A stretch of 64,000 nt of DNA. Origin: Eubacteriales bacterium. Lineage in GTDB: Bacteria > Bacillota > Clostridia > Oscillospirales > CAG-382. The stretch spans positions 3,588 to 67,587 of the forward strand of contig JAZUOO010000022.1 of the NCBI GenBank assembly GCA_045604705.1, written 5' to 3'. The notes under the pieces were generated by a model. That model was not told where the DNA came from, searched no databases, and saw only the letters and a program-made list of their open reading frames with translations. The translations under genes were made by a program, and so were the position numbers. This document shows positions 1-64,000 of this stretch, piece by piece. How positions within the stretch are numbered: position 1 is the first letter of the stretch; every line of letters begins with the position of its first letter.

Positions 1-510
1 AACAATTTCTGCCGCTGAAGACTGCTGTGCATTACCTGTATCAACACCTTCAGTCATGTAAGACTGGAGAGAGCTGGAGTCGATGGATTCGATAAGACCC
101 GTTGAAATAATAACGGGGATAAAGAATATCGCACGGAATACACCTCTGCCTATCATCTTCTGATTGAGTACCACCGCCATAAAGAGTGCGAAGATTACGA
201 TAGCGGGGACATCAAAGAGAAGCTGCTGTATACTGGCTATAAGTATCTGAAGGAACTGCGGGTCAGAGAAGATGGCTTCCCTGTAGTTCTCAAAGCCGCA
301 GAATGTAAGGGTGAACTGACCCTTAGGCATGGAAATAAGATTAAAGCTGTACCAAATCGAATTTAAAAGTATCGGCAGATATATAAAGACAAGTCCGATA
401 ACAAAGGGTAATACGAACCACCAACCGGCACGTGCCTTCTTTCTGTCAAGAGAGGCAGGCTTAGCCCTTTTGGTTACAGGCATCTGCTTTTTTGAAATTG
501 TATTATTCAT
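1..510 (-). CDS. carbohydrate ABC transporter permease (partial; continues beyond window start)
   Basis: Own translation from ATG at 510: MNNTISKKQM...GWWFVLPFVIGL...GFENYREAIFSDP...RGVFRAIFFIPVII, typical MalF/UgpA-type permease N-terminus; open to base 1; RBS GGAGAGGTG upstream. Confidence 0.85.
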   Translation of the reverse strand, partial: MNNTISKKQMPVTKRAKPASLDRKKARAGWWFVLPFVIGLVFIYLPILLNSIWYSFNLISMPKGQFTLTFCGFENYREAIFSDPQFLQILIASIQQLLFDVPAIVIFALFMAVVLNQKMIGRGVFRAIFFIPVIISTGLIESIDSSSLQSYMTEGVDTGNAQQSSAAEIV

Positions 511-527
511 TTTTTCACCTCTCCTTA

Positions 528-3500
528 TTATTTACCGAACTTAACATAATCCATTGCGGGAATCATATGCTCAGTTCCTGCTTCATCCGTATAGGTGTAA
601 TCATCAATGTTGTAGTTGAGTACGAACTTTTCACCATTGCTGTATTCAACCTTTACAATTCTTGTATCAAGCGTTGTATGGTCGGTAATGGTTTCGTACT
701 TAACGCTTGAGAGTGCACCGTTGAGCTTGTTATATGTATCAACAAGGTCTTGGAGCCAGATGTTGTATCTGATGGAGTAATACTTACTGAAGTCTACAAA
801 TGACTTAAGCTCGGATGCGTTGGCGTGCTGATAGGAAAGAATGAAGTAGGGCGATGCACCGTTTTCAATTGCCTTTAGAACACTCTTTTCATAGTCACCG
901 TCGAGATTTATTGCAGTTCCTGCGAAGTTCTTGTATCCGTGAAGTACCATACCTGTGAAAGGAACAGCCTCGGATGCGAATACGTTTTCGCTGGAACTGA
1001 GCGGTACATTGATGATGTGATCCGCATACTTAAGTGCATAAGCATTGCCGCCACTGATCATAACAGAACCGTTGTCCTGCTTCATTGCTCCGAGCAAGTC
1101 CTTAATTGCTTCCTTTGCGTCCTCACGGGTATATGCATATTCATCGTTATGATCGGATGAAAGGTCGGAACCGAGAGTACCAACAGAAAGTCCGCTTGCT
1201 CCAAGTGCCTTGTAATCCTCAGCTATCTTATCGTAATATGTCACCATAGCAAGAGGTGATATGATAAGCTGACCGTCAGGCTCAAACATCTGGAACAGTG
1301 CACTGTATACCTTATGTACAGCAGTACGTCCGTCGATAGTCTGAACCGCATCACGCTTATAGCTGAAGCCGTCGCCAAAGCCTACCTTATTTACGTATGT
1401 AAATTCAAGATCAGGATATATCTTTGCACCGATGCTTTCAGCGTATTTGGAAAGCTCTGCAAGGCTCATATCCTCGCTGATCTTTTTGTCAACCTTTACC
1501 TTTGAAGGAACAGTCTTGTAAAGACCACCGTTATACCAACCTGTGTACTTAATAATAAGGTTGGATGTGGTGTTGTAGGTATTTCCGTCATCAGCCTGCT
1601 TCTTACCTGTAAGCTCATCAATCATGGTTTTTGCATCAGCAAAAGTAGTAAGAGGAGTCTGTACACTATAAGGAATACCTGCCACTCTCTGTGTTGTCTC
1701 TACAGATCCGAATGTTTCGATGTAGAGGGGAATATCTGCACCGGTATCTTCAAGCTTTGTAAGCTCGCCCTTAGCTTCAAGATAATTTCTGAGAGCCGCA
1801 GCCATACCTGCTGTTGTAGCCTGTTCATCTCTTACGGGGATATACTTGATAGTGAAGTTACCTGTATATTTTCTGTTACTTGTTACAGACCATGTAGCAC
1901 TTCCCGTTGCGGAAAGACCGGTAAGCTCATAAGAGTCGGAAGGTCTGGGAGTGAATGTTGCATATGTGGAGTTGTAGTCGTGAACACCGCCACCGTGTGC
2001 CGTTGTGATCTCGGCAAGGGATTCACCCTCTTCGATGTAAGCGATGAAGCCGGATCTCATTGTCTTCTTTTCATCGTCAAACTTAACAAACTGACCGGAC
2101 TGTGCGATATTAACACTGTCTCTGGGATGGATAACAGGAAGACCTGTCAGAGGGTCAATTTCAACCTTTGCAGCTTCTTCATCTGCAAGAGCCTCAACAG
2201 TCTTAACAAGAAGATATGTATCTGCTTGGGCAAGCTTTGCATGAATGGTATAGTTATCAGGTACTTCAAAAGAAACTGTACCGGTAGCATCTGTCTTCTT
2301 TTCTTCTCCTCCGATTTTTACAAATGCATCGGCAACTGCCTTACCATCTTTGTCTGTGAACTTAACGGTAACTGAACCTGTGAAAGGTGCTTCTTTGGTA
2401 ACATCTTCTACAGCTTCTGTTCCCTCTTCAGTTTCAGTTCCTTCAGCGGTTTCTGTCGCCTTTGCCGCTTCTTCCGGCTCTTCTTCAACTTCGTATACAT
2501 CAGTTGTAACCGTAAGATCAGCAAGTACTTCATCTGTAGATACAACGGAGATAGAATATTCGTCGATAACAGCTTCCGCCCCATCAGTAGGTGCAGTTAC
2601 TGTTTCAGCTGCTGCTTCTTTAACCTTGGGACCTATCTTCTTATTTACATTGTTGCGATCATTCTTTGCTGCTTCACGGTCAGCCTTGATCTTAGCGATG
2701 TTGGCTTCAACATCGTCATAAGGAATGAGTTCGCCTGATTCGATGGCAGCCTTATAGGCATCGCCGTCAAATTCCCAATATTCAATATCACTTACGGTAC
2801 CGAACGCAGGGAGTCTCATAACTTCCTGATTTTCGCCGCCAATCTTGTGTAAAGAATAGTCCTGACCGTATACCTTACCGGTAATGGTAAGCTCTGCAAC
2901 TTCATCCTCAACATCTTCAAACCTTACGATGGAACCGGAACCGTCATTTATAAGCGTAAAGCCTGTTTCGTCCTTAGCGCCTGCGCCAAAGAAAGGAAGT
3001 ATCGTTATAGATGAAAGTGAAAACGAAGATGAATCAAATCTTATATCACTTGCAGGAACTCTTACTGTAAGTCCGTTTTCGTCAAGGAAGTATTCAATAG
3101 CCACCTTAAAGAGGGGGAGCTTATCAATAATTGCTTCATATTCAACCTTTGCATGGTCTGCATCAACATCGTCAAAGGTGTAATCTGTATATGTTGTGAT
3201 AAGATATTCAAGCTGCTTCTTATCTCTTACCGTGGTGTCGCTTCCGATGATGTAAATGGCATACTTTTCAGTAATCGGCCATGTCCTCATCATATCCTTT
3301 TTGGTTTCTTCCGTAAGCTTTGCGGAGTTTGGATCCTTGAGCGAGAAGAACGCCTTCATATATTCATAAGGATTCTTATTGATAACCTCATCATAGATCT
3401 TCTTTCCGTTTTCGTCTGTCTGAGGCATCTTGTTAAGAATCTCTTCCTCAAATCTTGATTTTTCAATCATTTCAGGAACAAGAATTCTTGCCTGCTCACG

Positions 3501-3974
3501 TCCCATTGTGTAGTTTACGCGAATACCGCCTCTGATTCTTTCGAGCTTAATCTGACGGTTCTTTGCCGCTTCAACATAGGATGTCATGATAGTTTCCTTA
3601 GAGCCGTCTGAGTATTTCAGAAGCACCTGAGAAAGAAGTCTCTGTTTGGGTTCGACTGACTTTTTCATTGCACCGACATCATAAGGATTTGAAAAGAGTA
3701 TCTGATCGTCAGCACCATCCTTACCCTTGGTTACAAGTGCAATCTCACCTGTTTCCTCAAGAGCCCAGAGCTGATAATCGCCCTTTTCGTCGTACATTTT
3801 CATGGTTGCGAGCTTTTCTTCGGGCGAATTATACTCGATAGTGGTATAATCCACAAGCTCATATACTATTTCTTCCTCTTCCTCATCTTTTGCTGCTGCA
3901 AAAGAAGTCACAATAAATGAATTTGCAAGAAGAACTCCGGAAAGAAGAAGTGCAAATAACTTTTTAAATTTCAT
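528..3974 (-). CDS. secreted DUF5696-like protein (putative glycoside hydrolase-like), 1148 aa
   Basis: N-terminal signal peptide; C-terminal motifs VPFTGMVLHG, VLKAIENGASPYF, ITDHTTL recalled as typical of the DUF5696 family; lies within a sugar ABC operon; central acidic linker and Ig-like insert. Confidence 0.7.
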   Translation of the reverse strand: MKFKKLFALLLSGVLLANSFIVTSFAAAKDEEEEEIVYELVDYTTIEYNSPEEKLATMKMYDEKGDYQLWALEETGEIALVTKGKDGADDQILFSNPYDVGAMKKSVEPKQRLLSQVLLKYSDGSKETIMTSYVEAAKNRQIKLERIRGGIRVNYTMGREQARILVPEMIEKSRFEEEILNKMPQTDENGKKIYDEVINKNPYEYMKAFFSLKDPNSAKLTEETKKDMMRTWPITEKYAIYIIGSDTTVRDKKQLEYLITTYTDYTFDDVDADHAKVEYEAIIDKLPLFKVAIEYFLDENGLTVRVPASDIRFDSSSFSLSSITILPFFGAGAKDETGFTLINDGSGSIVRFEDVEDEVAELTITGKVYGQDYSLHKIGGENQEVMRLPAFGTVSDIEYWEFDGDAYKAAIESGELIPYDDVEANIAKIKADREAAKNDRNNVNKKIGPKVKEAAAETVTAPTDGAEAVIDEYSISVVSTDEVLADLTVTTDVYEVEEEPEEAAKATETAEGTETEEGTEAVEDVTKEAPFTGSVTVKFTDKDGKAVADAFVKIGGEEKKTDATGTVSFEVPDNYTIHAKLAQADTYLLVKTVEALADEEAAKVEIDPLTGLPVIHPRDSVNIAQSGQFVKFDDEKKTMRSGFIAYIEEGESLAEITTAHGGGVHDYNSTYATFTPRPSDSYELTGLSATGSATWSVTSNRKYTGNFTIKYIPVRDEQATTAGMAAALRNYLEAKGELTKLEDTGADIPLYIETFGSVETTQRVAGIPYSVQTPLTTFADAKTMIDELTGKKQADDGNTYNTTSNLIIKYTGWYNGGLYKTVPSKVKVDKKISEDMSLAELSKYAESIGAKIYPDLEFTYVNKVGFGDGFSYKRDAVQTIDGRTAVHKVYSALFQMFEPDGQLIISPLAMVTYYDKIAEDYKALGASGLSVGTLGSDLSSDHNDEYAYTREDAKEAIKDLLGAMKQDNGSVMISGGNAYALKYADHIINVPLSSSENVFASEAVPFTGMVLHGYKNFAGTAINLDGDYEKSVLKAIENGASPYFILSYQHANASELKSFVDFSKYYSIRYNIWLQDLVDTYNKLNGALSSVKYETITDHTTLDTRIVKVEYSNGEKFVLNYNIDDYTYTDEAGTEHMIPAMDYVKFGK

Positions 3975-3992
3975 TTTTATACCTCCCCTTTC

Positions 3993-6254
3993 CTATACTC
4001 TGTATGACAATTCAAGGATTATGTTATATACGAAGGAGAATATCTTTCCGACAAGGCTGGAGAAGAGTATTCCCAGGAACATGATAAACGCCATACCTAC
4101 GATGGAAGCGATACATGTAAGAACATTCTTGAAGAGTGAATAGTCGTGGATGGTCATCATGCCAAAGAACAAGAGGAAACCTACCCAGAAGTAACCGATA
4201 CCTACAAAGAGTGATACAAAACCTATTTCGGACACTGTGATAAAGTTGGAATAGAGAGTTGTAAGAATAATGAATGCGGGAAGCGGGAACAACGAATAAC
4301 AGGTTGCAATAAAGATGTCACGAAGGCTTCCTTCGCCGTCGAACAGTGTTGTAAGACACCAGTTGGCAATCGTCCAAAGGAGAACGGGAAGAGCGATAGC
4401 TGCAACGGACATTAATATTGAAACATCCGCCGGCACAGCGTTCATAACATAACCCTGCCCGATAGACTGATAGATGAATGCAATTGCCGTAAATGCGAAT
4501 ACAAGAAGTGCACCCTTGATGGAAGCTCTGTATTCATGCTTAATATCGTAGAAGCCGTCGAAGGGGTGGAACATTACATGGAAACCATAGCAATACTCAC
4601 TCCAAAGAGTTCTCTTTTTCTTTACTACTTCCTCTTTCTTGTTGGTCTTCCCTACTGCCTTCATAAACTTTGAGAGTACAAAAAGCACCACGATTACAGA
4701 AATCGGAATAAGAATCATATACTTCTTTATCCAGATCTTTCTCAGATCCTGGAAGCAGTCAGACCAGTTGGCTGTATCGTATGCATATTCGTAGTTAGCC
4801 ATAGCTTCCTGGAAGAGCTCAACCTTTCTGGGGTTATCATCCGAAAGAGTTGAAGCTTCTCTGTAAAGGGACTTACCGATACCGATATATGACATATCGA
4901 AGTTGGAGTTGAGCTGAAGAATATCCTCCCAAAGCTGCTCCGCTTCAGCGTATCTTCTTTCGAGGTTAGCAACAATAGCAGCGTTAAGTGCATCACCGTA
5001 GGATGTACGCTTAAACACCGTGATGTTCTTGTTTGTGCTGTCAAGAAGGAGCAAATTGTTGCCATGATATTCAATAGCTGCAAGAGCCTGAATGTTACCA
5101 AGCTGATTACCCTTATCTCCGAAGGCGAAAAGGAGTCTTCCTTCCTGGTCATATGTAAATACTCTGGATCTCTTTTCGTCAATTATAGACCATGTACCGT
5201 TCGGGCCGAGAGCTACGTCAGTCACCGTAGAAGCGCCTGTTGCAACAGAATCATTTGATGAATCCTGATTAACCGTAACTTCACCGGAGGGTGGGAAGAA
5301 GCCTGTACGCTTCATAACGTCATCCCCATGGGGAGAGAGCTTCTTAACGGGAGCATATGTGCCACTCTTATTCTTGCTTGTGATAGCCTGCATCTGCAGT
5401 GAGTCGGAAATTGTAGATGTTGTTGCATAAACAAACCCGTCTCCGTCGATGTTGATGTTATTATACTCGGTAGAAACCGTCTTAACGGACATCTGTCTCT
5501 GTTTTTCTGTCTGGAAAGCTCTCCAGATGATGTCAATAATGGAAGTCTGCTGAGTCTGTGCACCGAGGAATCCGAAGAAGGAACCGTCCGTGTTCATGGA
5601 GATGATACCCTGGTGGGTAAACTCACCAACGGAATAAACTCTTCCTACCTTGTCAACCGCAATAGCGATAGGTCTGAAGATGTGACCTTCCGCAAATACG
5701 TCGGATTCAGGCTGATAGATTGTTGTATTGTAAACGATGTTATCCGCATTTTCCTGGGCTGTAAGCTCGGAATCAACATTTGTCACATCAAATACAAGGA
5801 TTCTGTTCTGTGTGGAATCACAGACATAAAGTGTCTTTGTGTTGAGTGCGTTGTCGCCTTCAGCGTAATCCTCAGCTCTTGCAGGAGTTACGAATACTGC
5901 GGCGGGAGAAATGATCTTATCGGGAACACCCCATTCGTTTGTGAATGTGCTGATTGTAGCCACAACATTAAATTTTTCGTTGAGGATTACAACAGAACCT
6001 GTTTCAGTACCCTGATCGGAAATATAGATGAACTTTTCAAAGTCGACGCAGAAATCCGTAGGGTTTGCAAGCGTAACTCCGAGGAATTCCTGGTCAATAA
6101 CCTGATAAGGTACATAGGCATGGGGGGATTCCATATACTGTCCGTCAATGTCGTAGGTGTATGTCGAGTAAGGAATAATCGCATTTACGGGCATACATCC
6201 GAGCATGACAACAAAACATACGATAAGGAGTAATATTCTTTTTAAATTCTTCAT
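3993..6254 (-). CDS. NHL-repeat beta-propeller / TPR / YIP1 membrane domain fusion protein
   Basis: Signal peptide, PYSTYTY start, NHL-like repeats (PTDFCVD..IYISD, PIAIAVDKVGRVY), TPR-like segment, HPFDGFYDIKHE followed by about 5 TM helices (YIP1-like). Confidence 0.8.
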   Translation of the reverse strand: MKNLKRILLLIVCFVVMLGCMPVNAIIPYSTYTYDIDGQYMESPHAYVPYQVIDQEFLGVTLANPTDFCVDFEKFIYISDQGTETGSVVILNEKFNVVATISTFTNEWGVPDKIISPAAVFVTPARAEDYAEGDNALNTKTLYVCDSTQNRILVFDVTNVDSELTAQENADNIVYNTTIYQPESDVFAEGHIFRPIAIAVDKVGRVYSVGEFTHQGIISMNTDGSFFGFLGAQTQQTSIIDIIWRAFQTEKQRQMSVKTVSTEYNNINIDGDGFVYATTSTISDSLQMQAITSKNKSGTYAPVKKLSPHGDDVMKRTGFFPPSGEVTVNQDSSNDSVATGASTVTDVALGPNGTWSIIDEKRSRVFTYDQEGRLLFAFGDKGNQLGNIQALAAIEYHGNNLLLLDSTNKNITVFKRTSYGDALNAAIVANLERRYAEAEQLWEDILQLNSNFDMSYIGIGKSLYREASTLSDDNPRKVELFQEAMANYEYAYDTANWSDCFQDLRKIWIKKYMILIPISVIVVLFVLSKFMKAVGKTNKKEEVVKKKRTLWSEYCYGFHVMFHPFDGFYDIKHEYRASIKGALLVFAFTAIAFIYQSIGQGYVMNAVPADVSILMSVAAIALPVLLWTIANWCLTTLFDGEGSLRDIFIATCYSLFPLPAFIILTTLYSNFITVSEIGFVSLFVGIGYFWVGFLLFFGMMTIHDYSLFKNVLTCIASIVGMAFIMFLGILFSSLVGKIFSFVYNIILELSYRV

Positions 6255-6268
6255 TCGTTATTCCCTCC

Positions 6269-7138
6269 TTAGTCTTTCATACCGGATGAAGCCATTGTTT
6301 CGATAATGTTACTCTGTGTGATAACGAATACAGTAATCGGAACAAGCATCATAATAACCGTTGAAGCAGCTGCTGCACCGGAACGAACGATACCGCCGGC
6401 GAGGATCTGCTGGATAGCGTAGTTGAATGTCTTGAGCTCTTCGGAATATATGTAATTGGATGTACCGGTATTCCAAAGACCCTGGAACGAGTAAACTATA
6501 AGCGTCAGCCAAGCGGGCTTAACCATAGGCATTACTATCTTCCAGTAAATTAAAACCTCTTTAGCACCGTCAAGTCTTGCTGATTCAAGAACGGAGTCCG
6601 GAACGGATGTCTCCATGAACTGCTTCATAAGGTACAGACCGAGTGTTGAACCGAATGCGGGAATGATAAGAGCCCAATATGTATCTATCCATCCGAGAGC
6701 TGACATAATGATGTAGCTGGAGATGGAACCAACCGTCTGATGGAACATCAGGGACTTCTGAACGAGCTGGAACATACCCTTTCTTCCGGGGAAAGGAATC
6801 TTAGTCAGCGCGTAAGATGCCATTGAAGCGAGGAACAGGTGACCGAAGGTACCGCCAACCGCAACAAGAGCAGTATTAAAGATGTATCTTGAGAAAGGAA
6901 CCCAGGATGTACTCATGAGCTTGAAGAGGTCTCCAAAGTTCTTAAGTGAAGGGCTTTTAACAAAGAATCTCGGAGGGAACATCCAAAGCTCATCCAAGGG
7001 CTTTAGCGACTGAGAAATCGCATAAACCATAGGGAGGAACATGAATGCACCAAAAAGTATGAGAAGAATGTTAATACCCATATCGCCGCCGGCAGATCGG
7101 TTAAGACGATGTTTCTTTATCAATCTTATTTTTTTCAT
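6269..7138 (-). CDS. carbohydrate ABC transporter permease (MalG/UgpE type)
   Basis: EAA-like loop SVLESARLDGA, multiple TM helices. Confidence 0.92.
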   Translation of the reverse strand: MKKIRLIKKHRLNRSAGGDMGINILLILFGAFMFLPMVYAISQSLKPLDELWMFPPRFFVKSPSLKNFGDLFKLMSTSWVPFSRYIFNTALVAVGGTFGHLFLASMASYALTKIPFPGRKGMFQLVQKSLMFHQTVGSISSYIIMSALGWIDTYWALIIPAFGSTLGLYLMKQFMETSVPDSVLESARLDGAKEVLIYWKIVMPMVKPAWLTLIVYSFQGLWNTGTSNYIYSEELKTFNYAIQQILAGGIVRSGAAAASTVIMMLVPITVFVITQSNIIETMASSGMKD

Positions 7139-7139
7139 A

Positions 7140-8096
7140 TCACTTACCTACCTTCGACAGCATTTTGTTTATAATTGTGTTGGCAGCAATCTGAATAATA
7201 AAGAGGAGAGTCGCAATAGCGGAAGCATATCCGACCTCCCAACGTGATCCGCCGTAATCCTCGAGGTGGTGCATGATGGTCCATGCGCAGTAGTCGGGGG
7301 ATGGGAATCCGCAGAGTGCTGTGATGATTGCTCCGAACCCGAAGGATGATGTGATGGCCATAACGGCAGCAAACATCATCTGGTTTCTCATGGTAGGAAG
7401 TGTAACATACCAAAGCTCCTGCCATCTGTTCTTGATTCCGTCAACCGCAGCAGCTTCGTAGAGAGACTTGTCAACTACCTGGAAGCCGGCAATGAAGGAA
7501 AGGAAGGAGGTACCGAGAGAAGTCCAAAGGGCAACCACGATAACGAGTGGCATAATGTAGTTCGCATCAGAGAACCACAATATAGGCTGATTTATAATAC
7601 CGAGCTTCATAAGCAGACCGTTTACATAACCGTACTGGTCACCGGAGAAGAGCACCTGCCAGATGAGGTATACCTGACCTGAGATGGAAGGTGCGTAGAA
7701 GATAAGTGTTACAATGGAACGAATCTTAGGAGTAAGTTCGTTGATAAACCACGCAAACAACAGTGAAAGCAGGTATGAGAACGGACCTGTCATTGTTGCA
7801 AAAATAAGCGTATTTTGAATTGCGAGAAGGAAAATATCGTCGTCAAGAAGAAGTCTTATGTAGTTATCAATACCGATTATTCTCGGCATTTCAAGCATAT
7901 TAAAGTTTGTAAAGCTGAGAAATAGCGAGAGGATAACCGGCACTACGGTAAATGTAAGGAATATTATGTAGTAGGGGGCTACCATTGCATAACCGCGCCA
8001 GTTTACTTTCATATTTCGGATCGTCCACTGAAACTTTGTCATGTCTTTTCTCAGCTTCGGCTTCTGCTGTTTAGTTTCAAGCGTCTTTTCAGACAT
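7140..8096 (-). CDS. carbohydrate ABC transporter permease (MalF/UgpA type)
   Basis: EAA loop LYEAAAVDG, GYASAIA motif, TM helices. Confidence 0.92.
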   Translation of the reverse strand: MSEKTLETKQQKPKLRKDMTKFQWTIRNMKVNWRGYAMVAPYYIIFLTFTVVPVILSLFLSFTNFNMLEMPRIIGIDNYIRLLLDDDIFLLAIQNTLIFATMTGPFSYLLSLLFAWFINELTPKIRSIVTLIFYAPSISGQVYLIWQVLFSGDQYGYVNGLLMKLGIINQPILWFSDANYIMPLVIVVALWTSLGTSFLSFIAGFQVVDKSLYEAAAVDGIKNRWQELWYVTLPTMRNQMMFAAVMAITSSFGFGAIITALCGFPSPDYCAWTIMHHLEDYGGSRWEVGYASAIATLLFIIQIAANTIINKMLSKVGK

Positions 8097-8142
8097 TTAA
8101 TTCACTCCTTAGTTAAATTTTTTCCGAAGCAAGAAACACGGT

Positions 8143-11100
8143 CTACTTTGCCGTATTCCTTGCATCTTCTTCGTCCGCGAGCTTGCCGAGATACTCAAGC
8201 TCAACGGGGCTGCCTGTAAGCTCAGAGAGTCTTTCTTCCTGTTCCGCCTTGTATTCTCTGAGAGTTTCCTCCTGGATACGGAAGTCATATTCGTCTCTCT
8301 TTCTGCTAATTTCCTTATTAATGTCTGAAATGTAGCTCTGCATAGCATCTGCCGGAGTAGCACCGTTGTTGTAAACAGAGAGGAATGCAAACTGCTGGTT
8401 ACGTGCTACAATGTAGTTACCGGGAGTCATGGGAGTACCTTCAAGGGATTCAAACTGCTGCTCGATGGAACGTCTCTCATCTGCAGACCAGGACTGTGAA
8501 AGCATAGCGTTCATGTTAGCCGTATTGTACTTTGCAGCAGTACCGATGATAGCAACCTGTTCATTACCGAACATACCCTGGATTTCTGCAGATGTCCACC
8601 ACTTGAGGTAATTCCAGGAAGCTCTGTACTTTTCATCTTCACTGTCCTTCTTCTTCATAATCATAACAGAACCAACACCTGCGGGAGCCGTATGATCTAT
8701 ATAAGAGTAAGTGTTTCCGTTTTCGTCGATACCCTGACGAAGAGATCCGGGGAGCTGAACAAATTCCCAAAGACCCTTGATTTCGGGTGCGAATACGGTG
8801 AGCTGGTTGTAGAGAGAGTAATCTGCGATACCGAGAGGCATTTCGCCTGTTCTGAATCTGTTAGCAAAGTCGTATGTATAAGGCTGCTGATACTGAGTGA
8901 AGAAATCACACATTGTCTTGAATGCGTCAAGAGCCTCGTTGGAGTCAAAGTTTGTAGCCATACCGTAGCTTGCTACATCATCACCTCTGTAGTACGGAAC
9001 ATCATTCTGATACATAATGTACTGCATAAGACCTGTGTTAAGACCGATCTCCATGTTCTTGTCGGAGAATACACGGATAAGGTTGTAGAGATCATCCCAT
9101 GTTTCGGGAACCTTAACGTCCTGGTCACCAAGCTCGTTCTGAAGCTCTGCAAAGATGTCCTTTCTGTAGAACATCATCGGGAAGCTCTGTGTTTCCGGAA
9201 GACCGTAGAGAGCCTTTGAGTAGTATTCATCATACTCATCGCCTATGGGAACATAGTCAGGGTTGTAAATTTCAAGAGGAATAAATGCCGCGGGAGCAAA
9301 GTCTTTTTTTACTTCGTCAAGGTCTTCTCTTGTAAAGTACTTTGGAGTTCCGTCTTCATTCTTTGCTTCGTGGATATTCCTGTCATTAAGGTTAAGAACG
9401 GCATTTCTTACACCGTAGCTTACCGGGTCACCGTCCATGGAAACATCGGGGCCCATACCTGCAAGTGTTGCGGGAAGAAGTGTACCTGCTGCAATAAGCT
9501 TGAGGTTTACTGCGGGGTATCCCTCGGGGTCATTATATGTCTTTGCCATTCCCGAGAATGTGGGAAGCATCTGACGAACGATCTGAGCCTGGTCGCGACC
9601 CGTTGTGATCCATACTTCGAGAACGTCATCATCATTTTCAAGGTTTTCCGTTGCACCAACGGAGTTGTAGTTAGTGAAGAAGGAGTTCCAGAAAGCTGCA
9701 AATTCGTGACCTACATTTCTGAAGAATCCTGCGTTAGCCTCTGGGCAGTAGTAATCTTCCTTTGCGGGAACTACAAGGAGGTAGTCAAGTGCAAGAGGCT
9801 GATTTCTCGCCGTAAGGATCCATGTGCCGAGAGTACCGATATAGGACTTGAAGTTGGAGAGATTTGAAGCAACCTTATCCTGGTCATGTCCCATAATATC
9901 AAGAAGGTACGCAATCTTATCAAGCGTTACGGACTGGTCACCCTTTTCACCAACCAATTCTTCAAGTCTTGCGGAAACGTTCTCAAGTATTTTCTGTTCA
10001 CTTCTCATACCGCTGAGAACGTCGGGAATAAGATCATCGAAATTATAGTCAAGATAAGAGTCGGGCTGAGTACCTGTAATCATGAGTATCTTTCTGTAGT
10101 ATTCGTTCATTCTCTGAATACTTTCGTTAATCTCAAGAATAACGTCACCCATGTCACCGAGAACTACTTCCATTCTGAGTGTATATCTTACACCCTTCTT
10201 GAAGTAGAACTTGAAATCCTGATATTCTGTCTTATCACTACCGTCATTATTTGTACCTACAACAACATCGCCGCCCAAAGGCTTTGTTGTCCACTCATCG
10301 GAATACTCGAATCTGATGCTTCTTGCTTCCTTGAAAGGCTCAATGTATTCGCCGTCACCTTCCTTGATATATACTTTTCTTGAGGAGAAAAGACCTGCGT
10401 TTACATTCTGCATATATCTCGGAACAATATAGTAAAGACCGTCTGCAGGAACTTCAAATTCCCAGTCAACCCACTGACCAGCCAGCTGCCACTTCTCACC
10501 ACCTATGATGTTGAGCTTGATTTCGGAGGAGTGCTGCGGGTCTGTGATGGGAGAAGTTCTGTCGTTAAGAGGATAGATTACCTGTTCGCTTGTAGCTGTC
10601 ATGAACTCAGCATCAATCTTAACGATGTCATCAGTAGCTGCAGTCTTTGCATCCTTGTGAGCTTCTCCATATTCCTTATAGCTTACAACTTCTTTTGCGG
10701 GGGCAAAGGTGAAGCTCTTGATAAGGAGAGGTTCGCGGGAAGCATCAAGTGCTATAACGTGTTCACCTGCTTCAAGGTAGAATTCAAAGGGTTCTTCATA
10801 GAACTCATTTGCATCCTTGAATGTGAGAGTCATGGGCTTAGGATCTTCAACCTTCTGAGGACGAATCTCATTGTAGTAAACGTCGTACTTGAAGTATCTA
10901 CCGTTTTCACGCTCGGACTTAAGGCTCTTTTCAACCTTCTTGTCTTCACCCTCGAAAACAATGCTGTCGTCTGCACTTTCAAGATCCTTGCCTATCTTCC
11001 ATGTCTGCGAAGGCTGCACATAACCGGTTCTTGTTCCGTCCACGTTAATGGGAGAGAAATCATCGATCCAGTTTCTTGTAAAAGTTATGTAACGAGCTTC

Positions 11101-11793
11101 ATTGAAAGGAACCTCACCGTCAATAAAAAGAACACGTTCGATAGAAGACTTCTTACCAATATCTCTTTCGTCCTCATCTTCGATGTCAGGATCTTCAACA
11201 ATCGGGAAGTAATCAGCAGTAATTGTATAAAGTCCCGATTCTTCAACGGTAAATTTCCAATAAGCTCTACCGCCGTCACCTGTGAGAAGCGAGGGTTCAT
11301 CCCAGCCCTCGACATATCCTGCCGGCTTAACAGAAGGAATTCTGAGGTACTGATCAAGATCGCCTGACTGATCAGCAGCAGCTTTGATTGCATCTATATT
11401 TTCCTCGACGGACTTTGTGTTATCATATGTATCCACGGAAGCCTTGACGGATTCTTCTTTCATGTAAGCATCGACAGCACTGACGGTCCAGGTCTTTGTA
11501 CCCTTCGGATATTCGTTGTCGATGTTCTTCTGCCTGTAATCGGCATAGGTCGTTGATGTCAGAATCTCTGACATATCATCGAGGTTGTGTTGTGTCTTAG
11601 AGTTTCTTTCTCTCATAGCCTTTCGCTCAGCAAGTGTTTTTGTATCACCCGCTGCGTAAAGCTCTGCGTCTGTAGGCTCGTAACTGTCAGCGAAAGCCGT
11701 AAACGTACCCACAAGGCTCTGAGAAAGCAAAGACAGAGCCAACACGGACACGGCAAGCTTATTTCCGAATCCTGCATTCTTTGACGTTTTCAT
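8143..11793 (-). CDS. very large extracellular solute-binding protein (family 1 SBP with N-terminal beta-sandwich domains), 1216 aa
   Basis: Signal peptide; C-terminal SBP motifs (VWITTGRDQ, YGLPETQSFPMMFYRKDI, PETWDDL, APEIKGLWEF); two CBM-like segments W-x-F-x-V-x-x-x-G-L-Y in the N-terminal half. Confidence 0.85.
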   Translation of the reverse strand: MKTSKNAGFGNKLAVSVLALSLLSQSLVGTFTAFADSYEPTDAELYAAGDTKTLAERKAMRERNSKTQHNLDDMSEILTSTTYADYRQKNIDNEYPKGTKTWTVSAVDAYMKEESVKASVDTYDNTKSVEENIDAIKAAADQSGDLDQYLRIPSVKPAGYVEGWDEPSLLTGDGGRAYWKFTVEESGLYTITADYFPIVEDPDIEDEDERDIGKKSSIERVLFIDGEVPFNEARYITFTRNWIDDFSPINVDGTRTGYVQPSQTWKIGKDLESADDSIVFEGEDKKVEKSLKSERENGRYFKYDVYYNEIRPQKVEDPKPMTLTFKDANEFYEEPFEFYLEAGEHVIALDASREPLLIKSFTFAPAKEVVSYKEYGEAHKDAKTAATDDIVKIDAEFMTATSEQVIYPLNDRTSPITDPQHSSEIKLNIIGGEKWQLAGQWVDWEFEVPADGLYYIVPRYMQNVNAGLFSSRKVYIKEGDGEYIEPFKEARSIRFEYSDEWTTKPLGGDVVVGTNNDGSDKTEYQDFKFYFKKGVRYTLRMEVVLGDMGDVILEINESIQRMNEYYRKILMITGTQPDSYLDYNFDDLIPDVLSGMRSEQKILENVSARLEELVGEKGDQSVTLDKIAYLLDIMGHDQDKVASNLSNFKSYIGTLGTWILTARNQPLALDYLLVVPAKEDYYCPEANAGFFRNVGHEFAAFWNSFFTNYNSVGATENLENDDDVLEVWITTGRDQAQIVRQMLPTFSGMAKTYNDPEGYPAVNLKLIAAGTLLPATLAGMGPDVSMDGDPVSYGVRNAVLNLNDRNIHEAKNEDGTPKYFTREDLDEVKKDFAPAAFIPLEIYNPDYVPIGDEYDEYYSKALYGLPETQSFPMMFYRKDIFAELQNELGDQDVKVPETWDDLYNLIRVFSDKNMEIGLNTGLMQYIMYQNDVPYYRGDDVASYGMATNFDSNEALDAFKTMCDFFTQYQQPYTYDFANRFRTGEMPLGIADYSLYNQLTVFAPEIKGLWEFVQLPGSLRQGIDENGNTYSYIDHTAPAGVGSVMIMKKKDSEDEKYRASWNYLKWWTSAEIQGMFGNEQVAIIGTAAKYNTANMNAMLSQSWSADERRSIEQQFESLEGTPMTPGNYIVARNQQFAFLSVYNNGATPADAMQSYISDINKEISRKRDEYDFRIQEETLREYKAEQEERLSELTGSPVELEYLGKLADEEDARNTAK

Positions 11794-11990
11794 TAACTGT
11801 TCCCCCTATATTTGAGTTTGCACAGAGCAGCACTCTGCTTTTTTCTTCCTATTTATTATATATATAGAGAATATCCCCGCGATATTACAAGAAATATATA
11901 CAGGAAGTCATTTCCCGTCCCCATCTTAAAATTTGGGCAAACGGGCACATGAGAAAATTGGTGCAAAATGCCGCAAGTTTTCACACTGAT

Positions 11991-12019
11991 AGAATACCAC
12001 AAATCCTGTTTTTTGTCAA
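11991..12019 (-). promoter_or_regulatory. sigma-A promoter of the ABC operon
   Basis: Minus strand TTGACA-17nt-TATTCT with TG extended -10. Confidence 0.6.
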
Positions 12020-12505
12020 GCCTGCCAATTCTCTGAAGCTAATATTAAAAGGAAAGTAAAAAAACTTACCGAAACCCTGAATTTTTAATGAACAAATGTA
12101 TTGTTTGTTGCCGTCCAAAAAAAGTGCACAAATCTCGCAATAATAATATATTTAAAACTTAATATTTACACATTATTTCGAGTTATTATTGATTTTATTT
12201 CAAACATTTCACTGCCATTTTCAGCCAAGTATTATATTTTCAATTTTTGCCAAAAATTATGAAAAATATATACATTCTTTTTAAATCGACAGACATGAAT
12301 TTTTAACTTTATTTTTTGCCATTTGTTGCCAGCATACATTGTGCACTATTCATATTTTTCGACCATAATTTTCTACATTATGCTCGGTTCGACAGTTTTT
12401 GCGAAATCCCTTTTTACAACCTCATTATTTACATAAATTGGGTAAATTCAACCCCTTCCCCCATTCTATCAGTACCGCACAGACGGAAAGCTACGTGAAG
12501 AGCAT

Positions 12506-12543
12506 AAAAAATCCCGGTCAAGCCACCATGGACCGACCGGGAA
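12506..12543 (-). terminator. rho-independent terminator of groEL
   Basis: Minus strand TCCCGGTCGG...TTGACCGGGA stem followed by T-run. Confidence 0.75.
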
Positions 12544-12558
12544 TAAAGTCGTTATTAA

Positions 12559-14220
<1,662 letters not shown>

Positions 14221-14352
14221 TTAGGATTTAGGGAAGAATAATTTCTGCACCAACCGTGTTCAAATATGAAGCTTTTGCCGGCAGAAATCTCCATTTTTTT
14301 AATGATCCGAAAAACACCAACTAAACCCTCTCGCCCGCAGGCGATACATTAA

Positions 14353-14526
14353 AATGAAAATTTCACATAGTGAAATTAACCTCAATTTTGCATTTTGCAT
14401 TTTGCATTTTGCATTTGCATTTAACGCAATAAATTTTGCATTTTACGCTATGCACAATAAGTTTTGCGTTTAGCATTGCAAGCCACGGCGTGCACAAGAT
14501 GGCACATCTTCGTCGTCACGCCCTAC
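14353..14526. repeat. intergenic repeat modules (hairpin + TTTTGCA heptamers + GTAG REP-like hairpin) between groES and groEL
   Basis: AATTTCAC-ATA-GTGAAATT hairpin, (TTTTGCA)n array, and 14482-14526 nearly identical to 53313-53357. Confidence 0.8.
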
Positions 14527-14537
14527 TTGTTTTTTGC

Positions 14538-14873
<336 letters not shown>

Positions 14874-14900
14874 TTAGCACTCTGCGTTTGTGAGTGCCAA
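14874..14900. promoter_or_regulatory. CIRCE element (HrcA operator)
   Basis: TTAGCACTC-N9-GAGTGCCAA (one mismatch to consensus TTAGCACTC-N9-GAGTGCTAA) upstream of groES. Confidence 0.95.
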
Positions 14901-14913
14901 AACTACAATGAGT

Positions 14914-14942
14914 ATTGTATTACATTAATATTGAAAAATCAA
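14914..14942 (-). promoter_or_regulatory. sigma-A promoter of groESL
   Basis: TTGATT-17nt-TACAAT immediately upstream of CIRCE. Confidence 0.65.
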
Positions 14943-15027
14943 GTGTTTTTTGACTTATTTACATTTTTTTAACATTCGAATTTTGCAGTCACGCACTCCG
15001 TGTGCTAATTCTGCATTATTCGACAGA

Positions 15028-15720
15028 TTACTTTCTGCGAAGTCCGCCAATCTTATCACATATCAGATTGTAATCACCGGAAACCAACACCTTATAAAGT
15101 TCAGCGTCGTCATTCACATCACCAAATGTCACAATACCACCGTGAGCCTCATCGCCCTCCTGGTGAAAATCCGAGCCGGAAATCATTGAAAGACCGTGAA
15201 TATCCGCCCAAAGCCTTGCAATATCGTTTCTTGATTCCTGTCTTGGGTGACCGTTGTTGACCTCAACGCCGTAAAGATACCGTGTAGGTATGACCTGCAT
15301 CCAATCCCTGAACGGATGCGCCTGATAAATAAGAATTCCGTTTTCCCTTGCAAGCGGTGCAAACTGCGCAATATTCATCTCAAAAATGTCCGGATTATTT
15401 CGCAAAAATTCCTCCGTCACACCGTAAAGCAGAAAATCATTACACTTGTCACAGCGGAATCTCAGCTCGCAGCCGAGGAACACTTTCATTCCGTACTTCT
15501 TTGCATATTCCCTGCCCTCTCTTACCGGTGCAAGATAACTGTCAATAAATTCGTCCCAGCTTTTTTCCGCCTTTTCATAGCCGACAGTGTAAATGCCGAG
15601 ATGATTTGAAATAACAATTCCGTCATAACCTTTGGCGTGGTATCTGTCAATTACATCGCAAACCGCCACATGACCGCAGCCGCTTACTTCCTTTGTGTGC
15701 ACATGAAGATCTATGATCAT
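15028..15720 (-). CDS. PHP domain metal-dependent phosphoesterase
   Basis: DLHVHT, ISNH, GCE, AHP, GSDFH motifs. Confidence 0.88.
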   Translation of the reverse strand: MIIDLHVHTKEVSGCGHVAVCDVIDRYHAKGYDGIVISNHLGIYTVGYEKAEKSWDEFIDSYLAPVREGREYAKKYGMKVFLGCELRFRCDKCNDFLLYGVTEEFLRNNPDIFEMNIAQFAPLARENGILIYQAHPFRDWMQVIPTRYLYGVEVNNGHPRQESRNDIARLWADIHGLSMISGSDFHQEGDEAHGGIVTFGDVNDDAELYKVLVSGDYNLICDKIGGLRRK

Positions 15721-16892
15721 TTCGTTTTTTCGCCTCTGTTCCCTTTTGTAAACGGCTTTTTATCTCCGAAATCCTTGAAATACTGGTAAAGATAACACTT
15801 TATCATACCGTTGTACAGCTTTCTCGCCTTATTAGAACGCTTGCCGTACAGCTTCTCGAATTCTTCCTCGCTTGTAAGAAGATACATCTGCCACGGAGGA
15901 ACAAGAGTACTCAACGTCTTACCAAGCTTCTTATAAAGTTCTCTTGCTTCCCTTATTGAACCCAGTCTTTCACCGTAAGGCGGATTGCAAACTATCGTGG
16001 TTCTCTCGCCGTTGTCAGATATTGTCAGAGCATCCTTTTGGAAAATCCTGATATAATTCTCCATCCCTGCCCTTTTGGCGTTTTCCTTTGCAAGCTTAAC
16101 ACAGTCCGGGTCAATATCCGAAGCCCAAGCCTTGAATGTGGTATCAAGTTTTACGGCATTTGCCGCTTCTTCCCTTGCATCCTTCCAAACCTTTTTGGGA
16201 ATCCATCTGAAATGCTCAGAGGAAAATCTTCGTCTTATACCCGGAGCAGTATTTGTCATAATAAGAGCCGCCTCAATGGCGATTGTTCCCGAGCCGCAGA
16301 AAGGATCCCAGGTTACAACATTTTCTCTCGGTCTTGAAAGCTTTACAAGTGCCGCCGCAAGAGTTTCACGTAAGGGGGCTTCCGCCGTTTTCTCACGGTA
16401 TCCCCTTTTGAAAAGAGGCTCACCCGAGGTATCAATCATAACGGTTGCCTTATCATTCAATATGAAGAATTCGATTTTAACCTTGGTTTCGTTTTCCTCG
16501 AACCAATCAATTCCGTAGACGCTTTTAAGACGCTCAACCATAGCTTTCTTTACTATACTCTGACAGTCGGGAATGCTGGCAAGCTGCGATTTTATGGAAT
16601 GTCCCGAATTCGGGAAAGCGTCCTTTTCTCCGATAAACTTCTCCCACGCAATAGCCTTTGTTCCGTCAAACAGCTCCGTGAATGTAGTCGCAGTAAACTC
16701 GCCCGCAACAATAAAAACACGTTCCGCACATCTCAGCCACATATTACAGCGTGCAATTGCCGTTATATCACCCTCAAAGTAAACTCTGCCATCTATTGTT
16801 TCAAGACGCTTGTAACCGAGAGCATCAATTTCCTCGCCCACAAGCCTTTCAAGTCCGAAAAGACAGGTGGCGGCATATTTGAATTTTTCCAT
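15717..16892 (-). CDS. THUMP-domain class I SAM-dependent rRNA methyltransferase (YpsC/RlmL-like)
   Basis: KRGYR, APLRETLAAAL, DPFCGSGT, NPPYG motifs. Confidence 0.9.
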   Translation of the reverse strand: MEKFKYAATCLFGLERLVGEEIDALGYKRLETIDGRVYFEGDITAIARCNMWLRCAERVFIVAGEFTATTFTELFDGTKAIAWEKFIGEKDAFPNSGHSIKSQLASIPDCQSIVKKAMVERLKSVYGIDWFEENETKVKIEFFILNDKATVMIDTSGEPLFKRGYREKTAEAPLRETLAAALVKLSRPRENVVTWDPFCGSGTIAIEAALIMTNTAPGIRRRFSSEHFRWIPKKVWKDAREEAANAVKLDTTFKAWASDIDPDCVKLAKENAKRAGMENYIRIFQKDALTISDNGERTTIVCNPPYGERLGSIREARELYKKLGKTLSTLVPPWQMYLLTSEEEFEKLYGKRSNKARKLYNGMIKCYLYQYFKDFGDKKPFTKGNRGEKTK

Positions 16893-16895
16893 ACT

Positions 16896-17384
16896 TTACT
16901 TCTTGTTGTTATCCTTGTTTTCGTTTTTTTCCTGTGCCTTATCAACGTATACGTTTTTGTACTCAGACTCCTTAACAGTCATCTCTTTCTCAAAGTAACC
17001 GAGAAGCGCACCTGCAAGTGCAATTATTGCAAAAACAATAACATACAGCGTAGTCATAATAAGAATCTGACTTGCAGTCACCCCGGGAACAGACTTCTTT
17101 ATCCACACGAAATAACCTGCATAAACAAGCACCAGCTTTATTACGTGTCTTGCCGCCTGATTTAACTTTGGAATTATATCGGTGAGTGTAATAACCAATC
17201 CCGAATACGCCGAAAGAATAAGGATGCTTCCGAACATTCTCTCAATATCCGACCATGCCCAGCCTATTCCGCCGTAAACATCCGATGTTCTGTAAAACAC
17301 CATTATCGCAAACGCCATACAGGTATAAATAGCAAATGTAATGTTAAGAAGCTTTTTAATCTGATTAAGTACTTTCATTCGCAT
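16896..17384 (-). CDS. hypothetical membrane protein (about 4 TM)
   Basis: Hydrophobic helices, GGAGG RBS, ends 3 nt before the methyltransferase start. Confidence 0.7.
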   Translation of the reverse strand: MRMKVLNQIKKLLNITFAIYTCMAFAIMVFYRTSDVYGGIGWAWSDIERMFGSILILSAYSGLVITLTDIIPKLNQAARHVIKLVLVYAGYFVWIKKSVPGVTASQILIMTTLYVIVFAIIALAGALLGYFEKEMTVKESEYKNVYVDKAQEKNENKDNNKK

Positions 17385-17522
17385 AATCCTCCATTTTAAT
17401 ATTCAAAATATGATACCACTATTTTCCGCATTTTTCAAGAATTAATTTGAAGTAATTATATAAACATTTCCTGAACAACGGTAAATAATGGTCGTGTTCA
17501 GCATAATTTCACAGTAGATAAC

Positions 17523-17551
17523 TTGTATATTCAAGAAATTTGCTGTATAAT
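17523..17551 (+). promoter_or_regulatory. sigma-A promoter of DUF5685 operon
   Basis: TTGTAT-17nt-TATAAT. Confidence 0.55.
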
Positions 17552-17583
17552 AATGTTTTACAAGGAAGAAAGGAGAGAATACC

Positions 17584-18477
17584 ATGTTCGGATATATACG
17601 TCCATATGAAGACGAGCTTCGGGTAAAAAGCCTCAAGCTGTACAGATGCATCTACTGCGGACTATGTAAAAGTGCCGGCAAGCATATCGGTATATTCTCA
17701 AGATTCTTTCTCAGCTACGACTATACCCTGTTTGCAGCTGTCCGCATGATATTTGAAAAGACTCCCTACACTTTCACTCAGAAGCGGTGCGGCTTCCATC
17801 TTTTCGCCAAAAAGAATATCGTCGCCGACAACAGCGTTCTCGCACTTTCCTCGGCAATTTTTTCCATTATGACATATTATAAAATCAAAGATAACATAAA
17901 GGATGAAAAGTTCTTCAAAGCCCTTGGTGCAAGGCTTATTCTCCCGATTGCTTTACACATGAAAAAAAAGGCTCTCAGGTGCGGATATACCGACACGGAA
18001 GCAATAATCTGCGACTGCATGGAAAGAATAGCCTCTCTTGAAAAGGAAAACTGTGCATCACCGCTTGAAATGTCTGAGGCTTTCGGCGATATGATGGGCT
18101 ATCTTTTAAAGCTGGGACTTTCCGAAGAAGACAAAGAAGATGCCTACACAGCAGGCTTTGAAATAGGGAAATTCATATATAACGCCGACGCTTTGGACGA
18201 CCTTGAAAAAGACGAAAAAAACAGCAGCTTCAATCCATATCTCAATGAATACGGGAGTGCCGAGTGTGCTGCCGAAGAAGTCAAAAAGCAGAGAAACACT
18301 CTGCTTCGTGGCACCGACACTGCGGCTGACATAATAAGCGAGAGAATGAAGCATCTTAATAGGCCCTTACGCGAGCTTTGCGAAATAGTTCAGAACATAC
18401 TTTATCTCGGCTGTCCCTCGGTCATTGACACCATACTTTTAAAAGAGGACTGCCGTAACTTTCGCAAAGGGTCGTAA
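17584..18477 (+). CDS. DUF5685 family protein
   Basis: MFGYIRP start, YCGLC, LSYD, DALDDLEKD...FNP motifs recalled for this family. Confidence 0.8.
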   Translation: MFGYIRPYEDELRVKSLKLYRCIYCGLCKSAGKHIGIFSRFFLSYDYTLFAAVRMIFEKTPYTFTQKRCGFHLFAKKNIVADNSVLALSSAIFSIMTYYKIKDNIKDEKFFKALGARLILPIALHMKKKALRCGYTDTEAIICDCMERIASLEKENCASPLEMSEAFGDMMGYLLKLGLSEEDKEDAYTAGFEIGKFIYNADALDDLEKDEKNSSFNPYLNEYGSAECAAEEVKKQRNTLLRGTDTAADIISERMKHLNRPLRELCEIVQNILYLGCPSVIDTILLKEDCRNFRKGS

Positions 18478-18503
18478 AGCGGTAACTGAAAGGAAATAAA
18501 TCA

Positions 18504-19127
18504 ATGAAAAGTCCATACGAAATACTGGGTGTATCACCGGGGGCAAGCGACGAAGAAATCAAAGCGGCATACAGAAAGCTCGCAAAAAAATATCATCCCG
18601 ATGCCAATCCCGGAAGTGAATACGCCGCAGAAAAAATGCGTGAGCTCAACGCCGCATACGACAAAATACAGGAAATGAGAAACGGAAAGTCCTCCTCGGG
18701 ATCTTCCTACGGCTCATACAATCAGTACGGCTCTGCCTCCTACGGTGACAAGGATGCCTACGAAGCCATGAAAAGCAATGCAAGAAATTACATCAATGCG
18801 GGCAACATACTTGCGGCAATAACACTGCTTCAGAACATCCCCGAGGGCTACAGAGATGCAGAATGGCATTATATCATGGGTCATGTTTATTACCGTATGA
18901 ATAATATAGGACGTGCATCAAGGGAATTTTCCATTGCTCACTCGCTTGAGCCTTCAAATGAGGAATACCGAACCGCCTTTGAATCCGCCAATTCCAGAAG
19001 CGAAGGCTATAACGACTATACCGGCGGCGGTCAGTATGAATCAACAAATATCGGCTGCTCCTGCTGTGACCTGTGTACCTGCCTGTGCTGTCTTAACTCA
19101 GTGTTTGACTGTCTTCGCGGCTGTTGA
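18504..19127 (+). CDS. J-domain (DnaJ-like) protein with TPR and Cys-rich C-terminus
   Basis: PYEILGV...[13 protein letters not shown]-domain with HPD; TPR-like AEWHY...A...EPSNEEY; tail [23 protein letters not shown]. Confidence 0.88.
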
Positions 19128-19147
19128 CAGCTTTGGAGGAATTAATA

Positions 19148-19684
19148 TTGAAAAGACTTGAAACCAAAAAAATAGCTCTTGCATCTCTGTTATGCGCTTT
19201 GTCGGTGATAATTTCCATTATGGGCTGTGTTTTTGACATGGCGGATCTTGTGGCAACGTCAGCCTCTTCGGTTATCGTCGCACTTGCAAGAATTGAACTT
19301 CGAGGAAAGTATCCTTATCTTATCTATGCCGTGGTAAGTGTATTGCTGTTCCTGCTTTTTCCGACAGCCACGGTCACGCTGTATTTTATCCTTTTCTTCG
19401 GATACTATCCGATAATACGCGATTTCCTTGCAAAAACACCTAAGTATATATGTCTTATATTGAAGTTCGCTGTTTTTAATACGGCGATAATTTTCATATA
19501 TTTTCTGATGAAAAAGCTTCTCCTTTTTGAGCAAGCAGAAACGGAAAGCTACCTTATTCCGGCACTTTGGTTCGTGGCGAATATTTTCTTCGGAGTATTT
19601 GACTTTTCGCTGAATATCTTCATGTCGGCATACACTCACGTTTTCAGAAAGAAGTGGGGTATAGACAAATTTATGCTCCGTTGA
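19148..19684 (+). CDS. hypothetical membrane protein
   Basis: About 6 hydrophobic helices, FFGYYP motif; GGAGG RBS before TTG at 19148. Confidence 0.72.
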   Translation: MKRLETKKIALASLLCALSVIISIMGCVFDMADLVATSASSVIVALARIELRGKYPYLIYAVVSVLLFLLFPTATVTLYFILFFGYYPIIRDFLAKTPKYICLILKFAVFNTAIIFIYFLMKKLLLFEQAETESYLIPALWFVANIFFGVFDFSLNIFMSAYTHVFRKKWGIDKFMLR

Positions 19685-19796
19685 CCATAATATAATAATA
19701 TTTCGGGATATATTCACACAAATGTCACATTAATCGGTTATACTGATTAGGTTCAGAAAAACAATAACTTTTTATATTCAGAAAGGATCAAAAAAC

Positions 19797-20930
19797 ATGA
19801 AAAAGAACAGAATTTTTGCAATGTCGTTGGCTACACTTTTCTGCGTTTCTTCTTTGACAGCATGCACTTCAAAGGAGAACACAAACGATAATAAATTATC
19901 CGGCTCCGAAAAAGACCATAACCACATAGAAGCTCCCGCAGGCACCCCCAATGCTTCCGGCGATGAAGTGTTTCCCGCTTCCAAGGCAGAAGCAAAGAAG
20001 CTCGCTGACGAGATCACAAAGAGAGCAAGAGACGGCGAGGATTTTTACTCCCTGGTTGAAGAATACGGCGAAGACCCCGGAATGGTAAACAACCCCGAAG
20101 GCTATCTTTTCACATACGGAACAATGGTTAAGGAATTTGAAGAAGCTTCCTTTGCGCTTGAAGTAGGTGAAATAAGCGATCCCGTTGAAACACCCTACGG
20201 TTATCACATCATCAAGAAGCTCCCTCTCGACCTTGACCCCGCAAGTGCCGAATATCTTGACATCGCATACGCTGTCGGCGGCGATAAGCTTACAACCGAG
20301 CTTGCAGCATATGTGGAAGGACTTGAAGTTGAATACACAGACGCTTTCAACGAACTTACCGTAATGAATATGGGAACTTCCAAGGTAGCTGCAGAAAACG
20401 ATACCACAGCAGTTCCCGGCCTTGACACCTATGATTGGAAACACAGCGATAACGAAGTAATGTTCTATGTGGGAACCGCACCCGTTACCTTCGGTGAATA
20501 CCGCTACTATGCAATGGGCAACAAGGTATACATGGATAACAATAACGACTCATACTGGACAGAAGAAACCGAAGCAGAATATAAGAACACTCTCGTTGAA
20601 CAGTTCAAGCAATTTGTAGGCATAAAACTCCTTGCAACATCCGAAGCATACGGACTTGAACTTGAAGACTCCGACTACGAAAAGATAGACGAAACCATCT
20701 CAAGCTACAAAACACAGTTCGGTGAAGATGGCTTTGCGGAAGTCCTCAACGAAATCTTCGTTAATGAAGCCATATTCGAATATATGCTTGAGTATGATTT
20801 GTACACAGAAAAGCTGCTTCTCGCTAATGCATCCGCAGAGGAAATTGAAAAGTACGCCGCAGAAAACTATGTCCGTGTTCAGCACGTTCTTGTTTCCTTC
20901 ACCGAAGAAGAAGTACAGACAGCAAAATAA
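19797..20930 (+). CDS. peptidylprolyl isomerase lipoprotein (PrsA/parvulin family), circularly permuted domain order
   Basis: Lipobox LTAC (Cys23); parvulin motifs EDF..LVEEYGEDPG, MVKEFEEASFALEVGEISDPVETPYGYHIIK; first parvulin strand YVRVQHVLVSF at the extreme C-terminus. Confidence 0.85.
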   Translation: MKKNRIFAMSLATLFCVSSLTACTSKENTNDNKLSGSEKDHNHIEAPAGTPNASGDEVFPASKAEAKKLADEITKRARDGEDFYSLVEEYGEDPGMVNNPEGYLFTYGTMVKEFEEASFALEVGEISDPVETPYGYHIIKKLPLDLDPASAEYLDIAYAVGGDKLTTELAAYVEGLEVEYTDAFNELTVMNMGTSKVAAENDTTAVPGLDTYDWKHSDNEVMFYVGTAPVTFGEYRYYAMGNKVYMDNNNDSYWTEETEAEYKNTLVEQFKQFVGIKLLATSEAYGLELEDSDYEKIDETISSYKTQFGEDGFAEVLNEIFVNEAIFEYMLEYDLYTEKLLLANASAEEIEKYAAENYVRVQHVLVSFTEEEVQTAK

Positions 20931-20944
20931 AACAACAATTCCAC

Positions 20945-20973
20945 ACGGAAGCCTTAACGGGTTTCCGTTTTTT
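20945..20973 (+). terminator. rho-independent terminator
   Basis: ACGGAAGCC-loop-GGTTTCCGT followed by T-run. Confidence 0.75.
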
Positions 20974-21024
20974 ATGCAACAATATGACAACTATAAGATT
21001 TTATCAATTTTAACGAAAATTGTA

Positions 21025-21053
21025 TTGAATTATTCGGCTGTATGTTATATAAT
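21025..21053 (+). promoter_or_regulatory. sigma-A promoter of proBA
   Basis: TTGAAT-17nt-TATAAT. Confidence 0.55.
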
Positions 21054-21103
21054 AAAAAGGCAAACGCTTTCTCAAATACAATAAAAAACGGAGCATGATT
21101 AAT

Positions 21104-21874
21104 ATGAGAATAGTAGTAAAAGTCGGAACATCAACTCTTGCCCACAGCGGCGGCAGAATGAATATAAGACGAATTGAAAAGCTCTGCAAGGTACTCTCGG
21201 ATCTCAAAAACGCCGGAAACGAAGTAGTACTCGTATCATCGGGAGCTATCGGCATGGGGGTAGGCAAGCTGTCCCTCGGAGAAAAGCCCACGGACATTCC
21301 CACAAAGCAGGCGGCGGCAGCTGTCGGTCAGTGCGAGCTTATGTACACCTATGATAAGCTTTTCACCGAATACAATCATACAGTAGCACAGGTACTTCTT
21401 GTCAAGAGCGACATCGACAATGAACACAGAAGAAACAACTTCCATAACACAATGTCAAGACTTCTCGAACTTGGTGCACTCCCCATCATCAACGAAAATG
21501 ACACTGTATCAACGGAAGAGATTGTGATAGGCGACAACGATACCCTCTCCGCAATAGTCGCAGTGGAAACCGGTGCCGATCTCCTCGTGCTGCTCTCCGA
21601 TATAGACGGACTATACACTGCAGATCCTCACAAAAGCAATGACGCAAAGCTCATTGAGGAAGTATACGCAATCACGCCCGAAATACTCGCTCTTGCAGGT
21701 AGCGCAGGTTCAAGCCTCGGAACAGGCGGCATGGAAACAAAGCTGCGTGCGGCACAAATAGTAACAGAAGCAGGTACAGATATGATAATCGCAAACGGTG
21801 AAAACCCTGATATTCTCTATAATATCGCGGACGGTATCCCATTTGGCACAAGATTCTACAAATGCAAAAAGTGA
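21104..21874 (+). CDS. proB: glutamate 5-kinase (no PUA domain)
   Basis: RIVVKVGTSTL, VSSGAI, AAAVGQ, INENDTV, GDNDTLSA, GTGGMETK. Confidence 0.96.
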   Translation: MRIVVKVGTSTLAHSGGRMNIRRIEKLCKVLSDLKNAGNEVVLVSSGAIGMGVGKLSLGEKPTDIPTKQAAAAVGQCELMYTYDKLFTEYNHTVAQVLLVKSDIDNEHRRNNFHNTMSRLLELGALPIINENDTVSTEEIVIGDNDTLSAIVAVETGADLLVLLSDIDGLYTADPHKSNDAKLIEEVYAITPEILALAGSAGSSLGTGGMETKLRAAQIVTEAGTDMIIANGENPDILYNIADGIPFGTRFYKCKK

Positions 21875-21881
21875 GGCACAT

Positions 21882-23138
21882 ATGACAACATTACAAATAA
21901 TGCAAAACGCCAAAGAAGCAAAAAAAGCGGCAGTACTCCTCACGGAAGAAAAGAAAAACCAAGCCCTCACCGCAATGGCAACAGCTCTGGTACTCGATGC
22001 CGAAACAATACTTTCTGAAAATCAAAAGGATATAGAGAACGCCAAAGGCAAAATCTCCGATGTCATGATAGACAGACTAAGCCTTACCGAGAGCAGAATA
22101 AAAGCCATGGCAAACGGCATAATCGCAGTTTCGCGGCTCCCTGATCCTTGCTCTGTAACCCTCTCCGAGTACATAAGGGAGGACGGTCTCGAAATAAGAA
22201 AGGAGTCTGTCCCCATGGGCGTTGTTGCAATCATATACGAATCACGCCCCAACGTTACAAGCGATGCGGCAGCACTGTGCCTTAAATCCGGCAACGTCTG
22301 CATTCTCCGAGGCGGCAAGGAAGCCTACAACAGCTCAAAGGCAATAGTCAATTCCTTGAGAAAGGGACTTCGCACAGCAGGTCTCTGTGAAAACCTCGTA
22401 TCACTTGTTGACGACATCACAAGACAGAGTGCAACCGAGCTTATGACAGGTGTAGACTACATCGACCTGCTTATCCCCAGAGGTGGTGCGGGACTCATAA
22501 AGGCGTGCACTGAAAATGCCAAAGTCCCCTGCATAGAAACAGGCACGGGAATCTGCCACATATACATCGACAAGGATGCTGATACCGAAAAAGCAATAAA
22601 AATCCTCTATAACGCAAAAACCTCAAGACCGTCGGTATGTAACGCCTGCGAGGTCTGCCTTGTTCACAAGGATATTGCAGAGGAAATTCTCCCGAAAATA
22701 AAAAAAGCCCTCGTCACCGGGAGAACCGCGCGAGGAGAAATACCCGTAGAGCTTCGTCTTTGCGAGAAAGCCTCAATGATTATCGACGGAACGCACTGCA
22801 TCGAAACCGATTATGACACCGAGTTCCTCGACTACATCCTCGCCGTAAAAGTAGTTGATACAATCGACCAAGCAATCGACCATATTTCCAAACACTCCAC
22901 CCGTCACAGCGAAGCAATAGTCACGGAAAACAAGGAATCCGCCGACATCTTCACAAGAAGCATAGACAGCTCTTCCCTTTATATCAACGCCTCAACACGA
23001 TTTACCGACGGAGGCGAATTCGGACTCGGCTGTGAGATGGGAATTTCAACGCAGAGACTCCATGCAAGAGGTCCGATGGGGCTTCGTGAGCTTACCACAT
23101 ACAAGTATATCATAAACGGAAACGGACATATACGGTGA
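21882..23138 (+). CDS. proA: glutamate-5-semialdehyde dehydrogenase
   Basis: IYESRPNVT, SVCNACE, NASTRFTDGGEFGLG, HARGPMGL; ATG at 21882 after GAGG. Confidence 0.96.
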   Translation: MTTLQIMQNAKEAKKAAVLLTEEKKNQALTAMATALVLDAETILSENQKDIENAKGKISDVMIDRLSLTESRIKAMANGIIAVSRLPDPCSVTLSEYIREDGLEIRKESVPMGVVAIIYESRPNVTSDAAALCLKSGNVCILRGGKEAYNSSKAIVNSLRKGLRTAGLCENLVSLVDDITRQSATELMTGVDYIDLLIPRGGAGLIKACTENAKVPCIETGTGICHIYIDKDADTEKAIKILYNAKTSRPSVCNACEVCLVHKDIAEEILPKIKKALVTGRTARGEIPVELRLCEKASMIIDGTHCIETDYDTEFLDYILAVKVVDTIDQAIDHISKHSTRHSEAIVTENKESADIFTRSIDSSSLYINASTRFTDGGEFGLGCEMGISTQRLHARGPMGLRELTTYKYIINGNGHIR

Positions 23139-23383
23139 ATGCAAAATACAAAAGCATGATTGTTCGTTCACGGTGATGTGATTCGCATTCAAAAAACGTC
23201 CAATCAAATTGCTGCACAAGTTTGTTTTTAACGGACTTGTGCACTTTTTCCTTTTGTGTACTATACTTTTTAATTGATTTATTGTCAAGCATACTCCTGA
23301 GATTTTCAATATATACTTAACTGTTATCACATTTTCCTCAGTCAAAGCAACATAAATCTTAACTTTATCTTTACGCCCGGTTG

Positions 23384-23413
23384 TTGACAAATCTCGCCGA
23401 AAAATGTTATAAT
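23384..23413 (+). promoter_or_regulatory. sigma-A promoter of activase operon
   Basis: TTGACA-18nt-TATAAT with TG extension. Confidence 0.6.
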
Positions 23414-23469
23414 ATAGTGTTATAAGGACGAATATTATCATAAAATGAAAGGTGGCTTGCGTTGCACAA

Positions 23470-26433
23470 ATGAAAGAGACATCAGCAAATAACGGACTTC
23501 TTTTGGGAATAGATATAGGCTCAACGACAGCAAAAATTGTCCTTGTTGAAGACGAAAAAATTGTATACAGTAAATACGAACGCCACTATTCAAAGGTACG
23601 CGAAAAGACAGCACAGATGCTCTCGGAAATAAAACCGATAGTCGGAAACAGAACCTTTAAGGCGGCAATTTCCGGCTCCGCAGGCATGGGACTTGCACAG
23701 GTAGCAAGCATTCCCTTCGCCCAGGAGGTATTTGTCGTAGGCGAAGTGATAAGACGCAAAGAGCCTGATACCTCGGTAGTAATCGAGCTTGGTGGCGAGG
23801 ATGCAAAAATTATCTTCTTCGACGGTGCTCCCGATGAACGTATGAACGGCTCATGTGCAGGCGGTACAGGTGCATTTATAGACCAGATGGCAACACTTCT
23901 CTGCATGACCAACGACGAAATGGACAAAGCAAGCCTTGAGCACAAAAAGCTCTACCCCATCGCCTCAAGATGCGGAGTTTTCGCAAAAACCGACATACAG
24001 CCACTTCTGAATCAGGGCGCAAGCAAAGCCGACGTTGCGGCAAGTATATATCAGGCAGTTGTAAATCAAACCATCGGCGGACTTGCCCAAGGCAGAAAAA
24101 TCAAAGGCAAGGTAATGTTCCTCGGCGGTCCCCTTTTCTATTGCCTGGGACTTCGTGAAAGATTCGTTGAAACTCTCGGACTCACAGAGGAAAATGCTGT
24201 TTTCCCCGACTATGCAATATACGCAGTCGCTCTCGGAACAGCCCTGTATGCCGGCAAAGCAGGCGAAGAAAGTACCATTGATGCCTTTATTGCCGCAATA
24301 GAGAATGCAAAGAGCTATTCCTCGGGCACGGATACACTTCCGCCACTTTTTGAAAACGAATCCGAATACAATGAATTTTCCGCACGCCACGCAAAAGCCA
24401 ATGTCCAATCCAAGGATATATCGGCATACAGCGGCAATGCCTACCTCGGCATAGACTGCGGAAGCACCACAACAAAGCTGGTTCTTCTTTCCGAAAAAAA
24501 CGAAATAATATACAGCTACTACGCCTCAAACATGGGAAATCCCGTTGAGGTGGTACGGGGTGAGCTTGAAAAAATATACGCACTTTGCGAAGGCAAAATA
24601 AAAATCTGCGGAAGCGCTGTCACAGGCTACGGCGAAGAGCTTATAAAGAACGCCTTCGGGTGTGATATAGGCATAGTTGAAACCATAGCACACTATACCG
24701 CCGCAAAATACTTCTGCCCCGAGGTTGACTTCATTCTTGACATCGGCGGTCAGGACATAAAATGCTTTAAAATCAAAAACGGCGCAATAGACAGCATAAT
24801 GTTAAACGAAGCCTGCTCCTCGGGTTGCGGATCATTCCTTGAAACCTTTGCAAAATCCATGGGCTACCCTATCGCAGACTTTGCCAAAAAAGGCATCTAC
24901 GGCAAGCATCCCGTAAACCTCGGCTCAAGATGTACCGTATTTATGAATTCCTCCGTAAAGCAAGCTCAAAAAGACGGTGCAGGCGTTGAAGACATTTCCG
25001 CAGGTCTTTCCATAAGCGTTGTCAAAAACGCAATATACAAGGTAATCAGAGCCGCAAGTGCAGACGAACTGGGTACAAATATCGTTGTTCAGGGCGGTAC
25101 ATTCTACAACGATGCGGTGCTTCGTGCCTTTGAGCGTGAGCTCGGTAAAAACGTAATCCGTCCCGGTATTGCAGGACTCATGGGCGCATACGGTGCGGCA
25201 CTGTATTCAAAGAGATGCAAAGAGTCAACCCTTATCTCAAAGGATAACCTTGCAGCCTTCTTGCACACCTCAAAATCAATGACCTGCAAGGGGTGTACCA
25301 ACAACTGTCACCTGACAATAAATACCTTTGCCGACGGCAGAAAATACATATCCGGCAACAGATGCGAAAAGGGACTTGGACTTGCAAAACCTACAGCCCA
25401 AGTACCAAACCTCTACGAATTCAAGCGAAACAAGCTTCTGTCTATGCAAGGCGGTGACGGCACAAGAGGCACAATAGGACTTCCTCTAGCTCTCGGAATG
25501 TACGAGCTTCTTCCACTCTGGTACGGTATTCTCTCAAACCTCGGCTTCAAGGTTGTAATCCCGAAAATGTCCACAAGACGCACATACGAAAAAGGACAGC
25601 TTTCCATTCCGTCGGATACGGTATGCTATCCCGCAAAGCTGATGCACGGACATATAGCGGAGCTTCTCGGAGCAAAGCCCGATGCAATCTTCTACCCCTG
25701 TCTCTCATACAACATCGACGAAAAGGCTTCCGACAACCATTACAACTGTCCCGTTGTAGCATACTACTCCGAACTTCTTGTCGGCAATATTGAAGAGCTT
25801 CGAGAAACAAAATTCCTGTACCCGTACCTTAACATAAACAGCAAGAAAGAGCTTGCAAAGGAACTCTCCGACTACCTTACCAAAAAACTCTGTCCCATAA
25901 CCGTAAAGGAAGCCAAAAAAGCAGTTGACAAAGGCTTTAATCTCTACTATGACTACATGTACAGCGTAAAGCGTGAGGGTGAGCGTGCGCTCCAATTTGC
26001 AAAAGAAAACGGCAAGAGAGTCATGATTCTCGCAGGTCGTCCCTATCACATAGACCCGGAGATCTGCCACGGCATAGACGAGCTTGCAAAGAGTCTCGGC
26101 TTCGTGGTTGTCAGCGAGGACAGCGTATTCCACCTTGCAGAGCCTGTTCGCGTAAATGTTCTTAATCAGTGGACATACCACGCAAGACTCTACAGAGCGG
26201 CAATGTATGCGGCAAAGAATCCCGATGCCGAGCTTGTACAGCTTGTGTCCTTCGGCTGCGGTGTTGATGCTATAACCACGGACGAAGTAAGAAGCATACT
26301 TGAAGAAAGAGGCAAATTCTACACCCAGATAAAAATAGATGAGATAACCAACCTCGGTGCCGTAAAAATAAGGCTGAGAAGTCTTATCGGAGCAATAGAC
26401 GAAAAGAAAGAAAAGGAGAGCAGCTTGTCATGA
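23470..26433 (+). CDS. 2-hydroxyacyl-CoA dehydratase activase-like protein (two BadF/BadG ATPase domains + DUF2229-like region)
   Basis: GIDIGSTTAK and GIDCGSTTTK repeats, MNGSCAGGTG, NEACSSGCG, CKGCTNNC, SFGCG. Confidence 0.9.
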   Translation: MKETSANNGLLLGIDIGSTTAKIVLVEDEKIVYSKYERHYSKVREKTAQMLSEIKPIVGNRTFKAAISGSAGMGLAQVASIPFAQEVFVVGEVIRRKEPDTSVVIELGGEDAKIIFFDGAPDERMNGSCAGGTGAFIDQMATLLCMTNDEMDKASLEHKKLYPIASRCGVFAKTDIQPLLNQGASKADVAASIYQAVVNQTIGGLAQGRKIKGKVMFLGGPLFYCLGLRERFVETLGLTEENAVFPDYAIYAVALGTALYAGKAGEESTIDAFIAAIENAKSYSSGTDTLPPLFENESEYNEFSARHAKANVQSKDISAYSGNAYLGIDCGSTTTKLVLLSEKNEIIYSYYASNMGNPVEVVRGELEKIYALCEGKIKICGSAVTGYGEELIKNAFGCDIGIVETIAHYTAAKYFCPEVDFILDIGGQDIKCFKIKNGAIDSIMLNEACSSGCGSFLETFAKSMGYPIADFAKKGIYGKHPVNLGSRCTVFMNSSVKQAQKDGAGVEDISAGLSISVVKNAIYKVIRAASADELGTNIVVQGGTFYNDAVLRAFERELGKNVIRPGIAGLMGAYGAALYSKRCKESTLISKDNLAAFLHTSKSMTCKGCTNNCHLTINTFADGRKYISGNRCEKGLGLAKPTAQVPNLYEFKRNKLLSMQGGDGTRGTIGLPLALGMYELLPLWYGILSNLGFKVVIPKMSTRRTYEKGQLSIPSDTVCYPAKLMHGHIAELLGAKPDAIFYPCLSYNIDEKASDNHYNCPVVAYYSELLVGNIEELRETKFLYPYLNINSKKELAKELSDYLTKKLCPITVKEAKKAVDKGFNLYYDYMYSVKREGERALQFAKENGKRVMILAGRPYHIDPEICHGIDELAKSLGFVVVSEDSVFHLAEPVRVNVLNQWTYHARLYRAAMYAAKNPDAELVQLVSFGCGVDAITTDEVRSILEERGKFYTQIKIDEITNLGAVKIRLRSLIGAIDEKKEKESSLS

Positions 26434-27728
26434 CGGGAAATTATGTTGAATTCACCGAACAAATGAAAAAAGAATACACCGTACTTATCCCTAATATGCT
26501 CCCCATGCATTTCAAGATGATAATGCGTGTTATGAAAAACTACGGCTACAAAATGGAGCTTCTCGAAACCGAGGGCAAGCATATAGCAGAAAAGGGACTC
26601 CGATATGTACATAACGACACCTGCTATCCCGCAATCCTTGTTATAGGTCAGTTCCTTGATGCTGTTGAAAGCGGAAAATACGATCCCCACAAGGTTGCGC
26701 TTATCCTCTTTCAGACAGGTGGCGGATGCAGAGCCTCAAACTACGTATCACTCCTCAGAAAAGCCCTTGCAAAAGCAGGCTACGGATATGTCCCGGTTAT
26801 CGGCTTCAGCTTCGGCAACATCGAAAAGCACTCCGGCTGGAAGATAACGGTTCCGATTTATCTCAAGCTCTTCCACGCACTGCTTTATGCGGATCTTTTA
26901 ATGAATCTTCAGAATCAGTGTAAGGTCTACGAAAAAAATCCGGGAGATACGGACATGGTCTGCGAAAAATGGCTTGCAAGGCTGACATCACAGGATAAAG
27001 CCCTGTCCCTCTCAGGTGGTAAAAAAGCAAGAGAGCTTTACCACAGGATTCTGGATGACTTTGCCGCAATAGAAAAGGTACAAAAGCCAAAGCTCAAGGT
27101 AGGAATTGTGGGCGAGATTTTCGTAAAATATTCTCCTCTGGGCAATAACAATCTTGCGGATTTTCTTGTAAAGAACGGTGCAGAGCCCGTAATTCCCGGA
27201 TTTATCGACTTTCTGCTTTACTGTATCTACAACGTAGTTCTCGACAAAAAGCTCTACGGCTTCAAATCACCGATTTATACTGCATACAATCTTGTATATA
27301 AAGTAATTCTCAAAAAGCAAAAAGAGCTAATAGAAGCCATCCGTGAACACGGAAGCTTTGATGCTCCCACTCCCTTTGATGTGACTCTTACCCTTGCAAA
27401 AGGCATAATCAGCTTCGGCACAAAAATGGGTGAGGGCTGGCTGTTGACATCGGAAATGGTGGAGCTTTACCACAGCGGTGCAAAAAACATCGTGTGTACC
27501 CAGCCCTTCGGATGCCTCCCCAACCACATCTGCGGCAAAGGAATGATGAAGCCTCTTAAAGAAAAATACCCGGATATAAACATTGTCGCAATAGACTACG
27601 ATGCAGGCGCAACGGCAGTAAACCAGGAGAACAGAATACGCCTTATGCTCTCCAACGCAAGGCTCGTAGCCGAAGAAGCACCCGAAGCCAATACCGCAAG
27701 CCACGAAAAAGAAGCAGTAACGGCATAA
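26430..27728 (+). CDS. 2-hydroxyacyl-CoA dehydratase-like subunit
   Basis: VHNDTCYPA, QTGGGCRASNY, GEGWLL, QPFGCLPNH, DYDAGA; overlaps activase stop (ATGA). Confidence 0.85.
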   Translation: MTGNYVEFTEQMKKEYTVLIPNMLPMHFKMIMRVMKNYGYKMELLETEGKHIAEKGLRYVHNDTCYPAILVIGQFLDAVESGKYDPHKVALILFQTGGGCRASNYVSLLRKALAKAGYGYVPVIGFSFGNIEKHSGWKITVPIYLKLFHALLYADLLMNLQNQCKVYEKNPGDTDMVCEKWLARLTSQDKALSLSGGKKARELYHRILDDFAAIEKVQKPKLKVGIVGEIFVKYSPLGNNNLADFLVKNGAEPVIPGFIDFLLYCIYNVVLDKKLYGFKSPIYTAYNLVYKVILKKQKELIEAIREHGSFDAPTPFDVTLTLAKGIISFGTKMGEGWLLTSEMVELYHSGAKNIVCTQPFGCLPNHICGKGMMKPLKEKYPDINIVAIDYDAGATAVNQENRIRLMLSNARLVAEEAPEANTASHEKEAVTA

Positions 27729-27742
27729 ATTCCAATAAAAAT

Positions 27743-27786
27743 AACGACTCCCTGCAAGGCACAGAGCTCGGCAGGGAGTTTTCGTT
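27743..27786. terminator. bidirectional terminator between convergent genes
   Basis: ACTCCCTGC...GCAGGGAGT stem with A-rich and T-rich flanks. Confidence 0.65.
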
Positions 27787-27910
27787 GTTATATTAAGTAT
27801 TAACCGATAAATGTAGGAATTGTAATACTGAGCACAGATACAATCATAAGTGCTGCAAGAACCCAGCATACTATTTTGACCGTTTTCTTGTTCATTGCAA
27901 TAATCCTCCT

Positions 27911-29869
27911 TTATTTTTCCCTTTTTAGTATTTTTACACTACCGGAAGGAATCTCACATTTGCCCTTTTCAATCTCCTGTGTCAGAAGATTTCTGTACTT
28001 GAGCTTCAGTTCCTTGATAACATCCTTGTCCGATACATTAGCCATAACAAGAATTTCGTCCTTTTTATTATACCTCTTGTAGGATACAAATCCGTCGGAA
28101 GCCTCCGTAAAAACAAAGTCACCCTCACGGAAAAGCTCTTCATTACGCCTTATCCGTCCGAGCAGTACATAATATTCAAGAAGCTCCTTTTCTTGTCTGT
28201 GCCACGGATACGGAAACCTGCAAAAAGGATCTCCGTAGCCCTCAAGCCCCGCTTCATCCCCGTAAAAGACAGACGGAGTTCCGAACAAGGTATACTGCAA
28301 AGCCGCACAGACCTTCAGCATTCTTATGCCCTTGCTTCTCTGTTCCGTCGTCATACGCTTAACCGACAGCTGCTTATTTGTATATCCGTCGGGCAAATCT
28401 CCCGAAAGTACCGTCAATATCCTGTCTGTATCATGCGTCCCCAGGATATTCATAAGTACGTCCGAGCACTGCTTAGGATAGCTTGCATAAAGCTCTGTTA
28501 TCACATTATAGAAAAACTCAACATTCCCGTTTCTGACAAGCGCAATAACGGCATTCTTCATCGGATAATTCATAACGCTGTCAAGCTGCGAGCCTCTGAA
28601 GTACTTTCTTCTTTTGCTGTACGAAATCTTGTCCGCAGCGTTTTCCCAAACCTCACCTATAATAAATCCGTCACTGTTTTTGCTGCGAACAACGCTGCGC
28701 AGATTATCAAGAAATTCTTCGGGAAGCTCATCCGCAACGTCAAGTCTTATACCGCCGATGCCCATATCAAGATACTTTTCAAGAACACCGCCCTTACCAA
28801 GAAAGTAATCTGTGCACTTTTCATTATCCAAATTCAACTTGGGAAGAACCTCAATGTCCCACCAGCTCTTGTATTTGCCGCCCTCTTCAAAGGTATACCA
28901 GTCACGATAGGGAGAATCCTCGTTACCATACGCACCAACGCTGTCATATCTGCCATATTTGTTAAAATACAGACTGTCATCACCGGTGTGATTAAAAACA
29001 CCGTCAAGGATTACTTTTATATTCTTTTTTTCGGCCTTCTTTATAAGCTCCCGAAGTGCATCATCACCGCCGAACATCTCATCAACGGTCATATAGTCGC
29101 CGGTATCATATTTGTGGTTGGAGTACGCCTTAAATATCGGACTAAGATATATACATCCCACACCGAGAGCTTCAAGATAATCAAGCTTTTCCGCGACCCC
29201 GTAAAGCGTACCGCCGAAAAACACATTGTTCTCAACAAACGCCCCCGGATATTCACCGTACTGCGGAATACCGTTTTCCCAGTCGGGATTTGCAACAGCC
29301 GTCTTTGACACCGGAACAGCCTTTGAACCCTTGTTGAACCTGTCCACAAAAACGTGGTACATGATATTCCCTTTGAACCATTCCGGAGTTTCAAACTTCT
29401 TATCATAAACAAGAAGCCTGAACCGACGATCCTCAAGGTCCTCGCAAAGCTCAAAGTCCGCATTATTGACACTGCTCGTATAAAGTGTAAAGCTGCCGAA
29501 GCAGATTTCAAAGTGATAGTAATATAATCCGTTTGTAAGCTTCTCCGGAAGCTGTGACATCGGAATCTCACAGAAAAATGTGTCCGTCACAAAATCCGAA
29601 GACAACGCCAGCTCATATTCACAGGTATCACCGAAATCCCTTGAAAAACAAAGCTTTACACAACAAGCCCCTGCCCTTCTGGGAATCTCAATTTCAAACC
29701 TCAGTTTATCTTTTGCCGACGGCTCGGGAACAGCCCCAAACCTCGAAAAGTCAATCTTTCCTAATTTCTTATATACCCGAACCGCAGGCTCCGAGCCAAG
29801 AATCCCGCACCGCTGAACCTTGCCCAGAATCCCGAGTCCCAACAAATTATCTCTTATACTGTTTTGCAT
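27911..29869 (-). CDS. glycoside hydrolase family 13 (neopullulanase/amylopullulanase-like)
   Basis: YHVFVDRF, NHKYDT, DGVFNH, GIRLDVAD, GEVW, GTHD conserved GH13 regions. Confidence 0.9.
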   Translation of the reverse strand: MQNSIRDNLLGLGILGKVQRCGILGSEPAVRVYKKLGKIDFSRFGAVPEPSAKDKLRFEIEIPRRAGACCVKLCFSRDFGDTCEYELALSSDFVTDTFFCEIPMSQLPEKLTNGLYYYHFEICFGSFTLYTSSVNNADFELCEDLEDRRFRLLVYDKKFETPEWFKGNIMYHVFVDRFNKGSKAVPVSKTAVANPDWENGIPQYGEYPGAFVENNVFFGGTLYGVAEKLDYLEALGVGCIYLSPIFKAYSNHKYDTGDYMTVDEMFGGDDALRELIKKAEKKNIKVILDGVFNHTGDDSLYFNKYGRYDSVGAYGNEDSPYRDWYTFEEGGKYKSWWDIEVLPKLNLDNEKCTDYFLGKGGVLEKYLDMGIGGIRLDVADELPEEFLDNLRSVVRSKNSDGFIIGEVWENAADKISYSKRRKYFRGSQLDSVMNYPMKNAVIALVRNGNVEFFYNVITELYASYPKQCSDVLMNILGTHDTDRILTVLSGDLPDGYTNKQLSVKRMTTEQRSKGIRMLKVCAALQYTLFGTPSVFYGDEAGLEGYGDPFCRFPYPWHRQEKELLEYYVLLGRIRRNEELFREGDFVFTEASDGFVSYKRYNKKDEILVMANVSDKDVIKELKLKYRNLLTQEIEKGKCEIPSGSVKILKREK

Positions 29870-29909
29870 AACTCCAAAATATATCTTCTAATAAAATCAA
29901 TCTTATAAT

Positions 29910-29990
29910 AATGAAGATTCCCGCAATCAAAGCCCGCAAATTAAGCCAACCCTTCAAGCGGGAATCAACCTCAATTGTGAATTGTGAATT
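29910..29990 (+). repeat. hairpin + heptamer repeat module
   Basis: AATGAAGATTCCCGC...GCGGGAATCAACCTCAATT followed by GTGAATT repeats. Confidence 0.65.
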
Positions 29991-29995
29991 CCAAC

Positions 29996-32416
29996 TCAGA
30001 TTTTCTTCAGCTTCCAGATATTATCTGCATATTCTTCTATGCTTCTGTCCGCCGCAAACTTACCTGCCGCCGCAATATTAATAAGCGACATTCTGTTCCA
30101 TTCCTCGGGCTTCTTGTAAACTGCAAGCGATTTCTCATGTGCCTGTCTGTAAGACTCAAAGTCCGCAAGACACATATAAGGGTCTGCAACTCCGTGTCCC
30201 TGAAGAAGATAAGAACTTATATCCCTGAAGCTCTCTCCCGCAAAACCGATACCGAGAGCATCAACAGCACGTCTGAGTCTTTCATTACCCGTATAGAACA
30301 TGGTAGACTGATAACCGGAGAGCCACATCTGTTCAACCTCGTTGCAGGTAAGCCCGAAGATAAACATATTCTCATCACCTGTCTCGGCAACCATCTCAAC
30401 ATTTGCACCGTCATAGGTACCGATGGTAAGAGCACCGTTTATCATCATCTTCATGCATCCCGTACCGCTGGCCTCCTTGCCGGCAAGTGAAATCTGCTCG
30501 GAAATTTCCGCCGAGGGAATAAGTGCCTCTGCAAGACTTACGTTATAGTCCTCAAGGAACACAACTCTGAGCTTTTCACGAATTACGGGATCTCTTTCAA
30601 TGTCCTTTGAAAGCATACAAATGAGCTTTATAATATTCTTCGCCATAGTATATCCGGGAGCAGCCTTTGCACCGAAAATAAAGGTCTGCGGCTGAATGTC
30701 AAGATTGGGATTTTCACGAAGCTCATTGTATATCGAAATAATATTAAGAGCATTAAGCAGCTGTCTCTTATACTCGTGAAGTCTCTTTACCTGAACATCA
30801 TAAAGTGAATTCGGGTCTATTTTCACGCCCGTCTTGTCAAAGAGATAGTTAGAGAATGCAATTTTATTATTCTTCTTAATGTCACCGAGCTTTGTAAGAA
30901 TACTCTTATCGTCGGCAAACTTCTTAAACTCAGATAGAGTTTCCGGATGCTTTCTGTAGTCGGTGCCGATAGTCTCATCAAGAAGTCCCGCAAGTCCGGG
31001 ATTAGAATAACAAAGCCACCTTCTGTGAGCGACACCGTTTGTAACATTGGTGAACTTTTCCGGATACATTCTGTAGAAGTCCTTAAATACAGTCTCCTTA
31101 AGAATATCCGAATGAAGTGCAGAAACACCGTTTACAGTGTGAGAACCGATAACAGAAAGATTAGCCATTCTCACCTGATTGTAGCCGATAACAGCCATGT
31201 TTGAAATTCTGTTCCAGTTTCCGGGGAATACATTCCATGCAGCTCTGCAGAATCTCTCGTTGATTTCCTTAACTATCATATGAATTCTCGGGAGCTTAAG
31301 ACGGAACAAATCCTCATTCCATGTTTCAAGAGCTTCAGGCATGACAGTGTGGTTAGTATAGGAAACAGTTTTAATAACAGTATTCCATGCCTTGTCCCAA
31401 TCATAGTAGTATTCATCAATGAGTATTCTCATAAGTTCGGGGATGCATAGTGCAGGATGTGTATCATTAATATGAATTGCAACCTTGTCCGAAAAATTTT
31501 CAAGTGTCTTGTAAACCGCCATGTGGTCACGCACAATGCTCTGAACCGATGCGGAAACGAGGAAGTACTGCTGTGAGAGTCTGAGAAGCTTACCCTCGTT
31601 GTGGTTGTCGGAAGGATAAAGCACTTTGGAAATAATATCCGCATTTGTGCTTTCTTTCATTGCACTGTAATACTGACCCTGGGTGAAAAGTCCCATATTG
31701 AAATTCTGAATATCTCTCGCCTTCCAAAGTCTGAGCGTTGAAACAGCCTTGGAATCAGCACCGGAGATCATCATATCATAGGGAACGGCTTCCATTTCCT
31801 CAGCATTCTCATAATATACTTCACATCTGCCGTTATCCCACTTTTCCTTAACATGACCGCCGAAGCGTACCTTAAAGGTTCTGTCGGTTCTGGGTACAAG
31901 CCATACCTCACCTCCGGGAAGCCATATGTCGGGAAGCTCAACCTGTATACCGTCAACTATCTTCTGCTTGAAAAGTCCGTATTCATAGCAAATTGAAAAG
32001 CCTGTTGCAGGATAATCAAGTGACGAGAGCGAGTCCATAAAACAAGCCGCAAGTCTGCCAAGACCGCCGTTTCCGAGACCCGGATCCGGCTCCAGCTCAT
32101 AAAGCTCCGAGAGATCAAAGCCCAGCTCCGCAAGTGCCGCCCTGTAGTTTCCGTCAATACCAAGATTGCAAAGACTGTTGCGAAGCGATCTTCCGAGAAG
32201 AAACTCCATACACATATAATATACACGCTTGCCCTGCTTCTCGTTCACTTCATTCTTGTAATTCTTTCTCTTATCCGTCAAAATATCCTTAACGGACAGA
32301 GCCACCGCCTTGTAGACCTGTTCCTTTGTTGCCTCTGCACTGGACGTACCGAAGTATCTCGCAAGCTTTGTTTCAATTAGTTCTTTTACCTGATTTTTTT
32401 CCGGGGTGTGATTCAT
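29996..32416 (-). CDS. glgP: glycogen phosphorylase
   Basis: LGNGGLGRLAACF, NDTHP, VKRLHEYKRQ, EASGTGCMK (PLP lysine). Confidence 0.96.
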   Translation of the reverse strand: MNHTPEKNQVKELIETKLARYFGTSSAEATKEQVYKAVALSVKDILTDKRKNYKNEVNEKQGKRVYYMCMEFLLGRSLRNSLCNLGIDGNYRAALAELGFDLSELYELEPDPGLGNGGLGRLAACFMDSLSSLDYPATGFSICYEYGLFKQKIVDGIQVELPDIWLPGGEVWLVPRTDRTFKVRFGGHVKEKWDNGRCEVYYENAEEMEAVPYDMMISGADSKAVSTLRLWKARDIQNFNMGLFTQGQYYSAMKESTNADIISKVLYPSDNHNEGKLLRLSQQYFLVSASVQSIVRDHMAVYKTLENFSDKVAIHINDTHPALCIPELMRILIDEYYYDWDKAWNTVIKTVSYTNHTVMPEALETWNEDLFRLKLPRIHMIVKEINERFCRAAWNVFPGNWNRISNMAVIGYNQVRMANLSVIGSHTVNGVSALHSDILKETVFKDFYRMYPEKFTNVTNGVAHRRWLCYSNPGLAGLLDETIGTDYRKHPETLSEFKKFADDKSILTKLGDIKKNNKIAFSNYLFDKTGVKIDPNSLYDVQVKRLHEYKRQLLNALNIISIYNELRENPNLDIQPQTFIFGAKAAPGYTMAKNIIKLICMLSKDIERDPVIREKLRVVFLEDYNVSLAEALIPSAEISEQISLAGKEASGTGCMKMMINGALTIGTYDGANVEMVAETGDENMFIFGLTCNEVEQMWLSGYQSTMFYTGNERLRRAVDALGIGFAGESFRDISSYLLQGHGVADPYMCLADFESYRQAHEKSLAVYKKPEEWNRMSLINIAAAGKFAADRSIEEYADNIWKLKKI

Positions 32417-32532
32417 AAAAATAGTATTCCTTTCACTAAACAAAGACGGCAAAAACTGAAAATGTGAACCTTGCATCCTTGCCGTCCTTGTAACATAAAT
32501 TTTGTTAAATTACAATATAATGATATATTATA

Positions 32533-33972
32533 TCACAAATTTTCATACATTTCAAGATACTTTTGTGCTGAAATATCCCACGAAAAATCCGTTTTCATGG
32601 CTACTCTGACTAATTTCGCCCATTTTGTGTTATCCTTGTAAAGCTCGTATGCGGCACGCAGTCTGTCAAGAAGCTCATGTGCATTGTAGTTTGCAAAGGT
32701 AAAACCGTTACCGTAAGCCTTTTTGCCGTCCTCCCAATAGGGCTTTATTGAATCGAAAAGACCACCTGTTTCACGGACTATCGGAATTGTACCGTATCTC
32801 GATGCTATCATCTGTGCAAGTCCGCAGGGCTCACTCTTTGAGGGCATGATAAACATATCAGCCGAAGCATATATTCTCTTTGCAAGATCCCTGTCATAGG
32901 TTATAAGCGCACGAACCTTGTCGGGGAAACTCTCCTGAAGTCCCAGGAAGAAGTTTTCATACTCCCTGTCCCCTGTTCCGAGAACTACAAGCTGAACATT
33001 TTCCCCACCTATAAACTCTCCGATAATGTGCTTTACAAGGTCAATTCCCTTATGTGATGCAAGACGTGTAATAATCGCATACATCGGAATATCTCCGTTT
33101 TCGGGAAGTCCGACCTCTGCCTGAAGTGCCAATTTATTTGCGGTTTTCTTCGCAAGACTTCTGTCGGTAAAGTTGTATGCAATTGTGGGGTCTGTCTTAG
33201 CATTGTAAAGCTCGGTATCAATACCGTTGAGAATACCGTAGAGCTTATACTCATTCTCACGCAAGATATAGTGCAGACCGTGGGAATAATCCTGAGTCTT
33301 AATTTCCTGCGCATACTTCGGGCTTACGGTTGTAACGGCATCCGCACACTGAATCGCACCCTTCATAAGATTTATGCAGTCACCGTATTCCATGGTGTTC
33401 CTGTCACTCTCATCCATATCAAAAACATCGCCGAGAATTGCAAAATCATACTTGCCCTGATATTCGATATTATGAATCGTAAACACGGTTTTCATGCCGC
33501 AATATCCGGGAAGCGAAGCAAATTTTCTCTTAGCATAAATAACGGACAACGCCGCCTGCCAATCGTGAGCATGAAGAACATCCGGGAAAAAGTCAATCTG
33601 CGACATCATAATAAGCACAGCCTTACAGAAGTAAGCATATCTTTCACCGTCATCAAAGTGACCGTAAAGGGAACCACGCTTAAAGTAAAACTCATTATCA
33701 ATAAAATAATAAGTCACACCGCCCATTTCCAGGGACTTAACGCCGCAGTAAAGATTTCTCCAAGAAAGCGGAACCGTAAAAGAACAAATAAACTTCATTT
33801 CATTCCGAAACTTCTCCGAAATCTTATCATACAGCGGCATAACCACTCTTATATCCGCATTTTCTCCTGCCTTTTCACTGAGTGCCTTAGGAAGCGAACC
33901 GAGGACATCACCAAGTCCACCCGTAGCCGCAAAGGGCAGTGCTTCCGCACCAACAAACAATATCTTTTTCAT
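32533..33972 (-). CDS. glgA: glycogen synthase
   Basis: TGGLGDV, HAHDWQ, TIHNI, EPCGL, RETGGL. Confidence 0.95.
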   Translation of the reverse strand: MKKILFVGAEALPFAATGGLGDVLGSLPKALSEKAGENADIRVVMPLYDKISEKFRNEMKFICSFTVPLSWRNLYCGVKSLEMGGVTYYFIDNEFYFKRGSLYGHFDDGERYAYFCKAVLIMMSQIDFFPDVLHAHDWQAALSVIYAKRKFASLPGYCGMKTVFTIHNIEYQGKYDFAILGDVFDMDESDRNTMEYGDCINLMKGAIQCADAVTTVSPKYAQEIKTQDYSHGLHYILRENEYKLYGILNGIDTELYNAKTDPTIAYNFTDRSLAKKTANKLALQAEVGLPENGDIPMYAIITRLASHKGIDLVKHIIGEFIGGENVQLVVLGTGDREYENFFLGLQESFPDKVRALITYDRDLAKRIYASADMFIMPSKSEPCGLAQMIASRYGTIPIVRETGGLFDSIKPYWEDGKKAYGNGFTFANYNAHELLDRLRAAYELYKDNTKWAKLVRVAMKTDFSWDISAQKYLEMYENL

Positions 33973-34026
33973 AAATTATCCTTTCAAAAATCAATCCATC
34001 AATTTAAACTCAATCAATTCCAAGCA

Positions 34027-34200
34027 ATTGAAGATTTCCGTTCACAAAACCTCAAATCATCGACAACCTACAAGCGGAAATCAACCACAATTGTACATTA
34101 AGAAGAACGCAAAACGTTCTTTAAAGAATCCTGCGGATTCTTCCTACACATTGTGCACTAAGAAGAACGCAAAGCGTTCTTTGAAGAATCGTCCGGATTT
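34027..34200. repeat. hairpin/heptamer module plus two tandem double-hairpin units
   Basis: GATTTCCG...CGGAAATCAACCACAATT, then two copies of AAGAAGAACGC-AAA-(A/G)CGTTCTTT-AAGAATC..GGATT; reverse-complement copy at about 45236-45288. Confidence 0.7.
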
Positions 34201-34206
34201 TTCCTT

Positions 34207-35340
34207 TCAGACTCTTGCTCCCTTTTCAATAAAGAACGGCATAGTCTCATGACCCGACAAATTTCTTCCATCCTTGACAACCACATTCTTGTCAGTAATA
34301 ACACAGCCGAGATTGCAGTTTTCACCGATATAAGTGTCCTGAAGAAGAATACAATTCTTAACAACCGTACCCTTGCCAACCTTAACACCTCTGAACAGAA
34401 TGGAATCACAAACCTCGCCCTCAATAACACATCCGTCAGCCACAAGAGAGTTTGTCACAACGGCATCCTCGGTGTACTTTGCAGGTGCGGAATTACGAAC
34501 CTTTGTCATAACAGGTCTATGCTTTATGCCAAACAGTCCCGCACGAACCTCGGGAGAAAGAAGCTGCATACTTGTGGAGAAATATCCCGCAAGAGAATTG
34601 ATGCAAGCATAGAAGCCGTCAAAATTATAGCACTTTACAAGCTTCTTCTTTGCCATAACAGAAAGCACATCCAACGTAAAGGACTTGTAACCGTGTGCAA
34701 GAGAATCAAGAATAATACTTTGAAGATTGGTTCTCTTTATAACAAATATGTTAGCCGCAATGGTTTTGATGCCGGTAGTATTGCTTGTGCTGTCGTAAAT
34801 AGACTTTGCATATCCGTCTTCATCAGGCTCAATGATAGTGTACTTTCCCGCATCCTCCCCTGTAATAAACAACTTCTTTGTAACAACGGTAAGCTCCGCA
34901 CCGCATTCCTCATGCTCCTTTATAACCCTTGAGAGATTGATGTTGCAGATAATATCACAGTCAGAAAGAACCACATAATCCTCGCTGCAGCGGTTAATAA
35001 AGTTATTGACACCTATCATCGCCTCGAGTCTTGTGGAATAAAGCTTATTGGCAACATTGCTGTCGTACGCCGTAATAAAAGGCGGAAGTATCTTTATACC
35101 GCCCGAACGGCGTGCAAGATCCCAGTCCTTACCATTGCCGATATGGTCAAGCAGCGACTGATAATTATAGTGGGTAACGATACCAACCTTGTCAATACCG
35201 GAGTTTACCATATTTGAAAGAGCAAAGTCAATAAGCCTGTATCTGCAACCAAAAGGCACAGAAGCCATTGTTCTCTTTCTGGTCATTTCTGTAATGTTTC
35301 TGTCATGTATATTCGAAAAAATAAGTCCTACAGCGGTCAT
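34207..35340 (-). CDS. glgD: glucose-1-phosphate adenylyltransferase subunit GlgD
   Basis: RTMASVPFGCRYRLIDF, GKDWDLAR, TKVRNSAP, hexapeptide C-terminus. Confidence 0.95.
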   Translation of the reverse strand: MTAVGLIFSNIHDRNITEMTRKRTMASVPFGCRYRLIDFALSNMVNSGIDKVGIVTHYNYQSLLDHIGNGKDWDLARRSGGIKILPPFITAYDSNVANKLYSTRLEAMIGVNNFINRCSEDYVVLSDCDIICNINLSRVIKEHEECGAELTVVTKKLFITGEDAGKYTIIEPDEDGYAKSIYDSTSNTTGIKTIAANIFVIKRTNLQSIILDSLAHGYKSFTLDVLSVMAKKKLVKCYNFDGFYACINSLAGYFSTSMQLLSPEVRAGLFGIKHRPVMTKVRNSAPAKYTEDAVVTNSLVADGCVIEGEVCDSILFRGVKVGKGTVVKNCILLQDTYIGENCNLGCVITDKNVVVKDGRNLSGHETMPFFIEKGARV

Positions 35341-35358
35341 GTCTGTTCACCCTCTCTT

Positions 35359-36543
35359 TCACATCTCGGTTATCATTTCGTTATCACCGATAACAGTTCC
35401 GTCCGGTATATTGCATCGCTCCCCGATAACGGTAATACCGGATGCCTTATCCTTGTCCTTGCCTAGCTGTGCACCTGCACCGATTTTGGCATTGCTGTCA
35501 ATAATACAGTAGTTCACAACCGCACCTGCACCAATCTCAACATCCGACATAATAACGGAATCAATGACAGTTGCACCCTTTGCAACCTTTACACCGGAGC
35601 CGAGAACAGAATTCTTGACTTCACCGTAAACCTCACAGCCCTCGGTAAGAAGCGAATTGTCAACCTTTGCATCTGCACCCAGAAAATGAGGCGGTCTGCT
35701 CTCTGTTCTTGAATATATTCTCCATCCCTCATCTGTAATATTGAAGTTTGAGCTCTTACCGATAAGATCCATATTCGCTTCCCAAAGAGAGGATATTGTT
35801 CCTACGTCCTTCCAATAACCGGTAAACTCATAAGCCATCATCTTTTCACCCTTCGCCAGCATCTCGGGAATAATATTCTTACCGAAGTCGTTGCAGGAAT
35901 CGGGATTGGCATTATCAGCACGCAGATAATCAAAAAGCTTGTCTTTAGAGAAAATGTATATACCCATAGATGCCTTAGTGCTGTCCGGCTCCTTGGGCTT
36001 TTCCGTAAACTTGTAAATTGAGCCGTCATCATTAACGCTCATAATACCGAATCTTGAGGCTTCCTCAAGCGGAACATCAAGCACCGCAATGGTACAAGCT
36101 GCATCATTTGCCTTGTGATATTCAAGCATCTTTGAATAGTCCATCTTGTAAATATGGTCACCTGAGAGAATAAGAACGTAATCCGGATCAAACTTGTCAA
36201 TAAACTCAAGGTTCTGGTAAATGGCATTCGCCGTACCCTTATACCAGTCCGAACGTTCCTTGCCCTGATAAGGCGGAAGTATGGAAGCACCGCCGAAGTA
36301 TCTGTCAAGATCCCAGGGCAGACCGTTTCCGATATATTCGTTAAGCACAAGCGGCTGATACTGTGTAAGCACACCCACCGTATCTATACCCGAATTAATA
36401 CAGTTTGACAGAGGGAAATCTATAATTCTGTACTTTCCTCCGAACTGTACCGCAGGCTTTGCAACCTTAGAAGTCAAAGCATAAAGTCTGCTTCCCTGAC
36501 CGCCCGCAAGCAGCATTGCCACGCATTCCTTTTTTCTGAACAT
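35359..36543 (-). CDS. glgC: glucose-1-phosphate adenylyltransferase
   Basis: [39 protein letters not shown]. Confidence 0.97.
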
Positions 36544-36654
36544 TTAACATTACTCCTGTCTTATACCTTTTCGGTATTTATTTATGTTTATATATGTTTA
36601 TCGCAAGATACATAAATCCGCTTTCAATGCAATAAGCTTTAATTTTATATATCT

Positions 36655-38637
36655 TTACTTTACCTTGTCCGATGCCCTCGGACGAGCATTCGGCTTCTCC
36701 GTTTTCTTCGGCTTAACCTCCTGTTTTTTAACAGTCCTTTTCCTTGGCGGCGGCACTCTCTTTGCCTCAAATATCAACCCTGAAAATCCCGGAAGATCGA
36801 ATGTCAAGCTGTATTCTCTGCCGTCATAAGCCCCGATCTGCGTCCTTATCGGTAAAATCTTACCTACCGACTTGCCACCGTATTTTTCCTCATCCGAATT
36901 CAGAACACAGGAACAAATCGCCTCATAAGGTACACCAATCTTAAATCCCGGACGAGCCACAGGAGTAAAATTCACAACACATAAAAGTCCGTCACCACTC
37001 TTATTGTACCTCATATAAGCTATAACGCCCGAATCGCGGTTATCTGCCATCATCCAGTCAAAGCCCGCCCAGGAATCATCCTGTTCCCAAAGCTCGCACC
37101 GTGAGAGATACAAATTGTTTATATCCGCAAAAAATCTCTGCAGTTTCCTGTGGCTGTCATATTGAAGCAAAAACCACTCAACACTGTCCTCGTAATTCCA
37201 TTCGGTGAACTGCCCTATCTCATTACCCATGAAATTAAGCTTCTTCCCCGGATGCGTCATCATATAAACCATAAAAGCACGGGTGCCTGCAAATTTACCG
37301 AGATACTCTCCCGGCATTCTGTCAAGAAGTGACTTTTTGCCGTGCACAACCTCATCATGGGAAATCGGCAATATAAATCTTTCGGAAAAAGCATATGTCA
37401 AAGAGAAGGTAAGCTTATTGTGACTGCCTTTGCGAAACAGCGGGTCAAGCTCGCAATAGGACAAAATATCATTCATCCATCCCATGTTCCACTTGTAGTC
37501 AAATCCGAGACCGCCATCCTCAAAGCCCGTCACCTTAACGCTCGCCGCCGATTCTTCCGCAATCATAAGAACGTCCGGATGTTCCCGCTTCATGTAATCA
37601 TTGAGCTTTCCGAAAAACGCCGTAGCCTCAAGGCAAATATTAGTACCGTAAACATTGGGCACCCATTCGCCCGGTCTCTTGTCATAGTCAAGGTAAAGCA
37701 TGGAGGCAACAGCATCAACTCTTATACCGTCGCAGTGATAAACCTCTGCCCAGAACGCCGCACTTGATACAAGGAAGCTCTCAACCTCATTCCTGCCAAG
37801 GTCAAAACGCCTTGTTCCCCAGCCCTCATGCTCTATCCTGTCAGCTCCCTGATACTCATAAAGGGGCTGACCGTCAAATTCATAAAGTCCGTGAGCATCC
37901 TTCGGAAAATGTGCAGGTACCCAATCAAGGATGACACCGATTCCCGCTTTATGCATTTCATCTATAAAATACATAAAATCCTGCGGCGTGCCAAATCTTG
38001 ATGTCGGTGCAAAATATCCCGTCACCTGATAGCCCCACGAGCCTCCGAAAGGATGCTCCATAACAGGCAGAAGCTCAATATGGGTATATCCCATCCTTTT
38101 TACATAAGGCGCAAGCTCTGCTGCAAGCTCTCTGTAGGTATAGGGATTGCCGTCCTCTTTCTTTTTCCAGGACTCAAGATGCATCTCATAGATATTCATC
38201 GGCACGGCATATTTTTTCTCCTCATGAAGCTTCCTGCGATTTTTCATCCATTCACTGTCATGCCATTCATATCCCGATATATCGTAAACCTTTGAAGCAG
38301 TATACGGTGGCGTTTCCGCGTGAAAAGCATAAGGATCCGCTTTGTACAATACCTTATCACCATTCACAATCCTGTACTTATAGCAGTCATATATCTTAAC
38401 ATTCGGGATTTCCGCTTCCCATATTCCTCCGCTGCATCTGCACATTGGAACGCCACAATCCCAGCCGCAGAAATCACCGCAGACCGAAACGCTGTCCGCA
38501 TTCGGAGCCCATACTCTGAACACGCATACCTTAATTCCATCTCTCACCTCAAAATGCGATCCGAGATAAAGATACGCCTTAAAATTTGTCCCCTGATTAA
38601 ACAGATACGGAGCAACATCATTTTTCTTAACTGTCAT
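36655..38637 (-). CDS. glgB: 1,4-alpha-glucan branching enzyme
   Basis: FRVWAPNA, SWGYQ, DWVPAHF, GIRVDAVASM, AEES, SHDEVVHGK. Confidence 0.96.
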   Translation of the reverse strand: MTVKKNDVAPYLFNQGTNFKAYLYLGSHFEVRDGIKVCVFRVWAPNADSVSVCGDFCGWDCGVPMCRCSGGIWEAEIPNVKIYDCYKYRIVNGDKVLYKADPYAFHAETPPYTASKVYDISGYEWHDSEWMKNRRKLHEEKKYAVPMNIYEMHLESWKKKEDGNPYTYRELAAELAPYVKRMGYTHIELLPVMEHPFGGSWGYQVTGYFAPTSRFGTPQDFMYFIDEMHKAGIGVILDWVPAHFPKDAHGLYEFDGQPLYEYQGADRIEHEGWGTRRFDLGRNEVESFLVSSAAFWAEVYHCDGIRVDAVASMLYLDYDKRPGEWVPNVYGTNICLEATAFFGKLNDYMKREHPDVLMIAEESAASVKVTGFEDGGLGFDYKWNMGWMNDILSYCELDPLFRKGSHNKLTFSLTYAFSERFILPISHDEVVHGKKSLLDRMPGEYLGKFAGTRAFMVYMMTHPGKKLNFMGNEIGQFTEWNYEDSVEWFLLQYDSHRKLQRFFADINNLYLSRCELWEQDDSWAGFDWMMADNRDSGVIAYMRYNKSGDGLLCVVNFTPVARPGFKIGVPYEAICSCVLNSDEEKYGGKSVGKILPIRTQIGAYDGREYSLTFDLPGFSGLIFEAKRVPPPRKRTVKKQEVKPKKTEKPNARPRASDKVK

Positions 38638-38843
38638 AAAAATCCTTTCACATCGCAATTTTTTAAAAGCATTTTAAATACTTCGTATTATGTACATATA
38701 TTATACACCTTTTTTAGTTAAATTTCAATAGGAAAAATAACTAAAAATAAGTTTTTAATAGTAAAAATCGACAATTTTTTTAAAATTTACCAAAGACATA
38801 ACAAAAATATGAAAAGCTACACCGAAATATGACAAACAAACAT

Positions 38844-38872
38844 AAAAAAGCAGCCCGGGAAATCCGAGCCGC
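38844..38872 (-). terminator. rho-independent terminator of pfkA
   Basis: Minus strand GCGGCTCGG-loop-CCGGGCTGC-TTTTTT. Confidence 0.75.
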
Positions 38873-38888
38873 AACAAAATATTTTCTG

Positions 38889-39959
38889 TCAGATGGAGAT
38901 GCTGTTTCCAAGTTCATAAAGCTCAATAAACTTATCTCTCTTAATTTTCGCAAGAGCAACCATTTCCTCGTAAACCTTAGGATCAAGCCTGTCAATTTCT
39001 TCCTGCTTTGCCTTACCCTTGTAAACTCTGTCATACATAAGTGCCCATTCAATATCCTTTTCACCGATAGCACCGTCAGTCTCGGTTACGATAAGATTGG
39101 ATTTACCACGGAGAAGAAGCTCAACCGCATGAGCCCCCATTCTGCTTGCAGCGACTCTGTCACGAAGTGTGGGACGACCGCCCCTCTGAACGTGAGCAAG
39201 TCTTGCGAACTTTGTTTCAACACCTGTCTCGGCTTCTATCTTCTTTGCAAGGTTTTCACCGAACTCGCCGCCCATACCCTCGGATACGATAACGATAAAG
39301 TTTCTCTTCTTGTATGTCTTTGCGAGCTTGATTTTCTCAATGACCTTCGCCTCATCAAAGGGAAGCTCCTTAACCGCACAGCCTGTAGCACCTGTCGCAA
39401 TTGCAGTATTAACCGCAATATAGCCCGCATCTCTGCCCATAACCTCAACGACATTACATCTTGCATGGGATTCGCAGGTATCTCTGAGCCTGTCAACCAT
39501 CTCGATAACGGTATTCATAGCAGTATCAAAACCAACGGTATAGTCGGAAGAGGATACGTCATTGTCGATAGTACCCGTAACACCTATACAAGGCAGACCT
39601 CTTCTTGTCATATCCTGAGCTCCTCTGAATGTACCGTCACCGCCGATACAAACAAGACCGTCAATCTTATTCTCCGCAGCAACCTTAAGAGCCTTCTGCA
39701 TACCGGACTCTTCCTTGAATTCAAGACATCTGTCCGTATAAAGAAATGTACCGCCCTCATTGATTATATTTGATACATCGTGCGGACCAAGGAGCTTCAT
39801 ATCATTTTCTATAAGACCTCTGTAGCCGCCGTTTATTCCCATTACCTCTACGCCGTTAGCAAGAGCCGTTCTTACAACGCTTCTAACCGCTGCATTCATT
39901 CCGGGTGCATCACCGCCGGAGGTAAGCACACCTATTCTTTTGAACTTTCTTGTTTCCAT
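38889..39959 (-). CDS. pfkA: ATP-dependent 6-phosphofructokinase
   Basis: TSGGDAPGMNAA, GGDG (Gly, ATP type), TIDND, EVMGR, HVQRGG. Confidence 0.93.
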   Translation of the reverse strand: METRKFKRIGVLTSGGDAPGMNAAVRSVVRTALANGVEVMGINGGYRGLIENDMKLLGPHDVSNIINEGGTFLYTDRCLEFKEESGMQKALKVAAENKIDGLVCIGGDGTFRGAQDMTRRGLPCIGVTGTIDNDVSSSDYTVGFDTAMNTVIEMVDRLRDTCESHARCNVVEVMGRDAGYIAVNTAIATGATGCAVKELPFDEAKVIEKIKLAKTYKKRNFIVIVSEGMGGEFGENLAKKIEAETGVETKFARLAHVQRGGRPTLRDRVAASRMGAHAVELLLRGKSNLIVTETDGAIGEKDIEWALMYDRVYKGKAKQEEIDRLDPKVYEEMVALAKIKRDKFIELYELGNSISI

Positions 39960-40329
39960 AGTGTTTCCTTTCCGCATATGGAATCTACCATACCTAATAT
40001 ATATTTGAGATTTTTAACAACATAAAACAATATATCGTATATATTGTAATACAAATCATGGTAAATTTCAAGTCTTTCCCAATGAAAAAGCAAAGCAAAG
40101 ATTTAAACTTTATGTGAACAACCTTCATTTGTTGATAGATTTCCCGCTTTTTCTCATAATAATACCGAGGTGCAAAAAATCGGTTTTCCGAAAAAATATC
40201 ATCACAACCTCTTGCCTCATCGATTTTGATGTTTTGTTTCATTTTCACAACACGAAATATTTATTTGTGATTTTATACAAAAATCGAAGTATATTTTTTG
40301 ATATTATGTAACAACTTGCTAATTTTATC

Positions 40330-40358
40330 TTGACAATGGGATGTTTTAATGGTAAAAT
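40330..40358 (+). promoter_or_regulatory. sigma-A promoter of DeoR regulator
   Basis: TTGACA-17nt-TAAAAT with TG extension. Confidence 0.6.
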
Positions 40359-40436
40359 ACTCATATAGTGTGCAAATGTGATATTTTTGTACCTGCGTTT
40401 GGTTTTAAAAAACCTGAAAAGAAAGGATCAAAAATC

Positions 40437-41291
40437 ATGAAGGCCGCAAGAAGACAGCTTATTTCAGAGCTTATCCACGCACAACCCTTTATCTCTCTAA
40501 AGGAACTCGAAGAAAAATTCCCGGATGTCACAAGCATGACTCTAAGACGTGATATTGAATATTTTGAAAAGCAAGGCGAGCTTATAAAAGTAAGAGGCGG
40601 AGCAAGATCCATGAAATTCATAACCTCCACCTCCGATGACGGCTATGCAGAAAGAGAAAAGGAAAACTACAACTCCAAGGTCGCAATTGCCGCAAAAGCA
40701 CTGATGTTCATCGAGAAAGGGAAGTCATACTTCCTCGACTCCGGTACCACCATCATGCGCCTTGCGGAAAACATCCCGGACGACCACATTACCATCACAA
40801 CTCCCGGTCCCAACATTGCATTGGAGCTTTCGAAAAAGCAGCACCCCATCATAAATCTTGTCGGCGGTATAGTCAACAGGGAAAGCATATCCGTCACCGG
40901 CAGTATGGCGATAGATTTCCTCTCCGACATCAACATAGACATCGCCTTTATCGCACCGTCAGGCTATTCCCAGAATAACGGGTTCTCCTGCGGCAACTAC
41001 GCAGAAAGCGAGCTTAAAAGCTTCATCGTCAAAAAAGCACGTACAGTCATAATGCTGATGGACACCTCCAAACTTGACAAGAGCCTCCCCTATACCTTCT
41101 GTCGCCTTTCCGATATAGATATTCTCATAACCGATAAAGCCATCCCGGTTTCTTTTTTGGACACGGCAGCGTATCCGAATCTTCGGGTTGTGGTATGTGC
41201 AGATAAAGAAAAGGTGACAAGAGATATGACAACAAAATGTCTTACACGTGAAGAGCTGGAGCTTTTGAGAATGAAGAGGGAAGAAGCTTAA
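40437..41291 (+). CDS. DeoR/GlpR family transcriptional regulator
   Basis: VTSMTLRRD HTH, VRGGA, FLDSGTT, DTSK. Confidence 0.92.
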   Translation: MKAARRQLISELIHAQPFISLKELEEKFPDVTSMTLRRDIEYFEKQGELIKVRGGARSMKFITSTSDDGYAEREKENYNSKVAIAAKALMFIEKGKSYFLDSGTTIMRLAENIPDDHITITTPGPNIALELSKKQHPIINLVGGIVNRESISVTGSMAIDFLSDINIDIAFIAPSGYSQNNGFSCGNYAESELKSFIVKKARTVIMLMDTSKLDKSLPYTFCRLSDIDILITDKAIPVSFLDTAAYPNLRVVVCADKEKVTRDMTTKCLTREELELLRMKREEA

Positions 41292-41314
41292 ATCTCAAAA
41301 TTCGGTATATACCC

Positions 41315-41410
41315 GTAGGGCGTGATGACCCGACACGCCGCATTCGCAGGATAAGGGGTATAGGATTTAGGAACTAGGAACTAGGATTTAGAGAATAGGA
41401 TTTGGAATTT
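41315..41410 (+). repeat. GTAG REP-like hairpin followed by TAGGAWY heptamers
   Basis: GTAG-GGCGTG...CACGCC hairpin, then TAGGATT/TAGGAAC tandem heptamers. Confidence 0.65.
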
Positions 41411-41594
41411 ATCGGACAGGAATCCTTTAACCGTATTCATGCAAAAAATCAAAAAATATTTCGTTTGTACCCCCGGAAACCGGTTTGTTTTCGGGAGTTT
41501 TCTTTATATTTTAACAATTTGTTGTTTAATGTACGACTTACTTGTGTTATAATATATTCTGTATGATTATTCACTTTTAAAGGAAAACTGTCAA

Positions 41595-42365
41595 ATGATA
41601 TACGGGAATACCATGGCATCTGTTTATGATGCTTTAAACGACGAAATAGACACAAAAGCATGGGCAGATTTTCTGTGCACGGCTTTTAATAAATATTCCG
41701 GTAGAGAAATTTCAAAAGTATGCGAGATAGCCTGCGGTACGGGAAGCATGGCAATCGAGATGTCAAAACGAGGGTACAATGTTACTGCCTCCGACCTTTC
41801 ACTTGAAATGCTCACCGAAGCGGAATTCAAAGCAAGAAATGCAGATACAGACATAAGATTCGTCTGCGCTGACATGAGAAATTTTACACTCTACACCAAA
41901 GCCGATGCGGTGCTGTGCCTGCTCGACAGCATGAATTACCTTACAAAGCCCTCGGATTTCGTACAAACCCTTTCAAACGTACATAAAAACCTCTCCGACG
42001 GCGGCATATTCATATTCGACATAAACTCAAAAAAGAAATTCCAAACCACCTACGGCGACAACGCTTACGTCATAGAAAACGAGGGAGTCCTGTGTGCATG
42101 GCAAAATTTCTATAACCCCAAAACAAAAATCTGCGACTTCTACCTTTCAATCTTCACAGAATGTGAGGACGGCAGATACGAAAGAACAGACGAACATCAG
42201 CGTGAAAGAATGTACACGGAAAGAAGCATAAAGAAAATGCTGTCGGATTCCGGATTTGAGCTTTGTGGAATTTTCGGGGACTATGATTTTCGGGAAGGCT
42301 GCGAGGAAGCCGATGACAGACTTTATATAGTTGCAAAAAAGATACAACAGAGGATTACAAAATGA
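41595..42365 (+). CDS. class I SAM-dependent methyltransferase (YqeM-like)
   Basis: EIACGTG, DLS..ML, ADMR, DSMNY, GGIFIFD, HQRERMY. Confidence 0.88.
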   Translation: MIYGNTMASVYDALNDEIDTKAWADFLCTAFNKYSGREISKVCEIACGTGSMAIEMSKRGYNVTASDLSLEMLTEAEFKARNADTDIRFVCADMRNFTLYTKADAVLCLLDSMNYLTKPSDFVQTLSNVHKNLSDGGIFIFDINSKKKFQTTYGDNAYVIENEGVLCAWQNFYNPKTKICDFYLSIFTECEDGRYERTDEHQRERMYTERSIKKMLSDSGFELCGIFGDYDFREGCEEADDRLYIVAKKIQQRITK

Positions 42366-43243
42366 AACAGAACACAATCACAAGAGCAATGACACGCTGC
42401 GGCAACGCAAGAATACTGATAATCAACTCAAAGGAAATGGTAAACGACGCCATCGACATCCACCACCTCTCCCCCACCTGTGCGGCGGCTCTCGGAAGAA
42501 CACTTACGGCAGCTTCCCTCATCGGCGTAATGCTGAAGAACAAAACCGACAGCGCAACCCTCACCTTTGACGGCGACGGCGTATGCGGAAAGCTGATTGC
42601 CACCTCCGACTACTACGGAAACGTAAAGGGCTGTGCCGAAAACCCGACAGCGGATCTTCCCACAAATGCAAAAGGCAAGCTTGACGTTGCAGGAGCTGTC
42701 GGCAAAGGAAATATGTATATTATCCGTGACTGCGGCGAGGGCGAACCTTATGTTGGCATGATTCCGATAGTATCAGGCGAAATTGCCGAGGATATAACCG
42801 AATACTACGCAAAAAGCGAACAGATTCCCACGGTATGTGCTCTCGGCGTTCTTATCGGCACAGACTACAAAGCAATAGGTGCAGGCGGTGTCATGATTCA
42901 GCTTCTGCCCGGTGCAGACGATGAATTTATCGACAGACTCTCCGAGCGGGTTCCCGTCCTCTCCAACGTGTCCCATATGTTCAGCGAGGGCAAAACAAAC
43001 GAAGAACTTCTCCTTGAAATCATGGGCGACATTGAAATAGACATCTTCGACGAAATAGACTGCTCCTACCATTGTGACTGTTCGGGCGAAAGAGTTGAAA
43101 AAGCTCTTGTATCCCTTGGCAAAAAGGAGCTTGAGGACATCATAAATGACGGCAAGCCCATTGATGTGGGATGTCAGTTCTGCGGTAAGAAGTACACCTT
43201 TACAACGGATGATATAAAAAAGCTCTACGACAGAGCAAAGTAA
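42362..43243 (+). CDS. hslO: Hsp33 redox-regulated chaperone
   Basis: ALGRTLT, GEIAEDI..Y..KSEQIPT, CDCS and CQFC zinc motif. Confidence 0.95.
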   Translation: MKQNTITRAMTRCGNARILIINSKEMVNDAIDIHHLSPTCAAALGRTLTAASLIGVMLKNKTDSATLTFDGDGVCGKLIATSDYYGNVKGCAENPTADLPTNAKGKLDVAGAVGKGNMYIIRDCGEGEPYVGMIPIVSGEIAEDITEYYAKSEQIPTVCALGVLIGTDYKAIGAGGVMIQLLPGADDEFIDRLSERVPVLSNVSHMFSEGKTNEELLLEIMGDIEIDIFDEIDCSYHCDCSGERVEKALVSLGKKELEDIINDGKPIDVGCQFCGKKYTFTTDDIKKLYDRAK

Positions 43244-43253
43244 ACGGAGCAAC

Positions 43254-44660
43254 ATGAAAAAACATATAGATTTCAACTACAACGACATACAGGAGCAATA
43301 CGGTCTATGCCGGGAGCTTTGCGAACTGAATGCAGACAAGAATCTCAAAGTCTGCGTGCAGACATTCGGATGCCAGCAAAACGAAGCAGACAGTGAAAGA
43401 ATCCTCGGCTGGGCAATAAAGTGCGGCTACGAAAAATGCGACACTCTCGAAGAGGCAGACCTTATCGTCTTCAACACTTGTGCCGTCCGTGAACACGCAG
43501 AACTCCGTGCCCTTTCAAAAACGGGACAGCTCAAGCACCTTAAAGAAAAGAATCCCGAGCTTCTCATAGGACTCTGGGGCTGTATGGTGGCTCAGGAACA
43601 CAGAAAGAATACAATAAAGCACAGCTATCCTTACGTTGATTTTGTCGCAGGCACAAATATGCTACACAGATTCCCGGAAATTCTCTATGATGTTGTGACA
43701 AACAAGAGAAGAAGATACTACGTTGACACGAAGGATTATTCCATAATCGAGGGCAGTGCCATAGAGCGTGACAGTACTTTCCGTGCATGGGTATCGGTAA
43801 TGTACGGCTGTAATAACTTCTGTACCTACTGCGTAGTCCCCTACGTCAGAGGCAGAGAAAGAAGCAGAAGTCCCAAAGCAATCCTCGACGAAGTACGCGA
43901 ACTTGCGGCAAAGGGGTATAAAGAAATAACACTTCTCGGACAAAACGTCAACTCCTACGGCAAGAGCCTCCCGGAGGAAGAAAGAATAACCTTTGCCCAA
44001 CTACTTGAAGAGATATGCAAAATCGAGGGTGACTTCCTTGTCCGCTTCATGACAAGTCACCCGAAGGACGCCTCCGATGAGCTTATCGAGGTAATGGCAA
44101 AAAATCCGAAAATTGCACGGCACTTCCATTTGCCGATGCAGTCGGGAAGCAGCGAAGTCCTTCGTGCAATGAACCGCCACTACGACAGGGAAAGATACTT
44201 TGAAGTAGCAAAAAAAATCAAAACCGCAATGCCGGACATAACCCTGACAACAGACATAATAGTGGGCTTCCCCGGTGAAACGGAACAGCAGTTTGAAGAT
44301 ACACTTTCCGCAGTAAAAGAAGTCGGCTTCGACTCAATCTACGCATTTATCTTCTCCCCGAGAAACGGCACACCCGCAGCAGAAATGCCCGACCCCTTTA
44401 CAAAAGAGGAAAAGAGCGCAAGATTTTCAAGACTTCTCGAACTTGAATCGGAGGTCAATGCCTCTTTGGGCAAAAAACTTGTCGGCAGAGAAATGCGAAT
44501 CCTCGTTGACACACACCCTGCAGAGGATGGTTACTGCTCGGGCAGAAATTCCGGCAATAAGATTATAAAATTCAAATCCGACAAAGACTATTACGGAGAA
44601 TACATAAACGTAAAGGTAACATCCGCCGAGGGGGCGAGCGTTTATGCAGAAATAATTTAA
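43254..44660 (+). CDS. miaB: tRNA-2-methylthio-N6-dimethylallyladenosine synthase
   Basis: TFGCQQN, NTCAVRE, radical SAM CNNFCTYC, RGRERSR, LGQNVNSYG, TRAM domain. Confidence 0.95.
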   Translation: MKKHIDFNYNDIQEQYGLCRELCELNADKNLKVCVQTFGCQQNEADSERILGWAIKCGYEKCDTLEEADLIVFNTCAVREHAELRALSKTGQLKHLKEKNPELLIGLWGCMVAQEHRKNTIKHSYPYVDFVAGTNMLHRFPEILYDVVTNKRRRYYVDTKDYSIIEGSAIERDSTFRAWVSVMYGCNNFCTYCVVPYVRGRERSRSPKAILDEVRELAAKGYKEITLLGQNVNSYGKSLPEEERITFAQLLEEICKIEGDFLVRFMTSHPKDASDELIEVMAKNPKIARHFHLPMQSGSSEVLRAMNRHYDRERYFEVAKKIKTAMPDITLTTDIIVGFPGETEQQFEDTLSAVKEVGFDSIYAFIFSPRNGTPAAEMPDPFTKEEKSARFSRLLELESEVNASLGKKLVGREMRILVDTHPAEDGYCSGRNSGNKIIKFKSDKDYYGEYINVKVTSAEGASVYAEII

Positions 44661-44792
44661 AATTTACAATGCACAATCGGCTGACATCGGAATAACAATC
44701 TGTAGGGACAATCCCTGTGTGGTCGCCCGTTCCGCCCGGAGCCGTTAGTATTTAACAAACACAATTCACAATCAATCGAAAGGACAAACATT

Positions 44793-45209
44793 ATGACAGA
44801 ACTTCAGATAGTAGAACTCGCAAAAACCTTAGGCAAGGAACTTCAAGGCTGCAAGAAATTTCAGGAATACACAGAAGCAAAAAAAGAATTCTTCGCAAGC
44901 GACGAGCTTAAAACAAAGCTCTCCGAATTTAAAGTACAAAAGGATTTGCTTGACAAGCAGGCAGAGCTGACAAACGCCGACGAGCAGATAATCGACGCCA
45001 TCGGCGCAAGAGCCGAAACTCTTTACCGTGAGATAAACGAGCACCCCGTATATCAGAGATTCCAGACAGCAGAACAGGAATTCAACGTACTTCTCGGTGC
45101 CGTCAACTCCACAATAGGCTCATTCCTTGCAGACCCCGACGAAGTAAAGAGCGCAAGCGGTGCGTGCAGCGGGCATTGTGAGTCTTGCAAGAGCAACTGT
45201 AAGCACTGA
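44793..45209 (+). CDS. YlbF/YmcA (RicAF) family regulator with Cys-rich tail
   Basis: Helical 138 aa protein between miaB and mutS (B. subtilis miaB-ymcA-cotE-mutS synteny); C-terminal CSGHCESC. Confidence 0.75.
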   Translation: MTELQIVELAKTLGKELQGCKKFQEYTEAKKEFFASDELKTKLSEFKVQKDLLDKQAELTNADEQIIDAIGARAETLYREINEHPVYQRFQTAEQEFNVLLGAVNSTIGSFLADPDEVKSASGACSGHCESCKSNCKH

Positions 45210-45217
45210 TAAATCAG

Positions 45218-45476
45218 TGCAATGCTTAATGCGCAAGAAGAATCCGTAGTATTCTTTAAAGAACGCTTTGCGTTCTTCTTAATGCATAATCAAGGATATT
45301 TTTCTTTGAAAAATTACTTTTAATTTAAACTTACAAACTGCAAACTTGTTGCTTTGTTTTACAAGACAATCATAATCACATTAAACCCCAATAAATTCAC
45401 ACAAGAATTTCAATCAAATGAAGAAAGCGAAGCTTTCAACAATAATTATGCATTGTGCATTATGCATTGTGCATTA
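45218..45476. repeat. modular intergenic repeat bracketed by inverted TGCA heptamers
   Basis: AATGCW units at left, double-hairpin module, AATGAAGAAAGC-GAA-GCTTTCAAC and (TGCATTR)4 at right. Confidence 0.7.
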
Positions 45477-45529
45477 AAAAGCTCCAAGTGGGCTTCACAT
45501 CCATCTTAAAGAAAGCCGAGGTGCTTCCA

Positions 45530-48121
45530 ATGCCCTACACGCCCATGATGCTTCAATACTTTGAAGTAAAAGAACAATACAAAGACCACATACTCTTTTA
45601 CCGTCTGGGGGACTTTTATGAAATGTTCTTTGACGATGCAAAAACGGCTTCCCGTGAGCTGGAGCTGACGTTGACAGGTCGTGATTGCGGCATGGAAGAG
45701 CGTGCCCCCATGTGCGGTGTCCCCTATCACAGTGCTGAAGGATATATCGCAAAGCTTGTCAGCCGGGGTTACAAAGTCGCAATCTGCGAACAGGTGGAAG
45801 ACCCTGCAACCGCCAAAGGCATAGTAAAAAGAGATGTTGTAAGAATAATCACCCCGGGTACGGTTACCGAGGGCAGCCTTCTTCTTGACGGCAAGAACAA
45901 CTACCTTTGTGCAATGTTTATCGAAGGTTCCCGTGCAGGCTTTGCCGTTGCGGATATTTCCACGGCAGAGGTTTATGCAACTGACTTTTCGCAAGGCGAC
46001 ATAATCTCAAGACTTACGGGCGAGCTTGCAGTCTACAGTCCCAGCGAGATTATCACCAATATTGACGAGGAAAGCCTTGACGAGCTTGCCGAATACATAA
46101 GAGGCAGACTCGGTGCATTTTTGGGTGCAGGCGAAACCGAAAGATTTTCCAAAGGACTTGAAATACTCTCAAAGCAGTTCGGCAACGACTACCTTACAGA
46201 ATACGGAATAGATGCCGAATCTCCCGCACTCACAGCACTTTCGGCACTTCTCGACTACCTTACCGAAACCCAGAAAAAAGACGTTTCAAGCATAAACAAG
46301 CTCACCTACTACAATAACGAGCAGTTTTTGGCAATAGACGTCAACACAAGAAGAAACCTCGAACTGTGCGAAGCCATGCGTACCCGTGAAAAAAGAGGTA
46401 CACTTCTGTGGGTGCTGGATAAAACAAAAACCGCAATGGGCTCAAGACTCCTTCGCAAGTGGGTGGAACAGCCTCTTGTGTCCGTCAACATGATAAACAC
46501 AAGACAGGAAGCGGTAAAAGAGCTTTTCGGAAGCTTCATCGCAAAGGAAGAACTGCAAACCGAGCTTTCCGGCATAAACGACATAGAAAGACTTCTAACC
46601 AAAATAATCTACGGCACCGCAAACGGCAGAGATCTCACAGCCCTTATGACAACCTGCGAGCACCTGCCGAAAATCCGTGAGCTTCTTGCCGCAATGGAAT
46701 GCCCGGAGCTTTGCGACCTTTACATGAATATAGATGAGCTTTGCGACATAAAAGAAGAAATCCACGCCGCAATCTGCGACAATCCTCCGTTCTCCGTGCG
46801 TGAAGGCGGCTTTATACGGGACGGCTACAATGAACAGGTAGACGAGCTTCGCAGTATCATGGGCGAGGGCAGAAGCTGGATAACACAGATTGAGCAAAAG
46901 GAAAAGGAAGCCACAGGCATAAAAAATCTGAAAATCGGCTATAACAGAGTTTTCGGATACTACATAGAAGTCACAAAATCCAACATAGACATGGTACCCG
47001 AAACCTACATAAGAAAACAAACTCTCACAGGCTGCGAAAGATATATAACCCAAGAGCTTAAAGACATGGAAGCCAAGGTTCTCGGCGCGCAGGATAAAAT
47101 CGTTGCCCTTGAATACGAGCTGTTTGTAAAGCTCTGCTCATTCATCTCGGCAAACGTCGTAAGACTTCAGAGAACCGCCGCACTTCTTGCAAGACTTGAC
47201 GTTTATGTATCACTTGCGGATGTTGCAAGCAAAAACAACTACGTCTGCCCCGAGGTTGACTATTCGGATAAGCTTGACATAAAAGGCGGCAGACACCCGA
47301 TTGTGGAAAAGTATATGTCGGGAAATCAGATGTTTGTTCCAAACGATGCGTACCTTGACGAAAACAGAAGAATAATGCTGATAACCGGTCCCAATATGGC
47401 AGGTAAATCCACATATATGCGTCAGAATGCCCTTATAGTCATCATGGCACAGATAGGCTCATTCGTTCCATGCGAGAGTGCAAGAATAGGCATCGTGGAC
47501 AAGGTATTCACAAGAGTGGGCGCAAGCGATGATTTAGCCTCCGGTCAGTCAACATTTATGCTTGAAATGAACGAGGTAGCATACATCCTTGCCAACGCCA
47601 CAAAAAAGAGCTTTATAATCTACGATGAAATCGGCAGGGGTACCTCCACCTACGACGGTATGAGTATCGCCAGAGCCATAGCCGAATACACCGCAGGTAA
47701 AAAAATCGGTGCAAAAACCATGTTCGCAACCCACTACCACGAACTCACCGAGCTCTCGGAAACCTTCCCCTGCATAGTAAACTACTCAATCGCTGCAAAA
47801 AAGAGAGGCGACGAGCTTATATTCCTGCGCAAAATAGTCGAGGGTGCCGCAGACGACAGCTACGGTATAGAAGTAGCAAAGCTGGCAGGCGTCCCGAATG
47901 AAGTAATAAAGCGTGCGAAAGAAGTCCTTGAAAGCCTTGAAAACGGCATAGGCATCCCTCTTGGCAGAGGCGCAAAGCAAAAGCAGGAAGAACCAACCCT
48001 CTCCTTTGAGGATCTCTCGAAAGACAAAATCTACAGCATGATAAAGCATACCGACCTTGACACATTGTCACCGATTGAAGCGCTTCAAAGGCTTTATGAG
48101 CTTAAGAAATATACTATGTAA
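45530..48121 (+). CDS. mutS: DNA mismatch repair protein MutS
   Basis: TPMMLQY, GDFYEMF, TGPNMAGKST, STFMLEM, DEIGRGT, FATHYHE, SYGIEVAKLAG. Confidence 0.98.
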   Translation: MPYTPMMLQYFEVKEQYKDHILFYRLGDFYEMFFDDAKTASRELELTLTGRDCGMEERAPMCGVPYHSAEGYIAKLVSRGYKVAICEQVEDPATAKGIVKRDVVRIITPGTVTEGSLLLDGKNNYLCAMFIEGSRAGFAVADISTAEVYATDFSQGDIISRLTGELAVYSPSEIITNIDEESLDELAEYIRGRLGAFLGAGETERFSKGLEILSKQFGNDYLTEYGIDAESPALTALSALLDYLTETQKKDVSSINKLTYYNNEQFLAIDVNTRRNLELCEAMRTREKRGTLLWVLDKTKTAMGSRLLRKWVEQPLVSVNMINTRQEAVKELFGSFIAKEELQTELSGINDIERLLTKIIYGTANGRDLTALMTTCEHLPKIRELLAAMECPELCDLYMNIDELCDIKEEIHAAICDNPPFSVREGGFIRDGYNEQVDELRSIMGEGRSWITQIEQKEKEATGIKNLKIGYNRVFGYYIEVTKSNIDMVPETYIRKQTLTGCERYITQELKDMEAKVLGAQDKIVALEYELFVKLCSFISANVVRLQRTAALLARLDVYVSLADVASKNNYVCPEVDYSDKLDIKGGRHPIVEKYMSGNQMFVPNDAYLDENRRIMLITGPNMAGKSTYMRQNALIVIMAQIGSFVPCESARIGIVDKVFTRVGASDDLASGQSTFMLEMNEVAYILANATKKSFIIYDEIGRGTSTYDGMSIARAIAEYTAGKKIGAKTMFATHYHELTELSETFPCIVNYSIAAKKRGDELIFLRKIVEGAADDSYGIEVAKLAGVPNEVIKRAKEVLESLENGIGIPLGRGAKQKQEEPTLSFEDLSKDKIYSMIKHTDLDTLSPIEALQRLYELKKYTM

Positions 48122-48129
48122 GATATGTG

Positions 48130-48895
48130 GCACCTGCGGAGCGTTGTGCGGTATGTGATTGCTGAGATGTCCTCATGGCACATCTTCGTCGTCACGCCCT
48201 ACATATATGCACACCAAAAAAATTAATCAAAGCGAATTGTGATTATTGCAATTTCCTCGTACCGCAGTGCGATACAATATAATCAAAAGCGAAGCTTTTT
48301 ACCTAAATTATGCATTATGCATTATGCATTGTGCATTGTGCATTGCGCATTGTGCATTGCGAAGCAAAACCCTCATGGCACGACACACAGGTCGTGCCCT
48401 ACATAGGTCGCTGCACCCTCGGATATTTTGTTTAATTTGTAATGTTTGCGATGCCTGCGAAGACCCTCTCCGTCAGCTTCGCTGCCACCTCTCCCAGAGG
48501 GAGAGGCAAGATGTGCACCCACGGAGCGTTGTACGGATTGTGATTGTTGCGATGTTCTCATGGCACGACACACAGGTCGTGCCCTACTTTCAGCCAAAAC
48601 CTCAAATCAGCAGAAACCAAAAATTTTAAACTCAGGGGTGATAGGGGGCGCCAGCCCCCTGGGCAGAACAATCGAGCTGTTCCAACAGAAGAAAGCAACA
48701 AAAAATCTTTGAAGCAACACATTTTAGGGTTCAGAAGAATCCTTCGGATTCTTTAAAGTTTGCTTGCAAACTTCTTAGGGACGAAGTCCCTGAGCGGCGT
48801 TTTTTTGGTTACTTTTTTTCGCTGTAGAAAAAACAGTAACGCCCCGCCGGCAAGGCGAAAGGCAAAGATTAGCAGCCGCTTAAACAAAACGCAGC
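48130..48895. repeat. ~770 bp mosaic repeat (REP hairpins, heptamer array, multiple stem-loops), copy 1
   Basis: Blocks 48130-48400 and 48558-48895 are near-identical to 53270-53532 and 53507-53856. Confidence 0.9.
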
Positions 48896-49140
48896 CAGTA
48901 AGAATTCAAAAGAAACCAAAAAACAATAAATCAGAAATCTGTTGAACAAAACGCAGAAAGTAAAAAATCAGCAGAAACCCCAAAAGCCCCAACCCAGCAG
49001 CCTGTTAAACCAACCGCAAAAAGCCACAAATAAAAAACCAAACGCAACAACATCGCAGTTAATCCCCCTTACCAAACCAAACAAAGAGTTCAGAAAAACC
49101 ATCCCTCATTTATCTCATCCCCCGGAGGTGATCCTAAAAA

Positions 49141-51399
49141 TTGGGCATAATCAACGTCCTTGACAAACACACCGCAAACCTAATCGCCGCAGGCGAAGTA
49201 GTCGAGCGTCCCTCCAGCGCAATAAAGGAGCTTCTGGAAAACAGCGCCGACGCAGGAGCAACACAAATAACCGTTGAAATAAAGAACGGCGGCAGCACAT
49301 ACATAAGAGTCAGCGACAACGGCTGCGGAATCTCTGCAGAGGACGTCCCGGTATGTATCCTGCGCCACGCAACAAGCAAAATAAAAGATAAAAACGACCT
49401 TGCGGCAATATCCACATTGGGATTTCGGGGCGAAGCACTCGCAGCAATATCCGCAGTAACACGCCTTAGAATCATAACAAAACGCAAGGAAGACGATACA
49501 GGCACTTACTTTTCCGCAGACTTCGGCGAAAAGAAAGAAATTTCCGAAACAGGCTGTCCCGTAGGTACTACCATAATTGCAGAAAACCTATTTGAAAATG
49601 TCCCGGCAAGAAGAAAGTTTCTTCGCAGAGACGTATCGGAAACAAAAGCCGTCGGTGCGGCAGTGGAAAAATTCGCACTCTCAAAACCGCACATCGCAGT
49701 GACATTTATTTCCGACGGCGGCGTAAAGCTCAAAACCCCCGGTGACGGAAGCCTCAAAAACTGCATCTACGCAGCACTCGGCAAAGAGTTCACCGACAAT
49801 ATGCTCCCGGTATCCTATACCTTGGGCGATATAGAAGTCACAGGCTTTATCGGAAAGCCACAGTTTGCAAGACCAAACAGGAATCTGCAGAATTTCTTTA
49901 TAAATGAAAGATATATAAAATCAGGCACAATGGCGGCAGGACTCGAGGAGGGCTTCAAAAGCTTCTGCCCCATAGGTAAATTCCCCGCTTGCGTGCTGTT
50001 CCTGAAAATAGATTTCGATAAAGTGGACATCAATATCCACCCCGCAAAGCTTGAAGTCAAATTCACAGGCGAGCGACAGGTGTTTGAAACAGTAATGTAC
50101 GCCGTCAGGAACGCCCTTTCAAGAGGCATGAACTCCTTCGCACCGCCAAGGGCACAAAGATTCATCGACAACCTTGAGCGCAAAGCCCCCGACGTTACCG
50201 TCAACAACTCCGAAACCGGCAAGGACACCTTCGTCGAAGCCTTCGCAAAGCCCTCGGAGATGATAGCGGATAAAGGTGTTATTTCCGTACCCAATCCCGA
50301 AAGTATTGAGAAGATTTACGGCAAAGAAAACACAAACGGCGTAAATTCACTAAACTTCGACTACAGTGTGCCGGAATACGCAAAAGCACCCGAATATCCC
50401 AAAGCACAGGAAAGCATACAGAATAAATCAGAAACGGACAACCCCAAAAAGCAAGCCTTGCCGAACCGGGATATTCAAGCCACCGAAAGTCAAGCATCTC
50501 TCGAATTTATTCGGGTTGACTACAACAGTATCGAGGCTCTAAAGAATTCAAAACCAGCCTCTAAAAGCTCCATGCTTGAACAAAAGATCAACGAGATTCT
50601 GAGCAAAAAGAAACCGAAAACGGAAGAATCCCCCGAACAAGCACAAAAAACCGAAGCAACACCGAAAGAAGAATGCTCAAAGAACTCAGGAGAACAAACA
50701 GAGCAGCCTTACTCTCCCGAAGACATATCCCTGTTCCAAAGTATGCCCCGCAAAGCAACCGATACCCCCGAAGCTCCGTTCAAGGAAATTGCAGACAAGG
50801 ATACGGCAGCAGAACTCATGCAAAGAGTCAGCAGCGGAATAACCGTAATCGGCGAAGCCTTCAACTCATATATCATCGTACAGCGTGACTCTACACTTTA
50901 TATGATAGACAAGCACGCCGCACACGAGCGGATAATATACGAATCCCTCAAAAAAGGCAAAAAAGAGGGCGGCACACAGCTGCTTCTCATCCCCATAACA
51001 GTAAATGTAGCCGCCGAGGAATCAATTGCCATAGCAGAAAACGGAGAGTACCTTGAAAATATCGGCTATGTCTTTGAGGAATTCGGAACAAACACATATC
51101 TTCTCCGAGGTATTCCCGCAGAAATTGACACAAGCAGTGCCGGAGAAACCTTTGTATATCTCGCAGGACAAATAGCCAAAGCCGGAGGTAAAGCAATAGG
51201 CGACATCTTTGACAGAGCTCTCTATACCGCAGCCTGTAAAGCCGCAGTAAAAGCAGGGACAAAAACCTCAAAGCTGTCCTCCACAATGATAGCGGATATA
51301 CTCTTCTCGGATGAAGCTGTGCTGTATTGCCCCCACGGAAGACCGGTAATATTGGAATTTACAAAATCAAAGCTGGATAAAATGTTCTCAAGAACCTAA
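49141..51399 (+). CDS. mutL: DNA mismatch repair endonuclease MutL
   Basis: IAAGEVVERP, DNGCG, HATSK, GFRGEAL, DINIHPAK, DKHAAHE, ACK, CPHGRP; TTG start after GGAGGTG. Confidence 0.97.
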   Translation: MGIINVLDKHTANLIAAGEVVERPSSAIKELLENSADAGATQITVEIKNGGSTYIRVSDNGCGISAEDVPVCILRHATSKIKDKNDLAAISTLGFRGEALAAISAVTRLRIITKRKEDDTGTYFSADFGEKKEISETGCPVGTTIIAENLFENVPARRKFLRRDVSETKAVGAAVEKFALSKPHIAVTFISDGGVKLKTPGDGSLKNCIYAALGKEFTDNMLPVSYTLGDIEVTGFIGKPQFARPNRNLQNFFINERYIKSGTMAAGLEEGFKSFCPIGKFPACVLFLKIDFDKVDINIHPAKLEVKFTGERQVFETVMYAVRNALSRGMNSFAPPRAQRFIDNLERKAPDVTVNNSETGKDTFVEAFAKPSEMIADKGVISVPNPESIEKIYGKENTNGVNSLNFDYSVPEYAKAPEYPKAQESIQNKSETDNPKKQALPNRDIQATESQASLEFIRVDYNSIEALKNSKPASKSSMLEQKINEILSKKKPKTEESPEQAQKTEATPKEECSKNSGEQTEQPYSPEDISLFQSMPRKATDTPEAPFKEIADKDTAAELMQRVSSGITVIGEAFNSYIIVQRDSTLYMIDKHAAHERIIYESLKKGKKEGGTQLLLIPITVNVAAEESIAIAENGEYLENIGYVFEEFGTNTYLLRGIPAEIDTSSAGETFVYLAGQIAKAGGKAIGDIFDRALYTAACKAAVKAGTKTSKLSSTMIADILFSDEAVLYCPHGRPVILEFTKSKLDKMFSRT

Positions 51400-51404
51400 A
51401 ATAA

Positions 51405-52559
<1,155 letters not shown>

Positions 52560-52607
52560 ATAGGCACAGAATAATTTGTAAATATTTACTATTTTCCCCT
52601 TTTGTTA

Positions 52608-52636
52608 TTGAAAAATAATAAAAAGCGTGATATAAT
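52608..52636 (+). promoter_or_regulatory. sigma-A promoter of yajC
   Basis: TTGAAA-17nt-TATAAT with TG extension. Confidence 0.55.
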
Positions 52637-52680
52637 ACACTTTGTTATGCAATCAAATTAAATTTTCGGAGGTATTAAAA

Positions 52681-53043
52681 ATGTCACTTACAAACCTTTA
52701 TACACTTCAGGATGCAACAGCAGGTCAGAGCGGCAGTATGCTCGGAATGCTTCTCCCCATCATCCTCATGGTAGCAATTTTCTACTTCATAGGCATCCGT
52801 CCTCAAAAGAAGCAGGAAAAGGAAGCAAAAGCAATGAGAGATAACCTTGCAATCGGCGACGAAATCGTAACCATCGGCGGCATCGTAGGCAAGATTGTTT
52901 CCAAGAGAGAAGATGCCATCGTTATCGAAACAAGCTCCGACAGAACAAAGATGAAATTTGAAACCTGGGCAGTAAGAAATGTTGTAAAGAAAGCAAATGA
53001 AGCAACCGAAAGCAAGCCCGCAACCTTCAAGGTTAAGAAATAA
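52681..53043 (+). CDS. yajC: preprotein translocase subunit YajC
   Basis: TM helix, IRPQKK, GDEIVTIGGIVG; follows tgt. Confidence 0.95.
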   Translation: MSLTNLYTLQDATAGQSGSMLGMLLPIILMVAIFYFIGIRPQKKQEKEAKAMRDNLAIGDEIVTIGGIVGKIVSKREDAIVIETSSDRTKMKFETWAVRNVVKKANEATESKPATFKVKK

Positions 53044-53105
53044 TATACCTGCAGTTATTCTCTTAATTAGTTTTGAGAGTAATTCATACAGAGCCAAACC
53101 AAAAT

Positions 53106-53140
53106 CCGAGGTCAAACAGCAACCGACCTCGGTTCTTTTT
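53106..53140 (+). terminator. rho-independent terminator after yajC
   Basis: CCGAGGTC-loop-GACCTCGG-TTCTTTTT. Confidence 0.75.
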
Positions 53141-53169
53141 ATTGCCCGGAATAAAGAAATGGGTATAGT

Positions 53170-53856
53170 TGTGCCCACGGAGCATTGTGCGGATTGTGAT
53201 TGTTGCGATGCCTGCACCCTCTCCGTCAGCTTCGCTGCCACCTCTCCCAAAGGGCGAGGCATGGTTTGTGCACCTGCGGAGCGTTGTACGGTATGTGATT
53301 GCTGAGATGTCTGCCACGGCGTGCCCAAGATGGTACATCTTCGTCGTCACGCCCTACATATATGCACACCAAAAAAATTAATCAAAGCGAATTGTGATTA
53401 TTGCAATTTCCTCGCACCGCAGTGCGATACAATAAAATCAAAAGCGAAGCTTTTTACCTAAATTATGCATTATGCATTATGCATTGTGCATTGCGAAGCA
53501 AAACCCTCATGGCACGACACACAGGTCGTGCCCCACTTTCAACCAAAACCTCAAATCAGCAGAAACCAAAATTTTAAACTCAGGGGTGATAGGGGGCGCC
53601 AGCCCCCTGGGATGGACAATCGAGCTGTTCCAACAGAAGAAAGCAACAAAAATCTTCGAAGTACATCCCAAAGGGTTCAGAAGAATCCTTCGGATTCTTT
53701 AAAGTTTGCTTGCAAACTTCTTAGGGGCAAAGCCACTAAGCGGTCCTTTTTTGGTTACTTTTTTTGACTGTTGAAAAAAAGTTAGCTCGCTTGCGAGATT
53801 TCTCCCCGTCGGCAAGGCGAAAGGCAGAGATTAGCAGTCTGTCAAACTTAACGCAG
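53170..53856. repeat. ~690 bp mosaic repeat, copy 2 (modules reordered)
   Basis: Shares modules with 48130-48895 and 14482-14526. Confidence 0.9.
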
Positions 53857-53994
53857 AGTGTTTGAAATTAAGCAAAAACCCAAAAACACCAATTCAGAAG
53901 TTATTACAATCAAGAAAAAAATCTCAATTCACGAATATCCCCAAATCCTCCCACATATAAATAAAAACAAAGAACCAACAAAGGGAGAATACCA

Positions 53995-54432
53995 ATGGAC
54001 AACAGCCTGTACAAAAAAAACACCACCACATCCAAGAAACCCGGCGGTACCTCAGCCATACTTCGAGGTCTCATAACCGGCGTAATATTCTTCACTGCCT
54101 GCATCCTCATCATTCCTCTGATACTTTCAAAAACCGAAACTCCGGAAGCCTACATATCCACCGCGGCAGTAATAACGGTATCGTTGACAGCTTTCGTATC
54201 GGCATTTGCCGCAAATTCCGGACGGGACGGAAGCTTTCTTTTCACCGGAATCCTTACATCGCTTGTAATAATTCTGATCCTCGTATCCCTCTCAATTGTA
54301 TTCGGAAAAAGTGAGGATGACAAGAACTATCTGTTCTCCGGCATTCTTTACGCTGCGAGCTTCATCTTCTCAATATTCGGAGCAAGAATGTCCCGCAAAA
54401 AAAGAAAAAAAGCAAAAAAGAAAAGAAGATAA
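53995..54432 (+). CDS. membrane protein (TIGR04086-like)
   Basis: 4 TM helices with basic C-terminal tail; position downstream of yajC. Confidence 0.65.
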   Translation: MDNSLYKKNTTTSKKPGGTSAILRGLITGVIFFTACILIIPLILSKTETPEAYISTAAVITVSLTAFVSAFAANSGRDGSFLFTGILTSLVIILILVSLSIVFGKSEDDKNYLFSGILYAASFIFSIFGARMSRKKRKKAKKKRR

Positions 54433-54448
54433 CCCAATACAAACCAAG

Positions 54449-54488
54449 AAGGTGTACCCGAATTTTTCACGGATACACCTTGTTTTTT
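54449..54488 (+). terminator. terminator between convergent genes
   Basis: AAGGTGTA(C)CCG...CGGATACACCTT followed by T-run. Confidence 0.7.
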
Positions 54489-54525
54489 ATTCATTCTGTA
54501 TTAGTGCACTTTACCTCTGCAGTCC

Positions 54526-55059
54526 CTACTTCGGCTGACGAAGCTCCTTTGCATAAACCTCCGTATAAAACACTCTGTCCCTCAAAGGCGAAGGCTCACA
54601 CTTCATAAGACTTATTCTCTTGACTGGGATTGTCGCCGTAAAGTCTGTTTCAGGCACCATTTCCTTGGCAACAACCGTATCTCTAGAAACCGTAAGATGC
54701 GGCTTAAAATCATTCTTTTCCTTTATTACGCCTTTTCTGACAAGACTTCTGTAAAGTATTTTCTGAAGCTTGATAAGTTCGGTGCTCTCTTCTATGCCGA
54801 CCCAATATACTTCGCCGCCGGAACGTCTGAACTTGCCGTTGTCGGAAAGTGAAATTTCGAATCGTTCTGCATCTATTGCGTCCATAGTCTCGACGACTGC
54901 ACCTATACGGGTAGTCTCACCTATATAAACAAGCGATAAATGTATGTTGTCCTTTTTAGTAAATGTGCCTTTATCGCAGTTCCGTGTCAACAGCTTCATG
55001 TGGTCATATAAAATTTGTTTTGATTCTTCTTCAAAATTGATTGAAATCAGTAACTTCAT
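54526..55059 (-). CDS. thpR: RNA 2',3'-cyclic phosphodiesterase (2H phosphoesterase)
   Basis: Two HxS/T motifs (NIHLSL, FKPHLTV). Confidence 0.85.
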   Translation of the reverse strand: MKLLISINFEEESKQILYDHMKLLTRNCDKGTFTKKDNIHLSLVYIGETTRIGAVVETMDAIDAERFEISLSDNGKFRRSGGEVYWVGIEESTELIKLQKILYRSLVRKGVIKEKNDFKPHLTVSRDTVVAKEMVPETDFTATIPVKRISLMKCEPSPLRDRVFYTEVYAKELRQPK

Positions 55060-55426
55060 AAAAATACCTGCCTTGGAAATTTAGGAATGATAATATTTTT
55101 TCAGTCAGCATTACGGTAAATTCGGTTCATTTTTACCATTTCTCGCATAATAATTATACCACATGAATATGTATGTCGTTTGTGAATAAACTGAACAATT
55201 ACTATAAGGATGTAAATATATTTTTCTATTTAAATGACTAAACAATTACCATCGCCTCATTATTAAATTTACTTATATATTTTTGTTAATAAAAGTAAAA
55301 ATTATCAAAAATTACAATATATAGTATTTTTACGCCAAATAACCAAAAAATATATAAATTCAAGTATGTAAAAAAAGATATATTTTTGTGTGATTTGTCA
55401 ATTTCGTTTTTTATCTGTCAAAAAGT

Positions 55427-55461
55427 AAAAGCACATAAAAAATAACATTTCATGTGCTTTT
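55427..55461 (-). terminator. terminator downstream of putative 6S RNA
   Basis: Minus strand AAAAGCACAT...ATGTGCTTTT followed by ACTTTTT. Confidence 0.6.
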
Positions 55462-55652
55462 CAGCTTTACCCCACAATGGTCCACGTCAGTGAAGTGTCC
55501 TGTGCAATTGCCCTGTCGAAAGGGTCAACTCCGTGATGCTCGAAATTTATATAAGTCCGGTCGGATACCCTCTGTGACAAGAACATAACACATCCTCCCT
55601 GAACACCTCCGCCCGAATTGACGTTGCAGGCACCGCCGCAGAAATCAAGCCC
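55462..55652 (-). ncRNA. ssrS: probable 6S RNA
   Basis: ~190 nt GC-richer island folding on the minus strand into a long rod (ACGTCA/TGACGT; GAGGTGTTC/GGACACTTC; GTG..ATGTTC/GAGCATCAC) with a central bubble containing a 3' hairpin; G-U pairs fix the strand; terminators on both sides. Confidence 0.55.
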
Positions 55653-55689
55653 GACAAAAATAAGTTCTAATTTAAAAACACAGTAAGCA

Positions 55690-55726
55690 AAAAACAACCA
55701 TCCCCGATTTCACACCGAGGATGGTT
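55690..55726 (-). terminator. terminator of HPr-like gene
   Basis: Minus strand AACCATCCTCGG-loop-TCGGGGATGGTT-GTTTTTT. Confidence 0.7.
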
Positions 55727-55752
55727 TCGCATATTCATTAAGACTTACGGCA

Positions 55753-55980
55753 TCACGCCATATATTTATAAATCCTCTCCGGCAAATCAAGCAAATTCTG
55801 CGTATCCACCGAAAGCACCGTCGTACCTTGCAAATTAAGAGTAAAAATCCCAATTATGGACTTTGCATCTACCGTATCATTTCCGGAACTTATCTGTGCA
55901 TCAAAGGAGTAACTCGAGAGAATGTTACAGAATTCCTTTACATCGTTCATGGTGTTAAGCTTAACATTTATATTTATCAT
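55753..55980 (-). CDS. HPr-family protein lacking His15
   Basis: VDAKSIIGIFTL (Ser46 motif), 75 aa, no GLHARP motif. Confidence 0.8.
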   Translation of the reverse strand: MININVKLNTMNDVKEFCNILSSYSFDAQISSGNDTVDAKSIIGIFTLNLQGTTVLSVDTQNLLDLPERIYKYMA

Positions 55981-56016
55981 AAAATCCTTACCTTCTCATA
56001 ATTTTAGGTCAAGTAT

Positions 56017-56045
56017 ATTATATGATAAATTGCGAATTTTGTCAA
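56017..56045 (-). promoter_or_regulatory. sigma-A promoter of HPr-like gene
   Basis: Perfect TTGACA-17nt-TATAAT. Confidence 0.7.
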
Positions 56046-56135
56046 GTATACCGCAAAGAAATCTGCCTTTCGGGTAATTATGTACTAAAACCTCCGTCAG
56101 TTTTTGTTGATATTAACCGCAAAATGTTACAAATC

Positions 56136-56750
56136 TCAAATAAAATCCTCACATACCGCACCAAAGCTCTGAGCAATCATAACCGACTGAGCAAGGGAAA
56201 TCTTCGCACCTTTCAAATTACACGCCGTGAGATTCGAGCCATGGAAATCCACCTGGCGAATATCCGTCTTCTCAAAGGATACATTGTTGAACACGGCTCT
56301 GGTAAACTTGCAGGAATGAAGATGCGACTCACTGAAAATACAATCGCTGAGCCTTGCTTCGGTGAAATTCATCCCAAAAACATCTTTTTTCTTAAACCTC
56401 ATCCCGACAACAATCGCATATGAAAAATCACAGCTTTCAAACATTGCCCCTCCCATGTCGCATCCTACAAAGGACGAACCGGTAAGCCGACAGCTTTCAA
56501 AGGAGGCTGCAATTATGTTTGAGTTGGCAAAGGAGCAATTAAGAAAAGTACACCCGTAAAACTTAGTTCCGGTAAAATGCGTCATGGAAAAATCACAGTC
56601 ATCAAAAACACACTTTCTGAAAACCTTATCCTCAAGATCCATCGCTCGCATAGAACAAGCCTTAAAGCTCTTTTTTACAAACTCATCCCCATCAAAATAC
56701 CCGTAATCCGAGAAATCCTTATTCAAATAACTTTCTTCCGTAAGAACCAT
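56136..56750 (-). CDS. pentapeptide repeat protein
   Basis: (C/S/A)-x-F/L-x-x periodicity throughout. Confidence 0.88.
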   Translation of the reverse strand: MVLTEESYLNKDFSDYGYFDGDEFVKKSFKACSMRAMDLEDKVFRKCVFDDCDFSMTHFTGTKFYGCTFLNCSFANSNIIAASFESCRLTGSSFVGCDMGGAMFESCDFSYAIVVGMRFKKKDVFGMNFTEARLSDCIFSESHLHSCKFTRAVFNNVSFEKTDIRQVDFHGSNLTACNLKGAKISLAQSVMIAQSFGAVCEDFI

Positions 56751-56825
56751 ACCTCAAACCACCTCAAGCCCAAAACTTCACAGTCACAAAACCACCACAG
56801 GCAACTCTGTCACGCTTTGCGAGAA

Positions 56826-57029
56826 ATGCAAAATGCAAAATGCAAAATTGAAAAAATCCCCCAAAGGATACAGTGCTATTCAAAACGCTGCAATGCCGTC
56901 TGTATCAACCGCATCTTCCCTGCAGATGGTACACCTATATCGCCCGATTCCGTGCAGACAATATAATCAAATGAAGATTGCAAAGCAATCAACCACAATT
57001 ATGCATTACGCATTACGCATTATGCATTA
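56826..57029. repeat. intergenic element bracketed by inverted TGCA heptamer arrays
   Basis: (AAATGCA)3 at left; GATTGC-AAA-GCAATC hairpin and (YGCATTA)4 at right. Confidence 0.7.
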
Positions 57030-57045
57030 ATACCCGCCGTTTTGC

Positions 57046-57942
57046 TCAGCATTTCGCCGCCCCGATAATACCAATATCATTCTTAAGCTCAGACGTCGCA
57101 ACAATAACCTTCCTGTTGCCCAGCTTCTCCTTAAGCGGCTCTGTCATATACTTGCCCTCGTTGGAAATAGCACCGCCGAGAACAATAACATCAGGTCTGA
57201 ATATGTGGTAAATACTTTTAAGTCCCACCGCAATATATTCAAGATATGTATCAACAACCTTTGCACCTACGGGACATCCCTCACGCATCGAATCAAAGGA
57301 AGTCCTCCCGGAGACCTTGCCGATATTTGCAGCCTTTTTCGCCATAATACAATCCGGATTCTGCTCTATAGCTTCATATGTTTGGCGGATAAGTGCCGTA
57401 ACAGAAGCATACGCCTCATAACAACCATCCTGACCACAGCCGCACCTCACACCGTCGCAGTTGATGATCATGTGACCTATCTCACCCGCATCTCCTCTCG
57501 TACCAAGATAAGGCTTACCGTCAATTATAATACCGCCACCGACACCGGTACCGAGAGTAACAAGCACAAGATTCTTGTATCCCCTGCCATAGCCCGCATA
57601 AAGCTCGCCGAGTACCGCACAGTTTGCATCATTTCCAATTCTCACGGGAATTCCTGTAGCCTCTGTAATCATGGCACAAATGGGCGTGTTCTTGAAATTG
57701 ATATTCGCCGCACTCCTTATAACACCGTTATCACTGTCAATTTCCCCCGGAGAGCCAATGCCAATCTTGTCAATCTTATCATACTTAGCAATTATCTTCT
57801 TGCATTCCTCAATAATATCCTTAACAATCTCATCGTCCTCCCTCTTGGCACCCGTGGGAATATCCGACTTGTAAATGATCTCAAGTTCATCCACAACACC
57901 GAATTTTACGTTAGTACCACCAATATCAATTCCGAGCTCCAT
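57046..57942 (-). CDS. ROK family kinase (glucokinase-like)
   Basis: GIDIGGT, NDANCA, TLGTGVGGG, GEIGH, CGCGQDGCYE. Confidence 0.92.
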   Translation of the reverse strand: MELGIDIGGTNVKFGVVDELEIIYKSDIPTGAKREDDEIVKDIIEECKKIIAKYDKIDKIGIGSPGEIDSDNGVIRSAANINFKNTPICAMITEATGIPVRIGNDANCAVLGELYAGYGRGYKNLVLVTLGTGVGGGIIIDGKPYLGTRGDAGEIGHMIINCDGVRCGCGQDGCYEAYASVTALIRQTYEAIEQNPDCIMAKKAANIGKVSGRTSFDSMREGCPVGAKVVDTYLEYIAVGLKSIYHIFRPDVIVLGGAISNEGKYMTEPLKEKLGNRKVIVATSELKNDIGIIGAAKC

Positions 57943-58045
57943 ATGTGTCCCATCCTTTCATTTGTCGCGAAATCCGCCAAACCACACTATTCTGCATATT
58001 TTAGCCTCAAAGTCAAAACCCCAAATCCAATATTTTACAATATAT

Positions 58046-58074
58046 ATTTTACCATAAATCCGCAAAAAATTCAA
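58046..58074 (-). promoter_or_regulatory. sigma-A promoter of ROK kinase
   Basis: TTGAAT-17nt-TAAAAT with TG extension. Confidence 0.5.
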
Positions 58075-58282
58075 GTCGTTTTTCAAAAACCATTAACACA
58101 TAATTGCTATCTTTTAATGTTTTTTGCGAAATGTCGCATTTTTTCATTCAATCACATCAGAAATTCACTTTTTAACTCCGTGAAAAAATCATCTGCAGCT
58201 CATACAAGCATCACAACACATCCGCAAAACTAAATCCATTGTACAAATCAAGCCAAGACAATTTCACAAACATTCATACCAA

Positions 58283-58963
58283 TCATTCAACCATAACCGA
58301 AACTTCTTCCTTAATCTTCAAAAAATTCACTCCGACGGAGCAGTCAAAAGCACAAACCTCAACCCCGCACCTCTGTGCCTGCGCAAGTGCATCCGCAAAA
58401 TCATCACCCAAATCACGGTTCGGCGAAAAAACAATATCTCCATCGAAATCCGCCGCAATAACAAAGAAAACCTTCGCCGTATATCCTTGCTCCCGACAAA
58501 CCGCCAGCTCACCGAGATGCTTTATCCCCCTCTCTGTGGGCGCATCGGGAAACAAAGCTCTGCCATCACGGAAAAGTGTTACACCCTTGACTTCAATAAA
58601 TCCCTTTTCCTCACCGTTCTCAACATAAAAATCAAACCGTGAATTTCCAAATTTCCTCTCCGTCACAACCAAAGCCCGCGGATATACCTCTCTCAAATAT
58701 TCTCCAACAACCACATTCGGCGCAAAACTGTCAACATTCACAAATCTTCCGTCTTTTACGACGGTTACAAGATCGTATTTTGTTTTTCGGCTCACGTTCG
58801 TACTTTCCTGTACAAAAATTTCCGCACCCGGAATAAGTAGCTCTGCAAGCCTTCCTGTATTCTTAACATGACATTTTTCAACATTACCGCCAATCTCAAT
58901 ATCACATATAAATCTGTTGCGGCGAACAACAAATCTTGCTTCTCTTATATTTTCGTATTTCAA
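58283..58963 (-). CDS. sfsA: DNA/RNA nuclease SfsA
   Basis: RRNRF, HVKNTGR, SRFDF, EVKGVTL, FPDAPTERGIKHL. Confidence 0.95.
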   Translation of the reverse strand: MKYENIREARFVVRRNRFICDIEIGGNVEKCHVKNTGRLAELLIPGAEIFVQESTNVSRKTKYDLVTVVKDGRFVNVDSFAPNVVVGEYLREVYPRALVVTERKFGNSRFDFYVENGEEKGFIEVKGVTLFRDGRALFPDAPTERGIKHLGELAVCREQGYTAKVFFVIAADFDGDIVFSPNRDLGDDFADALAQAQRCGVEVCAFDCSVGVNFLKIKEEVSVMVE

Positions 58964-58975
58964 AGCCGATTCTCC

Positions 58976-59596
58976 TTATTTTCTTCCCACAACAATACCA
59001 TAAACAATGCCGATAATCGCATAGGGAATAAGCAGAATAAGGCATATAACCGATGCAACAGGCGGAAGAAATACACTTATAATAAAGAGCAACCCCATAA
59101 TAACCGTCTGAAATCCGACAAACCTGTTTATCCTGCGAGCCTTTTCGGTGTCGACATTATAATTTTTGATATAATCAAACTTTGGAAGATAATTTCCGAC
59201 AGCAATAAGCACACAGCCAACGATAAGCACCGCAACAATTCTCACATCAACATCCACCCCGAGAGCATAAGCAAAGGTAACTCCCTGAAGCAACACGGAT
59301 ATTGCGGGAACAATCCACTTTGTAACCGTCTCAAACTTTTTCCTCTCGCCGTGCTTTGCGGAATTAATGTCATTGACAAAGCAGCAGAACAGCTGTAAGA
59401 TCACCATTAATGTGGGGATTGCAAACACCGCAAAGCCCTTTGAAGCAAAATTGTCGGGATTATTGTTAACATCAAAATGCACCGCAATCTTCTCGGGAAG
59501 CCTGTCCCAGAGAATAATGCCGGGAATAATCGGCAAAAGACAAACAACGCTTGTCAAAGCAAAAATCTTCCATTTAAAAAATTTCAAAAACTTCAT
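58976..59596 (-). CDS. SdpI/DUF1648 family membrane immunity protein
   Basis: LPEKIAVHF..NNNPDNFASK, GNYLPK, multiple TM; overlaps the ArsR gene stop. Confidence 0.82.
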   Translation of the reverse strand: MKFLKFFKWKIFALTSVVCLLPIIPGIILWDRLPEKIAVHFDVNNNPDNFASKGFAVFAIPTLMVILQLFCCFVNDINSAKHGERKKFETVTKWIVPAISVLLQGVTFAYALGVDVDVRIVAVLIVGCVLIAVGNYLPKFDYIKNYNVDTEKARRINRFVGFQTVIMGLLFIISVFLPPVASVICLILLIPYAIIGIVYGIVVGRK

Positions 59597-59862
59597 TCCT
59601 TCCTACCTCCAAATCCGTAAATCCAGCTTATAACCTCCTCAAAAACCGAGGTGTTTATACTGTAATATATAAAATTCTTATACTTTTCCTCCGAAATAAG
59701 CTCAGCTCCCTTCAGCTTTGATAAATGATAGGACACCGTAGCTCCCGTAAGATTAAAGCATTCGGCAATTTCGCCCGCACTCTTTCTCCCGCCTTTGAGC
59801 ATTGAAAGAATGTCACGACGAACAGGGTCAGCAAGAGCTTTCAGAGTTTCGTTCATTCCCAT
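59593..59862 (-). CDS. sdpR: ArsR/SmtB family autorepressor (SdpR-like)
   Basis: KALADPVRRDIL, ATVSYHLSKLK, KYKNFIYY..NTSVFEE; paired with SdpI-like gene. Confidence 0.85.
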   Translation of the reverse strand: MGMNETLKALADPVRRDILSMLKGGRKSAGEIAECFNLTGATVSYHLSKLKGAELISEEKYKNFIYYSINTSVFEEVISWIYGFGGRKE

Positions 59863-59882
59863 GGTATCACTCCTTTTTCGAT

Positions 59883-59961
59883 TATTTAGAAATATTTCTA
59901 AATAGAGTGTATCATACACTACCGCATTTGTCAAGAGGTATTTAGAAAAAAATCTAAATAC
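59883..59961 (-). promoter_or_regulatory. promoter flanked by two palindromic operators TATTTAGA-N6-TCTAAATA
   Basis: Operators at 59883-59904 (perfect 22 bp palindrome) and 59939-59960 flank TTGACA-17nt-TACACT (59905-59933). Confidence 0.8.
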
Positions 59962-60345
59962 CGTTCATTTCCGAAACAATATATGCTTAACAAACCTCAT
60001 AAATAAACACATTTCCGAAACCAAAAATCTGTTTTCAGCCGTTTTGTGCCAACAAAAATGCGGCGGTGACCATTTTCGGATCATCGCCGTAATTTTTTAT
60101 TTATCTCTCAGATATTCTTTGCAAGCCTCGTTGTCATCCGTTTTTTCACCCCTGTGTCATGCGTTTCTTCGCCTTTGGTATAACGCAAAAAGTGCAACCG
60201 CACAATAATCGTTCAAATCAAAAATCACAACAGTTACGCAATATTCAAAGGAGAAAAGTCTGAAAAATAATCCAAATGCCATTTGGCTTTGCAAAATCGC
60301 ACAAACTTTCGCAATCACGAAAGGAATAGTCATAACAATACTTTT

Positions 60346-61668
60346 TTAATCTCGCATTTCAAAAACTATCCACTCACCGTCAATAAGAACAAGAAGTCCG
60401 TCTCCTGAAAGCGCATGCTTTATAAAAATACTGTCAAGTATATCTATATTTGCCTGACAATCAACCGCTGGCATTTTTGTTTCGGTAACTGTTGAGGTTA
60501 CCTTGCCAAGTATATCCGATTCGGTATATACCACATCGCCAAAGATTTTTTCACCGGTGTAATAGTATGTCACGCCGTCATGCATAAGAGCATAGGGACA
60601 AACACTGTCAGCCGCAGGGTAACCACACAGAGCATCCTCTATCTCAAATTCAAGGTAATAGGTATGCTCATCATAGTCGGCACCTGCCCTGAAATCCATA
60701 ATCTCCTTGGAAATCCTGTATTTTCCCAAAGAAAGCTCGCCGTAAAGCCATTCCCAGTTTATCTCAAATTCACGCTCCGAGCCCGCTGGAATATTGTATG
60801 CAGGCATATTCCACGCCACATCTCCGACACCCTCACGGTAAGGCTGACGTTCCCAGAATTTTCCGTTCCATACAGAGAGCTCATAGGGAGTTCCGGTATT
60901 AAGCTCACCCTTAAGGTTACCGCCGCTTTGTGCTATAACAAGCGTCATACCCGTACTTGTAACATTTTCCGCACGCATAGTAACGCCCCAATCAAAGACC
61001 TGTCCATACTTCACGGGAATTGTAATTCGCCTCTCATCCGTCTGCTTTTCGCCGTAAATCGCATTACCGTCGGCATCAAAACGAGCTTCCCTTGACGAGA
61101 GTATTATTTCCTCAAAATCCTCGCCGACAACACGCAAACAGCTCTTGAAATCCGTTATCGGGAAGCCTGTAAGATCTATCCTTTTGAATATCCTCCAACC
61201 GTCCTCCATGGGAACTTCCTTTGTGGAGTCACCCACATTCTGCCAGCCAAAGCCGAGGTGTTCAATGCCGATTTCAAAATTTGCGCCGCCGTCCTTTTGC
61301 GGAACCTCATATTCGGTGTATGTAATATTTACATTGCCGTCAAGTGTTCCGCACCTCGGTGTCATCTGACTGTTTTCACCGGTATCATAGTAAAGTCTGC
61401 CACCGATACACACCAGCTTTATCGGGTACACTTTGACATTTTCGACACTTTTTGCACCGTCAACATCCGAACTGTTTTCTTTGTTCCCGACATCCACCGC
61501 TTGCATACTTCCACAAATTTCAACGTCATTTTTCATGGTCTGGTCCGTGTTTATCCCCGACTCAAAACCGTTTGAAACGTTGTTATTTCCCGTATTTTCC
61601 GCCTCATTTCCGCAGGAAACACAGACAAAACACAGAAAAACAAGTGCAAAAAATATATATTTTTTCAT
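60346..61668 (-). CDS. hypothetical multidomain lipoprotein (Ig-like central domain)
   Basis: Lipobox CVSC after MKKYIFF; WGVTM..ENVT..G and WEWLYGEL..GKYRI.K Ig-like segment. Confidence 0.72.
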   Translation of the reverse strand: MKKYIFFALVFLCFVCVSCGNEAENTGNNNVSNGFESGINTDQTMKNDVEICGSMQAVDVGNKENSSDVDGAKSVENVKVYPIKLVCIGGRLYYDTGENSQMTPRCGTLDGNVNITYTEYEVPQKDGGANFEIGIEHLGFGWQNVGDSTKEVPMEDGWRIFKRIDLTGFPITDFKSCLRVVGEDFEEIILSSREARFDADGNAIYGEKQTDERRITIPVKYGQVFDWGVTMRAENVTSTGMTLVIAQSGGNLKGELNTGTPYELSVWNGKFWERQPYREGVGDVAWNMPAYNIPAGSEREFEINWEWLYGELSLGKYRISKEIMDFRAGADYDEHTYYLEFEIEDALCGYPAADSVCPYALMHDGVTYYYTGEKIFGDVVYTESDILGKVTSTVTETKMPAVDCQANIDILDSIFIKHALSGDGLLVLIDGEWIVFEMRD

Positions 61669-61725
61669 AACAGCCTCCCGATTTGCCGAAATTTTCACTT
61701 GCTTTTTACGGACTTTCACCGCTTC

Positions 61726-62814
61726 TTAAGCATTTTTATCGTTTTTTTCACCGTTTTCGTCTGTTTTGTTTTCACTGTTATCCATCACATCGTTTTCTGG
61801 GGAGGAATAATTTTTCTCATCAAGCTTGTCCGTCATTCTTTTGATTTTCTTTATTACTTTCTTGACAACAAGCACTAAAACAACAATCACAACAAGCCAG
61901 ATGATAACGGGAACAAAATTATAAGACAGTCCGACAAGAAAATCCTGGAAGCCCTCCTTGAATTCTTCAATTCCCTCATTAAAAGAGCTGCTCATTCTTT
62001 CACCGAAGGTAACCGTTACAGGCTTGGGGGTAACGTATTCTTTTACCTCGGAAATATTTATTGTCACGGTCGCAAAGCTCACAAGCGAATCATACTTGCG
62101 AAGTGTCCCCGTATAGCTTTCTATTTCGTATCTTATATCTGCAAGCTCACGTTCAAGTGCTAAAACATCGTCAAGCATTGCGGAATTTTTAAGTATCTCA
62201 AGCACTCTTTCCTCGCGGATTTTTGCACTTTCAAGTCTTGCCTCGGTATCGTAATAGCTCTCGGTAACGTCCTTGTTATCCTGAGACGACCTTACTACAA
62301 CGCCAACGCTGTCCGCCTCACCAACAAACGCCTTATAATTTCCGACAGGGACTCTCACCGTGTAATATGCCCGTCTTGCACTGCCGCCCGAAGCGTATAC
62401 GTTAGAGCTTTCAAAATATGCTCCGTACTTGTCACACAAGGCTTCAAGCGCATTTACGGACTTGTCGAATTCCTTTGTTTCAATGTCATAGCTTGAACTG
62501 TAGATTATTTTTCTTGCAGTCTGCGTATTTGTAATATCTGCAGTCGGCTCTGCAATTTGGGGAGCTTCCGCATAGTATTCTTCGCTTTCGGCTTTGTAGT
62601 TGGTGCTAACGCTGTTATCACGGCTGATACCGTCAAAGCCCGTTTCGGTTTCATATACTATGTATTCTTCAGGTGCTGCATCGTACCTAAGATCCACAGT
62701 CCCGTTAAAGCCGTTGTAAGATTGACTTTTACTGCCGCAGGAGCACAAGGTCAGTGCCGCAAGAACAAGTGTAAGAGAAGTCTTTAAAATTTTTGATGAA
62801 TGTAGATTTTTCAT
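61726..62814 (-). CDS. DUF4349 domain lipoprotein
   Basis: Lipobox LCSC, RKIIYS, VRVP, DVTESYYD.EARL coiled coil, C-terminal TM. Confidence 0.85.
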   Translation of the reverse strand: MKNLHSSKILKTSLTLVLAALTLCSCGSKSQSYNGFNGTVDLRYDAAPEEYIVYETETGFDGISRDNSVSTNYKAESEEYYAEAPQIAEPTADITNTQTARKIIYSSSYDIETKEFDKSVNALEALCDKYGAYFESSNVYASGGSARRAYYTVRVPVGNYKAFVGEADSVGVVVRSSQDNKDVTESYYDTEARLESAKIREERVLEILKNSAMLDDVLALERELADIRYEIESYTGTLRKYDSLVSFATVTINISEVKEYVTPKPVTVTFGERMSSSFNEGIEEFKEGFQDFLVGLSYNFVPVIIWLVVIVVLVLVVKKVIKKIKRMTDKLDEKNYSSPENDVMDNSENKTDENGEKNDKNA

Positions 62815-62928
62815 GGCATTGGCATCCTTTCTGCGTTGTGCACAAAATTATGTCGTTATTTCTTTACTGTTTGGTGGTTTAGACGTATAATGTGCCGGGA
62901 AAGTTCCAATATTTTCAATTTTTTTGGC

Positions 62929-63219
62929 TTAAACATTCCTTTTTTTCTCCACGAACCATTTGCTGCCGTCAAGGAAAAGATAGGTTTCGTTGTTTCCGAT
63001 TCTGCAGGTGTATCTTATTCCGCTACCGCCGCCCTTAAGACTTGCCGCAGGTCTTTTGTCGGTTATGCGGTCTATCTTGAAGCGTCTTCCGTCCTCCCAG
63101 ATTATAAGCTCGGGAATTATTATGCCCTCCTTGTTGAAGTATGCTTTTACACAGACGTAGGTCTTAAGGTGTACCGCTTCGGGGGCATAGTCGTTGATAT
63201 AGGTCCTTTCTGTATTCAT
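62929..63219 (-). CDS. conserved small protein typically found beside clostridial DNA polymerase IV
   Basis: YV.V.A.F..EG...P..IIWEDGRRF.IDRI....AASLK.GG.GIRYTC.I....YLF....WFVE pattern; follows dinB. Confidence 0.7.
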   Translation of the reverse strand: MNTERTYINDYAPEAVHLKTYVCVKAYFNKEGIIIPELIIWEDGRRFKIDRITDKRPAASLKGGGSGIRYTCRIGNNETYLFLDGSKWFVEKKRNV

Positions 63220-63437
63220 AGTTATAATCGTTCCTTTCGTGTTGCTGAAAGTTTGTGCTGTCTTTCAAAGCAGCATTGATGTCAGTGACATCAAAGTCAC
63301 AAACTTCTATGGCTGAAAATTTATTTTAAGATTTAATATCTCCTATCTTTGATTTTTATAATTGACAATCACTTTTTGTGCGTGCAATATTTTTGTGAAA
63401 ATTCAGTATATAATCCGATTTCTTTCGGTTCGTGGGA

Positions 63438-64000
63438 CTAAAACTTGCCTTTGACGCAGGCTCCCGTAAGTCGGCTGTCGCACATTACAACAGCTCTTTG
63501 AAGCGAGCTTTTTCCAAATCTCTTACGTATATTATCCACTGCTTTGTCTATTTCAAAATCCCGTCTGTTTCGTTCTCTGTCATCCTCAAACACCGAGAGC
63601 TGAATCGGCGTATCGGCACTGCAAAGGTTTGTCCCTCTTATTCCGATGCTCCGCACACTCGTATGCCAATCATAGACTGAGGTGAATATTCTGCAGGCAT
63701 TTTCGGCAATGATTCTTGTGCAGTCGGTAGGCTCGGACAGCTTTACCTGATGCTCATGGGTTTTAAGGTCGCTCTCCCTTATTGAAATCTGAATGGTACA
63801 GCATTTGAGTCCGTGACGGCGAAGTCTTGCTCCCACACTTTCCGCAAGCATCCAGCACATCATGCGGACATCGTCGTCGTTTTCAAGATCTCTCGGTGTT
63901 GTAACGGAATTACCGATAGACTTTATTTCCTCAAATTCCGTTTCGTGAACTACCGCAGATGTATCCTCTCCTCTTGCGTTTCCGAGAAGAAAAATTCCGT
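63438..64000 (-). CDS. dinB: DNA polymerase IV (Y-family), C-terminal part (gene starts beyond window end)
   Basis: KSIGNSVT.PRDL, AESVGARLR, VRSIGIR, IQLSVF clamp motif, DKAVDNIRKRFG. Confidence 0.9.
   Translation of the reverse strand, partial: GIFLLGNARGEDTSAVVHETEFEEIKSIGNSVTTPRDLENDDDVRMMCWMLAESVGARLRRHGLKCCTIQISIRESDLKTHEHQVKLSEPTDCTRIIAENACRIFTSVYDWHTSVRSIGIRGTNLCSADTPIQLSVFEDDRERNRRDFEIDKAVDNIRKRFGKSSLQRAVVMCDSRLTGACVKGKF

Follow-up and report, generated by a model that had tools for sequence, protein, structure and literature searches.

Evidence for a natural circular permutation of a PrsA-type parvulin lipoprotein foldase in a genus of the Oscillospirales

In a contig of a Eubacteriales bacterium (Clostridia; Oscillospirales; CAG-382), we found a gene whose product is very probably a true and functional circular permutant of an extracytoplasmic lipoprotein foldase of the PrsA type; the gene would have arisen in place. 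The gene lies in the window that we analyzed, a stretch of 64,000 nucleotides of contig JAZUOO010000022.1, at positions 19797..20930 of the + strand. Profile, PDB and relative alignments agree on an open reading frame of 377 aa and a stop codon for a permuted PrsA-type lipoprotein foldase. Both parts of the protein are homologous to one parent fold; each is present once, and their order is swapped, which we read as a PrsA/parvulin lipoprotein foldase that has undergone circular permutation in nature. A first-pass annotation of this DNA had proposed such a foldase with the break after parvulin strand 1, and the proposal is supported by the sequence, the phylogeny, the synteny and the structure models. 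B. subtilis PrsA and its Gram-positive homologues (PDB 4wo7, 6vj6, 5htf, 5tvl, 9ibn/PpiC) are likewise lipoproteins that combine a parvulin peptidyl-prolyl isomerase (PPIase) with a chaperone domain made of the N and C regions. The permuted protein would be lipidated at Cys23, from where a flexible tether of some 38 residues leads directly to parvulin helix 1. Parvulin strands 2–4 come next, followed by the C-terminal segment of an ordinary PrsA, a new loop of about 24 residues and the ordinary N-terminal segment, and strand 1 is last. This terminal strand, with the first active-site histidine H363, would fold back into the sheet beside the H137 strand. The outcome would be the same two-domain structure of a parvulin PPIase and an "NC" chaperone module, with the NC module now continuous and the parvulin domain split. 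The active site would be assembled from both ends of the chain, and the protein would hang from the membrane by a disordered tether.

The layout of the gene was determined on the + strand. A consensus scan found a promoter-like site (TAGACA, an 18 nt spacer and CATAAT, 10/12 matches) at 19662..19691, which alone is no evidence of function. The ribosome-binding site AAAGGA was read from the sequence at 19782..19787, 9 nt before the ATG. The first 23 residues (19797..19865) form a lipoprotein signal peptide that aligns with those of the relatives; by the lipobox consensus, residues 20–23 (LTAC) were assigned as the lipobox and C23 as the predicted lipidated Cys. The next segment, residues 24–61 (19866..19979), is a disordered tether that corresponds by homology to the initial part of the post-lipobox linker in canonical proteins. 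It resembles the linker of the canonical relatives P0006 and P0010, and the predicted confidence (pLDDT) is below 50 for residues 1–56. The parvulin PPIase core without strand 1, from helix 1 to strand 4, occupies residues 62–143 (19980..20225). It carries D93, M110, F114, T132 and H137, and was recognized by Pfam Rotamase_3 (E 1.3e-19) and by matches to PrsA and Pin1 in the PDB. The C-terminal segment of the NC chaperone domain follows at residues 144–196 (20226..20384); it matches the canonical relative P0007 and, in the junction comparison, ends where the canonical relatives end. A comparison with the canonical relatives shows that the new internal junction, residues 197–220 (20385..20456), consists of the canonical C-terminal tail and the second part of the post-lipobox linker. 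The N-terminal part of the NC domain, a beta-hairpin and helices, covers residues 221–357 (20457..20867) and was assigned by matches to P0007, 4wo7 and the SurA module. Parvulin strand 1 (VRVQHVLV, with H363) was placed at the C-terminus, residues 358–367 (20868..20897), by DSSP, conservation and superposition. The gene ends with a short acidic tail, residues 368–377 with the stop codon (20898..20930), which the comparison of canonical loops identifies as a remnant of the first part of the strand 1–helix 1 loop (pLDDT below 50 for 371–377). An intrinsic-terminator-like hairpin of 10 pairs (20945-20968), 5 of them G-C, followed by the T-run TTTTTAT lies at 20945..20975. The ribosome-binding site, signal peptide, frame and terminator, which had been called intact, were all present as AAAGGA, the LTAC lipobox, the 377-aa reading frame and the terminator-like hairpin, and the residue ranges given earlier were accurate within a few residues. 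Scans of the 64-kb window for tRNAs and Rfam families gave no matches.

The permuted order was first visible in the profile matches. Pfam recognizes only one domain in the 377-aa protein, a parvulin at residues 61–140, which aligns with positions 13–94 of the 97 positions of the Rotamase profile. Since the profile is covered only from position 13, the strand on its N-side is missing. The match to Rotamase_3 (71.3 bits, cut-off 22.5; Rotamase itself gives 64.5 bits, cut-off 21.7) starts at profile position 31 in the permuted gene, compared to positions 11 and 13 in the two other parvulin genes of the genome. The NCBIfam PrsA models match the same parvulin piece with only 47–67 bits against cut-offs of 343–361: the best PrsA-type model gives 67.2 bits (cut-off 360), and the PrsA equivalog gives 49.4 (cut-off 361). 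Taken together, the rotated order and the scores far under the cut-offs indicate a permuted derivative of the PrsA family and not a member in the collinear sense.

A non-sequential comparison with B. subtilis PrsA, suggested as a check in the first-pass annotation, gave two blocks in reversed order. Residues 51–127 of the 4wo7 chain match query residues 290–366, which end in the strand of the first histidine, and residues 130–206 match query residues 67–142; because the blocks are swapped, the order is reversed relative to B. subtilis PrsA. The same was observed for a canonical relative of 378 aa, P0007. Its residues 1–59 match query residues 1–58 (the signal peptide and linker), its residues 243–373 match query residues 64–194 (62% identity, E 9e-52), and its residues 52–232 match query residues 191–372 (46% identity, E 4e-52). 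Canonical P0010 gives the same reversed pairs (E 3e-64 and 5e-34), and for both relatives these matches greatly exceed what chance would give. Segment classification found one A and one B segment in each permuted protein. As each block is single, the protein is circularly permuted and does not belong to the repeat proteins. According to the alignments and the junction comparison, the break lies in the loop between parvulin strand 1 and helix 1. The first-pass annotation had noted the two conserved histidines in reversed order, and H137 and H363 are indeed so placed and invariant in all nine aligned permuted proteins.

We also assessed whether the order could be an artefact of assembly or gene calling, which we consider practically excluded. 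The window comes from a draft genome of 68 contigs, and the near-identical run contigs are short and leave gaps (19855-19956 and 20569-20721 are uncovered). The N-side junction (~19965-19990) is covered only by run contigs that are less than 95% alike, and among the runs with matching contigs, none is of RNA, and the DNA runs match by a small share only. The internal junction, for which a chimeric assembly had been named beforehand as a refuting outcome, is spanned: contig record 9 of run X2 covers 20266-20442 with 0 differences, although this contig may come from the sample from which the window was assembled. The order is also seen in other assemblies. A search for homologues of the same order, as had been proposed, returned P0002, P0003, P0005 and the species genome G002, all collinear with the query and 57–66% identical to it. 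P0002 is an NCBI record on a 208 kb contig, P0003 is represented by 15 contigs from JGI, Logan and ENA, and G002 is collinear over query residues 1–373 with 66% identity. An artefact would require the same error in every one of these independent assemblies, from several sources and for three divergent groups of sequences, in a gene with an intact frame, its own start signals and terminator, and signs of purifying selection. It is already contradicted by these data.

The fold was examined using AF2 models. The model of the permuted protein was obtained from an alignment of only 9 sequences and has a mean pLDDT of 79.9 and a pTM of 0.69. Residues 60–370 are mostly above 90, and residues 1–56 are below 50. 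There is a dip at the internal junction, with block means of 77 and 68 and residues 200–202 below 50. The model of canonical P0010 (46 sequences) has a pLDDT of 86.7. Each of the 19 elements listed for P0010 has a counterpart in the permuted model, and their cyclic order is the same; the differences are that the permuted model has two helices in place of one and a four-residue strand where P0010 has a two-residue bridge. In each model, the first strand of the NC domain is a neighbour of the last one. As a control, the canonical model gave collinear alignments with complete PrsA structures (4wo7_A over 219 residues with Z 16.7, 5htf_A over 230, 6vj6_A over 223; Z 16.7–17.4 overall) and with residues 52..163 of Pin1 (Z 15.4, 1.0 A). 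In contrast, the permuted model, whose chain order is rotated, reaches only residues 75..163 of Pin1 and only the parvulin part of the PrsA structures (Z ~10). A Foldseek search of the PDB with the permuted model likewise returned the parvulin piece only (TMq ~0.2) and no global match. As the aligner is sequential, a partial match is what is expected for a permutant.

The last element of the permuted model is a DSSP strand at residues 358–367 with block pLDDT values of 94 and 87. The best match of the model, 8hm3_B, aligns over 101 residues (2.1 A, Z 13.5) and maps model residues 60..370 onto one stretch of 104 residues. Small single domains also align over model residues 61..~370 (for 3cwf_B, 61..367) and skip the NC region, and the SurA chaperone module matches model residues 217..358 (Z 7.0). 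PDB searches with P0268 and with a 38-residue C-terminal piece did not match 8hm3. Since the alignments to 8hm3_B and to the small domains span to about residue 370, the model places the terminal strand in the parvulin domain. The first-pass annotation would have been overturned by a terminal strand lying outside this domain; the AF2 model puts it, with a pLDDT of about 90, within the same compact domain. To judge from DSSP, pLDDT and the superpositions, strand 358–367 would complete the parvulin sheet beside the H137 strand, in contact with the strands at 103–106 and 135–142. Another statement of that annotation, that the membrane anchor is placed next to the PPIase domain, holds in part. The anchor leads into parvulin helix 1, but it does so via a disordered linker of about 38 residues (pLDDT below 50).

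The parvulin active site appears complete. D93, M110, F114, T132, H137 and H363 are invariant in 9/9 permuted proteins in alignment A1, as is the lipobox C23. In 46 canonical relatives, the columns of H216, H293 and F270 are invariant, and those of D249 and M266 are nearly so. By analogy with Pin1, we take the two histidines, the Asp/Cys, the Ser/Thr and the Met/Phe proline pocket to have their usual active-site roles. We compared the window genome (G000) with G002 by the NG86 method. The overall dN/dS was ~0.18; it was lower in the parvulin/C block (0.12) and the N block (0.13) and higher in the linkers (0.34–0.46). As dS is ~1.5, near saturation, all of these values are rough. The linkers are 38–50% identical between the two genomes. 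In the terminal strand, all 11 of 11 residues are identical, with a dN of 0 and a pS of 0.36. To judge from these sequences, the terminal strand is the most conserved part of the permuted protein, and the gene is under purifying selection. The constraint on this strand also bears on the idea that the parvulin domain is crippled, i.e., that the terminal strand leaves the sheet incomplete and only the chaperone activity remains. The docking of the strand is a prediction from a model, and PPIase-independent roles of PrsA-type NC domains are described in PMC12524980. With the strand fully conserved, H363 and all the pocket residues invariant in 9/9 proteins, and high model confidence for the strand inside a parvulin-sized domain, we consider a crippled parvulin very improbable.

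Comparison within the genus supports the idea that the permutation occurred at the original locus. Among the genomes of 7 species, the gene is permuted in 2 and canonical in 4, and the remaining one (G004) has no close match. In G001, G003, G005 and G006, the canonical gene is located directly 3' of a homologue of the membrane-protein ORF found at 19220-19684 of the window. Further upstream, G001, G003 and G006 carry the DnaJ-domain and DUF5685 genes as in the window; in G005, no match to these two genes of the window was found. Because the chromosomal position is shared, the permuted gene is a positional orthologue that was rearranged in place. The canonical PrsA-like lipoproteins of the genus (those of the four genomes; P0006, P0010, P0007) have the same type of signal peptide, are 46–62% identical to the permuted protein block by block, and form sister groups with it in the tree. 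They differ in running from the N region through strand 1, the loop and the parvulin to the C region. The genome also encodes a second PrsA-type lipoprotein of canonical order on contig C66. Therefore, the permuted gene need not carry the essential function, and the protein from C66 could have buffered intermediates of the rearrangement.

When the protein is compared with its sister P0006, two neighbouring blocks are seen to have changed places cleanly. The linker now on the N-side corresponds to the first half of the canonical one, and the internal junction is composed of the canonical C-terminus and the second half of the post-lipobox linker. Of the strand 1–helix 1 loop, one part now forms the C-terminal tail and the other leads into helix 1. 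The permuted gene would derive from a canonical gene of this locus in which two neighbouring coding blocks exchanged places; both breakpoints lie in flexible stretches, one in the post-lipobox linker and the other in the long strand 1–helix 1 loop. Joining of the old termini and opening of new ones in a loop is what natural circular permutants generally show, known examples being saposin/swaposin and the DNA methyltransferases. Unlike natural permutants in general, this one spans a nested two-domain architecture and exchanges which of the domains is continuous, and canonical positional orthologues survive within the same genus. In 274 canonical relatives, the median spacing from the histidine to the G..F motif is 33 residues, as measured by a crude regular expression that gave some wrong values where the motif occurs inside the loop. 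For B. subtilis PrsA, we count this spacing as about 19 residues across the two aligned 4wo7 blocks and the short gap between them. Long strand 1–helix 1 loops are general to the subfamily and are not special to the sisters of the permuted clades. Two traits make the family easy to permute, namely the neighbouring positions of the first and the last NC strand and the length of this loop.

The probable route is tandem duplication (fusion) and trimming, in which two copies would have fused in frame and the first N-block and the last parvulin/C-block would then have been lost. In all three groups of permuted proteins described below, the junction is formed by the group's own canonical C-terminus and the end of the linker. 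Tandem PrsA-PrsA fusions were found in P0144 (734 aa, a cluster of 6) and in P0236 (796 aa, a separate record), with halves 37% and 49% identical. They consist of the same N/strand 1 and parvulin/C blocks, which is the architecture expected of a duplication intermediate, but they hold two complete units and are not close to the clade of the window. The existence of these fusions shows that an intermediate of the duplication route is viable. A search for longer relatives found no double-length intermediate close to this clade, which is weak evidence. The swap could also have taken place without a tandem duplication. Examples of such routes are a transposition that moves the N-block directly to the 3' end, excision as a circle with later reintegration, and fission and refusion of the gene. 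The junctions do look cut-and-paste, duplicated linker or loop residues are seen at neither end, and a double-length close relative was not found. Several competing genetic models for natural circular permutants are listed in the CPSARST paper (PMC2395249). We regard an origin without duplication as rather unlikely. The linkers evolve fast (dN/dS 0.34–0.46, 38–50% identity), so small duplications would be erased, and full tandem fusions do occur in the family. In addition, the intermediates of duplication could all function, while an intermediate of fission would split both domains.

A recurrence of this permutation in other lineages was not foreseen in the first-pass annotation. A similarity search with permuted proteins as queries gave 359 proteins for classification; owing to this choice of queries, the shares are no estimate of prevalence. 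The set comprised 288 canonical proteins, 10 single-unit permuted proteins, 59 with the parvulin/C block only, 1 with the N block only and 1 tandem fusion. The fusion, P0144, was first classed as permuted, before its two complete units were recognized. P0123, P0125 and P0149 also have an N-terminal parvulin, but they are tandem-parvulin repeat proteins and not permutants. The permuted proteins fall into three sequence groups, each small in membership: P0001–P0005; P0192, P0254, P0255 and P0199; and P0165. The second and third groups are metagenomic and share the order, the break loop, the lipobox and the terminal strand with its histidine. They are only 28–31% identical to the window protein, stand elsewhere in the tree, and have much shorter tethers and junctions (the junction has ~4–8 residues, compared to ~24 in the group of the window). 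In 400 other genomes sampled from the order of the window, no relatives of P0192 were found at E 1e-30.

To build the tree, the two homologous blocks were excised and re-registered to a common order (56 rows, 306 columns). The 56 rows were taken from 263 usable proteins and included 9 permuted proteins, the 14 nearest canonical proteins for each of them and every twelfth of the rest; P0004 was left out, as its segments are at zero distance from those of P0003 in a quick tree. The ML tree of these rows needs 3 changes of order, and a single origin is found in none of 200 bootstrap trees. The permuted clade of the window is nested among 16 canonical rows with support of 99/99. A tree in which all permuted proteins are forced into a single clade is rejected by the AU test (delta lnL 172.6, p 2.3e-9). 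If P0165 is placed with the P0192 group, the likelihood falls by 33.5 lnL units (AU p 0.028), a marginal result for a grouping that was named after the tree had been seen. The phylogeny firmly supports at least two independent origins of the permutation, and three are likely. In the second and third groups, the junctions correspond to the C-terminus and linker end of their own canonical relatives, which fits separate events.

What does the permutation change in the function of the protein? Most likely, its job is the same as that of canonical PrsA, i.e., prolyl isomerization and chaperoning of secreted proteins at the outer face of the membrane, and enzymatic (PPIase) activity of the permuted protein is predicted. 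It is conceivable, if unlikely, that the permutation is not neutral but rewires the quaternary structure and the tethering, and that its recurrence reflects selection for this change. According to PMC12524980, PrsA becomes monomeric when the N-terminal hairpin motif or the C-terminal helix is deleted. The permutation covalently joins the two regions needed for the dimer and therefore may change dimerization, to which we attach a low probability. The hairpin, which is normally domain-swapped, may once joined pack against the chain it belongs to, so that the protein would be a monomer or another kind of dimer, and the lipid tether would now pull on the PPIase domain and not on the chaperone domain. 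The swap arose at least twice, which agrees with selection for rewiring, as does the junction of ~24 residues in the group of the window against only ~4–8 in the other two. In its fullest form, the idea is that the swap was fixed independently three times because it is functional: the dimer would be "un-swapped" into a monomer or a re-shaped bowl, the protein would be anchored by the PPIase domain, and the handling of clients would be altered. We find this doubtful. With tethers that are long and disordered in both forms, it may make no difference where the lipid anchor is attached; recurrence is equally explained by a sole tolerated break site; and the permuted groups have few members each.

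Circular permutation as such is well known. Its occurrence in a PrsA-type protein, its recurrence and the matched orthologues within the genus add interest. Our literature search, in a collection with few subscription journals, found no paper joining circular permutation with parvulin. In the same collection, none was found that joins circular permutation, peptidyl-prolyl and chaperone domain. Papers containing both "circularly permuted" and "PrsA" were unrelated, to judge by their titles and the beginnings of their abstracts. The one named record found for a permuted protein is annotated as "hypothetical protein", and for annotation the finding means that collinear family models miss a permuted PrsA. 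In Gram-positive bacteria, PrsA-type foldases are important for the secretion of proteins, and they have been employed to increase the yields of enzymes; there are papers on both subjects. For engineering, the permutants indicate that the parvulin-in-NC architecture tolerates opening in the strand 1–helix 1 loop and closure across the old termini. For evolution, they offer a recent, datable permutation with both forms at one locus in sister species and recurrent at the same site. This lets the model of duplication and trimming, as well as the role of chain topology in domain-swapped dimerization, be tested directly. If the permutation does rewire the protein, the matched permuted and canonical orthologues of this genus would be a natural experiment on how topology controls chaperone assembly.

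The circularly permuted foldase gene (19797..20930, plus strand; 377 aa) follows genes for a DUF5685 protein, a DnaJ-domain/TPR protein and a 186-aa membrane protein (17584-19684), the last of which could be assigned to no family. The same trio adjoins the foldase gene in three other species genomes of the genus (G001, G003 and G006), in all of which the foldase is of canonical order. Downstream lie proB, proA and then a gene for a 993-aa BadF/BcrA-type CoA-enzyme activase (23452-26433). In the window the gap between the foldase gene and proB is 164 bp (20931-21094), whereas comparison with loci L022 and L023 gives about 5.5 kb in G001 and in G002, whose foldase is permuted. DNA has thus been inserted or lost beside the foldase locus.

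The permuted gene has a paralogue in its own genome, since contig C66 encodes a second PrsA-type lipoprotein of canonical order (L029:904-2022; 372 aa, lipobox LASC). A signal-less parvulin paralogue, a 249-aa ORF, is located on contig C43 of the same genome (L027:1162-1911). In P0010, a sister protein of canonical order, the stretch from strand 1 to helix 2 (…HILVDTEEKANEIL…ISFEDAAKEYSSC…) is closer to this C43-type paralogue than to the sequence of P0010's own clade. This likeness suggests recombination between parvulin paralogues.

P0004 (395 aa) begins with a ribosomal protein L9-like segment (Pfam PF01281), which is followed by a permuted foldase. Its tree distance to the permuted relative P0003 is zero across the common segments, and its contig is 4.7 kb long. 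P0004 is probably a fusion produced by gene calling or assembly. In G003, the canonical-order orthologue carries two TAA codons within the match to the parvulin/C block (C95:27535-27954), which may mean that this gene is disrupted at that point.

P0144 (734 aa, from a cluster of six) and P0236 (796 aa, an Epulopiscium record) are natural fusion proteins, each with two whole PrsA units joined in tandem and in frame. In both proteins the order is the N region with strand 1, then parvulin/C, and then the same again. The two halves are 37% identical in P0144 and 49% in P0236. Judging from the Pfam annotation of its relatives, copper-amine-oxidase-like N-terminal modules precede each unit of P0144.

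In the AF2 model of the window protein, the chaperone module runs continuously from the C region to the N region (159..356). Its collinear alignment to trigger factor's C-terminal chaperone domain (2nsa_A, Z 5.4, 122 residues; 3gty_X, Z 5.0) is weak, and the scores are insufficient to build on. Structure comparison gave 8hm3_B / 8hm4_A, a PPIase from the BfUbb study, as the top match for this model. Chain residues 191..294 align with model residues 60..370 (100-101 residues, 2.1-2.2 Å, Z 13.5 and 12.8). The segment of 8hm3_B / 8hm4_A past parvulin strand 4 thus superposes on the terminal strand of the window protein. The model of P0010 aligns with 8hm3/8hm4 globally in the N-parvulin-C order (chain 31..446, Z 13.3). 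In the 8hm3_B / 8hm4_A parvulin, the strand 1 position may be filled from the C side, or there may be some strand exchange. If so, either arrangement would be a structural precedent.
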